From Penicillus capitatus (taxonomy: Eukaryota; Plantae; Chlorophyta): a stretch of 64,000 nucleotides of DNA. Numbering within the stretch: the stretch's first letter is position 1; each line of letters starts with the position of its first letter. Location of the stretch: NCBI GenBank assembly GCA_965649825.1, contig OZ287718.1:1-64000 (forward strand), in the 5' to 3' direction. Shown in pieces: positions 1 through 64,000 of the stretch. Position numbers and translations under genes: made by a program. The notes beneath the pieces are model-generated. The model made no database searches. It had not been told where the DNA came from and worked only from the letters and a program-made list of their open reading frames with translations.

Positions 1-2478
1 GCAGCACGTCGCGAGAAACAGTCCTGCATTTCCCGAAAGAAAAAAACGCGGTGCAGCTGCTGCCACGGCAAGGATGATCAACGCCGACAGCCCGTAGTTG
101 CGCGCTTTACAGAAAACGTGCCGAGGGATAAAGAGGTGCCAACCAATGCTTTCGGCAGCCTGCCTCTCGGAGCTCCGCGAGCATCTCATCTGTGATGCCC
201 GCCAGAACCCGACCGAAAGCAAGCGCGGGGAGTTTTGGTTCGAACTAGTTAGAGCTATAGTATCGCAACTATCTTTTGGGCGAGCGCGCTTCGCATCGGT
301 CACGGGCGGACTTTGAGACGAATGTGGTTCCCGAAAAGACAATTCGCAACCAGGATTCTTCTATCGCCTCTGTTCGTTCATTGGTGCCGCGGCGCCTCTT
401 CGGTTCTCCTCGGACGTCGGCTGTCATATTAGAACGTCTCCGTCATTCTCCCTCGCCACCGATGTGACTCTCACAGTCCCTCACCGCGATGGAGCTTACA
501 CCGCCTGTTCTGAACAAACGCTGATGTTACACGGATGTCGCGTCCATCATTTCATCCTTCCGAATCCAGTGCTTCGATGCAGCAGAACGAAGCTGACGAC
601 GTGTCCCACGCAAGCCGGAATCGTGTCAACTCTTCTATCTGGATGCTGAGGAAACGCGGCTCCCAGCTTCTGGTGCATTCGACTGTTCGACAACAAACGG
701 TTCGGGAAAAGCCCTCGCCTCTTGCGCGCTATCAAACGCGGCCTCGAAAGCCATCGTAGTTTGTTACGGCTGTGGAGCGTCGTAAACCCACGAGACGCGA
801 ACAGACAGTTAGTCACGCGACGCGAGTGCGAGGTTTCTTTTTGTCGGTAGCTCTCCCGACGCGCGCATCGCTCCACGACGTAGGATGGCTAGAAGCATGG
901 CGTCGCTTCTTTCTCCGACACGACGCATCGGCAAAGAAGCTTCCAACGCCTTTACGAATGAACAAGAGCACGAATTCTAAGTGTACGACACAATCCCGAT
1001 AACAAAAGACTCACTGGATCGGGGTGGCCGTGTGCGACGCCGTTTGAAACTCTATGGGAGTTTCCTGATCGAATTGCGAGAAGTCCGTGCCAACGTTTAG
1101 CACACCGAAGTGCCCTGTGAACTGCCAACTGGAGTCCTCGACGAGACTACGAAGTGTGAAGTGGAGTTCCCACCGAAATTCCTAGCGGCACTTGCGCGTA
1201 CGAGCGTTTAAACGGTCCCAATTCGTGCATAAACACATTGGCTCTCCTTTTCTGCTGCGATGCACGTCTCTTTCGTGTCCATACGGCAGCGAAGGCAGGG
1301 AGGAACCCGTGGCTCCGGCCCGTCACCGCGACACATACCAGGTCGGATGAACACTGATACTGTATCTTGATAGAAGACTTGAGTTCTCCAGAGACATCCG
1401 AAACGGAACGCGATAGAAGAGAGTTCTTGTTGCTTTCGCGGACGAACGAACGATCTTCGTCTCTTTGGTGGATCTCCCGGCCCTGTAAAGCTGGTTCTCG
1501 TTCGTGCGTTTCTTGCACCTGCCACAATCTCGGGTCTCGACGGTTCTGCGAAACGCGATCGACATGTTTACTGACTTCTGTGGCGATAGAACATTTCAAT
1601 CGTGGACATACATCCATTTGCCTGTCGAAATCTGTTACATATGTATATCACCAATCGTCCCAAACTTTGGGAGCCGCCATGCTTTTAGAAGGAGAAAGGA
1701 ATGCAAGCTGAGTTCCTATGTCCTGGAGCGATGCCGTTTACAAGAGCACGCTAGTTTTCTGCACAGCTTGTACGCTATTCACGGTAACCAATCGCTCTCC
1801 TTTGAGTCGTTTCTGTACCGCACCCTATGCTCGGGATCTTCAGGTGCTGTTGTTGGACACGTTTTATAAGCATGTTCGCACCTGACTCCGACCGCGCTCG
1901 TGCTGTTCGCTATTGTCGACGCCGTCGCACTTGAAGAGTACAGTCGGAAGGCTTTGTGGTCTCCGGGTGGTCATCTCAGTTCCGGAACAGACAATCCAAA
2001 CCGACAGGGACGGTGAGTGCAACACAAATGCTGCGGTTTCTGACCGGGACTCTTATTTAATGAAGACTCGATGAAGGTGTACAGGTACGTGATAGTTGAA
2101 CGGATGTGCATGACGACCATTTGCTCGACAAGAGGTTTCGCGTGAATGTTCAGTCGACATTTTGCGCGGACTTGCGCGAGTCCTCGCGTTCGCGACAAAG
2201 GGATGCAGCCTCGCGGCGACAGTTTGTAGTTTCGCAGCAAACTGGGCAGACGACATGCCCTGCATAGTGCCAGGCGTCCTCGCGCCCCTTCCATTGCAAA
2301 CACAAGAACAGCGGCACAAAGCCGTCCACCCTCCATGCATGCACGCGACCTAGACGCATTCTCCGTACGACGCCACCGTACCGCCTAACTTGTTGACGAC
2401 CTTCAAAACAAGCAAATGCTTTAGAAGCTATATTTGTTACAATATCACCTCCCTTGCCGTACGTCGGCGTCCGCACGC

Positions 2479-2626
2479 TGTCGTGTTTGTCAAGACGGGT
2501 TGACGACGAAGGCGTAAAGCTTACAAAGACTGTTCTGACAATTATTGTTCGGTCTTTATACGCGTCGATGTGACATTTGACGCGTCCCGTGGCAGCTGCA
2601 CGAAGGTGGACAGCTGTCCACTGACA
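2479..2626 (-). repeat. 3' LTR of the TRIM (148 bp)
   Basis: TG...CA ends. On the minus strand it carries TATAAA followed by TGTAA. A 16-bp perfect palindrome GTGGACAGCTGTCCAC lies at 2606-2621. Confidence 0.93.
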
Positions 2627-2940
2627 TGTGCCCACCCCCTTTCCGTTGTGCAGACTCCGAATAATGTGAACGGAACACATTTCACGACAGTCGGGATGTC
2701 ATCAGGCTGGCCAGGAGTCGAGCCAGGGCCATCGTCACGTGGCTTCTCCCTCTACGGCCCATTCGCCGCAGCTTTGTAGCTCTTACGTCTCTGAGACTTC
2801 AACGCCGACTCTGGAAATTCGAACCGTACTTCACAGCGACAACACGTCCGTGGTGACCCAGATAGAAAACGTAAACAGAGACAAAGTAACAACGAACGTA
2901 AACACAACAATGCGCAACAGTACGCTTATCGCAGCGTGAA

Positions 2941-2996
2941 ACTGAAACACAGCAACTCGGACGATGGAACTGAAACACAGCAGCTCGGACGATGGA
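2941..2996. repeat. 28-bp tandem duplication inside the TRIM interior
   Basis: ACTGAAACACAGCA(A/G)CTCGGACGATGGA, two copies with one mismatch. Confidence 0.9.
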
Positions 2997-3112
2997 ACGA
3001 ACTACAGACTGCAGGTGGTAGGTAAAACGCTGTCACCACGGACGTGTCTTGGAAAGTCTTCAGTCTTCGATGACGGGATTCTATCGCCGGAATCTTTGTC
3101 GCTCCGAAACCA

Positions 3113-3260
3113 TGTCGTGTTTGTCAGGACGGGTTGACGACGAAGGCGTAAAGCTTACAAAGACTGTTCTGACAATTATTGTTCGGTCTTTATACGCGTC
3201 GATGTGACATTTGACGCGTCCCGTGGCAGCTGCACGAAGGTGGACAGCTGTCCACTGACA
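3113..3260 (-). repeat. 5' LTR of the TRIM (148 bp)
   Basis: 147/148 identical to 2479-2626; followed on the minus strand by the PBS. Confidence 0.93.
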
Positions 3261-4299
3261 ACGCACACGACAAGAACGATGCACCCGTCCGGTTCAAAGC
3301 TCGGATGCTCTGGCATCCCCCTGACCCTGTGCACACGGCGGTTGCCCTGGGCCGCACACACGGTCCGCTGCCGGCGCGACCTTCGACGGTTAACCGAGTT
3401 GCTCGACGCGACGAGCAAGGACGAGCTCATGGGGGCGAACGCCGCCCTCAAGGTACGCCCTTCGCAGACTGCAGCCACCTTGGACACAGTGGAGCCAGCG
3501 CAGGAGATCCGCGCTCCCTGTCGGCCCACGAACGCCGCGACGCTGAGCAACTCCGATTCGTCCTCTTTCACGAGCGCGCCAGAAACCCGCTACCGCTGGA
3601 CCCCGAAGGTCCGCACTGCGGCCCGCAGAATGACGCGTTGTCCTGTCTCTCCCGGATCCTCCGCTGTTAACAAACAGTGACTCCCTCTGACCTCTTGACA
3701 GCGCTCTCCCAAGATCTCGTCAACGCGCGGAGTATTCTGGAGTCCCTCAGAAGCACAATCCCAGCCGAAGAAACTGTCGCCGTCTGGCTGATGATTGTCG
3801 TTCGACTGTTGTGTAGGAACTTCGTTGGCTTCCTGTGAGAGATCAGGTCCTTCTTCTCCCTCAGATTGCTGCTCTTGTGGGCCGGGTGTTGGAATATCCT
3901 CTGGGAGAACGGGCGCTAAGTCGGCGTGTCCGTCTTCCGAACTTCGATGGGTGTTGTAAAGAGCGGCGTTATGAAACACCTGTTCTGCGCCCCGTCGATG
4001 AAGCTCCTCTCGTTCGCCTTGTCGAAATCGACTGAGGCTCTCTCCTGAAACGTAGGGTAAAGAGGGGGATAAGGAACAAGGGCGTGCCGAATGTCCCGCT
4101 CGCGATCGTTATCAGCCAGAATGGCAGAAACTCTGACAAAGACAAAAACTCTTACAAGCGTTCTAAGACGTTTTTTACGGCAAGTCTGTCCTCTTATCCC
4201 TGCCCCTTGACTTGACTGCCTAGATAGATGACTCATCTGCGTCTCAGCGCCATGGAACCGCGTCCTCTGGCGCAAACAAGGCCCCTCTGACATGACCGG

Positions 4300-5414
4300 T
4301 TGTGCCCCTTGACGCAACCGACCCCATCCGAACAAGACAGTCCGATTATTATGGCCATCTTGGCGACAGAAACAGTGACCCGACGCCTCCAACAACACTC
4401 CGGCCACCGCCTTGACGAGCTGCAGACCTGTGTCAGGTTCCACCCCACCCTGGTCTCGTTCGCCCCGATTGCCCCGCCGCCGACCTTAGCATCAGGGGCC
4501 AACCCGCCGGCGACCTCCACGACCCGGTCATATCGAGATGCTGCCTGCCAGGCGGTGCTCCAGGAGACCCCCAAAACAACGACCCCGGACAGAAGCGGCG
4601 AATCGCCCAGGAACGGGAGATTCGCGAGCAAGAACAAGCGATCAAGCCCCAAATCCGCTGCGATGAGCGCAGCTTCCGATTCTATTCAGGGACCCTGATG
4701 GGAGGACCCCCGTCGTTCCGCCAACTCGGCACCGGCTTGGAACGGAAACTGGAGATACCGAACACGAAGGAGTATGTTGAAAACGTCCGGGACGATCACT
4801 GCGGCAGATTCTACGTGCAGATCCGCGCCGAACAGCTCGAAAAGTTCGAGACGGCGCTTGACCGATGCCTGGACTGCGACTACGCCAAATGGAACCCCGA
4901 GCTGGATGACACCGGAAACCGCGAAGTCGACAACCGTACCTCTCTCCCAAGAAAAACAAGATCCCCGTCGCCATCGGCAACGCACACACAGCAATCGAAG
5001 CCGAAGCGGCGATCACCGCCATCGCCGACCGGAACGCTTCCCGTCGGAACCTCTCCGTCGCCGAGCTCCAAGGTGCACACGCCGCGCCCCGCACCGACCG
5101 AACCGCAAGAAACGCGACCCAACCGGGCATCCTCTGCCGGGACGGATCCCGAGCCGCAATGTGGAAGTCCACATATCGAAGACATTACAAGAGAGACTCT
5201 TCGACGAACAGAAGACCCCGTGTGTCACGCTGGATTGCATGGTTCTACCGATCCGTCCCTTCCTCCGACTGCGCACCAGGGCGCCCACCTGATCTTCTCG
5301 ATCCTACACTTTTCATTCTTCTCCCCAGTCATCTTTGTCTGTGCTTCTCTGATTGTTGGTCTTGTACCGAGCACGGACGCGCCTCTGACGTTTTACCTAA
5401 GAGGGAGGCTGTAA
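4300..5414 (+). other. Two abutting ORFs (132 aa and 238 aa), possibly a degenerate non-LTR/gag-like ORF1 or an unresolved hypothetical gene
   Basis: The ORFs are joined by a TGATG stop-start overlap at 4696-4700. They contain an SYRDAA motif and Pro/Ser/Thr-rich linkers reminiscent of LINE ORF1 proteins. No zinc knuckle or RT was seen. Confidence 0.25.
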
Positions 5415-6210
5415 GCACGACCGACTTTATTACTATGCCTGCGACTTTTTTTCCAACCACGTGGCATTCGAGATCAAGGTGCTCAACGATCACTGAGATT
5501 GTGCTTTCAGAGCACTGCACGGCCTTGGCGGGTACGGAACGGTCAGGTGGTCTCCGGGATACATCGGATATCCCAGCGAAGGCCATGAATTGAGTGCCAT
5601 GAAAAGCGCAGTCGCGCAACAATAGTCACAGAAGCAGTCTTCGCCATCCGCAAGACTGGTCGTGTCTCGTACATCTCTCCCCTTGTCGCACCTGTCTTTG
5701 CGTCGAGACTCACTGATGCTGTCTGCCCGCAACACTGCAGGATGTCGTGCAAGCTTTCGAGACATTCCACCTCGTCGTACATCCTCCGATCGTCGCATCG
5801 CTCCTCGCATGACGGACAAGACGTTCGCACATAGCGTGGAACAGCAGGTTCGAAGAAATAGGAGGATTCGGATTTTGTCATCCGGAATCTCCGCGATGAG
5901 ACGAACACGTCGGGCGCAGCCAATCTTCGCCGACGCGTCGTCGCGCACGACGCTCTGCGTGCGTGTCGCAAAGCTCACGAGCCCGAGTTCTTCCACTACT
6001 ATCACGCACTCTCGGTGCTGCGAGAGTCGTCGTCGATGACGGCTCTTCGGGAATGCCGCGCGCTGTCGCCTTCAGTACGACGTGCGAGATGCGGCTAATG
6101 CGTCTTTTGGCTAGCAACACGGCGATAAACGTTTGTTCACAACTTTTCGAATCCGCGTTGTGCGTACAACCAGCGAACACCGCGCCCCTGTCGAGTGTTT
6201 GATAGCGTCT

Positions 6211-6737
6211 CTAGCAATCGACGAGGAATCCCAGTTCATCAAAGAAGTCCGCCTCGCAAGAGGTGCACAGATTTGAGACGCAACGTGCGTCAGGACGAGC
6301 AGGACAGTCTTCGACGTCACAAGGATCCGCGAAGCATGCCACGAAGAGGCAATCTACATCATTATCGAATGGACATGCGAAGGAGGCAAGGACGAAAGAC
6401 GCACCGCGTCGACAGGCCCGTTGGCACGCCAGACGCGTCGTGAAGTTGTTTTCGTTTCCGAGGCAACCGCCATATGCGAATTGCTCGCACTCGCCGGAGA
6501 GAGGGTTGAAAAACCAACGGGCGGTCAGTGCCTCACACGGACCGGAATCCGCCGGCAGAAAGCAGATGTGGTCTGGACGTCCACGACGAACAGTAAGACA
6601 GACAGAGGGCAGGGGCGCAGTGTTGTACCCGGTAGAGAGAGCTCGTCCGCGGTGACTCTCACGACGACGGCATTGAGGCCGAGAACCGCAAGAACGAACG
6701 TGAGAGTAAGGCTGAGAGGAGGAGTGCTTTGCGACAT
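6211..6737 (-). CDS. Secreted protein with one BPTI/Kunitz domain and one CFxDPC cysteine-rich module (about 139 aa)
   Basis: Exons 6737-6629, 6572-6405 and 6353-6211, separated by phase-1 GT-AG introns of 56 and 51 nt. Signal peptide MSQSTPPLSLTLTFVLAVLGLNAVVV. Kunitz domain ICFLPADSGPCEALTARWFFNPLSGECEQFAYGGCLGNENNFTTRLACQRAC has all six Cys plus YGGC and GNxNNF. Then DCLFVACFADPCDVEDCPARPDARCVSNLCTSCEADFFDELGFLVDC*. The ORF track misses this gene. Confidence 0.9.
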
Positions 6738-7678
6738 TGTCTTCCGTTTGGGTCGGTAGACAGCGACACTGGAATGCTCGAGCGAGTTAAGGTTCCCGCG
6801 TCGCGCGTACCTGCTTTGCCCCACAGCTGGCGCGGCGCAGCTACTGTGCAGGTGTGTGCCTGATCACGTGTCCCGATGCTTTCACCAGGATTCTGCCTTG
6901 GAAGAAGCGACGGACTCTGCGAGCGACGATGCAGCTCGGCTTCAATTCGGAGAGTCCTCTGCCACAAGGCAGCTTTCTCGGGGTGGACGGGAAGCATGCT
7001 TCAAATGGAGAGTGAGATTATGGCTTTGCCGGCTCTGACTGCATTCTTGCGCATCGCGTCATCGATCTGACAAGCTCTTGTTGTTGTCGTCCTGGAGTCT
7101 GGCACTTTCAGTTTCGGGCTTCTCACCTATGCGATCCATTCTGGCAGTTTTCGTGCCGTGAGACCGGGAACATATACGCGATCGAGGAGCAGAAGCCACA
7201 GAGGCCAGCAACGGTGAGCGCGCAGCTTCCGTATTCAGAAGTGAAGGAAGCAAATAAGCCTCTTTGTCATTCAGACGACTGCGAACCAAAAGTGGAATCC
7301 TTGGAAACGTGACGATGACATTCGGGCACTGATATCTGAGCTGACGTTCCACATTTTCCCGGGGTGAGTATCTGCAAGACGAGGAGCGATCGCGGTGTTT
7401 CTTTCAAACCACTCGAATGAATCGGCAAACTTGTATACTCGCCGATTCAGAGGATCGGCCATTGGGTGTGGAATGCGGCTGCTCGACGGTGCATTCGTGA
7501 AGAGGACAATCTCATAGCTTTGTGTTCACACGAGATATCCACAGCGTATCAGATTAAGCAATCATACATCAGACAGATCACACTTATTTCACGAACGAAA
7601 CGGAGCGAGCCCGAGGCAGAGGAATCAATCTGACGTTTACGATCTCCGGGCGATGGTTTATTCGGGAAGACAAGCCCG

Positions 7679-9125
7679 TCATCCTCTTGGACAAATGCAT
7701 CGAGCTTTGCACGTGCCGAAGGTGGACGGAACGTAATGCTGCGACACAACGGGCGGACCGCATGCGCAGCAGGTCAGTCCTTTGCAGCAGGCAGGAAAGA
7801 AGTTCGAAACGTGAGAGGAATGAAGCATTGCGTTCGGATTCCTGCATGACGCTCCCTCTGGAAGACAGAGCTTGTTGCCTGGCTTGACTGCATCTGAGCA
7901 AAATCTTAAACTGCGTGCTAGATGTCTCTGCGACTTACCGCAATTGACAAGTTTGCCGTTTAAGTAGAAATCCGCATCACATCCGGTGCAGTAGTTTGCG
8001 ACGCACTTGGCTTCGGGAAATGCATCGCACGTTGTCACTGCGCATGGATCCTCAAAGCAACGCACAAATTTACAGTCTAGAGCACTCAAATCGCGGGCGA
8101 ATAAGGACGGCGATAGAACGGACTTTTGCGACAAGCCTGTTGGCATTCGCCGATAGATTCGAAGTTGTTTGCATTCCCCTGACAGCCACCGTACGTAAAC
8201 TGTTCACACCTTCCCGTCTCGGCGTTGAAGAACCAGCGCGGAAACGCTGCTTTACACGGTCCTGGATCTGCTCTTAGGTAGCACACTAGAAGCAAGGAGT
8301 CAGAGAACTCCCGCAAGAGAGAAGACAATTCGTATACCGTTCGTGACCTTTGGCTGGCAACGATCCTTGCATGCCGCCGCGGTCTCGAAGTTGTTTGCAT
8401 TGCCTCGGCAGCCGCCATAGATGAAGGTCTCGCACCTTTCTGTCTTCGGATTAAAGTACCAGCGCTGAAAAATCGCCAGGCAAGGTCCCGCATCTGGCTT
8501 CAGCTCGCACACTAATACCACAAATGACGAATAGTATTGGATTGGAGAAACGCATTTGTGTACCGTCCGTGACCTTTGGCTGGCAACGAGCTTTGCATGC
8601 TGCTTCGGTTTCAAAGTTATTTGCGTTGCCTTGGCAGCCACCAAATGTGAACTTCTCGCACCTCCCAGTTTTCGTATTGAAGAACCAGCGCGGAATGAGT
8701 GCCTCGCAAGGTCCCGCATCTGGCTTCAGCTCGCACACTAATACCACAAATGACGAATAGTATTGGATTGGAGAAACGCATTTGTGTACCGTTCGTGACC
8801 TTTGGCTGGCAACGAGCCTTGCATGCTGCCTCGGATTCGAACTTGTTTTCATTGCCTTTGCAACCGCCATAGATGAAGGTCTCGCATTTTCCTGTCTCCG
8901 GGTTAAAATACCAGCGCGGGATTGCCGCGCGACAAGGGCCGGTTTCAGGTGGTAAATAGCAGATATTCGCTAATGCACACAAATGTACTTAGGCATCCTC
9001 TCACGAGGCAACAAACACAGCGCTCGCGAAGCAACGAGACACTATCTGCACTTACCTGTTAGCTTCTTAGAGCGCACAGAGAGCAGAGAACACAAAACGA
9101 GCAAACAAAGCGTAGCTAGACGCAT
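7679..9125 (-). CDS. Secreted multi-domain protease-inhibitor-like protein: signal peptide, 4 BPTI/Kunitz domains, CFxDPC module, knottin-like Cys-rich C-terminus
   Basis: Exons 9125-9056, 8969-8790, 8737-8564, 8511-8338, 8285-8124, 8076-7939 and 7893-7679; all six introns are phase 1. Signal [19 protein letters not shown]. Four canonical Kunitz domains with P1 = R, E, L, K. Module [45 protein letters not shown]. Tail CLPEGASC...[10 protein letters not shown]...[12 protein letters not shown]. Confidence 0.93.
8480..8829. repeat. Internal duplication in the Kunitz gene: two near-identical blocks of about 125 bp at 226-bp spacing
   Basis: Blocks at about 8480-8603 and 8706-8829. The 52-nt introns 8512-8563 and 8738-8789 are identical. 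Confidence 0.9.
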
Positions 9126-9259
9126 TTTCTTTGATAGATAGTGGTCACAGAAACCTTGTCAAAACTTCAAATGAAATGCAGGCGTTAGCCAGCAGTTTTA
9201 CGCCCATTAACCGTTTTCGGATCGGCAAAATCAGCATCCATCCAATTGCCTAACATCCT

Positions 9260-9470
9260 TCAGGTGGATGACATTGGAAACCGCAGAATTGATCGGACTG
9301 CCGTTGTCCACTGTAGACAAACAAGGGATAACATTCAGCCGCTCCTCTGCACGAACACCGTCATCCAATGGAAGAGCTCGGTGACAGAGAAGCGATCACT
9401 GCACGTCGCTTACCTTCAACAAGACCACATGGACGCTGCACTGTGGAACATTGTGTTCCATAGATAGGTC
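9260..9470 (+). mobile_element. Possible degenerate Ty1/copia integrase remnant
   Basis: With frameshifts it reads HCRQ/GITFSRSSARTPSSNGRA...KRSLHVAYLQQDHMDAALW, loosely like the copia integrase core (GI.H..SA.YTPQQNGVAER...LW). Short and frameshifted. Confidence 0.25.
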
Positions 9471-10054
9471 GTTCACGGATCGAATTTTGGGCAAGGGAAG
9501 CTCCGCATGCAGGCTAGTGCATCACATGAGAACAGGGGATCCGTCCACTCACACGCTCCTTTCATTTCGGCCGTTGTGGGATCGGCTTGAGACCTGATCC
9601 GTCCGGTCAGAATCTAGTAAAGCCGCGTCCTTGACATTCCATGGCTCACATGAACAAACTGCAGGCCGCATTCAAGGCGATAGAAAAACGACGTCGCTGA
9701 GTCGGGTATGCAAAGCATCGATGTGCTCGACAGCCAGGCAATCGATTCTCGTAGCGTTGTACCTAACCGTTACACACCTGCGCGTCTTCACAGTCCTGTC
9801 ACATTCGATATGATTTCAAATGAGTGCATCAGCAAACACCGCCACTCCAAGCTATATTGGATTCTTGTCCATTTCGCGCCTCGGTGTCAAATTGGCCCGA
9901 CATTCAGTATTGAGACAAATCCTCCTTTTTCCAAAGGAGTCCTTCATACAAACGTCCGTTTTGCATTTTTACATTGTCTCTAACAGTTGACCGTTCTCGA
10001 CGCCTTCGCGTTTGATAAACGGCTACGTTGCATCAAGAAGCAGTTTTTCCGGAG

Positions 10055-11236
10055 ATGGATATCGAGGCTCTTATAGAATCGCTCGCCGCCAATCTTCGCG
10101 CCGTCGTCCAATACCGTGAGGATGAGAACAAAGGACTGAAAGACGAGCTGGTCGATCTCAAACGCGAAAACGCGCAGCTCAAGAAACAAGTCGCAGAGCT
10201 GAAGAAGACACGCCAGCAGTTGCCGTCTCAACAACGACACGGACCACCAGCACAGCAGGCACTGAATTTATCGTCCCTCTCAAATCGTTTGGGAAAAGTG
10301 CGATCCCTTTTCGAGAATTTGTCTAAGGCTTGGTGACGTACACAGCTCGAGAGCCATTTTGAATTCGATGACGGGGCAACGCCATTGCTGCAGTACTGTC
10401 TGCTGAATCGTGCCGATGACTGCGCACGAGTCCGCTGCCTTTTCACAGTCGTCCTCGTTACTCATATGGCGTTTTTTGGGTGCAGAAGATGATCGAGGCT
10501 GGAACGGAGGTCAACGCACGATCCGCCAAGTTTGCAACAGCATTACACATTACGGCTTTACGCAACCTCAAGTCGCTCAGTCTGGTAGACCGTGTACATT
10601 GCTCAAGAGCGGTGATGTATTTTTCTTGGCGTGTTTCTTCAGCTCTTGATCGAGAAGGGCGTCGATGTGAATCCTTCTGACAGCAAGGGACAGAAACCTC
10701 TTCACTATGCCGCGCAGCGAAACAGCATCGGAGCAGCCAAGGTCTTCACTCTATAGCGCTTTGATGTCTTCAGATATGAATGCCGCTTTCTTTGTTGCAG
10801 GCATTGATTGAGGCTGATGCTTGGATCGATGCCAGGGACAAAGATCGGAACACACCGCTCCACATCGCCTGTCAGTATGGATCCTACGAAGTGGCCAGAG
10901 TGATCTTCAATATACGACAGAGAGAGATGTCACATCACTTTGTGTGTTGTCCAGTTTTTGGTAGAGGAAGGCTGCGATCTAAATGCCGTGAATGTACGAG
11001 ATCAAGATCCATATGAGTGTTTCCTTGAAAGCACAGAAGAGAAATGCAGAACGCGATACAACATTGAAACGCTCATGCGAAATCTCTTTGACTCTGAACA
11101 TGGCTCTAACATTCCTGACCCTGAAGATTCTGATTACTCTTCGAATGACGATGCCTATGGACAGAACGTATACTACGAGGATTCTGGGTACTCTGAGGTC
11201 TATGAGGAATATGTGAACGACTATGTTTTCTATTGA
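10055..11236 (+). CDS. Ankyrin-repeat protein with N-terminal coiled coil and acidic Tyr-rich tail
   Basis: Exons 10055-10297, 10346-10429, 10486-10584, 10643-10741, 10801-10899 and 10955-11236, all joined by phase-0 introns. Ankyrin motifs GATPLL, TALHITA, GQKPLHYAA, RNTPLHIACQYG. Confidence 0.9.
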
Positions 11237-12024
11237 CAATTCTATGCTCCACACGCATTCACCTTCTGAGATATTGCAAAAGGCAATGAAGCAGTGGGTT
11301 GTTTTGAGGAACTTCGAGTGATCTGGATGTGGCATCATTATCTGTAAGAGATCGGCAGAAAAAGTTTCGTTAGATGCCTCAGATCAAGTGTAGTAGATAG
11401 TTGTATCATCGCAGAGCTCAAGAGAGAGAAACTCATCCTCGTGCATCTCTTCCCCATTCGTCATCAGTCTTTCGCCTTTATCTATATGATCATGTGCCAG
11501 ACAAGGCATCGAAGGTGCAATCAAAGGTCATCACGCGAGGCATAAGATGCAAGTTTTTAACACGTGTCAGGTCCGTATGATGCCTCTCTTTGTTCGAGAC
11601 TCAGCTGATCATCACACTTCCCATGCAGTTATGATCCGATAAGAGGGCAATGTCACACATTTTGTGCGTATGAACGTCAGGAACAGCACGAAATGTCTAG
11701 GTAAAGTTGAACATATTAATAAACAGTGGGTGGATGTGAGGGAAGTCAAACAAATCAGAAGTCCAGGCGTACACACAGATAGACAGATAACAAGAAGGTT
11801 GTCAGTCACATAAAGGCAGAATTTTTGACAAGTCACATGAAAGACACACACACAAAGAAGAGTGGTAATGGGCACATGTCCAGATCTGGACATCTTATTA
11901 TGGTAGAGGATATTATTGGACTAGGCGCGGAGGCGACTACGGAGTGTATTCGAATCTCGGCGCCTGGCATGAACTGTCAGAGCTTCTGGAGCAAACCAGC
12001 ACGTCGAGATATCATGCACGCGAC

Positions 12025-14235
12025 TCATATTTGCAAACTCCTAGATGAGATAGATTCCTTTAGAGAAAGTGAGAAAAGAGTGAGATCATGACCTGTGTAC
12101 ACAGCATACTGTCTGTCAGGAGTTCCTTGCCTCGTCGTCCAAGCTTCGTGGCCCATCGGAAGAAGTAGATACCTTGTGGGAGTGGCTTTTGGGTCGATTT
12201 CCTTCGGCAGCCGGATTGCGGCAGAGGAGCATGTGTCGGCAAATGGCATCGAGGCCGTTGTGGCGAACCATTCGCGTCGAAAGAGTGATGCTCGCCTGTA
12301 TCTAATTCCGAATCTTGCTGTCGGCTCTCTCTTCGATATTTCTCATTGTCTTCCTCATCAGAGAAGAAGTCGGCAGGCTCCTCGAATGGATCACAGAGAT
12401 CCTCATCCGAATACTCGAGCGGTTCCAGACTGGGCTCTGCAAGCAGTCGACTGCCACTGCCCATGGTGGACAGTCGTGAATCCCCTCCATAGGAACGATG
12501 GTCATTGGCAGGCGCATCGTAAACGGCGGAAGAGCGACTATAGTCACTCCTTTCGCTGCCGGCATCTTCATTGTACACAACCGTTCCTTCTTCATTTCGA
12601 CAGGCTCGGTGAAAAGCACTGGATCCTGCTTCGATGACATCGGTGCCTTCTTCATCGTCCGATTCAGAGGAGGGATCCTGTCCATCGCTTTGGGCTGCAC
12701 GCTGCATCTCTTCCAATACAGAGGTATAGGCGTCGTGCATGAAGGCACCCTGGCGCTGAACGAAAATCTTGACAACTTCGACAACGATCATATTGAATGA
12801 ACGCAGAGACGTCACATCATGTGCCTCGCTCAAGATATCGTCTATGTACGTTGATTGATCATCCAAACCTGGACTATCTATAAACAGCAGAAGAGGCAGG
12901 GTATCAGTCTGATGCGATGCGGATCGGGTGGGTGGAAGGATACGTGCGACAGGGGCATGTCGTCGGAAGGGTGAGGGTTCTCCCAGAAGTGATGTCCAAA
13001 AATCACCCTGTCTTTTGATCTTCTGCTCGATTTCTGTATTGATCGCGGACAGCACTTCATTCATACCTCTATACGTTATCAGCTGGTCACTCCTAATCGG
13101 GGATACATGCTTAGACACAACATCGGCTACCTACAAACAGCCATCCGTCACATCACACATGACAGAACAGCCTCACACTCAAGACATCCGCTTACCGTTC
13201 CATAGAGTCGATGCGAAACAGTATCTTGAATCGATGTCTTGAAGATATGCAGTAACCTTCTTTGGTAGATATCGCTAAAGAGTGGAGGGCACGGCTCGTT
13301 CATGTGTTGATTTCTACGGGCAACGTGTATACTCTCAGCTGCTTTGCTCAGGTAAATCAAACGGCCTGTCCACGCCACCCCTCTCGTGAGCATGATGGGC
13401 AGGTATAGAGCATACCGAAAATGCAGAACACTAGGCGACAGAGGATGAATGTCGTTGGCAATGACCAGATTGCCGCGACAAATCGTGTAAATGCCGCCAC
13501 CTTCACCTTTTCTGTCTGTGCCTCCTGGACTGGACCTTGCGGACACAACTGTCTCCACAGCTCATCCAACTGATCCGCCTAGATGAACAATCACACTCTC
13601 TTGTGATGTATGGATCGAAGAAAGAAGAAAAATGGGTTTCACGTCAAAGAGCTTGGCCGAGATGGTTTCGAGCATTTCTGAATGGAATTCGTCGGCGCAT
13701 TCAACCGTGGTTTCAAAATGATGCTTAACACGGTCCGCTTCACTAAAAAGTGTGAGATGAGATCAACGAAGTGTGCGTGCGTTAAGTGTGATGATATTCT
13801 CACGCTTTTTCTTCTTGTTCTTGGTGAGAATCTGCAGATGGATCTGTCAACCTCAGGGAGGAGAGATAATCGACCCACGACGTCGGCAAAAAAGAACAGG
13901 ATTGGGGAATGAGCCATGTTCGCCACGTCGCGGCATCTGCGGTGCCATAGGCGTACATACTAACGCACGAACGCACACCGTTTAGCGTTTAGAGGAAGCG
14001 TCGTCACGGCATCTTACCGGAACGCGAGATAACCTGCCGCGCCAATACCGGATAACAGCGCAACCTTTCTAAAAGGCCTAAAACAGGATGCACGAGTTCG
14101 TATGTGCGTCGTCGCGTCGCGGCAAGGGCGTCGGATCGTCGCTGCGTTATGGACGTCGATTATCTCTGCGTTTTCGGTCGACACGTATGATGCATGGACT
14201 TACGGTAGCCTATCCAGAATGTCGCTCGTTTTCAT
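12025..14235 (-). CDS. PEX3: Peroxin-3-like peroxisomal biogenesis factor with a long acidic insertion
   Basis: Spliced N-terminus MKTSDILDRLPPFRKVALLSGIGAAGYLAFR (basic residues then TM). Then EKAEADRVKHHFETTVE, DELWRQL...VKVAAFTRFVAAIWSLPTTFILCRLVFCIFG and LSEAHDVTSLRSFNMIVVEVVK, matching Pex3 family motifs. The 3' end is approximate. Confidence 0.72.
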
Positions 14236-15159
14236 GCTCTCCCGCTGACGCCGACGAACGTTCTAGAAGTAAAAGGTCTTGTCCGTCAAAGACGATCTTT
14301 CTCTGTCGTTCAACGCTGACTCGACGGATGATAATGATGCAAAGAAAGAACACAGTACGCGGATCGTGAAGGTGGATGGAATAATACACTTCCATGTGTC
14401 ATGTTCGTGAGCCGGACGAACGAACGAACGAACGAGTCACATCATACAGGAACAGCGAGGCTGGGATGTGTGGTGCTGTTCTGTGGCCTTCGTGTTGAAA
14501 CATGGGTTGATGCTTCTGAAATGAACTCATCATCATTCTCAGATCCAAAATGTCCCATCAGTCACTCGCCTCGTCACAATAAACCAGCGTCTGTTTTTGA
14601 ATAGAGGGGGGAGGGACACATCGCTATTTCATTATCAAATACAAGATGTTGGGAGGAAATTGTTTTGCTGTCAGTTGTCATTGCTGCTGATTCTGTCGTC
14701 CTCGAAGCATAAAAAGAATACAGCATGTTAAGCAATCGGATCCGCCATCGCGTTTATTTTGTATATTCGTCACCATCGAGGCGGTAAAGAGTAATCGTCC
14801 TCAAGTGTCATGTCTGCACGGGCAGAGGCAGGCAGGCAAACGTGGTGGACCCAGACGCCCTTTCTCTCTCATCACTCCCAAATCTCTCGGATCGTCGTCA
14901 TCATCGTCCGTCCATCATCCATTCCTTTATTGTTGCATCGATAAGATAGGAGGCAGTTCAGCAGGCAACTCATAATACGAGGAAGGCAGCTGTGGCTCAT
15001 TTACGTGAAAGGGAAAAGGAACAATAGCAACACATGCCATGTACAAAGAAGGAAATCCATGAAACAATGGAGATTATTTCTCTGGCCTAGACACGGTGTG
15101 CCTGCCACAGCATTGGCATGCTTCACAGCCCTGACTCAACAAACCATTCTTATACATGA

Positions 15160-15250
15160 CCATCCATCCATCTACCCATCTATCCATTCAGCAGCCATCC
15201 ATCCATCCATCTACCCATCTATCCATTCAGCAGCCATCCATCCATCCATC
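15160..15250. repeat. 39-bp tandem repeat built on CATC/CCAT units (about 2.3 copies), intergenic
   Basis: CCATCCATCCATCTACCCATCTATCCATTCAGCAGCCAT at 15160-15198 and 15199-15237. Confidence 0.9.
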
Positions 15251-15925
15251 AGCGCATCCGCAAAAGAACATATCAAAAAGAGAGAGCTCGTGTATAGCGT
15301 ATTCCTTTGCTTTTGTCGTGTTTAGCTTTTTGCATGCCCATTTCGATCATCGTCATCATGAACAGATTCCTCATAATAGCTGTGGCATATTTATCGTACG
15401 GATGCTAGTCCCTTCGTCACCGAGGTCGTGGTGGTGGTGTTTCCCCTGACTCGTTGCCATAGAGTTCTGAGTCATGTACACAGATTTGAACAACGTAGAG
15501 AGTTGTTGTTGCTTGGAGGCGACATACAGGATGAAATCCAGAAAAGAGTGCCAACAACAAGAAAAAACCGAATCTCAGTATCCCATCCCAGCTTCAAAGC
15601 TAAAAGAATAAAGCAATATCCCTCGACATGTTCACCGCGCCTCTACACAGTACGCCACCCCTCTCTCACCCATAATGCATAGTTCCAGGATTCTATCCTT
15701 TATCATTGGCATATTGTCAATAGATAGAAGATGAGAATATAGATAGATAAATAGATAGATAAGATAAGATAACTTCAGAGAAAGAGATCCTATGTAATCT
15801 TTTAGGGTGGGCAGGGAAGGGGTAGGGGTAGGGGTGCACGAGAAGGATGATGTTATCTGTTCGAAGCCACAGATGCGCCGGACGGGGTCGAACAAGAAGG
15901 AATTTTGGTTTTCGAATAGGCATTA

Positions 15926-17852
15926 TTAGACGCCTGGATGGCATCCAGATACGCCTGCCATTGAGGAAAGGACACCGTGCGTTTTTTGCTGCGTCGTGCT
16001 GGAATCTGTGAGGCTTCTTGCTGCTGCTGCCGCTGCTCTTGTTCCTTGTCCGTTGACTGATTCGACTACAACACACCACACCACAGATGCAAGACATGTC
16101 CATGAGCACAAATGCTGTTGACCACTGCCACTCTTGGAGGCTTTGGAATGTGAGATTCGGTATGGGCCGCCGCCGCCGCCGCCGTGTCGGATGTTTCAGC
16201 CTCTTGAATGGTCCGGGCTTGGGAGGATTGCTGCTGCGAATGCTCGGGTTCTGGTTGTTGCTGTTCTGGTTGTTGCCGTTGAGTTTCTGCACTTTGTTTT
16301 TCGTTTGCGGATGGGAACATACCGCGCAATGAAAAGCACCCAGTATCACTCAGATCCGCCGTTGTGACGTCCGTTGTTGTGACCGTGTCCCCTTCACTGA
16401 AGAGCACATCTCCAGATGAGGTGGCCGTGGTCGCCGTATGATGGGTCATGGCAGGTATTCCCTTATTCGCAGCAGGTGATGGTCCGCCCAGCATCGCCTT
16501 CAACATGGCAGTGATCTCTTTAAAGGTAGGGCGTTGCTCGCGATGTGGATGCCAACATCGCCGAATTAATTCTGCATACATTGGAGGACAGTATTTAGGT
16601 ATTTTTGGTCGATGCCCTTCCACAATGGACACCATCGTTTCACCAGAACTGAGACCTACAGCAGTGGAGTGAGGGAGAGATGGCCAAGGAAAGGGAAATG
16701 ACCTAAGAAGGGCAACTCGCCAGCCACAAGCTCCCACAACAGCATCCCAAATGAAAAGACATCCACAGCTGGAGTCAAGATGCCGTCTTTGAGAACTTCT
16801 GGAGGCATGTGGCTCACGGTCCCAGCCGTGAAAGTGCTGATGTGTGTCTTTATGTGTGTTAAGGGTCGACTCATGCCAAAATCCCCAACCTGACACACAC
16901 CACACCACTCCTTTCCAAGATGTCAGGCAGAACAGGCGGCGGATGACCTTGCAGACGAAATTCTTCGCAAGGATCTGTGAAGAGGACAGCATCACGTTCT
17001 GCGATTTAAGATCACCGTGAATAATTCCGTAGGAATGCAGGTGCTCAAGAGCATCGGACACTTCCAATGCTGCAAAGAGAAGGTGAAGAATTCTCGGCCG
17101 TTGCCGATCCGTATCTTCAAAGAACTCTCCTTTCTTGATGGCATCACGTAAAGAGCCTTTGTTACAATACTCCATCACAATCCAGATCTCTTCTGGTCCG
17201 TCACTCAAATCCTGAGCCATATCGCTGAAGAGACTGGAAGAAGTGCGTCGTACGCCTGGAGACGGCGATTCGTAGGTACTCATATCCTCCTCAACAACAT
17301 CGGTACATCCTTCGAGGGCCGAATCGCTGCCGACGTAGACACCCAATACTTTGACGAGATTAGGGTGACGAATCCTCTGACCCATGTAGAGCTCGAGAGG
17401 CTCCGTTCCAATCTTGATCAGATCTTCTTGCTGTCTCAGAATCTTGATAGCGACGTCTTGGGAAGCCATTCGGCCGCGATAGACCGTCCCTATAGAAAGA
17501 GAGATCTGCCACCTTGCCCTATTTATTCCTTTGAACAAGTCCTACCCGATGCGCCTTTTCCCAACGTGTTGCCAAAAGTGACTTCATGAGGATTCACTGT
17601 TATGGGCGATGCGTTGTCCTCCATGTCCAGCCCATGCTTTATGACATGCCTGTGGCCTCTGCTGGGATGCGGCGTCCACTGCATTTCCACATCGTCAGGT
17701 CGTGGCAGATCCGAACAACAGGACGATGCATAATCAATTCGTTCCGAGTAAAGCTGTTCAAAGTTCTCCAGGTGTTTGTTTTTTCGGCCAGGACTTCGGT
17801 GTCGCCGAAAACCAAATTTCTTTCCGAGACCTCCAATGCCACATCCAAACAT
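15926..17852 (-). CDS. Tyrosine-kinase-like (MAP3K/Raf-like) Ser/Thr protein kinase with low-complexity C-terminus
   Basis: LGKGASG, VAIK, HPNLV, IIHGDLKSQNVML, VGDFGMSR, GTVSHMPPE, DVFSFGMLLWEL and CWHPHREQRPTF occur across spliced exons. The 3' end is approximate. Confidence 0.92.
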
Positions 17853-18083
17853 GACGAGCGGTGTTTTCAGTCTTGGTCGTTGTTGTCACAGTCGTGAGGG
17901 ATGATGAAGAATAAGAAGTGTGAAACACGAATGGGTTGGGTAAGCTGAAAAAGCGCGTGTGTTCAGCGCAGGCCGTGCGGCAATGAAACAGAGAGAGCGG
18001 GACGACCTGAAAATTGTGTTAAAAGACAGACGGAAAAGTCTTCAATTCTACTTCACAGGTCGACCAACCACTGCGCTTCATCC

Positions 18084-19414
18084 TCAACCGCCGCCACCGA
18101 CGGCTGTGATGTGACAGCTGTTGCCGATTTCGAGATCGATTAAGTCGGCCAGACGACTGCGGAGAGCATCGAGTGAGGCGACATCGTTTACGTCGTGCGT
18201 CCAGTGACGACGGTCGTACCTAGAAAGAGTGAGAAGATATCGAAAGTGTGAGAATGGTGGACCAGGAGCGGGGTAGGCCGACGGATTGCCGCGCTACGTG
18301 ATCGAAACGACCGGATGCTAAATCCGGACACAGCTGTTCGACCCAACCACGGAACACGGGACCCGGTTCTTCGTTCAGGAGATGGAGAATCTCGAGGAAA
18401 TGCGCGACGCCGACAGCGACGTGGGCGCGTTCTTCTGAGGCGATGCGCTGAACGAGCTGCGCCGAAGATCGGTCGCCGAGTGAAACGAGACGGTCGACAA
18501 GTCGTGGCCCGGCGTCCAATCCTCGCGCTTCTTGAGACATCGGGACCAAAGCGAGACGTGCTGTAAGGTCATGCCGCGACACCTGTGCTGTGCGCCATAG
18601 AAGATCGTGTCCAGGCATGTCGCCATAGTCGTGGCCCAATGCACGCAATCTCTGCACGCACCTATCACGCCGACGACCGTCAGACAGACGCGCGTACCGT
18701 CGAAGCGGGACGCACCAGGAGAAATGCCGACTCTCGTCGTCGGCGACGTGAGCAAAGTCGCCAAAAAACGCCTCCGGCAGTTTGAGATGCGAAAATCGGA
18801 CCTACAAGGCAGCGATTGAACGGCAGGGGATCGAGGGAGCCGTGTGTGCGCACGAGGGTATCCCAAGCTAGATCGACAGCATTGAGTTCGATGTGTGCGA
18901 GGTTGTGTAGTAGGAAGACGGTTTTGGGCAAAGGCGTCGTGGCCAGTGTCGGCATATCTTTCGGTTTGGCCAGAGGAGGACGCGGAAGACGTGCCGGCAT
19001 CTCGGGCGCCGTCGCTCCATTCCCACGTGACACTCTTCCTTGTCTACATCGTGTGCATGACGAGGGCGAGTCGTCAGGAAGCGTGCCGTACCGCAGGGCA
19101 CGATAGGCAGCATGGGTAATGCGTGCCTTTTCCAACGGATCGGCCGTTTTCAGAACAAGAGCGCCGCAGGACTCGAGACTTTGAGGAAGATCCAATGGAT
19201 CGGCGGGATCGTTGCCATCTGCGAGGGACACAGCGACGCCGTCGACCCACGAGCGACGGGTGTCGACGTCAAGGACTCTCCATTTTTCGAGCTCTGCCCA
19301 CGGCCGTGCTTCAGACGACGAAGCCATGGCCCGAACGCTCCAACGCAGTATCCTCGAACGCGAGAGGCCAAGAGAAGGCGAAACTGCCAGAGACTTGGTA
19401 ATAAACAGTGCCAT
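18084..19414 (-). CDS. DUF455 ferritin-like family protein, probably organelle-targeted
   Basis: LLHNLAHIELNAVDLAWDT, YGDMPGHDLLW, ARLALVPMSQEARGLDAGPRL, RIASEERAHVAVG and RQSVGLPRSWY. Ser/Arg-rich N-terminus. Last exon ends TGA at 18084. Confidence 0.88.
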
Positions 19415-19424
19415 TGTCTATGCG

Positions 19425-21274
19425 TCAGTAACTATTTGTTTTCCCGCTGCTTTCGTTCCGACCATAAGCAAACCACCGTACAGGCAATGTACTGTAGACG
19501 TGTGTCAGCAGGACAGTGAGAATCAAAACGCATCCAACTGTCACAGCCAGTTTTCCAAAAAGTCCAGAGATAAAGAGACAGGAAGCCAGCCATGGACACA
19601 AGAGCATGAGAGCCACACTCAATCCACACGACTTGCATGTGACTCTCCACGGATTGGACCACGAGGCGAACTAGAGTCAAAACGATTACCGTCCTTTTCG
19701 ATCGATGTATATGACGGCGCACTTTGAAGGTGGGAAGACTCGAAGATCCTACGATCTTCCCCGTATCGTGGCAGTACTTAAGGTAGAGACTGAAGAGAGT
19801 TCCGTGGAGAAAGAAGATCCATTCAAAAGTGAGAAGCCATCCCCAGAAGGGCGGGATTTCGTTGGGGACAGATATTAAGACCAGCCAGAGGGGCAAGAGG
19901 AGTGTGATGTAGCCAATGAAGATGGAATTTCCGACAAATCTCTTCGGCAGTCCCGTCTTTGACATGAGGGAATGGGTCATGGCGGCAGAAGAGGTCGATG
20001 GGATCGCCTCAGATTTGCCGTTCCTTGGAGAGGGTGATCCATCCAGATAGACACACTTGTAGTAGAGACAGGCCAGAAATGCAAAGGGTAACCAGGAGAG
20101 GACACGAATGCAGAAGAGCTGCGGCGTGGTGAGACCGCCTTCGATTCCCTGAGCATCTGCTGGAAGATGTGCACGAAATGTCTAAGACCTCACACAAATC
20201 TCACACATTTGCATTCTCTTAAGTACTGGAGAGACTTTCCAGGATTGCATGTCTGCGATGACCCACGATGTCCACCAGTTCCATGGTTTGAAGGGTCCCA
20301 ATGTATAATGCACGATGCTGATGTTCTCCCTTGGGATCATCCATCGATTCGAGTTGAGAATGTACAGGCCGATGTCTGCATTGTATGCTGTCGGCAACCG
20401 CATCATCTACGTCACACATTCCTATTAGACACGCACATCATTGCCTCTCCACGGCAAACCGCTGTGTCTTTGGGCACCTCCTTTCCCGCTTCGAACAGCG
20501 GCGCGTTCACAAAATTCTCCAGATAAACATTCAAAAATCCTTGATCTCCTCTGGAGGGCATCGCCGTTAATGTGTGAGAATGTGTGAACGAGTGATGACC
20601 CTGTATAACTGGGATAGGTATCGATCTTGGAGATCATATCTGAGTAGAGCGAGGTGGATGGTGTTACCACCATGACGCCAGAGTTGAGACGCTCTGAATG
20701 ACGCAGCGCCGCACAGAATCCTGGACAAGTGAACAGGACGTCCACATTCTTCAATGCGATTGTGTCTGCATCCATGTAAACCACTATCACACATATCTCA
20801 CACATAACAGCCGATAGTGTGACCATGAAATGACCTTTCTTGTATTCTGTTAGATTGAAGATGCCGAGTTTGGTGTAGACGGCAGAAAAACGTTTGGGAA
20901 ATGTTTTGCCGGGATTGGCAATCGTGTCGAGCGTTTTGACAATCCATCCATCCTTGCGCAACGTGTCTTTGCTCTTTCTCGATAGCTTCCCCGTCACGAT
21001 CACCACCAAATCACTAAAGCTCACAACGGAGTGCCCTTCTTCTGCCTGGACTCAGATATGCGCACTATTGTGTCTTCGTCTCTCGAATGGACTGTCCCAA
21101 GACGCGGACCCCAAGGAGAAAGTCATCGCCGTAAAGCAGCGTCGCATAGGCTCCTTCTTTCTGAGCAACAGGAGGACTCGCAGCCGCACCGACTCGGATA
21201 TTCGGAACGACAAGAGCACAGAGAAGATAGGCAAGACGCCACATGTGGATGGTCATGATCATGGACGTCATCAT
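19425..21274 (-). CDS. IPUT1: Inositol phosphorylceramide glucuronosyltransferase (GT8, PGSIP6-like)
   Basis: AYATLLYGDDFLLGVRVLGQSIRET, FSAVYTKLGIFNLTEYKK, YMDADT, HSERLNSGVMVV, SYTG, HYTLGPFKPWNWW, and C-terminal TM helices. Start is either 21274 or 21244. Confidence 0.92.
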
Positions 21275-21355
21275 CACCAACGTTCTGTTGATTCGTTTGG
21301 CTCTCAGAGTCGTACGTGTGTGTACGTGTGTTCGTGTGAGCAAGCGAGCATCAAG

Positions 21356-24300
21356 ATGCGGTCTGCCGCGACGCCTGTGAGTCTTGGCTCGGCACAATGG
21401 TGCCCCGTTGTTGGATATCGTCGTCAGGACACGGGACGCCGACGTCTGAATGTGACTACCACCACCATCAGTGCTGATCCTCGACGTCGGTCCACACGAA
21501 AGTGCGACGAGATGTTTGTTTGGGGGGCATTAGACGTGGGATCGCCTCCAGGTGCAAAATCCAAGGACGAGCATGTCACCTTCGATCGTCCAGCTTCATA
21601 CCAGCTTCGCCCATTTTCCACTCCCGTCCGGCCGATGATGCTCCACCTCACGTCTCGCTCAGATTGCAGAAAAGACGCAAGAGCTGGGTGATTTCGGCCA
21701 CGATGGTGGTCTTATCGGATCTCGTCGAGGGATCAGATAGATCATCTTCAGCTTTAGGTTCAGTCACAGCCATCGACTGCTTTTCTGGAAGAAGAAATGC
21801 CGCAGCATCCGGAACTCGTGACGGGGCAACTGGAGAATGGACTGCGCTACGTGATGCTTCCCAACAAAACCCCGCCGAATCGTTTTGAAGCGCATCTGGA
21901 AGTTCACGCCGGCAGCGTGGATGAGCTGCCCAATCAACAAGTTACGGTCACTCTCTCCACCGTCTGTCACATCATAAAAGTGTGATGTCTAGGGATTGGC
22001 ACATCTGGTCGAACACGTGACGTTTCTTGGCAGTTCACAACGAGAGTACCTGCTCGGAACCGGATCCAGATCCAATGCCTACACAGATTTTCATCACACG
22101 GTGTTTCATGTCCACTGTCCTCTGGTCAACACAGCCACCAAGAAACCCATGATGCCACAAGTGCGTGATACACCAGCGATCTGAAACGCATGAGAGTGGA
22201 GCGTGGTTTAGGTTTTGGATGCGCTGAAAGACATCGCATTCAATCCTCAGTTTTCGGCATCCAGAATCGAAAAGGAGCGACGCGCTGTGCTGAGTGAAGC
22301 CCAAATGATGAACACGATGGACTACAGAGTCAGTTGTCAGATGCTGAAGTACCTGCATCAGGAGAATGCACTTGGATCGCGTTTTCCAATTGGCAAGACA
22401 GAACAAGTCAAGCAATGGGATCGCGACATGATCAAAGAATTCTGGAAGACGTGGTATTATCCAGCAAACATGACACTGTACGTGGTGGGCGTGCTACCTG
22501 ACGGCGTGGAAGCTACGAAGAAGCTGATCCAGGAGACATTTGGTGATGTGACCGTCAATACAGACCAGTTCACAGAGAACGATGGAAAGGCGAATGCTGC
22601 CGCGGCCAAGAGAATTCGGCAGAGTCTGCGGCCTCCTGTGAAACATATCATGGGGTACGATCTGTTTTCCTTGCAGAAATGTGTGAGATTCGATGCATCT
22701 AGTGTGCCAGAAATGATCAATGGTGGTGTGTTCCCCTGTCCCATCAGTGTTTACCGACATCCATTGCTGCAGCAGTTCACACTGTCCATCTTCTGCAAGC
22801 TACCAACGCGAAAGGTCCAGACCTATGCCGATCTGAAGTACTCGATTATGTTGCGCATCATGACCTCCATCTTCATGCATCGCATGCAAGAAAGGTGTGC
22901 TGTCCCATCAGAGGAAGCTGCTCTGAAGCTACGGTTCTTCTAGGCAAGGCCGTGAAAGTGCGCCCTTTGCCTCTGTCGAGTTCGATGTTTCGGATTCGGC
23001 ACGGGAAGGCTGTTGCGTGGGGACGATCAGTGTCACATCGGAGCCACGGGACTGGAAGATCTCCGTTCAGTTGGCCATTCAGGAAATCCGTCGTCTCCAA
23101 CGTCACGGTGTGCAGCAGGCAGAGCTCAAACGTTATATCAATGCATTCGTTATGGATGCGGAATTGGCCAAAGAGGCTATGGACAGTGTGGAGAGCGTCG
23201 AGAATCTGGAATACCTTATGGAGTTCCTTGCATTGGATCACAGAATCGTGCATCCAGAAACGAACCACGAAGCCGTCAAGAGAATTGCCGAGACCATCAC
23301 GGTGGACGACATGCACAAACTGACACGCAGTGCTCTGACATTTGGGTCTGATTACGGCCGAGAGGATGTCGTTCTCAAAGAGTATGAGGCGTCACAGAGT
23401 ACCTGGGCAGAACCCGGCCCTTCCTTCGCCACTTCCGTCCTGGCGTGCGTGCCCGAATTCGTCGATGCATCTGGACTGTCTTTGGGAGCACACAAACCAC
23501 TGGTCAGGGGACAGAATATGATCACGATCGATCACGTCGAGGTCGACACGTCGACAGAAGATCTACCAGATATGGAAGACGAAGAAGAATTCGAAGTGCC
23601 CGAGAATGCCGTGCGATTCGATATGACAGAGAACGACATCCGAGACGTGCTCATGGATCAAAGTCTGGACGTGGAGGCGCCACCCGAGATCGATGTGCCT
23701 GAGAAGCTCGTGTCGGAGGAACGGCTGCAGCACCTCATGAAAACTCGACAGCCGCGATTCGTCGAACTCGAACGCGGATCCGAAGAAGATCCCACGATTT
23801 TCGTGGATCCCTCATCGGGCGTCGTCTTCCGTCGGCTGTCCAATGGGATACGACTGAATTTCTATCCCACCGACAATGAACGCAAGATCATGATGATCCG
23901 TGTTGTTTTCCCTGGCGGCAGTATGCAGAATGATGTGACAGCAGGGGCATCTGGATTTGGGGCGGCGCAGGTCGGAGTGATGAGTCTTTCTCAGTCCAGT
24001 AGGACGGACCCCTCTATGTACATAGACATCGCTGAAGTTATGTTTAGGTCGATTGGGGGAATGGACGCAGGGACAGACACAGCTCTACTGCATTTCGAAT
24101 CTTGTGGAGAGCGGCGTGGACGCGACAGATGAATTTGTGGTGATCACTATGTCGCTGCCTGTCCTGAACGATGCGCCCGAAGTGGCATTGGAGTTGCTGC
24201 ACCTATCGATGGAGCATCCCAACTGGGACCAAGGAGCCGTCAACCTGGCAAAGCAGAGCATCATCTCCACATTCAGGCACGCACACAGCTGCCCTATAAA

Positions 24301-25603
24301 CACAACTTCAAATCTCTCGCATACCTATTCCAGGGCCAATCAGAAGAGTCTAGAGAATGCAAGCGAACTGCGTTTGGCTTCTGCTATGCTGGGAGAGGAC
24401 CATCGCCTGATGGATCCCACGCCTTCTGAAGTGGAGGCGCTGACGGAGGAGGGCATGATGGACATCGTCTTGCAGATGATGAATACGGAGAAAATGGAGG
24501 TGACGTTTGTTGGAGATTTTGATCTTGAGAGAATGCAGCAAGCTGCATTGAAGTATCTTGGCACTCTGGACAATCCTGTCCGCAAGAGCGATTACTTAGA
24601 GACCGAAAAGCCCATTCAGTTTTGCACAGATGTGGGTGCGGATCGCCACCAGGTGTGGCATCTACAGGATTCCGACGAAAGAGCCGTTGGCTACATCTGT
24701 GGTCCAGCCCCTTCCTTCTGGGGTCCATTTGGCAGCACAAAATGGCCACCCATGAAAGTGGACAAAGTCAGCGTTCTCACTCTTTTTGTCATCGGATCCT
24801 ATCCTATCACTCATACAGGTGGCGCCGCCGGTAGCCGATCCGGAAGGAGCCCAAGTCAATGCGTTGAGTCTAGCTCTGACCAAGTCTGTTCGGAGAGCGC
24901 ATCCGCTCTATCCATCCGTGACGATGGCGTTGCTAAAAGAGGTCATCAATTCGCGTCTGTTCACGACAGTGAGAGATCAGCTGGGTCTCACCTACGATGC
25001 CACCTTCAGACTTGAGCAATTGGAACGTCATCCAACTGCCTGGTTCAAAGTCCAGTTGACGTCTTCGCCAGACAAGATTCACGAAACGATCAAGGCCAGT
25101 GTCGAAGTGCTGCAAGCCATTGCCCGACAGAAGATCACGATGCATGAGCTGCTGAGAGCCAAACGGACATTGCTGACCAAGCACGAGTCCGATCTGCAGA
25201 AGAACGCCCATTGGCTAGACCTGCTGACGCATTTGCAGTGCGATGAGGTGCCTCTGAAGACAGTGGAGGTGCTCCGAGACTACAAACAGATGTTGGTGTC
25301 GGTATCGATCGACGATCTGTATGATGCCTACAATCACATGGACTTTGGCGTCGACAAGATCTACACATGTATTGGCACGAGTGGTAAACAGGCACCTCCT
25401 GCTAGAGAGGCAGCCGATTACTTGCCCAAAACGCAGCCGATCACAAACGGAGCGTCATCAGAAGCTTCAGAACTCGAACCCGGCGCCGTATGGAAATCAT
25501 TCGTGTCGGTAAGATGCATGCAGCGTATCATTGGGATGGTGCAGCAATGCGATGTTGGGGTTGTTAGGGATGGACAAGAGGGACACCCGAGAGACAACAG
25601 TGA
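21356..25603 (+). CDS. SPP: Chloroplast stromal processing peptidase (M16 zinc metallopeptidase)
   Basis: GQLENGLRYVMLPNKTPPNRFEAHLEVHAGSVDE, inverted zinc motif AHLVEH, GSRSNAYTDFHHTVFH, RIEKERRAVLSE, EVINSRLFTTVRDQLGLTYD and HELLRAKRTLL. Multi-exon with a transit-peptide-like N-terminus; exact first-exon splicing is unresolved. Confidence 0.92.
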
Positions 25604-26082
25604 TGCAACACGTCATTCCTCATGGCTGCTTTTCAGTCATGCATGGTGTTGGCTATGGTGTGGTGTGTTATGTTGTGTAACCATCAACCTTTTTGATTCA
25701 CATTTGAATACAAACAATGTGGCTCATAAACTTCGTAGCGGTTTGTAGTAGGTACGCATAATTCTTCATCGATAGGCGAAGTATGGAGTCGTTAGGGGCA
25801 GGATCAAAGAATAAGAGCAGGGCGCCAGCAATGGGTCAGCGATAGACGTTTCGTGAATCCGGCGCCGTCATTTATTGTTGAATGGTGCTCTCTTGAAAAG
25901 AAGACATCGTCCTTGTTGGCAGAATAGAGTGATATCCTCACACTTTGACGTTCCAGCTTTTATGAGCCATGCATGTGTTTGGCTCTTCTCGATCTCTATT
26001 TCTAATCCCACCACAGCTCCCAAAATATCATGTTGAATTTGGAGGTATACAACAGAACTACAGCAGGTACACGTATCATACT

Positions 26083-27137
26083 CTATAGGGATGATGAATT
26101 TCTTCCCGGAACGTCCAGTAACAGATGCTGCTTCCAGCTGTGTATCACTTCTGCTTCGCTGCAAGCTGTTTTTCGAAAAGAAGGGCGTTGCATAGCTTCC
26201 TCCAGGTATGCTATGACCTTGGGATAGCTCTCGGGAATGTGCCATTTTCGAAAGTGCCGAAGAGCTATGCGCATTCTGTACAGGCGTGGCAGTAGAGCAG
26301 TATCTGCGGAACTGAAGCAAGATCCACCAAAAAAGGGACCTCCGTCCAGTTCAAGATACTGGTTCATGCTTTCCAGTTCGTTTTCCAGCCTCTCAAGCAG
26401 ATCTTCCTCGCGAGATGTGTCTCTATTCAGTAGATAACGCCGAAATGCACCGTAGATGCCTCCTCCAGCCGACATCCCTACACATCCAACATCTCTCCTG
26501 CACATTGCTCGGTGATGGGATGCCTTCTTCATCGACAGGCAATCGTGGCTGAGGATACTTCTCCTCAATGAAGTCCGCAATTTTGCCAGATTCTGTTACA
26601 TAGGTATTGCCATCTTGAACGAGCGGCAGATGACCAGTAGGAAAGGCTTTCAGCAGCCATTCTGGTTTGTGCCTGGGATCAATGAGCTCCAGCGTGTAAG
26701 GAACTTCTTTCTCCTCCAAAATCAACAGAACTCGATGGCAATATGCACAATCCTTAAAGACCTACCCAGTCATGCATGCATCTCTATCCATCCATTATGT
26801 CTGCGAGAAGATGGATTACCTTTGTCTCTGGATTTCCTTTGACATACACAACAAACCTATCGTCCTCTTCTTTCTCATCATCATTTTTTTCTTCTTCTCC
26901 GATTTCTGCATTGAGTACAACATGTCCTTCTTCTTGATTCGGTATAGACGCCGCCATTTCGGAGCTGTTATCGTCGTCAGAGGTCGCACTCGAGCGTTCA
27001 TCCGAATCAACAGAAGTCATGCCGGAATCTGCAGATCTCGGGGGAGGCTCAGTTGGATGGAGTGGTGGACTTTCGCAACTCAAGACAACACTCGCGGCTG
27101 TTTGTAGAGAAACAACGCTACTTCCACAACACGACAT
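26083..27137 (-). CDS. DHAR: Dehydroascorbate reductase-like glutathione S-transferase with acidic N-terminal extension
   Basis: Spliced FVVYVKGNPETK-VFKDCAYCHRVLLILEEKEVPY...KPEWLLKAFPTGHLPLV...EEKYPQP, then GGPFFGGSCFSSADTALLPRLY...ALRHFRKWHIPE...RPSFRKT. Confidence 0.85.
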
Positions 27138-27720
27138 CTATGATATGTAGCAACCTTTAAAGAGGCCAAGAATACGGTCGTCTGTGAATGAATGGTGCAG
27201 CGACGCGGTCTCTAACCGCCATATCGACCGACCACTGTTGCTTCGACCCGACTTCGACATCGTCGACGTCTATCCGACATCAACAACACTCAGCTGAAGA
27301 AACGAACGTCACTCTGACCTCGGCAACGCGTATAGCAGACGGACAGGACAGACACGTCCACACATGTCCATAGACATCTCTCGACGTCCAACAACCCACA
27401 ATACCCCCGTGAACACGTAGCTAGGCGGTTCGTATGAAGGTCGTCGATATCGCGATATGCACTTTTCTGGCAACAACCGAAACAGAGATCGTATGGAGAG
27501 CAGTTCGTCGACAGGGGAGGGAGGGAGGTATTGGATAGAGGAGTGGTTATCTATATGTCGTTTCTTGTTTAGCTGTTTAACAATGTATGGCGATTGCTGC
27601 CGTGCCAACTGGCATCCATGATGTCCAATACATCTCTCCAGGCAACGGAAGACCCCGTGCGCAACAGCACCGTCTCTCCATGGGACGCAGCGACTGAACT
27701 GCCGTTTTCGTCCAGATCAC

Positions 27721-28167
27721 TTAGAGGTGCGCTGTTCTGCGACACAGAGACAGACGGTGTGAGAAATCCTCGTCTGACCGTCGTGACGACGCGGTACTGA
27801 CCAGAATCGCCGTCGAAGCGACGGTGTCGGATGACGCGGAACGCACTCTCGGTCGCCGTGTGGCCCGACATCGGCACTCGGCACTCCTCTGCCACGCGCT
27901 GAATAAGGCATCCACATCTGGCGTCGCTTCCGGCGTCGTCACCGTCCTCTCTTCTATCATTGCTTCAAATCGCTGGCCTCGTCGACGAGATGCCGAGAGA
28001 AAGGTGATGAGACGGTCAGCGTGCTCCATGACGTGCCCTGTCGCATAAGATGGCTGGTCGTCGTCGTTTTCGGAATCTGAGGCGTCGCGTCGTGTCGAAT
28101 GCGCCCTCCATGTTCGGAACAAAGCCGCCGTTGTCTGCTGTCGTCGCACACGTCTTGTCGATACCAT
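27721..28167 (-). CDS. Hypothetical protein (unresolved model)
   Basis: A 148-aa ORF starting MVSTRRVRRQQ with natural-looking composition; no recognisable domain, and extra exons are possible. Confidence 0.3.
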   Translation of the reverse strand: MVSTRRVRRQQTTAALFRTWRAHSTRRDASDSENDDDQPSYATGHVMEHADRLITFLSASRRRGQRFEAMIEERTVTTPEATPDVDALFSAWQRSAECRCRATRRPRVRSASSDTVASTAILVSTASSRRSDEDFSHRLSLCRRTAHL

Positions 28168-28753
28168 GATCGTTCAGGCAACCTTCGGTCCACGCATCAA
28201 TCGAGCTGTCATGTCAACGCGTCTCTGATCGTCCCACGGCATCGAACCGTGACGCACGACGGACTTCTCCTCTCCTAAGGCGTCCCATCTCAGCAGCGAT
28301 CGAGCAGTCGAGGATCGATCGCGCGTTGACCGATCGACGTCGGCAAACAAAATCCCATCACACATTTATATCGGACACGGTTTTGCAAAACAAAGGAGTC
28401 CATCTGTTTCATTCGTTGATCAAAAAGAACGAGTTTTTCGCTTTAGTAGGCATCATCCTGATCGATACGTGGACGTTTCGTTTTCCACTTATATGTGTGA
28501 CGCATTTTTTGAATCCCGTCGCCGAAGGTCTCACAAACGTTTCCAGACATCGCTCACGGAGAGGAAACCAATCATCCTTCTGTACACAGTTTACGTCCAG
28601 GCAGGCAGGCAGTACACAAGAAGCAATCATTCTGAGATCATGCATCCTTCCACACCCATTCGTCGAATCGCTCGCTCGATGATCATTCCTGTCGATCTAT
28701 TCTCAGATCTTGAAGTTCGTGCGTCATCATAGATCGGATATCTATCGCACCGT

Positions 28754-30139
28754 TCAGTGATCTTGTTCATTCTGCGGTCCAGTAAAGGCGGCCTTCGATG
28801 CGTTTGACGACGGCTGTGTTCTGGAAGATGACACATCGCTCGATGATTGCTCTGCCGACGGTCGGCTCTGTCCCAAGGTAAAGGTCGGCTCGCTCTGTTC
28901 CGGATTCGATCCTGAAGGCTGTGCATCCGTCCTGGCTGGCGGCAACGCTTCGGAAATATTTTCCGTGCTGATGCTTTGTCGTTGGGGAGAGGGTGCACTT
29001 CCGGCATAGAAATTGATGATCATGTTTTCGACGTGCTCAAAACACATGGTCGGAAGGTGATCCATTCCCGGAAAGTTCTGCAGGTGTTGTCCAAGAGAGG
29101 CCTGGGCTGTTAGCCCCGGAGCCGGAAACGTACGGCTCGTGCCCTGTGTCGTCGCAAAGGGATGCCCTCCGCCAAACGTAAAACCAGAAGCGCTGTTAGA
29201 CGCAAAGCCAGAGGTGTAAACAGGAGGAGCAGCCGGCGGAAATGCGGCGTCGACACTGTTGAACAACGCCGGCGACTGAGAGGACTCTCCCAGAACTGGG
29301 ATCGTTGGACGGTATCCCGTACCACACCTGTCCCCTTTCTTGTAATCTGCTGCGCGTAGCATCTCCGGTTGCGAGTCCACAAAAGCACTCGTCGCTGAGA
29401 TGTGCATCACGTAGCTGTGGTTATCTCTGGATTCGCGAACGGGTTCCATGCGACGATGTCTGGTGCCACGATTGAGATCGAAACTGGAAAAGATCCCTGA
29501 CGGTGTCGGCGCGGACGACAGCGTCGATACGGGAAACAACATCGATGACGATGAGGCACCGAACGTCACGTTCCCATTCCTTGACGTCGAGTTCTGCAAC
29601 CATACATTCCGTAAACAACAGCAAGGATATGCAACGAGAGTGCCACGTACGTGACTAGGCGAAAAGGTCGTGCCACCGAAGCCACTGAAGCCATTGAAGA
29701 GTGAAATGGAGGCATTGGGCGAACGCATCGATGACTGACAGAAGCGGAAGGTGAATTGGCTGCGCATACAGAGTACCGAGACATTACCCAGGACGGAAAG
29801 GCGTCAGAGGTGACTCCGAGGAACGATGATCCGGTGGAGGCGTTAGAGGTCACTCCGACGAACGAGGATCCGGTGGAGGCGTTAGAGGCAAAAGAGGACA
29901 CGTCAAACAACGAGGATCCACTGGAAGCAAAGCCAGAGAAACTCGCCGAGGACTGTCGACCACAGGCGTTTGCCAGTAAGGAGGACGACGTCGGAACAGT
30001 CGACTTACCGAAGAAGAAGACGTGGCAGGTGTTGGTGGCGGTGGTGGATCTTCTGCAAAGCACACGACGTTACGAGAGTGCTGGTGCATCCATAGAGTCG
30101 GGCGTTACTTTTGGCATCTGCGTTGTTTTCGGGCTCCAT
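28754..30139 (-). CDS. Nup98-like FG/Ser-rich protein with a GLEBS motif (about 400 aa), no autoproteolytic domain seen
   Basis: Spliced model starts MEPENNADAKKDPPPPP, then an S/F/G-rich region (SFSGFASSGSSLF, FNGFSGFGGTTF, VTFGASS, GFTFGGG). NRGTRHRRMEPVRESRDNHSYVMHISATSAFVDSQPEMLRAADYKKGDRCG resembles the Nup98 Rae1-binding GLEBS motif. Confidence 0.65.
29800..29889. repeat. 39-bp coding tandem repeat (about 2.3 copies) in the Nup98-like gene
   Basis: Units 29800-29838 and 29839-29877; on the minus strand they encode SNASTGSSF(V/L)GVT. Confidence 0.85.
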
Positions 30140-30377
30140 GGTTTAACGGAATGTATTCGCTCACGACACGATACGACACAGGATTCGCTTAAAGATGCGA
30201 TCATTACAGAGCGATAGACACATCCATCATGCAAACCCCTTTATTCGAGAGCACGGCCGATTTCGCCGTCTTGACAGAGACCATGTGTCCACGGACGAGC
30301 TTGAACTTGAGCATCGTACGATTTCTGATCTATGGTCCAAATATAGAGCGGTAGCTGAGTAATGGTGTCTGTCTTCT

Positions 30378-33300
30378 TCAGTTGCCCAGATTTTCATCCA
30401 TTTCCGATGCGAAAGTGACGGACCTTGTCATCTCGAAGGCATGGTCTCGAAAGGGAAAGTGCGAATTCGAAGAGGACGGCAGAAGTCTAGGAGGTGTCGT
30501 CGAGCACCGGGCGATCGGAGATTCCGGCGAGATGGCTTCCAATCGAACAAATCCTCCGTTCCGTGCCGATCGTGTGAAGCTCTCTTCTGTCGATCGAGGC
30601 GGCCGTCCTTTGGAATAGCGTGCTCGGAGACGCGAAAGGCCGATGCTGATCTTCGATACCGTCTTCAGTTTTCCGACGGCAGCAGAATGATGGAAAGGAT
30701 GCGATCCGCTGTGGAGTGTGTGTAGAATATCTTTCTTCCTTTTGGACAGGATACCACCGGCGGCTTTGCGATCTTCGAGTCCAGGATCTGGGCCGCCGTT
30801 TCGGATGCGTGCCTCCAGCATGTCTGCCGCTTCATCGTTTCCGGCAGCTCGATACATCTCGGAGATGAAGGCCACAAAGAATTGGCGATCGTCGGAGGGG
30901 GCAATGGCAAGCCACTGTGCCATGGGAGCATAGTCTCGCCAGTTGAGGATCTCCATCAACGGCAACGGCGCCACTTTGTTGCTCAGGTAGAAATTCCGGT
31001 ACAGATTTGTGGCAAAGTCATTGAATTTGTCACGAGTGGCATCATTCGCCACGGCAAGAAAATCAACCAACTCTGGAAAACGATCGACGAGCTTTCTCCA
31101 GAACTTAGCGATGGGATCCATCGACAGGTAAGACGTCTCGGACTGATCCGACATATAATCCTTGAGCATGTTCGTCAGTCGATCCCACTTCTGAATAAGG
31201 GTCGGGTCGTTTCGGATGCTCTCATACACAAACCGAGGATTAAATGTATCCAGAAGCTCATAGCTGATATTGTTATCTGTGAACTTGAGTGAACTGCTGA
31301 TGGATTTCAGTGCGGTGGGGCTTGTCATGAGACTGAAGAAACTGTTCATGGGCCCAAAAGACTTGTTGGCGAATTTGTGATGCTCCTTCTGGAGAAAACG
31401 AATGTGATACTTCTTCAAGACCTCCATCAAGAAGATCGTCGCAAAGACGATCGTGAGCACGATCATTGTGGCGATGACACTCCACTCGAGAATCTCACGA
31501 TCGGCCTCAGGGAGGTTCTCGCTGTAGAACATCAGTCCACTAAACGCTTCGCACATAAGGGCCACCAGCAAGAAACTGAAGAGCACATCGAGGTACGTAT
31601 CTACGTAGGGGGCCGTATAGACGTGAATCATGAGCGAGATGATGGCCAGCAGTGCCAGGGTACCGACTTGGAATGCTGGATTGTTCATGTACACAAGCAC
31701 CAATACAAAGAAGAGCTTCCGCGCCATCACGATGGCAGGAGTGAAGGAGTAATCCAGCTCATACTTCTCATAGATGAATCCATAGCGTCTCAGATTCCTT
31801 GGACTGGAGAATGCCGATCGACAACTGAGATCGTAGAGCTTCCACGACATGTAAGCGGGATAGCCAACGACGTAGAAGATGATTCCGAGAACGGATAGGA
31901 CGACCAGAGCGTCATGATCTGAGTTCTTGCTGCATTCGACACCGGGATCGACTCGGAGGACATGGGCACCAGCGATATCCTCGCACTTGAAGACATCGAA
32001 ACAGTATTTGGCAATCGTGACATACATGATATCGACCGACGCCAGGAAAGTCGCCATCGTGGCATCCCACTTGCGCACCAGATGCTCTTCGTTCTTAGGC
32101 ACGTCGACAAAGATGGAGAGGATTTCGCGGCGGCGGCTGTCGATCTGAAGCACTCCGTTTTTGACGAGAATATACGCGATGGAGGAATTGAAGTATCCAC
32201 TGGCTGCGAGGAAGGACATAATGAATGGAAGGCAGAGTTGGACGATGAAGTTCTGACGGAATCCCCACTCGAAGAGACAGCTCGGCTCGAGAATGTCCAC
32301 ATCGAAATCCAAAATGTTCGCTGCACCGAAAACTGTCGTCACCTTCCCTGTCCAGTTCAGATTAATATCGCCGATAATGTTGGCCAACTGTGCCCAGGCC
32401 AAGATCATCTCCAAAGAGGCAACACTTCTTGAGACGATGACATTGATCACGTACCAGCCAACCAACAGACTGATGCTCAACAGGACGATGAGTCCCGAAT
32501 TGAAACACTTGTGGCACTTTTGGATGATACTGAAGTAGCCACTCTCACACTCAGAGCACAACCTAAAGGGCACCCAGAAGCACGTGAGGCTAAACGATGG
32601 TCGTGTGGTGTCTAAGGGTACCGTCCGGTGTAGCCAGTGGCACAGGCAAAGTCATCTTCTCCTGTGCAGACGGAGGCGGGATCGCATGGGTATATCTCGC
32701 CTCTGTGCTCAGGATGAGACCAGTAGCCAGGTTTGGGACGTGGGGCAGAGGTGTCCCCTGCACATTCAGCTCCTACGGGACAAGGCTTGCATGCCTCCCC
32801 TGTCACCCCATCGGCATTGTAGTATCCAGCCTTGCAGATACAATCCACGATTCGCGTTCTCCTTCGTTCGATGGTATGTGTCCCCTCTGGACAAGACTGG
32901 CATTTGGACTGAGCCCGTTGGCCATTCCATTCACCAAGTGGACAGCTGTCGCAGTGTGCGGCATTGTATGCGTCAGACCATTCTCCTCGATCACATGGCT
33001 GGCAAGGTTCAAAAGGATCAGCCCCGACAAAGTACCCTTTCTGGCAAATCTCTCTGTAATGGTTCTCGGCTGGAAAGGTCGGCAGTACAGTGGCATACTG
33101 CACAGGCATGACCGGTTCAATGATTCTCGATTTATGACCACTCAGCAAAGTTTTTTCGAAGACTTGTGTCGTCACCGTTTCCAATCCATCATTGCGCCCA
33201 AAGTAGTTAAACTTCACTCGACCGAAAAACGTCTCCATATCCAGATTCCAAAGGGCATGGATGACACGATCGTAGCCTCGCTTGTCTTGTCCGTCATCAC

Positions 33301-34402
33301 ACGAGACAGCCGATGCGTTGTAGAGGAGGACATCAACATCTCCATCTGTCTTGGAGATATCACAGGAACGAAAGGCGTTGCGAATGGCCTGCGTTAGAGT
33401 CACGCCCACAGCCGAAGCAGCTGCGGCGATTTGGGTGGGCAGTTTCTGTTTGAAACGATCCTGGTAAACCTCTGCGTAATCCATCGGCGTTCCAAAAAAA
33501 CTGTCTCTGTATTTCATTTCCTGATGCCATTGAGTGGCACTGTAAAGATGATTGGCACGAAAATGCGGCTTGAAAGAATCCACCCACTCCTGTTGTGTCG
33601 GACCCGTGGTCAAAAAGAAAGACTTAAGCGGATAGCGAATATCATGGAATGCATCCACGAGTTGTTTTCCATCAGTCGGATGGACACAAGCAACAACCAC
33701 ATCCACCGAGTCATTCCTCGATTGCATTGCCACCTCTTTGAAGTAATCAGCCGCCGCGATCTCTGGACGGAACTTGTAGATGAATGTCAGATCATCATAT
33801 TGCCTGAAGCTTTTGGATTCTTCAAAGTATGAAACGGCAGCTTCACATGTGGTTCGAGTCAATATGTCATCTTCGTCATAGATGATGGCCACCGATCCGA
33901 TTCTGCTCAGGAGAATTGCCCGAACAAAATTCTTTGTGTATTCTTTATTCGAGGCCATGATACCAAAGGCCGTTCGGTAAGAATTGTCATAGAAAACGTC
34001 AGGCTCCACGCAACACTGGTAATTCACGATACCTTCCTGATCGGCCAGACGCATTTCTTCTTTGGCATATTTCGTATGAGAACCGCCAAGAAAGTGTATC
34101 CTCTTCTCTTTGATGAGGTCCGACACCAGATTCGTGTGGATGTCTGGGTCATCTGTGTCATCTTGCCACAGCACTGAGTAGCGAAAGTGGAAACCCGGTG
34201 TTCCAGGTTTGCCTTCTAAGTAGAATCCCTGTCCGTCGTTTTCTCGATTCACTTTTTCGAAGTAGAGTTCGTATCCGTTCTTTATTTCGGCTACTTCTTG
34301 TGTGCGACCGTCGGAGTGCAAAACAGCTCCAAAACGAAAAGAGGAATCGCACCAAACCGTTACAACGAATAGGAATGCAAAGACGGCGAAGACAAAACGC
34401 AT
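30378..34402 (-). CDS. Receptor-like membrane protein (1321 aa): signal peptide, type-1 periplasmic-binding/Venus-flytrap domain, GCC2/GCC3 (ephrin-receptor-like) Cys-rich repeats, about 8-9 TM helices, cytosolic tail
   Basis: Exons 34402-32622 and 32562-30378, joined by a 59-nt intron, give 3966 nt in frame. LivK-like features: FRFGAVL, GYELYFEKVN, FYDNSYRTAFGIMAS, YSATQWH, AAAASAVGVTLTQAI, METFFGRVKFN. CxxCxxGxW/Y repeats follow. The TM block includes YGFIYEKYELDYSFTPAIVMARKLFFVLV. Confidence 0.9.
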
Positions 34403-35513
34403 TGTTCAAGAAGCAAGGCACATGAAAGCAAAAACGGTTGCGCGTTTCTTTTCTGCTGAAAAACGCCGTTTTAAGTGTTCACCATTCTTGCCTGTCCTTC
34501 ATCCTGTGCATCAGGCGGCTGAGTCAGGCAGGAGAGAAGACAGAGAGATCGTTGTCGAGACATGACGGGGATGCATACGGAAGGCGAGTTTTGCGACGGG
34601 ACAGAAGAGAGGCAGAAAACAAGAATGCAGTGTTTTACTCAAAATGCATCACAAACGGTTACCATCTGATGATCTGCTCAGAATCCTATACAAAGGAAGA
34701 GGTGTGTCCATCAATTGTTCTATTTATCCATCCGACAAAGACAGAAGGATCTCTCTTTCCTCGGCGTCCGTACACGGTCTCGGTGAGGAGCATCGTGAAT
34801 GATAAGAAAGTTTCTTAAATATGCATTTTTCGAAAAATACACCGTAGGTGTTGTTATCCCTTTCTTTCCAAACCACAAATGTCCATCTCGGTTTCGATGA
34901 GATTAATATCCGATTGGAGTAATCACAAAGACGAAGAATTGCTTTATTGCCGAGAACAGGCAAATGGACTTTATATACAAGAAAGTGTGCCTAAAAACTC
35001 AGGAGACGACGTCACTTAGAACGCAAAACTCAATGAAATCTCATCGCTTAAGGACGAAGTCATAGAACCCAGGTGCCATCATTTATCATCCCAACGTATA
35101 CATGGGTCAAGGTTCACTGAAAGGTCTCCGTTGGTTTCATAACTTGTTCAGTTCCGAAGGGAGTGGCGTCCACGTTACGCAAATCCGTTGTCGTGAGAAC
35201 CGCCTATGAGATGGGGAAACACGGTCATGCACAGATGTCTCAGCACGTGATGGCGCTTACAGATGGAGTGGCAAGACCACCGGGTTGACGCTTTTTGCGC
35301 ATCCATGCCATGGGATGAAGCCAACCAAGGCCTTTTCTTCCCGACCTCCTATCCGAGTTCGCCGTCATCTGCATCCAACCATGTCATCTCGATGTGGGAC
35401 AGAAGAGAATGGGAGGAGAACCAGAGTTGCCGGCCTTCGCAGAATGGATCCTCTGCCCATACTCGTGAATGAAGCCGGGCTGGATCGTGAGGAGGTCAGT
35501 CCTGTGGAGTCTG

Positions 35514-36605
35514 TCATCGGAGAACCGGACTAGACAACAAATGCATGTGTCGGTTAAGCATGCATTCTCTCAATGCCCTATCGATTACTTGGTTTATTGT
35601 TCCGAGTGGAGTTTGGGTCGCATCTCGGTTTCTGCTGAGCCTTTCGAGTTGACACATGTCGAACTGAGGCGTGGGGGCCAAGCGACTGCAGCTCATGCTG
35701 CGCCGACGGGTCTACAATACAACAACAATAGACAATCGTACGCACGCGCCGCGGTGCCTTACCATGCAAAGACGATTCTTTGCCTTCTGTGTTGTGGTAT
35801 CCACGACGATTTCGACTTCACTCGTTGGGTCAAAGTCCATAGCTTCAGTGCTTAACCTACAGACGCCGTAGTAACGGTCGGAACTGGAGAGGCACACGAA
35901 CCTCGTAAGAGAGAGAAATTCGTATATGAGTTATTGTTTGTATGACGTGCACAGTTCTGTTGTTTTGGTCAATTCGGCGAAGACCACCTGTTGGGTGCGA
36001 GTCCGTCAGTATTCTCAGCTATGCGACAGGACGCGCAGGCGATTCCGTCGCTCTCTGTCGCTGCGTCGGTTAGGTTCCCACCGTATCTGTTCAGAATTCG
36101 TATTCCCGCGACCGTAGCAGCTACGCTAGATTCCATGACTAATGCTTTGCATATGTGGCCACGTGCTGAGCTGTTCATCTCATGACAGCGAATGCCACGT
36201 AACCGGCGTGGTCCCAGACCATCCAATTCGAACCAACCGGCGAGGATTCTCTCTGTCGCTCTATCACCTTCTTGAGAGTACTGCAGTTTTTTACTTGACT
36301 TCCAGGCAGAATCCCGGTGAGTGGACCCGCAGAGGATCCTTCACCGGATATTGTTGGACGAAAGCGACACGTCGCCAACACATTTTACGTTGCCGACGGC
36401 AAGTCTGCCCAAAACGAAGGGCTCCTACCTGAGTGCCTCTTGTCGCTCGTAGGGGAACGCTGCGGTCAGATTGGACCGTTGCATGCGTTCTTTTTGACAA
36501 CTGTGATCGTTCATTTCCCATTACCTTAAACACAAGCGCCTCTCCGTGGGCTGGTGTTGCCGCGTGAAAGAAAAACAGAGCGTCAAGTAATAGCTGCCAG
36601 TCCAT
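35514..36605 (-). CDS. Hypothetical spliced protein
   Basis: Consistent in-frame splices: LAPNR-FVCLSSS...QKAKNRLCM|GTAAGG...ATTGTAG|TRRRSMSC...SPVLR*. The 5' exons are uncertain. Confidence 0.4.
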
Positions 36606-36705
36606 GCTATCTTCCGCGCCCAACAACTATTTCTGGCCCAGTTTTGCATTCGTTGGGCAACCGTTCGTCCGTTGGTGAACCTACACTGCTGTCTGAAGAA
36701 AAACA

Positions 36706-38470
36706 ATGGACCGAGCCAAAGAACCTATGTGGGAACGACTCAAGCGTCGCGAGGTAACGCATTCGAGTGGGCTTTATCCGCAGAAGGATCTGCTGTTCGT
36801 TTCCGCCCTTCAACAGTCTCTGTTTCGTTCAGGAGCTCAGAAAGACTGAGGTCGCGACAGGGGGTCGTAAAAAGGTAGAGTCCATGGATACAGCACATGG
36901 CCATGTCTAGACAGACGTCCTGTGCTGTCTAGTACGTTTCACCATTGGAGCTGTTCCGCATGGAACTCGACGCCGAAGCCGCGGAGCGAAACTCTTCTGG
37001 CCTGCCTTCTGGTGAAGAAGCCCCGAGCGAGGAGCGACGACAAGATTGTGCGACATCAACAGTTTGTAGCGAAGAAGATAAGGAAGATAATGCAGCAACA
37101 CCAAAAGCTGGTTCCCATCCCCCATCTCCAGACGACTGTGAAGCGGCCGCACAGTTGGAGCGAAAGTCCGCACGTGCCTATGTAGAGGCCCACGAGAGTG
37201 ATCATCAACCTGATGGGCATCCGACAGTTGTGTTTACACGAGAGTCCTGGCTGAAGTGTATGTTCCCCTTCAAGCAATGTCGTAAAGCAGTGAAATCCGC
37301 CACCAGAACACTGGGGGTCGTCGATATGTCGACAACAACAAAAGACACATTCTTCCGTAATCCCCTTTACAAGAACAAGCTTAAAGCAGCACCAACGATG
37401 GCAACAGTACCAACTTCAACAAGGAGCAAAAATACAACCCATGGAAATGTCGAAAAGAGTTCAGTTTCTGTCTCGAGCCTTAGCAAGGTCAGGATGGGTA
37501 GAAGGAGGTCCGTAGAAAAGAGTGACAGATCCAAATGCCGGGTCGTGGCCGCCACGATTCCCGATGAACAGCAGCAGCCACGGAGAAGGGGAAACGAAAG
37601 CGCACGGGAACATGAAAGAATTGCCAGGCTCATCACTGAAGCTGAAATTGACGCCTTCATGGGAGAACCTGTCGACGAATTCCTTGTCAGAGTGTACCGT
37701 CATCCTCCGCAGTTTCCATTCGGAAAGTGCGTATAACATCCATCTATTCTATGGGCGTGCGTCTCAACTGAATGCATGACTGTTTTGTTTTAGAATGTAT
37801 TTGGACAGTCCGTCCCCGGTGACCAAAAGCAAAAGCTACCGTTCAGTTGGTGCTTTGAAGAAAGCTCTTTTAGGAGCACGTTGTTACCCAGAAGTCGTTC
37901 ACCGCATGACATCATCCGCCTCGCCGGACCCCCCATCCGTCGGTCATAGAAAGTAAGATCGACGGTCTACAGGATGATTGGCAGGTAGAGGGTGATTGTG
38001 GTTGTGGTGATGTATGTAGATCTTCTGATACACATGGACTGCATCGTCAAGACAGCTGTGAAGAGGAAAGAAGTACATATGTAGTGTCCCGCACCGAAAG
38101 GCGAAATCCCCCTTTTGCTGCTAACAACAACAATGGCTGCAATAGGGACAAGAAGAAAGATTCTGCCCATCTCTCTCGAGTTCCTGTGAGCTGTTCTGTC
38201 AATGGACGTGCTGATCGTCTAATGGCGATGGAAATGGAGAAGAGCAAAGCGAATGCTGGAAGCCGGACTGCTCGGGACGCTGATGAATCTCCAAGCGACC
38301 ACGGTTTTACGGCATTCGTTCCCTTTCAAGGATTTGCTGCGTTTGCTCATCACGGAGGAAGTAAATACGCCGAACAAACGACGTTGACACGAAGTTTAGA
38401 GAGTCAGTGCTCCTCGACAGACGGTTCACAAATATCATCGCTAAGCAACAGAGAAAGCCAACTGAAATAA
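36706..38470 (+). CDS. Hypothetical low-complexity protein
   Basis: Spliced MDRAKEPMWERLKRRE-ELRKTEVATGGRKK-YVSPLELFRMELDAE joins the 263-aa ORF 36945-37736; further GT-AG exons lead to the 38084-38470 ORF. No domain recognised. Confidence 0.6.
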
Positions 38471-39254
38471 CGCGGACACTTCCCTGGAATTGCTACCTAG
38501 TAATAATCGTATGCTTTTTCATGCTTTCTCTGACCTATGGATATTCACTATGATCTATCTTGTGCCCAATCAACCGTTCGACAGTTGATAGGGGTTTTCC
38601 GGTTAACTGACCGAGTTTCTCTGTTTCACGCAAACACTACAACGTTGTGAATTGATTTGGCTGAGCATTTGATACACCGTCATCATCAAGGAGGTTGGAT
38701 GTTGGCAATTTAAAACGATTTTTGTTTTGAGCTGATTGTCGACCGACACTGCCGAACTAGGTCTGCCTTAGGCCTGTTGCATCCACACACAATGACTCTG
38801 ATACATCATTCCGCTTGTGAATCTTTTCTTGATCTAAGCTCCATATTGCCTTTAGAACCTGAGTACCAAGATTGGGTGATATGTAGATATTGGTTAACTG
38901 CACGATTATTCGTTGCATCGCCTGTCGGGTCTTGTGTAGTGAAGCGATTTGAGATTGCCCTTTTTGGGTTGGTAGCTTTTATTTCGCTGCTATTCCAGCA
39001 ATAACCAGTAAAGTTCCCTTCAAACCTGTGAATAAGTGATCGAATTACTTTTCAGGCTTGGGTCAATTTGATTACGAGGGAATTTGCTCATAGTAGCAAA
39101 CGCGCGAATATGGAATGAATAAATCGGGGAAAACCCAGGGGATGATTTTGTAAGATTCATTGTTGCTAACGGACATTATCTTACCAATCCATCCATTCAG
39201 AATCTGCTTCTGAGTGGAATCGTCTGAGATCTTGTCTATCGTTTCAAGACCTCT

Positions 39255-39733
39255 TCACCTTGCATCACCCACCAGGTGTCTTCCACGACGTTCTGTCTTC
39301 CTTGCGTTTTGTCTTTTAGAAGTGCCGTTGTTGTTATCGTTCTTATTACTGATGGTAATGGCCGTGGCTTTAGTGCATGGACTGTTGTCGACCGAAGAAA
39401 TCTCGATTTCTCTCATCGCCCACATGTCCATCAAGATATGCAGTTTAAGATTCTGATGCTTCCATCTCTCTTTCCACTCTTCCGTCTCCATCCGCTGTCT
39501 CTTAAGATCCTCCTTTGCCACAACAAGTTCCGCCATCTGCAAAACGCCCATACCGTTTGCGGCAGAATCGCATCGCTGTCTCTACTGACATGCTCGCGAC
39601 ACTTCGTTTGCAGATCCGTCAATTCTCGGCGAAGTGCATTTGCGTTCTTGTCACGAGGTGGAGCGAGTCTCGTTCCTCGGAGTAGAAGAGACCAGCGCGA
39701 CCATCCCGTTCGCCGCGAATCGAAAAGCGACAT
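39255..39733 (-). CDS. Small coiled-coil protein
   Basis: MSLFDSRRTGW...NALRRELTDLQTKCREH, a 53-nt phase-0 intron, then MAELVVAKEDLKRQRMETEEWKERWKHQNLKLHILMDMWAMRE. Confidence 0.6.
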
Positions 39734-39799
39734 GGTCACTCGAAAGAGAGTGATGTCAATGTACAATCGTATTGCTGCTGCCTGACACACTTCCTCATC

Positions 39800-41118
39800 A
39801 TGTCGATCGAGGAATTGCGCTTACGACTCGCGAATCTCGGCGTCGACGTCCGTCCTCCAAAACGCGTAATCTTCTGCTCTTTCTGAGATTCCTAGAATCT
39901 CGACCTCCTCCGATTCATGGTCAAACCGAGCCGCGACTATGCTGCTGCGCAGATTAGCGATGCAAAACCGGAGGGTTCTCCTTTACGTCGCCGAACAAAG
40001 CACAGCCACCCGCACAGGTCATGCGCCGAAGTTCGTTTGCCGTGTCTTATGTGATGGTGTGCGATACAGCGACTCGGAGGTTGAGGACGTGATGGAGATG
40101 TGCGAAAGAAAAGGAGATATTCAACCCGAGCGAGATGTGAGGATGCTGTTGCAGAGGTCCAATCCAGAAATGGCGTCCAGACGCGCAACGGAGATGCTTT
40201 TGACGAAATCTCACTCTCTCCATTCCCCACTCGGCAGCGTTTTAGCACAGTACAAAGAAGCCGAGCGGCATTGGGCGAAAGAGAAGGTAACATGAGGAGT
40301 GGCGATTATTGAGAGAAGTGATGGAATCTGTCAGGCCGCCATGCGACGAGAGGCGACGGCACAAAGGCAACGCGCACACAAACTCGACCTGCAGAATCGA
40401 AGGCTGCTTGCTGCGAACAAGCACAAAGCCATGGATATCACTGCCCTCAAGAACGCCCTTCGCAACCGAGACGCCCAACTGCAGGCGTTTCACGAGAAGA
40501 TTCGCCGATTTGAAACAACCTTGGCAGAAGTCCTTGGCCTTGACATCCGTATCCCTTTCTGAGTGGCTTGATGTTTGCTTAGTCCGAGGAGACGAATGCG
40601 CAGAAAAATGCCGATGTCCTTTACGAACGGGACGAGCTGCGCCGTCTCTTGGCGGCAACAATGCGACGTTTGGAAGGAGTGGATGCCTACATTAACGAAA
40701 CGGTCGCCAATACAGCGGAACTCGAACAACGACTTGAAGCCTTGCAGAACCGAAGAGACGCGTACGCCTCCATCTGTATCCGCTCTCCACTGCTCATGGT
40801 TTTTCTCAGGGCGCTACAAGATGCATCGAAATCGCGTGCGTTAAAGAGAGAGCTCGAAGGCGTCAAGAAAAAACTCTCATTACAACAAGGCGTTCTGCAA
40901 CAAGTCGCCGACATACAACTAAAGAAGAATCGCCGACAAAAAGAGGCCATCCAGTAAGATGCATCACTGCAAGGAGAAGACTCAAAACGTGGCCCATTTT
41001 TAGAGACATCCTACAATTCACTTCAGACGCCATTGACAGGAAGCAGTACAATGAAGCAGACGAAAAAGAAGACGGTGTTCTTGCGACACTGGACACTATT
41101 CTCAGTCTATCAGACTGA
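39800..41118 (+). CDS. Coiled-coil protein, multi-exon
   Basis: MSIEELRLRLANLGVDVRPPKR...ALKNALRNRDAQLQAFHEKIRRFETTLAE...LEQRLEALQNRRDA...EAIQDILQFTSDAIDRKQ...LSLSD* with GT-AG introns. Confidence 0.6.
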
Positions 41119-41170
41119 CGTCGTGTGTCTCTGGGATGTCCGTGATGTTCCGCGCTTCGATTCTGTAAAC

Positions 41171-43697
41171 ATGGATCGCTTGGATATCTTTGCGACGTTG
41201 CCTTCTTTGAGCTATCTGACTTCACGCAAAACGACGTCACCTAAGACGGAAACTACACGTGTGGTGCCTTTCTTGCCTCGGCAATGCAACCTCGCCGCTA
41301 ACAGGTTGCCTTGTCGTTGGAGATGTACCGCTCAATAGAGAACGCATGGTGGCATTGGCTGCGTTAGCCCCAAAGGCGCTAGTCCAGGGGGTCGCTAAGC
41401 GTTCGAAAAAACGCGGTTCCACGAAGAGCACCGCATGTGAGCTAGTGCTTCCAAGTATTCAAGGAAGGTCACCGACATCTCCAGCGCCGCAGCACTGGAG
41501 TGTTCTTGGAGCTGCGCGAGGCGACTCTGATGGCACTAAGAAATTCGTCATCTCGACGTTACAAGAACAAAGTCTCTACTCTCTCACAAAGGTCACACTT
41601 CCTTGGAGAGCAATAAACCCTGAACTGCGTGTTTTCTCGAACAGGCCGCAAAACGACGGCAAAAGCGTCTTGGAGAGTCGCTCGTTCCTTCACCAGTGCA
41701 CCGCACTCATGGCGTTTCCTCTAAAGGCGCTTTCCTTTTTGATCCCAGCAGGACGAGCTCTCCAGAGATGCATCGATGGATGAACTTTGACTCTTCTTTA
41801 TTTCGATGGCTTCTTGAAGAGGATCCAATGATTTCAGAACTCGATGCTGAAATTTCAGACAACAGACGTCAATTACTCGAGGTGAACGTTCTTTCGTCCG
41901 GCGAGGCATCATTTTCCTAGAGCCCTTGTGCAGAACCTCGTCGAGAAGAATCCCGTGGCCTTCTCCGAAGACATTGCCGCTCAATGCGAAGTGGCATACC
42001 GTTCCGCATCGGAGAAAGCCTGGAAGGAATTGAATCGCGTTGCTAAACAGCCATACTACAAACAAAACCAACGCATGTTTACCACCTCTCTCGACGATCT
42101 CAGAATCGAACGGCCTTTCTTCGTGGCCCCAACACTGTCCAAAAAGGCATCGCATCCGCCATTCTATCTCTCGATGCGATTCTGGACGCTTCAGAGCTAT
42201 CTTCCCGTAGAGGAAGAGACGACGCGAAAAAAGAATGTGCGTTCATGGAATGTAGACGCGTCTCTGTTTGCTCAGCGAAAGAAAGAAAACGATTCTCGTG
42301 GTCTTTATGATACAGACAAGACACTGTCAAAGCAATTCGAGATCGACTGGGACCGCGTTGCCTCAAAATCTAGATTTCATCGTCTTGTTGGACGAGAAGA
42401 TGCCGGTTATGATAATCCATTGGCTCACTCTACGACAGCCTCACATCAATGACCTGCAGGCGTGCGGACAAATGATCAGGGTCTGCATCAAGAGCTCAAA
42501 GAAATCAAAGAGGAGTTGCACAAGAAACGTGATGTCTTGAGGAGGGTGTTTATTTTCTACTCCATGCGCAACGGTCTAGCGAGTAAGCTCCAAAGATCAT
42601 AGCTGTTCGACGGCCTGCGTTATCTCCAGGCTCTGGAAATGCGTTTCAACTGTCGTTGAGTCAATGGATGGCTTTGGCACAGGACTGTCACATCCTCGAT
42701 GCCAAGTCGGTCGGTGTAAAGGCGACGGATTTGGTCTGCATGTTTGTTTCCACGAATTTTGAAGAGGATTCGAAAACTGAAGAGGCAGAGGCAAACGATG
42801 ACGAGGCTCTGGTCAGGTGAAACTGCTTGTTATCCAGAAACACAATTGAATTCGGTCACACTAGATTTGAGTTTCTCGAGATGCTTGTTCGTGCTTCACT
42901 TGGCAAGTACATCTCTTCCCGAAAGCTGAACGATTCTTCAGATTCCGTGAAGAAACTGTTAGAGGAAGATCTGATTCCCAATCTTGCACCGGAGTCGACA
43001 TTGGATCCCAACGACTTTCGCAGAGATCGACTTTACACTGCCGAGATGGAAAAACTCATCAAAACACACTTTGACCTGCTCCTCACCATTTTCAAGGTCT
43101 ACAAGGCTAAAGACAAGACAAAGTATTTCTACATCGAACACTGGATAGCATTTCTGGAGTCGACTCAACTACTGGGCAGCCACACAGGTTAGGCCTCTGG
43201 GGGCACCGTGATCGAACGTCTTGGTCTGGCAGGAATTGAGAAAGGTGATGCAAAGCTCTTGTTTGGTTGGAGCCAGATGACAGTGGTCGATGAACTTAAG
43301 AAAAGACAGAGAGCTGTGTCATTGCTCTTCTTTGATTTCATCGAGGTAAACTCTCCGCAACGCTGTTCTCCACTTAATCGCTTCCAAGGCCCTGGCTCGA
43401 CTGGCCGATCAAATGGCGATACCCAGTGAAGCAGACATTCGCAAAATTTTTCCGTCCGAATCCGAAGTCCCGAGCAGTGCATTGGTCTTTGTCTACTATC
43501 AATGTCTCAAAGACGGTACCGTAGAGCAACTGACGCCATCAGATAATGCCCGTCCCCTTTCTGAGCTCTTTCACCTCCTACTGAGTTATTTAATGGAGGC
43601 ATTGAAGGACGCCTGGGGAGGCACCACTCGCGATCAAGTAATGGATAGAATGAAGAAAATGGCGGCGCGATTAAGTGGAGGCATTGAACTTGGTTAA
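41171..43697 (+). CDS. Uncharacterised green-algal protein with EF-hand-like helical repeats, resembling chlorophyte flagellar-associated protein families
   Basis: Multi-exon. Motifs WNVDASLFAQRKKE...FEIDWDR, LSLSQWMALAQDC, RFEFLEMLVRAS.GKY, PNDFRRDRLYT and MTVVDELKKRQRAVSLLFFDFIEALARLA. The family assignment is from memory, not a search. Confidence 0.65.
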
Positions 43698-43745
43698 TTC
43701 TTAACTGTCTGCCTGTTACCCCCGATACACCACGTCCCTTCTTGG

Positions 43746-44382
43746 CTACATGTTTAACAGCAGCTCCTCTGTTGGCTGCAGACAAGTCTGAACCATCTCA
43801 AGCAGATTTGGATTCTCCAAGGCGGCAGCAATTCGCTCCTTATCGTTCAGTTGCTTCGTGATCGCGGCTTCGGATACATGACTTCCTGTCGCCAGCTCGA
43901 TGTCGACCTTGAACCTGGCGATACTTTCGCACTTTTCTCACACATCTATTCTCGCGTACCTCTTGGGTAATACTCTCATGAGTTGCACTCGGACACACAG
44001 GCCAATGAGCGAAGCCATGTTGCAATGCTCGACAGTAGGCGTGAACACAATTCTATCGGCATCACACATGTTGACACATCTCTCTTCGATAAAGAGTGAG
44101 AATCACACACTTTATGTAGCCCTTAGTATCGTCCACCTCAATTGCCTCTTCGCGAACGACGTTCAGTTGTTCCAGGGAGTAAGGATGCTCTGGATCCTTG
44201 ATGTCTTTGATATACACGAAGACTTCTGTTGCGTCAATAGGTTCACGTCCCGTCGCATCCTGTACAGTCGTCTACAGGAAGGGGACTGACTGCTCATCGA
44301 GATGAAGACCGCCGCGATGCACCCTTTTGCGTTGAATCGATCGCCGAGCGTGAACGACGGGATTGGGATTTGCCAATTCCAT
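43746..44382 (-). CDS. AE7: Cytosolic Fe-S cluster assembly component AE7/CIA2/MIP18 (FAM96B family)
   Basis: Four spliced exons give [11 protein letters not shown]...[30 protein letters not shown]...[24 protein letters not shown]...[37 protein letters not shown]. Absent from the ORF track. Confidence 0.95.
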
Positions 44383-44580
44383 TCTCTTCACATTAAATCA
44401 TTACCTCTGGTTTTCTAACGGCATTCATTAGCGGATCCAAAATTCTTGAAGATCCATATTATCGCAACAAGCAAGATCCATAATAACCACAAGAGGGAAA
44501 CCCAAAGAGAAAAACACTGCAAAGGATAAGCACTAGATGACGAAGAGAGGCTAGAAATTGCAATTGGATTGTATGCGTTG

Positions 44581-46125
44581 TCAATGCTCTTCTTCTTGGG
44601 TATTGTCCGATGGCGCCGTCATCTAGCAAGCAGACCACAAAACCATCGCCAGTTCGCAGAAGAGAAATCGAAGTGCGTCGCACTTGTGTGACAAAACTGG
44701 ATCCTATGATCAACGACGCGCCCACCCATCCAGCTGGACCCCATCTCTCTCCTAGGAAGAGATAGGCCCATAAGGCTCCCAAAACCTGAAGGAAAACATT
44801 TTGGTCCGCAGCAAGGGGTTGCACATTTACGGACGGGTTCCATGGTGTAAACGATGGCAGCATCTGTAGACTCGACACTCTTGAGTGCGATCAGCTCACT
44901 GAGTAGGACCACATCGGTTGAGACAAATCCAGTAAAGAACAATGCTTCCTTAGGTATCTGCTGTATCCATGTCGCAGCGGACTGGAGTGACCAGCTATTG
45001 AGGTGCTGAATACCAAGAATAAATGATTCGGGATGCATAGCCATCATGATCAAAGTGGATCCGATTGCTACCGTCGTCATGCCAAATCCCAAAGCAGAGA
45101 TCTGCTGTTTCAATGACAGACGACGTGCAAGATTCTCTGTTCGCACAATCTGATAAAAAGAGTGAGCATGTGTGATAGGGGGATGGAATGAATGGTGACT
45201 TGGATGGCAATGAAGGCGGCGCTGGCGAGACTCAAGAGGTCTCCTGAAGAGATGGTTCCGCCCAGTCCTGTTCCACTCAGCAGACTTACACCCACCATAG
45301 CCATCGCAGCGGAACCCCACACGACTTTGGAGACCCCTCTGCCGGAGAGGCCCACAATGATGGGCACCAAGATCACGGTGAGCGCACTCAGAAAGGACAC
45401 ACGTGAGGCATCGGTTGTGAGTAATCCGACACTTTGTGTGGAATAGCTACAGAGACAGGACGGTCACGTCGATAGACAATAGAGTGAGAAAGTGTGAGAA
45501 CCCTAGCAAACTCCAGATGCCGATTTCGACACCTCCACGCAACGTTTCTGAGTCGGTCTCTGTCTGGGAGAGCAACGGAACGAATGGCAGTGCGGCAATG
45601 ATGAATCGGAGCGAAAGAAAAGCGAAAGGGTCCATGACGCACTCGGCATCCTTAACGATGACGAAATTCGTGGACATGATTAATGTCATCAAATTCACCA
45701 ATATCAATCCCTTGACGCGTGGAGGTACCTAACATCATTCCAAGACAAACCTCACACGAGTGCACCCTCTGCCAATGATGCTGAACTCTTGAAGACAGTG
45801 ACTTTAACAACGTCCGCCATGCAGAAGATGATTTGGATAAGAGGACTGCCTGTTCGGCAGCGGCAGCGGCATCGGGTTGTTCCTTCGAGTCCATGATGTT
45901 CCGAGGCTTATCGATCGTGAGCTCTATCGGTGGTCTGCCCTGGCCGACGGAAGTCGTATGCGACGTCGACCGTTTTGATCGCGTCTGCAGCGCCTGACAC
46001 ATCGGTAGCGTCACTCTGCGTCGAGCATGAGCTCGAATCGAGCAGCGCTGTGGCTTGAGTGGACAGAAGCCTCGTAAACATGAATGTCGAGGGATAGGAT
46101 CGAGACACGGCATAGTGAGAATCAT
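44581..46125 (-). CDS. EamA/DMT-family transporter, probably plastid-targeted
   Basis: Transit-like N-terminus, then ILVNLMTLIMSTNFVIVK, FAFLSLRFIIAALPF, LRGGVEIG, SFLSALTVILVP, SSGDLLSLASA, ESTDAAIVYTMEP and YLFLGERWGPAGWVGASLII. Confidence 0.88.
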
Positions 46126-46274
46126 GGAAAAGAGAACACGTCGATGCCAAAGAATGAAGAGCTCTCCGTCCACGCGCGAACATGTCTAGTGTTGCGCATT
46201 GAGTGTATAAATGCAATCATTAATTTCGTTCCGAACGAGAATCCCCAAGTCACGTACATCGCCGAGCAACCACA

Positions 46275-47561
46275 TCAAAGCTCCCAGTTCTTTGGCCAGA
46301 GCTTGTCTTTGATCCACATATAGATGGGAACCAAGAAATAATAGAATCCGGCGGCGGAGCCCAAAAAGAAACGGAGAAGGAAGGAGAAGGGATTGAAGGC
46401 GTCTTCCACGGATTCTTGCTTGGGTCCTAAATCCAATGGCGATACGCCTCCCTACACAGTCATGCCGAGAACAGTCACATCACGGAGGATTTGTGACCTT
46501 CGGTTTTACGCCCGTCACAGAACAACCCATGATTAGACCGTGACGCCGCACACCTCTGTACCACTTGGGTCCGATCCTGGTAATGCGGACATCCGTGAAG
46601 CCAGCCTTGGTAAACCACTGAGCACAGCACAAGTGTTTTTATAATGTACAGTGTCCATTGCCAGACGAGAGGTGAGATGTTACGTCGGTGTATTCCTGTT
46701 CGGTTGGAAAGAGCATCCAGACGTCAGCAAAGAAGCGTGAGAGCCAGAAGGTTGGGTGGACAGGACCAATGAGACATGCGACTCCGTTTGGCTTCAAGAC
46801 GCGATAGGCCTCACAGATCCCACGTTGCGGCTCCGGCCAGTATTCGATGCTCCCGGCACTCACATACCGATCGAATCGATCGGTTTCGACAGGCAAGTCC
46901 TCAGCATCTCCCTGTAAGCAGAACACGGCGTCAAACAACAACTGAGTCGTCACAGAAGAATCATGCGCACTTCCATAAAGGTTACTCCTTGCAGATCCTG
47001 TTTCTTCTTAGCTTTGGCCATTTGATGCGGAGACTGATCGATGAGTGTGACATTCTCCGGATGTATTGTCTTTACGATCCCCTGTGTACAGAACCCTGTA
47101 CCGCCACCCACATCCACGACCTATCCATCTCGCGCCATCGAAGGATGTCCTGTTGTCATGTTGACTGGTCGTACTTTAAGATCTGGATCATCAAGTTCAG
47201 CAGGAACGAGTGCATCTGTTCGCATGTCCACTGTCCAGTGACCCGGATTGACGATCACATCGTAGACCAGACTCAAAAAGCGATAGAAGAAGAAAGCTTC
47301 TTTCTTATGCTGGATGAAACGCGGGGTGGAGCTCAAGTCTCGAGCATAGGTCGTGGTCTCGGTCGCCGTCGTCGACGATGACGATGATTCGATCGCGAAG
47401 GGTACGATGCGTGTGAACAGGACGTCACTGTTGCGTCGTCGGGGGTAGCGCTGCGATCGGCGTTTTGGCAACGCACGGGGTGTCGGGATACGTGTCGACA
47501 CGCAAAGCGGCTGAGCATTCGCTAAGACACTCGACTTCATGACAACGCCTCGAACAAACAT
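46275..47561 (-). CDS. VTE3: MPBQ/MSBQ methyltransferase (plastoquinone/tocopherol biosynthesis)
   Basis: PRFIQHKKEAFFFYRFLSLVYD.IVNPGHWT.DMR, GDAEDLPVETDRFDRYVSAGSIEYWPEPQRGICEAYRVLK, GPVHPTFWLSRFFADVWMLFP, and C-terminal YYFLVPIYMWIKD. Confidence 0.95.
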
Positions 47562-47577
47562 GGTCTCTCACGTCCCA

Positions 47578-49516
47578 TCACGATTTCTTCAGAAACGAGT
47601 CAATAAAAGCCGAATCTTCCGGTCGGAGATTAGACCTGTCCACTTTTTCCATGACTTGACGGGTGATGTCATTCGGGGCCACGCGGTTCTTCTGCATCCT
47701 CCGGATGAGATCGAGAATCTCTTGAATGGGATGATCGTTGTTCACGAGGCCCTCCAGCAAGGTGGTGTAGGTAACAACCGATGGCCAGTTATTGTCCTCA
47801 CGCATGGTTATCAGCAGTCTCATAGCACGCTGTTGTTCGCCGACAGCAACCCAGACACGAATGATGGCGTTGTAAATGTAACTGTCGAATTTGATGCGAT
47901 GCTGTTGCATTTTGACCACAAGGCTGTTCACCATGTCTGCATTCTTAGCTCGGAAGCACGCGTTGAGGAGAGTAGCAAAGACATAGCTGTCCAGTTTCAT
48001 CTCCTGACTCTCCATCTCATTCAGAATCTGTAAACAGGGCTCCAGATAGGTCAGTCCATCAGCAGGATTTCCCAGCTCGATGTAGAGCTTCATGAGGTTC
48101 GTGTAGGTGAACACCGTCAACTCGACACCCTTCTCCTTCATTTCGTTGAACAGACGAACACCCTCATCCAAGTCTTTCAGCCACAAGCACAGCACCAGGA
48201 ACTGACTGCAAGTAAAAGTGTCGGGCTTGCAGCCTGACTCTTGCATCATTTCCAGCACTCTTCGGCATTCTGCATAGACATTGGGTTCGTGCTTCTGTTT
48301 CTTTACTGCCTGAACGTAGCTTCCAATGATGCAGTTGTAGATAACCGCAGTGGGCCGAAGGCCTGCATTCTTCATGTCTTCATAGAATACCCAAGCTTGT
48401 CGCCAGTCTCCTGCTTTCATAGCACAGCGTATCAGCAAGGAAAGTGAACGGTAGGATGGCCTGATGTACAACGCCTGCATCTCATGGTAGAAGTTATTGA
48501 CATAGCTCATGCTCTGCTTGCCGTCTGAGAAGAGTTTAAAGAGCATGTCATAGGTACCAGAGTCCATTGCTCGTTGATGATGATGTTTCATGAGGTTGTA
48601 CAGAGCCAGGACATTGTTAACATCTCCTGCCTCGTAGTAGACGGTCATGGCTGCACCATAGACAGGCACGGTGGTACGAATGTGACGATTCTGCATGTCA
48701 CGCAGGAGCTCGGTGCATTTCTCGGCTGCCTTATGCGGTCCCAGGTCCATGAAACGGCATCCACTGATCAAAGCACCGTAGACAGCTGGCTGGGGCTCCA
48801 TTCCCGCAAGCAACATTTCTTCAAAATAGAACATGCCTCTTTGAAAGGCACCGCTCCGAACGCAGGCATCGATCACCGTCGTATAACCATATTGGCTTAT
48901 CTTCAGGCCCTCCGTCTGTTTCATCTCCTGAAAGTAATCCTGTGCCATTTTGGCGTCCTTGAGCTGGGAACAGGCATGCATCACTGTGGTGTAACAGTAC
49001 TCATCGGGAAGAACTCCATTCCTTTTCATGCTTTCAAACAGACCCACTGTTTGACGGTATTGCCTCTTCGCATTCGTCTTTTTCATCAATCGGGAGTAAA
49101 AGCGACATGAAGTCTCCAAGCCTGCTGCCTCTCTCTCTTCCAAAATGACCATTCCTTCCTCTACGGTATCAAACTCAGCATTGCGACTAAGCCGCTGGAC
49201 GACACTTGTCTTAGCCTACACACAATCTCCGTGATCGTCATACAAATCTGCAAAGTAGAATAGTGAACTTGAAGCGCCGGCGCTAACTCGTCTTGGGCTC
49301 TTTGCCTTAAGGTGACATTGAGGGACCGGTCGTTGCCCACAGCATTCTTGTCTGCGTTTTGCACTCGAATGGCGACATGTGATCTTCGCTGCAGTTGAAA
49401 GTTTCCTTCGTTCTTCTGCAAGATGCAAAGATGGATCTTACGGCTATATGATAGAGGGAGGAACTGCCGAAGCGTGTGTCGATGCAAACCCTGGGACGGA
49501 CTGCCGACGACAACAT
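47578..49516 (-). CDS. P-class pentatricopeptide-repeat (PPR) protein
   Basis: A 524-aa uninterrupted exon with about 12 tandem 35-aa repeats (YTTVMHAC, YTTVIDAC, YGALISGC, YGAAMTVY, YNCIIGSY, YTNLMKLY, YNAIIRVW, YTTLLEGL). The N-terminal exons are approximate (candidate start MLSSAVRPR at 49516). Confidence 0.9.
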
Positions 49517-49596
49517 GGCCGAAAAGCGAGAATGATGTGACGTCCTTCAACGAACAACTGTTGGTTTCTGTTGGGGACGTGCGTGCGTGCGAGAGG

Positions 49597-53094
<3,498 letters not shown>

Positions 53095-53679
53095 GAAAAC
53101 CGATACTCCACTGAAACGCTATTGGTTTTGCATTTTGAAGGACCAATGAGAGAATAAGGATGTGCGTTGTTTGGCAATCCGATTGTGCAAGAGCATCTTT
53201 TTCGTCAACCCCTAGGATGTGTGTCTTTGATGTGTCCCGTAATCATGTTCTTTGCAGTCCATCTGGTCTCTTCGGACATCAAGCTCTCTTCGATGAGGAC
53301 GGGTATGTTTTCAGACGTCCCTGTAGCCATCGGACGGAAAGCCGGCTATCTCATGTCTTCTTTGCTCAATGATACCTCTGCTTGCGAATTGAAAGAGTAA
53401 GTGCATCGAATTTCACACAAGGCCACACAGATTGGCTACCTTTGTGGTGGCTGACGGACTTTCTTTACTGCAAAAGTAATAAGTAACAACATCTGTTGAA
53501 AGACAACAATCTTATTGGAGTCAAGATCGTCAACCACACGAGTCCGCCATGGTTGTGGCTAACAAAAATCAAGACACGCTAAGCTTGACAGGATCTGCGG
53601 CGCAACATCCGAACAGTATATAAGAATCACAGTGCATCGACAAACATCTGATTCTTGCGCTGATGTTTGTCTATTGCCA

Positions 53680-55280
53680 TTACAGATAATCGTCCACATT
53701 TTTGGAAAACCCAAATCTCGTAAAGTCTTCGTCGTACAGCTGGATGACAGCTTTGATCAGATCTCTCGTATAGTACTCGCGGATGATGGATTTACTGTCG
53801 GCATGAGTAACCGGTTTTGGTTTATTCCTCCTTATAATGTGCTCATCCTCTGCGTACAGTGACGATGTGCCATTAACTCCCCAGCCATATGCTCCAAGCT
53901 TCTCCCACAGTTCCACACTGTCCAGAAATCCATGCATGTCTTCTTGGCGTTCTTCATAGCGCCCGATGAAATCGTAAGGCAATGTGCGAACACCACAGAG
54001 TGCCGACTGCGGACGAAAGTGCCGATCCGTCCAGTCCAAATGGCCCCTTGCTTTGGCCCCTCGCATCTTTTCCACAAACTGCTTAAGACTTGGAGGATTG
54101 GATCCTTTGGGCCAGCCGCCAGGAATGCGCATGTACTCATGAAGGTCAATGATTTTGGATCGGTACCCAGAGAGCAACCGGGTGATCGGATTTCGCACCA
54201 ACATCCCTTTCGCCCACTGCGTATCATCGAAGATACGGATCATGTCTTCTTTCCCTTCGTAAGTCCAGTTGTGTCCTGTATGGAAATTGCGGATCTGAAC
54301 TGTATTGCTCTTTTTCCAGTCCTTAATGCCATTCATCCGACGCATCAGCAACACAGCCACAGAGCTGCCGACCTTGGGAACACCACAGTAGGCCACTTTG
54401 TCCTTCACACTCTTGAAGGATGTATCTTTGATGGTCGCAAAATCAAAGAGCGATGGACTGTTGAGGCCCCATGTGTCTGTCGATTCGCATGACCATCGCG
54501 TTCGGCCCTTGATCAAATCTCCAGCCCGATGCAGTATCTTTTCCAATCTGGCGGATTCTGCCGTCCAGTTTGTTTCCCTGCCAACATCTGTCTCGTCCAC
54601 GTCCACTGTAATCTTGCGATTGGAACAGGGCCACGGATCCGTGCCGCTACGATCGACCCACATGGCACGTACGCCTCTTCCCAATGCATCCACGACTCGC
54701 ATCCGCGTTGCATCGCAGTTTGTTGTGTAGCAGAGAAACACGAAATCCGATCCGCGGAATTTCATGAAATACCGCTGCTTGCGCAGCAGATCGACGGAAT
54801 TGTAGAGTCCCTTCTGTGTATACAAGACGGATTCAAAGATCGGGACCAGAAACAGCTGGGCGTCTTTCACTTCACGGACACGTCGTGGCGACTCGAAAAG
54901 AAAGGCACAGAACTCGTTGGGCACATAGGTCTGACAGTCTGTCAGGAACTTTTCTTGGGAGTCTCCCAGCAGCCCCTCGCGTGCCAAATCCACCAGATAG
55001 AAAGGAAGCGTGGTATCTCGTCCACTCCATTTCAGCTGATGCACTTTCACTTCACGATTCTCAGTTGAGATCAGCTGCTTCGTAGGGACGCTGTTAACAA
55101 CGCCAGTATCCTCTGAAAGCGACAGAACAAACATCGATTGATATATCCATGGTTGCTCAGGGCTCACTTACTGCTTTGGAATCCGGAAGAGCTCAATGCT
55201 TTACCGAGGTTAAGATAGAGAAAGCCAGACACAATACAAAAGAGCAACGCCACGATGCCGTTCTGAAACGTCAGCCGCAT
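53680..55280 (-). CDS. Type II Golgi membrane protein (502 aa): truncated exostosin/GT47-like domain fused to a carbohydrate sulfotransferase (Sulfotransfer_2/CHST-like)
   Basis: Exon 55280-55205 (MRLTFQNGIVALLFCIVSGFLYLNL, TM anchor), a 92-nt intron, then exon 55112-53680. PAPS motifs YCGVPKVGSS and LVRNPITRLLSGYRSK, plus HFRPQSALC...YDFIGRYEE. The N-terminal part FLFESPRRVREVKDAQLFLVPIF...RYFMKFRGSDFVF...RKITV is exostosin-like. Confidence 0.88.
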
Positions 55281-56005
55281 TGGATGGAATCTTTACTCGA
55301 GTCCGAGGAGACTGACGCAAAACAGTCTTCTCTTTCTGTTGTGGCGGGGCGGCCGCTCGAACGATCAATGCAGCGGAAGTTTTTACAGACTTGGAGCAGA
55401 AGCATTTCAAAGTTCAGAATCGCACATTTATACCCGAAAATTGATGTGACTCGCCGAGGCAGGTTCAAACACTACAGAAACACGCCTCAGAGGAGCCATC
55501 AGTGTCTCTCTGTGCGATGAACCCCTTCACCACAAGACAGAATGACATGACCCCTTGTCGAAGACAACACTTTCGTACAACGCGCGGCAGTACTGTTGGG
55601 TCAGTCAGTTGGGACAAGACATGAGATGTCGCCTGTCGATCCAGTCATGAGAACAGCCAGAAGGGGAAGGAAGGCGGTAGCCGCTGTTTATCTTTAAAAT
55701 GTTGTCCACTCTACAGCGATCTGCCAGATACTCTGTGCCAAATTATTGGCGAGATCAATCAATGACTGTTTGTGCTGCTTTGCCGTCTTATCCGCGGACC
55801 CATCATGCGCCCGCCCCACGAACCAACCATTACAAATCTTTTCGGATCTGCTTCAGTTTTTCAGGTCGAAAACAAAAATCAATGAAAGAAAAGACAACTG
55901 AGAATATCCGAAGCTTAAGACCGAGAACGGCAACACTAACAAACATATCAATCAATATGAAATAGACGCTCAGCACCCTCAAATGCATTCCCAGCTGCTA
56001 TCGTG

Positions 56006-56902
56006 TCAGTAGTATCCCTCTTCGCCTGACGCCTCCCCTGGTCTCTTTGCAGATTTCTCTGTACCCCAGAGCTCCAGAGATGTCAGTTTCGTCAGCTCAG
56101 AGAGATGCTGCAGTCCTTTCCATGTGACTCTCGTAAATCCGAGATTCAGTCTCACCAAATCTGTCAGCTGAGCGAGGTAGGCAACGCCTTCATCTCCAAC
56201 ATGCGTATTCCATAAACTCAAGCGCTGCAGTTTTCTGAGACTGGGGAAATGACGAGCGCCTTCGTCTCCAATGTCCGTCCGGTCCAAATGCAGAGATGTC
56301 AGATTTGTTAAACAGGCAATATGTAACATGCCTGAGCTTGTAATCTTGGAATCTCGTAGATTGAGAAATGCCAGTTGTCGTAGTCCACTCAGAAACTGTA
56401 CACCTTCGTCTCCAATATCCGTTTCCCACAGCTGCAATACGGTTAACTTCGTTAGATAAGCCAGATGCTGCAGACTCTGGTTGTTAATCGCTGTGCCTGC
56501 GATATCCAGCAATGTCAGTTCTCTCAGACGGCTTAACATGAAGGCGTCACGCGAATGCAGTTTCCACACGACGAGCGATTGCAGTGCTGGGAAACGTCGC
56601 GTCACGGTGTCCAAGGGAAGGGACGAGGAGCCAAATTGAGTGACGGCTCTATTCGAAATCGATAGCTTTGTGGTAAGGGCATCACAGGCGTGTTGCCAAT
56701 GTTTATTCAACAAACGAAGCTCTGGAAACTGACAGCGGTCCACGTGGCGTGCTAAGCAACGAATGATGTCTTTGTGTAAGGATTCCCACTCTCGATACTC
56801 TTGTTCTACCTAAGGTCGCATGTCAGGTCACACATTTCGGCAAAGGTCACACACGACGTTCTTCTGCCGGTCCCAGTGCTTGGCTTTCCTCGATAAAATC
56901 AT
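56006..56902 (-). CDS. F-box-like/LRR protein with about six 24-aa RNI-like leucine-rich repeats
   Basis: Spliced start MILSRKAKHWDRQKN-VEQEYREWESLHKDIIRCLARHV...LRLLNKHW (F-box-like). Repeats LxxLxLxxTxIGDEGxxxLxxLxx. Confidence 0.82.
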
Positions 56903-57210
56903 CCCTCTATGTTCTGAACAGTGGGTGGGTCGTGGATAGGTAGGAACGTGGGGCTTCGAATGGTTGGTCTACTCGTGCACCAATTCCAGTGGGTCGCACG
57001 AATACACTGTCGGATGAAACGGCTGGAACTTGAATTTGTTTCTCTTCACTCGGACGCGTTTTGTGTCTTGACGGTCTCGCGCTTGACGCGACGCTGCGAT
57101 GAAGAACAGACGAATGATGCCTGAAATCTTAACCGTCGGCAGAGCCAGACAGTTTAACGATGCAGTACATGCAGCACAATTATTTCAAAAAGAATCGAGC
57201 AAGCGAGATT

Positions 57211-58097
57211 TCAAGCACATAGCAACTTGGCTTTGCCTGCAAAATAAGAACCCTGATGCTCAGCAGCAGCGATCTCAGCCTCAGATGGCTGACGGCTGCC
57301 ATCCGCCGCCGCAAATGTTCCAGCTCCCCATGGACCTCCTCCACGAATCTCGTCCATACCAAAGAGCGCAGAGCCGTGCGTATATCCCGGAGGAATGAAG
57401 ATCATGCCATGGTGCACGAGCTGAGTCAAGGCCGTCATTATGGTTGTCTCTTGGCCGCCACCCTGGGTGCCTGTTGAGGTAAAGAGAGATGCCGGTTTTC
57501 CTGCCAGGGCACCTGATTGCCATAGACCTCCCGTCGCATCAAACAAAGCCTTCATCTGAGCACACATCATACCAAACCTATCCCATCCAGCACAGCGCCC
57601 TCGAGTCGTCGTCGAGGCATCTGGGCGAGACATACCGAGTCGGAAAGCCGAAGACAATGCCATGAGCGTTGGCCAGTTCAGACGCACCGATGATCGGTAC
57701 ATCCGGCTTGGCAGGCGCTTTCATTTTCTCCAGCACTGCCTCGGGCAGTGTCTCGGCAACCTACGTGTATTCTACGTTCTAGAGCTCGGTGACGGTTTCT
57801 TCTTCGCACCTGATATAGGACCCCTTCGCATCCATCCACCGAGTCTATGCCTTTTTTGATAGACTGAGCCAATTTGTAAACATGACCATGCATAGAGTAG
57901 AAGACCACATAAATCTTGCAACGCGAAGCTTCTGTCGCTGCGGGCGTCTCGGTTGTCGCCTCGGCCATTTCTGCTGTTGTTTCCTGCGTAGGCAGATTCT
58001 CTGTTTGCGTCGCTTGCGTTTCTTTGTCGGTGGTTTCGACGTCGACCGGGTCCTTTGATTTTCTTCTCCGATCCAAAGCTCTTCTAATTGATCGCAT
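57211..58097 (-). CDS. FQR1: WrbA/flavodoxin-like NAD(P)H:quinone oxidoreductase with a roughly 58-aa N-terminal extension
   Basis: [72 protein letters not shown] and GGGPWGAGTFA.DGSRQPS. Confidence 0.95.
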
Positions 58098-58930
58098 TTT
58101 GCGTCAAGAACGACAGTCACAATGATGGACGGTGCAATGCCAGTGTCTGCCGATGCGTTGATGCGTTTCTTATGCTACGATACCAACCGACGCATCGGAG
58201 AGGACGGACGGCTGCATGCAGAGACACGTAGACGTGTCGCTATCACTCATTACCGATCTCAATCAATCTTCACATCCAGCTCTTACATAACACTTGCACA
58301 TGTGTGAAATGTAAAGATGCGTGAGTGTCTCTATGCAATAAGAGTGAGATTTAGGACTCAAGAATCGGGACTCGATTTCGCAGACGGTGGCCGTTCTGCC
58401 TCGCCTTCGGGTTCTTCGGCTGTGAGATCGATAAGCTGTGCTTCCGCAGACATGGCTTCATTGTTCGGATCCTCCACTTGGTGTGTGGACTGGGCAAGTT
58501 CTGTCTCCCTCGTCTGCATCGATTTTTTTAGAGAACTGCACGAGGGATGGATGGACTGTGCTTGCATTGGCCGTGTTGCCGGGTTGCATCCGGTCAGAGA
58601 CGTTCTGGCTCAACTGCGTGGCCAACTGCGTCAGCTGCTCGATTTCTCGTGTGCCTAACAATGACCTCACTCTTTTCAACGGGTCTTTTCACGCGTCCCC
58701 TCACTGCTCTTGATTTCTTTGGCTGCTTTGGCATAGTCTCGTTTCTTGCCACTCTCTATCTGTCATCGTCACTACCCTCGGATACACGTGTGAGAAATGC
58801 GTTGTTGCCTTACTAAAGCGATATGATTTGCCAAGTTCTCAACGAGCGATTCGATTCTGCACCACGTACCAGTCAAGTCCATTGTTTCAAACAATACCTA
58901 CATACGGTTTTGCATACGGTCTTTCGGAAC

Positions 58931-60016
58931 ATGTTGCGTACCGGGGTGCTTGTGGTGGCCTGTGCCGCCGTTGTGCATCGACTCCAGCGACTCTCCATCG
59001 CCTCTACCAAGCGCAAAGCCAATGATGGTCGCCTCATCTCCTCTCCAGACGAGACGGGAGCACAGGCATTTGTGGTCAACAGCCAGAAGAACGTGGAACT
59101 CTACTGTCGTCGTTGGGGCTCTCCGTCTGCCTCTCCGACTGCCGCTTTCCTTCTGTTCCACAGCGAACTGCTGAGCGGCACTGTCTTCAAGCGTTTTGCC
59201 CAGAAGATGATGGACAAGGGATATGTGGTCTACGCCATGGATTTGACCGGCTATGGAAAGAGCGGATGGCAACGGGGGATACCCTCACACATCGAGTGCT
59301 ATACGGATTACGTGGACGACATTGCTGCGCTGGTGAAGGTGGCCAAGCGAGAGACAGAAGATGTGCCCATTGTGATGTATGGAGAGGGATTAGGAGCGAC
59401 GTGCGCTTTGGCTTACGCTCTGAATGACGCGTCCAACGCAGCCAACGTGGATGCTCTTATCGCCGCTTCGGCAAAACTGCAGCCGGCCATCTCAACGGAG
59501 AGAGCGGAGCATGGCATCTACGGTATTCTTTCCAAGATTCTCCCATCCTTTTCCGGACCACGCGAAGATCCACCTTACGATATTGCTGGCCTTTTTGTCG
59601 ATGCCGAGATCGGCATGATCGCCCGGAGCAATTTTGAGAAGTGAGAAATGAATAGCATCTGACTTGAGAGAGTGAGACGTGGACGGATCCCTTCCTTCCT
59701 GTTCTTTAGTTTGCAGCCCGCTTCACTTCAGAAGATTCGCGAAGTTGCGAAGATGTGTGCGTTCGTTCAATCGCACATGACAGAACTGACCGTTCCATTG
59801 ATGGTGCTGCACGGCAAGGACGATGTCCGGAACGAGATGAAATTCTCAGAAGAGCTGAAAATGAAGGCAGGATCGATTCAGAAATACATACGTCTGTATC
59901 CTGATGCCGTCCATGGTCTGCTGTACAGCATTCCTGCCACAGTGGACAGAGTCATTGCCGATATCACGGCTTTTGTTGACAACATCATCACGACTTCCCC
60001 GCGTCACACTTCATAG
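58931..60016 (+). CDS. Alpha/beta-hydrolase of the monoacylglycerol lipase/caffeoylshikimate-esterase family, nucleophile Ser replaced by Gly
   Basis: LYCRRW, GYVVYAMDLTGYGKS, YVDD, MYGEGLGA (canonical GESMGG), LMVLHGKDD and YPDAVHGL. One intron near 59641-59709. Confidence 0.85.
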
Positions 60017-60202
60017 ATCTCCTCCCCTTTCTCGATCCAATTTTACATGAACGACATCTGATTTATGGATGCTCTGTTCTTTCTCAATCATCTTAGACGA
60101 GCGATGCCTGACGGATTCTGTCTATGTGTATCAATTGATCTTCCATCCTCTGTCCTGTCATTTCGTCGCATTTCGCTGTCTTGCCCATCATCTTTGTGAT
60201 TG

Positions 60203-63200
60203 ATGAAGCGTATCGGCGAGAAGATTACGGCCTGGAAGGGTCCAAGTGACCACAAAGCTCTGTTCTCCAACAAGCCCAGTATTCTGAAATTTGCACCGGG
60301 GGTATGGACACATAGCGGATTGCCAGAAGCGTCCGACGCCTTGGCCTACGAACCCGTGCAGCGTCTCCTTGCTGTACGATCAACACAACAAAGGCCAACG
60401 TCTGTATGCTATGCTGTCGTTGCCAGGTGGGCACCCAAGACGGTCGCGTCAAGGTCTTTGGTCAATATGGAGTGGAGAGTCTCTTGTCCAGTGCCCACAC
60501 AGAACCGACGGCATGTCTGGCCTTTTTACCAAACTCGGGGGCATTGCTCAGACTCACTCAAGTCTTGTCACCGTACGGAATGCATTGGTGCTGATATGGG
60601 TTGGCTGTTTGGATCAGAACGGAGTGCTGGAATTGTTTGATTTGGATACACAAAATGTCACATCACTCATCGAGTTGAATGATGATCCAATTACTTGTTT
60701 GTCATTGATCCCTGGCCAACCTTACATCATGCTCGGCACCTTCTTGTCAGCTTCCTTCATCCATGATGATGCAGGACGTGTGCAGGATGTTCTTCGGGGG
60801 TGTTGCGCGTCTGCTGCATCACTGATGTCAACAGAGATCCCATCACACAAGCACGGCCAGTCATACATCTCAGACTGCTAAACTACAGAGGTCCGTCACA
60901 TCAAATGCACGAAACCTGTATCGCAAAAATGCATGTATGTGTGTTTTTGTGACCTCAGTTTCGAAGCACGCGTTGGGCACTGGAGGAAGAATGATGGACA
61001 TCTCTGTGTGTCTCACTTCTTGTGGCCCGCTCGCTCTTATGCTGCACGGGACATCGGGCGTTCTTGTGTGGAATATTCGGTGAGAACCCCTTCGGCCATT
61101 GCGTTCTGTCTCTGAGTCAGTGATCTGTCGTGATCCAGATTCTCTCGACCCGTCTGTTCCATTCCCAATGTCTCATTGGACGTGCTCGTGTCGGCCAAGA
61201 TCCAAGATCCGGGTGAGGTGACATGTGCATCGTGGATTGGCAAACGCATTTCTCCCTATCTCTTGGCAACGGGTCACACATCTGGTGATGTACTGACGTG
61301 GTCCATGCCTGAGGAACTGCGTGGATTTAGCGATCGAAAAAGAATGACTATGCCTCAGATCGTCCATCGATTCCTTGCACGTCCCGATCACTCTTTGCGA
61401 AACCAGATCACTTCGATGTCGTACATTTCTGGAACAGAAGATCAGATCTTGGTGTTTGGTGGACAGTCCTTGGAAGAGCCAGCTGGGCTAAGCCTCTTTT
61501 CTCTGTCGAGGAATAGACAGGAGGAGCAATCGGAACATGAATTCGTGACAGCTCCACACTCGAGCCTGGCATGGTTTGGGAACATCCTGGATTATGAATT
61601 GGTACCGCCCAAAGGTTCCATGGAGCAATTCGATGATCCGTTGGGCATTCTGGTCCTCACAGAAGACGGAAATCTTGTCGTGCACGATCTGCAGCTGAAA
61701 CAACCCGTTCCGTTTTCCATGCCCTTTCAAATCTGCCACAAGCAATGCTCTGCCTCGCTCTTTTTCAAACCGTTGGTATCTTCTCCGCTCGTGCGGTTTC
61801 TGGAGTCAGTGGAAGATCGGAGTGCGGAATTGATGGAAGATATTGGAGGCATCTTCGATCATGCGTACACTTGGATTCTGGCTGGAGGCACGGCGGCAAC
61901 GAGCATCCGGGGATCGAATGCCAGACATCCTCTGCTGGTTCTTGGCTACGAAGATGGACGCATGCGTTTCTGGAGTCTACTGAAACCGTCGCCTCTCTGT
62001 CTCTATGTATTGGATCTCGCCGAGAGTTTCTCAACAGCTGCTGTTAAGAGCTTAGAGATCTTGGACGAAGGGACGTTTCTGGTGGCAGGCGATGCAAAAG
62101 GACATGTGTTGGTGTATCAGATCTCGGATGTCTCTCGAACCGTGAAGGTGCGAACATTCCGTGGTCCGGCTCAACCGCCAGAGATCGAGGAGCAGAAACA
62201 GAAAGCTGGGTATCAGCTTCTGCTCTGCCTCTCGCTGAATTCGAATCCCATTCAGAAAATCGCGTTCCATCCAGAATCTCATTTTCTGGCTGCCCTGGAC
62301 AGCTCTGGCGACATCAGTGTGCTCAATTTGATCACTTTGGAATGCGTGTTCATCCCCTTCGCTTCTATGAAGAGTCAGCACTCTATTGTGGATATTGTTT
62401 TCTGTGAGGCTCCTCTGTCTCCCCGAGAACAGGAGTCGCCCATTGAAGTGGCACTGTTCGTGGCGGATGAAGCATCCAATCTCACGGCAGTGGATCCCAC
62501 TTCTGGAACGATGATGAAGGAATCGGATTGGCTGCACCCCAAGAATGAGAGCAAAACTGTACGACTGATGACATTGGATGAAAATGGCATCTGTCCTGTG
62601 ATCTCCACTTTCCACCTTGGAGGATCGGATGCATTCTTCTGGACACCTGTTGACACCCTTGATGAGGACGGTAGCCACGCCGCTGAGTCATCGCAGCGTA
62701 GGATTCTTCGCAGAACGCCGTTTTAAGGACTGTCATGAGAATACAATATTTCCTTGTGTGCAGCGAAGACAGAGGATCTGATTGCATCCAAAGAAGATGC
62801 GCTGTCAGAAGGGGCAGAGAAGAGCACAGAAGGACAGGAAGCATTGAACAGCAGGTAACGCATGTGTGAGGATGCTCTTGGAGTGTATGTATCCTCCTTA
62901 CAACATTGCCGCGATGTATAATCGACTGGTCCAATGATGATGTGTGTCTTTTGCAGGACCACTTCGGAAGCAGTCTCTGTCGAGATCGAGTCTGGACAGA
63001 CTGGAACAACAACGACAGGCAATGGGTATACACATCATGAGCGTTTCGTCTCGGACGACGCAGAGACGGATGCGCTGTTGGCAGCTGCTGTGGCCAAGCT
63101 GGATGAGAGACCCGTCGAAGCGCAGCCAAAACCGCGCAAAGGTGGAAGCACCCATGCACTTCTGCAGATCATGATCTGTTTCTAGGACTGGGCCCCTTCA

Positions 63201-64000
63201 AAAGAAAGCCGCCTGCTAGCAATCCTGGTAGTGGATCCTTCAAGGTGCCAGATGGTGTTGATGGTACAGCAGACTGCTGCTCATCGTCTTTCCCCGCATA
63301 TGTGTTTTCTAGGCAGGTCAGATGCTGTATCGCCTGTGGCATCGAGCAGTCCATGTCTACTGTTGGTCACCGAAACGTATCTCCGTCTGTATGCTCCATC
63401 GTCGATCATCGCCTCCACCAGAGCCCCGCTGCACAAGATCTCCTTTCCTGGACGGATTGCATGGGCCCTCCCCGTCACCTATACTTCTCAAGATGCAGAT
63501 GAAGTGGCTGAGAGTGGACTGGTTGTCTTAGCCTACGATGGAACCGTCCATCTGTTTTCCTTGCCAAGTCTCGACATCATCGGAACGGCCAACATTGACG
63601 ACATCGTCCGTTTTCCACTCTTCAAGAAGAAAGAACAGGAAGAAGGCTCCTTAGCACATCTAAAGCTCTTTGAAGGAGACGGGGAAGGAAATTTCTATGT
63701 CTGTGGTCAAAATGGCGAGCTCGTGCATTTCAACTGTTTTGATAGCATCGAGGCATTGACGCCTGTTGGATCTCCTGCTTCCATGACACTGTACGATTGG
63801 GATCTGGCTCACGCTGCTCATGCAGCCTCGCAGCTGACACAGACTGGAGCCATGAATGCCAACGTCTCTATCACCGAAGGCATGTGACCTGCTATCTCTG
63901 ATGCGCTTGTCATGTGTGTTCGTTCAGAGCGGACGACCTCGGCAGCCACTATCCGCAAATCGATGGATTTCTTTGTGACCTTGGGCCGAAGAGCACGAGA
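60203..64000 (+). CDS. Tomosyn/Lethal giant larvae (STXBP5-like) WD40 protein, partial, continues beyond the window
   Basis: [33 protein letters not shown].YGVE matches the Lgl/tomosyn N-terminus. Further WD-like segments include LLATGHTSGDVLTW, LVLGYEDGRMRFW and LVAGDAKGHVLVY. Confidence 0.85.

Follow-up and report, generated by a model that had tools for sequence, protein, structure and literature searches.

The locus lies on Penicillus capitatus contig OZ287718.1, within a 64,000-nucleotide stretch of DNA (the window), and comprises a two-exon coding sequence on the minus strand (53680..55280; start ATG 55280..55278, stop 53682..53680) that specifies a 513-aa product. The ends of this coding sequence coincide with the interval that a sequence-only reading of the same DNA had marked. 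The gene and its product carry the following features.

55172..55280, minus strand: exon 1, 109 nt, phase 1, with the start codon and residues 1–36, MRLTFQNGIVALLFCIVSGFLYLNLGKALSSSGFQS
55203..55259, minus strand: type-II signal anchor or transmembrane helix predicted from hydropathy, residues 8–26, GIVALLFCIVSGFLYLNLG
55113..55171, minus strand: intron, 59 nt, phase 1, GTAAGT...CAG, the removal of which restores the frame
53680..55112, minus strand: exon 2, residues 37–513 and the stop codon, an unbroken coding stretch for stem, GT47-like N-lobe and sulfotransferase domain
54466..55008, minus strand: N-domain, residues 72–252 (approximately 180 aa), a probable remote homologue of the GT47 N-terminal Rossmann-like lobe
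54985..55002, minus strand: FYLVDL, residues 74–79, aligning with the first strand of GT47, 'KIYVYDLP'
54835..54864, minus strand: DAQLFLVPIF, residues 120–129, aligning with GT47 'EAxLFxVP'
54736..54756, minus strand: RGSDFVF, residues 156–162 (GSDHVF in the wider family), aligning with GT47 'GGRDH(I/V)'
54604..54633, minus strand: WPCSNRKITV, residues 197–206, aligning with the last N-lobe strand of GT47, 'C(F/Y)xPxKD(I/V)V'
53704..54405, minus strand: Sulfotransfer_2 (PF03567) domain, residues 273–506, Pfam E=5.1e-29
54361..54378, minus strand: PKVGSS, 5'-phosphosulfate-binding loop (5'-PSB) with its conserved Lys, residues 282–287
54169..54189, minus strand: PITRLLS, 3'-phosphate-binding motif (3'-PB), residues 345–351, fitting PxxRxxS
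54004..54027, minus strand: DRHFRPQS, residues 399–406, the D and H of which are invariant across the wide family

The frame of exon 1 differs from that of the 495-codon main open reading frame (ORF), and the 59-nt intron bridges the two. The sequence-only reading had joined anchor, GT47-like region and sulfotransferase in one frame; both domains do share exon 2, but the anchor is encoded in a separate exon and in another frame. The same gene structure and synteny were found in two independent assemblies (L001 and L002), both of which keep the exon 1 ATG, its coding sequence and the GTAAGT donor. In the L002 orthologue, which is 84% identical, exon 1 and the intron donor and acceptor are all conserved, and the intron interior varies more than the exons. 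A nearer alternative GT donor at 55204 was ruled out, being absent from this orthologue. Within the 64-kb window, no paralogue, carbohydrate gene cluster or partner gene was found around the locus. We conclude that the locus is a real, conserved two-exon gene, best explained as a nuclear gene, of the expressed type, from a siphonous green alga like those of the Bryopsidales.

Of all 19-residue windows in the protein, residues 8–26 have the highest hydropathy (mean Kyte–Doolittle value 2.08), and one Arg precedes them; an equivalent anchor occurs at the N terminus of the Caulerpa homologues P0004 and P0006. The remainder of the protein contains three N-glycosylation sequons and conserved cysteines, with which a lumenal location would be consistent, and its presumed compartment is the Golgi.

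The C-terminal half is an intact CHST-type sulfotransferase domain with both PAPS motifs, as the sequence-only reading had held. It scored 102.6 bits against PF03567 (gathering cut-off 22) and covered profile positions 8–252 of 252, and all eight of the eight close homologues also matched this profile. The P, K and both S residues of PKVGSS, and the P, R and S residues of PITRLLS, are invariant in our alignment A1; the consensus for these PAPS motifs (5'-PSB and the PxxRxxS 3'-PB) has been described (PMC11625862). The His of DRHFRPQS is a candidate catalytic base. In the AlphaFold model described below, the sulfotransferase domain has pLDDT values mostly above 85. Foldseek searches of BFVD matched sulfotransferases at E=1e-5 to 1e-3 with a probability of 1.0, the fold matches among these viral models including 'Carbohydrate sulfotransferase 8-10'; sulfotransferase matches of the whole model in the PDB, among them NDST1, were weak (E≥0.07).

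For the region upstream, the sequence-only reading had proposed a resemblance of about 130 aa to the N-terminal half of GT47 enzymes. Remote homology was recovered at the level of the Pfam family and by hhalign, and the extent proved larger, at approximately 180 aa or the whole N-lobe. The whole protein matched PF03016 (Exostosin_GT47) at 16.1 bits (E=0.007) and the N-domain segment alone at 18.6 bits (E=1.3e-3; profile positions 18–118 of 293). PF03016 was the sole recurring Pfam match among the 26 N-domains of the family, being found in nine (best E=5e-6), and other Pfam families matched two members at most; P0029 and P0031 matched it independently at E=1.4e-5 and 2e-4, respectively. The PF03016 gathering score of 33.4 bits was reached by no family member (maximum approximately 25 bits), and the consensus of all 26 aligned N-domains did not match PF03016 because a Cys-rich subfamily dominates it. 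When the N-domain profile was compared by hhalign with 19 green-lineage GT47 sequences (clade E only; 11 chlorophyte and 8 charophyte), the probability was 74–93% (P=2.9e-5 to 3.2e-7), and decoys stayed at background (reversed, score ≤21.9; column-shuffled, score ≤20.0). The 11 chlorophyte sequences alone gave a suggestive match (P=1.3e-3, probability 18%), which the addition of the 8 charophyte sequences raised to the values above.

Four GT47 motifs are co-linear and in the same register across approximately 120–170 columns of the N-lobe. W197, C199 and R202 of the WPCSNRKITV segment are invariant in 26 of 26 N-domains; R185, which precedes the segment, is another invariant residue, and six cysteines are conserved in the family. 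The clade of the Penicillus protein has GSDF, and its loss of the His of GSDH shows that constraint has been lifted there from at least one ancestral GT47 motif. HMMER searches of PDB sequences with the whole-protein profile, both N-domain profiles and P0029 returned no EXT1, EXT2 or EXTL3 and no sulfotransferase. Homology of the N-domain to the GT47 N-lobe appears real but weak: the signal of the single protein is weak, and significance is reached at the family and profile level only.

The second half of the GT47 fold is absent, as had been proposed from the sequence. A pattern search of the protein found neither the FCxxPxG nor the GC[IV]PV motif, hhalign comparison with a C-lobe-only GT47 template gave no match (P=0.42), and the PF03016 matches of the family end at profile positions 118–158 of 293. 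The sulfotransferase domain begins approximately 20 aa after the N-lobe. With the donor-binding lobe missing, glycosyltransferase activity would be expected to be absent.

An AlphaFold (AF2) model built from the exon-2 translation and a 28-sequence alignment had a mean pLDDT of 87 and a pTM of 0.89; a run with an 8-sequence alignment reached a pLDDT of only 39 and was discarded. In the model, a Rossmann-like N-domain with a five-strand beta-alpha-beta order (pLDDT mostly 85–95) adjoins the sulfotransferase fold, and the pTM implies a defined inter-domain arrangement. A Foldseek search of the PDB with the whole model placed EXTL3 at rank 49 (E=1.3), a match that could involve either the GT47 or the GT64 domain of that enzyme; EXTL3 was the sole glycosyltransferase among the best 50 PDB fold matches, and the best E of any PDB match was 0.07.

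To survey the architecture, as the sequence-only reading had suggested, 1.84 billion representative proteins were searched exhaustively. The search returned 23 matches; all those with a named source belong to Bryopsis, Caulerpa or Ostreobium, with none named outside Bryopsidales. Every match that reaches beyond the N-domain carries the sulfotransferase domain (nine matches, all with the same domain order), and one seemingly N-domain-only match is a single exon, after which a sulfotransferase exon comes. An annotation artefact is ruled out as the source of the fusion: here a single unbroken exon encodes both domains, and all matches extending past the N-domain keep both. The named homologues support the green algal setting that the sequence-only reading had envisaged, narrowed from seaweeds in general to siphonous Bryopsidales.

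The fused architecture is present in at least four genomes and is kept between deep paralogues of 21–31% identity (Bryopsis, Caulerpa and Ostreobium); gene copies are in tandem in Caulerpa, three lie on one Bryopsis contig, and in one subfamily an intron sits at the junction of N-lobe and sulfotransferase. The N-domain profile scored the Penicillus protein at 276 bits and P0006 at 274 bits; a word-index homologue search with a 14-sequence profile returned nine proteins. P0011, a 1,726-aa repeat protein, was a false match to the N-domain profile. We propose a Bryopsidales 'GT47-N-lobe + Sulfotransfer_2' family defined by the shared N-domain motifs FYxxDL, AxLxxVP, GSD(H/F)VFxC, the invariant WPCxxR and NRWxC, with PF03567 directly after; the Penicillus protein has these features. 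Purifying selection acts on both domains (dN/dS 0.18 overall, 0.15 for the sulfotransferase domain and 0.22 for the N-domain). The N-lobe value would be compatible with a glycan-binding or a docking role alike.

The literature searched contained no description of a GT47-lobe and sulfotransferase fusion, so the combination appears undescribed and, as found so far, confined to Bryopsidales. Caulerpa lentillifera g4271, g4272, g4896 and g579 have been catalogued as membrane-associated sulfotransferases (PMC7554865), in a text in which 'exostosin' occurs zero times and a GT47-like N-terminal domain is not mentioned. The first three are 47–54% identical to the Penicillus protein, and g579 represents a deeper subfamily of the same family.

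Comparison with known enzymes sets the two halves in context. With the Golgi Sulfotransfer_2 enzymes (the animal CHST8-14/HNK-1ST group and HS2ST) the protein shares PF03567, the PKxGS(S/T) loop, PxxRxxS, the D-x-H-F-x-P-Q block and, by prediction, type-II topology; whereas the animal enzymes have a short stem between anchor and catalytic domain, here a 180-aa, apparently GT47-derived folded lobe takes its place. With the GT47 enzymes (plant ExAD, MUR3 and IRX10 types; animal EXT1/EXT2), which are type-II Golgi proteins of the topology predicted here, it shares equivalents of the N-lobe motifs, in order, but where those enzymes have the C-lobe (FCLxPxG...GCIPV) this protein has the sulfotransferase domain. 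The animal deacetylase-sulfotransferase NDST and a sulfotransferase-alpha/beta-hydrolase fusion in the brown alga Nemacystus (PMC6418280) likewise pair a polysaccharide sulfotransferase with another module from its own pathway; their partner domains are other ones (catalytic in NDST), and here the partner is half a glycosyltransferase fold.

These observations allow us to propose that the protein is a type-II Golgi PAPS-dependent carbohydrate sulfotransferase in which the GT47 N-lobe would serve as a non-catalytic glycan-binding lobe, a reading to which we assign a probability of roughly 0.55, its activity, location and binding being inferred. Catalysis, probably on a polysaccharide, would be performed by the C-terminal Sulfotransfer_2 domain, with PAPS held by Lys283 of PKVGSS and by Arg348 and Ser351 of PITRLLS and with His401 of DRHFRPQS as the likely base. 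The two lobes of GT-B enzymes divide the work: acceptor binding falls mainly to the N-lobe, and the nucleotide-sugar donor is bound by the C-lobe. The N-domain would correspond to the acceptor-side lobe of a GT47 glycosyltransferase and, because the nucleotide-sugar-binding C-lobe has been lost, would be unable to transfer sugars. Apparently packed rigidly against the sulfotransferase domain and kept under purifying selection, it would add to the acceptor groove or give it its shape, and the PAPS-binding domain would occupy the position of the sugar-donor lobe of a GT-B enzyme. It is plausible that, through acceptor recognition or complex docking, the N-lobe guides regioselective sulfation.

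Less probably, the GT47-derived N-domain makes no contact with the acceptor glycan and is a structural, oligomerization or complex-docking module only, which might keep the enzyme attached to a biosynthetic complex of the Golgi, for example one with genuine GT47 enzymes or further glycosyltransferases, or might mediate dimerization. EXTL3, reported to have a possibly inactive N-terminal GT47 domain within a large dimeric assembly (PMC10570366), offers a precedent for a GT47 module retained for a role other than glycosyl transfer beside a second catalytic domain; EXTL3, however, keeps both GT47 lobes and has a GT64 glycosyltransferase, whereas the protein described here has one lobe and a sulfotransferase. 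The conservation of six cysteines and the invariance of WPCxxR could have purely structural reasons, and the loss of the GSDH His from this clade points the same way. However, a pTM of 0.89 for the monomer suggests intramolecular packing and not a free docking surface, and the neighbourhood contains no partner gene. We consider this account unlikely, though deserving of weight.

It is improbable that the N-domain is a Rossmann-like domain peculiar to this lineage and unrelated to GT47, with a likeness that is convergent or a coincidence of short motifs (a hydrophobic strand followed by Pro; Gly-x-Asp). Such an origin would fit the PF03016 scores, all below the curated cut-off, the lack of an exostosin among PDB sequence matches, the non-significant structural match to EXTL3 and the failure of the 26-member consensus to match PF03016. 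It would leave unexplained the independent PF03016 matches of P0029 and P0031, the recurrence of this one family in 9 of 26 members when others reach two at most, profile–profile P values down to 3e-7 with decoys at background, and four motifs in the same order and register. Finally, the idea that the gene is decaying or chimeric (a pseudogene, a join made in assembly or read-through across two genes) and its fusion functionless is effectively refuted: the main ORF does lack an in-frame ATG near its 5' end, and the unspliced sequence has stops between the anchor and the ORF, but both are accounted for by the 59-nt intron, whose splice sites are conserved, structure and synteny recur in L001 and L002, the overall dN/dS is 0.18 and the architecture is found in at least four genomes.

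Returning to the sulfotransferase with a glycan-binding N-lobe, we tentatively suggest, as a possibility still on the doubtful side, that it arose by a domain swap, in which the nucleotide-sugar lobe of an ancestral Bryopsidales wall-polysaccharide GT47 was replaced by a PAPS-binding domain, so that the GT47 acceptor site was re-used and the same glycan came to be sulfated. If true, this would be a natural instance of a GT-B scaffold receiving a new donor module, and the intron at the junction in one subfamily would still mark where the exchange took place.

Caulerpa, Codium and Bryopsis make sulfated galactans, arabinans and mannans that are of interest both commercially and ecologically, and to our knowledge none of the polysaccharide sulfotransferases of green seaweeds has been biochemically characterized. 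A 2024 review (PMC11625862) treats algal candidates only as putative sequences from Pfam profiles. Because the N-lobe scores below the Pfam threshold, annotation pipelines label these proteins only 'Sulfotransfer_2' or 'hypothetical protein'. Candidate genes for Bryopsidales polysaccharide sulfation are provided by the family described here, which is small, lineage-specific and expanded; its built-in accessory lobe can be deleted or swapped and makes acceptor recognition directly testable. For enzyme evolution, it would represent an unusual survival of half a GT-B fold beside a different transferase.

The minus-strand open reading frame (ORF) of 495 codons at 53680..55167 opens with VSPEQPW just downstream of in-frame stop codons, and so lacks a plausible start codon. 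Another frame supplies an ATG at 55280, which begins MRLTFQNGIVALLFCIVSGFLYLNLGKALSSSGFQS and is followed by a GTAAGT donor at 55171 and by a pyrimidine-rich tract and CAG acceptor ending at 55113. Excision of these 59 nt (55113-55171) fuses both frames in phase 1 and yields a 513-aa protein. Two independent metagenome-assembled contigs, L001 and L002, share the start codon, the coding sequence and both splice sites (GTAAGT and YAG); they encode proteins 99% and 84% identical to the window protein, respectively. A closer GT donor, which would keep the frame in the window, was rejected because the same site reads GGC in L002. Under this two-exon model the interval 53680-55280 proposed by the sequence-only reading is exactly the coding sequence, but the single reading frame that it described exists only once the intron is spliced out. 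Introns are very short in this lineage: the one in the window gene has 59 nt (GTAAGT..CAG), and another, at 5005-5051 of the locus of family member P0024, has 47 nt (GTGAGC..TAG).

Hydrophobicity is highest over aa 8-26 (mean Kyte-Doolittle 2.08), and the rest of the protein carries three N-x-S/T sequons and conserved cysteines, which fits a putative type-II signal anchor with a lumenal remainder. An equivalent N-terminal anchor is present in P0004 and P0006, homologues from Caulerpa. Pfam placed PF03567 (Sulfotransfer_2) at aa 273-506 over a near-complete profile (E=5e-29; 102.6 bits against a cut-off of 22), and all eight close homologues scanned matched it too. The domain contains the 5'-phosphosulfate loop PKVGSS and the 3'-phosphate motif PITRLLS, which conforms to the PxxRxxS consensus given for this family (PMC11625862); the intact sulfotransferase with both PAPS motifs was correctly recognized from the sequence. 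D399 and H401 (DRHFRPQS) are unchanged even in paralogues at 25-31% identity. HMMER found no solved relative by sequence. The C-terminal part adopts a sulfotransferase fold in a second AlphaFold model, built from an alignment of 28 sequences (mean pLDDT 87, pTM 0.89). Foldseek searches of viral models returned sulfotransferases at E=1e-5 to 1e-3, one labelled 'carbohydrate sulfotransferase 8-10', and the PDB matches to the whole model were weak and to sulfotransferases.

The domain preceding it (N-domain, aa 72-252) had been likened to the N-terminal half of GT47/exostosin. PF03016 (Exostosin_GT47) scored 16 bits (E=0.007) against the whole protein and 18.6 bits (E=0.0013, profile positions 18-118 of 293) against the isolated N-domain, both under the 33.4-bit cut-off. 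Taken alone, such a score is a lead rather than a finding, and three further lines of evidence raised it: an exhaustive profile search, described below, Pfam scans across the family, and profile-profile comparison. Scanned singly, 9 of 26 N-domain segments matched PF03016 (best E=5e-6); no other Pfam family matched in more than two. By themselves, the metagenomic P0029 and P0031 from Ostreobium gave E=1.4e-5 and 2e-4, each time over the same part of the profile. Profile comparison by hhalign used clade E, ExAD-like GT47 sequences from a published supplement (PMC5371791), with 19 chlorophyte and charophyte sequences in the main template. The window-clade alignment scored 41.2 (probability 73.7%, P=2.9e-5), the 26-member alignment 43.7 over 117 columns (79.3%, P=1.6e-5), a subset of 13 members 50.0 (89.3%, P=2.1e-6) and the P0029-P0031 pair 54.3 (93.1%, P=3.2e-7). 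Reversed templates reached at most 21.9, and 40 column-shuffled versions of an earlier 11-sequence template at most 20.0; a chance likeness to GT47 is unlikely. In the resulting alignments four motifs are co-linear and in register:

FYLVDL, aligned with GT47 KIYVYDLP
DAQLFLVPIF, aligned with GT47 EAxLFxVP
54736-54756, RGSDFVF (GSDHVF in the wider family), aligned with GT47 GGRDH(I/V)
WPCxxRxI, invariant, aligned with GT47 C(F/Y)xPxKDVV

By these alignments, the matched span is the entire GT47 N-lobe: it begins with the first strand and ends with the one preceding the inter-lobe linker. At 54736-54756 the window clade reads GSDF, against GSDH in the wider family and G(G/R)DH in GT47; the His of the ancestral motif was lost in the window clade only. 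Strands of the modelled N-domain fall at residues 8-10, 57-62, 94-98, 121-124 and 137-139 (model numbering) with helices between, an order consistent with a GT47 N-lobe. With the whole model as the only query, EXTL3 (8og1_A) was the sole glycosyltransferase among the top 50 PDB matches (E=1.3, probability 0.41, 136 columns); EXTL3 carries both GT47 and GT64 domains (PMC10570366), so the match could be to either.

The GT47 C-terminal half, by contrast with the N-lobe, is absent, as first proposed. PF03016 matches end by profile position 158 of 293 throughout the family, a C-lobe-only template gave no hhalign match to the protein (P=0.42), and neither FCxxPxG nor GC[IV]PV occurs in it. In the AlphaFold model the PSB-loop strand starts about 35 residues past the long helix closing the N-domain, which leaves no room for a donor lobe; the protein is thus not a GT47 member and would be unable to act as a glycosyltransferase.

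For the exhaustive search, an N-domain profile was run with HMMER over 1.84 billion representative proteins. It matched 23, none of them a full GT47, and scored 274 bits on P0006. One match (P0011; profile positions 40-77, E=6e-19) was dropped as a low-complexity false positive: a 1726-aa, Gly/Asp/Arg-rich protein with 16 near-identical repeats and no Pfam domain. Among the remaining 22, PF03567 lies downstream in all nine that reach past the N-domain; the 13 left over are short ORFs called on assemblies that lack annotation. In P0024, an apparently N-domain-only match, a 47-nt intron is followed by an in-frame exon reading into IPKTGST and a Sulfotransfer_2 domain, so it is an exon fragment; the other such matches probably are too. 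All named members are from Bryopsidales:

Caulerpa lentillifera: g4271 and g4272 (consecutive gene numbers), g4896, g579
Bryopsis sp. KO-2023: GMH39671, GMH39692 and GMH39799 (same contig), GMH42627
Ostreobium quekettii: scf_1490.2

Copy number in the family has grown within lineages. The adjoining numbers of g4271 and g4272 suggest tandem copies; three Bryopsis members (BSKO_07569, 07590, 07697) lie on the 6.7-Mb contig BSYQ01000006.1. Domain order is retained across paralogues with just 21-31% N-domain identity. Between the window gene and its 84% orthologue, dN/dS was 0.22 for the N-domain, 0.15 for the sulfotransferase domain and 0.20 for anchor and stem; a pseudogene is unlikely. The intron of P0024, a subfamily-B paralogue from the same sample as L002, falls exactly at the junction of GT47-like lobe and sulfotransferase, some 8 residues ahead of the PSB strand, a position at which the window gene is uninterrupted. 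The junction intron fits exon shuffling as the origin of the fusion but is no proof of it.

The flanking genes for PPR, gyrase A, LRR, alpha/beta hydrolase and WD40 proteins are ordinary algal nuclear genes, and synteny around the gene is conserved with L001 and L002. Other genes noted in the window are:

16066-17538, minus, protein kinase
30378-34402, minus, two adjoining large ORFs, one with ANF_receptor/Peripla_BP_6, NCD3G and Ephrin_rec_like, the other TRP-channel-like
47578-49152, minus, PPR protein
51031-52869, plus, DNA gyrase subunit A (DNA_topoisoIV and DNA_gyraseA_C domains), split by introns into several ORFs
56006-56743, minus, LRR protein
58823-59644, plus, alpha/beta hydrolase (Hydrolase_4)
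61176-62726, plus, WD40-like protein

The gyrase, presumably organelle-targeted, lies tail-to-tail with the sulfotransferase gene, a layout also found in L001 and L002. None of the PPR, LRR, Hydrolase_4, WD40-like and kinase neighbours is carbohydrate-related; the gene thus lies outside any biosynthetic cluster, and no carbohydrate-gene cluster surrounds it within the window. The ANF_receptor ORF resembles a class-C-GPCR-like ligand-binding region and may form one gene with the TRP-like ORF; if so, the receptor-channel arrangement would be unusual for a green alga.

Together, these results define a putatively membrane-anchored protein combining an intact PAPS-binding sulfotransferase domain with a conserved and folded GT47 N-lobe that has no donor lobe. 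Acceptor contacts in GT-B glycosyltransferases come mostly from the N-lobe, and the nucleotide sugar is bound by the C-lobe. We suggest that the enzyme would sulfate wall polysaccharide in the Golgi, with a non-catalytic N-lobe that binds glycan as an added part of the acceptor site and the sulfotransferase domain in the former place of the donor lobe. The pTM of 0.89 for the two-domain chain suggests that the predictor sets the domains in a definite orientation to each other. The chief alternative is a lobe that serves only for scaffolding or docking; the possibly inactive GT47 domain of EXTL3 is a precedent for such a role.

Caulerpa members had been listed as sulfotransferases in a catalogue that never mentions the exostosin-like N-domain (PMC7554865), and Bryopsis records label the proteins hypothetical. 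Literature searches pairing exostosin or GT47 with sulfotransferase and green algae yielded no account of the fusion; the sole algal sulfotransferase fusion found there, from a brown alga, has an alpha/beta hydrolase as partner (PMC6418280), unlike the GT47 lobe here. The protein is a putative carbohydrate sulfotransferase whose accessory domain is new and evolutionarily informative; this combination is so far confined to one algal order, and its interest would rise if the lobe were a re-used acceptor site.
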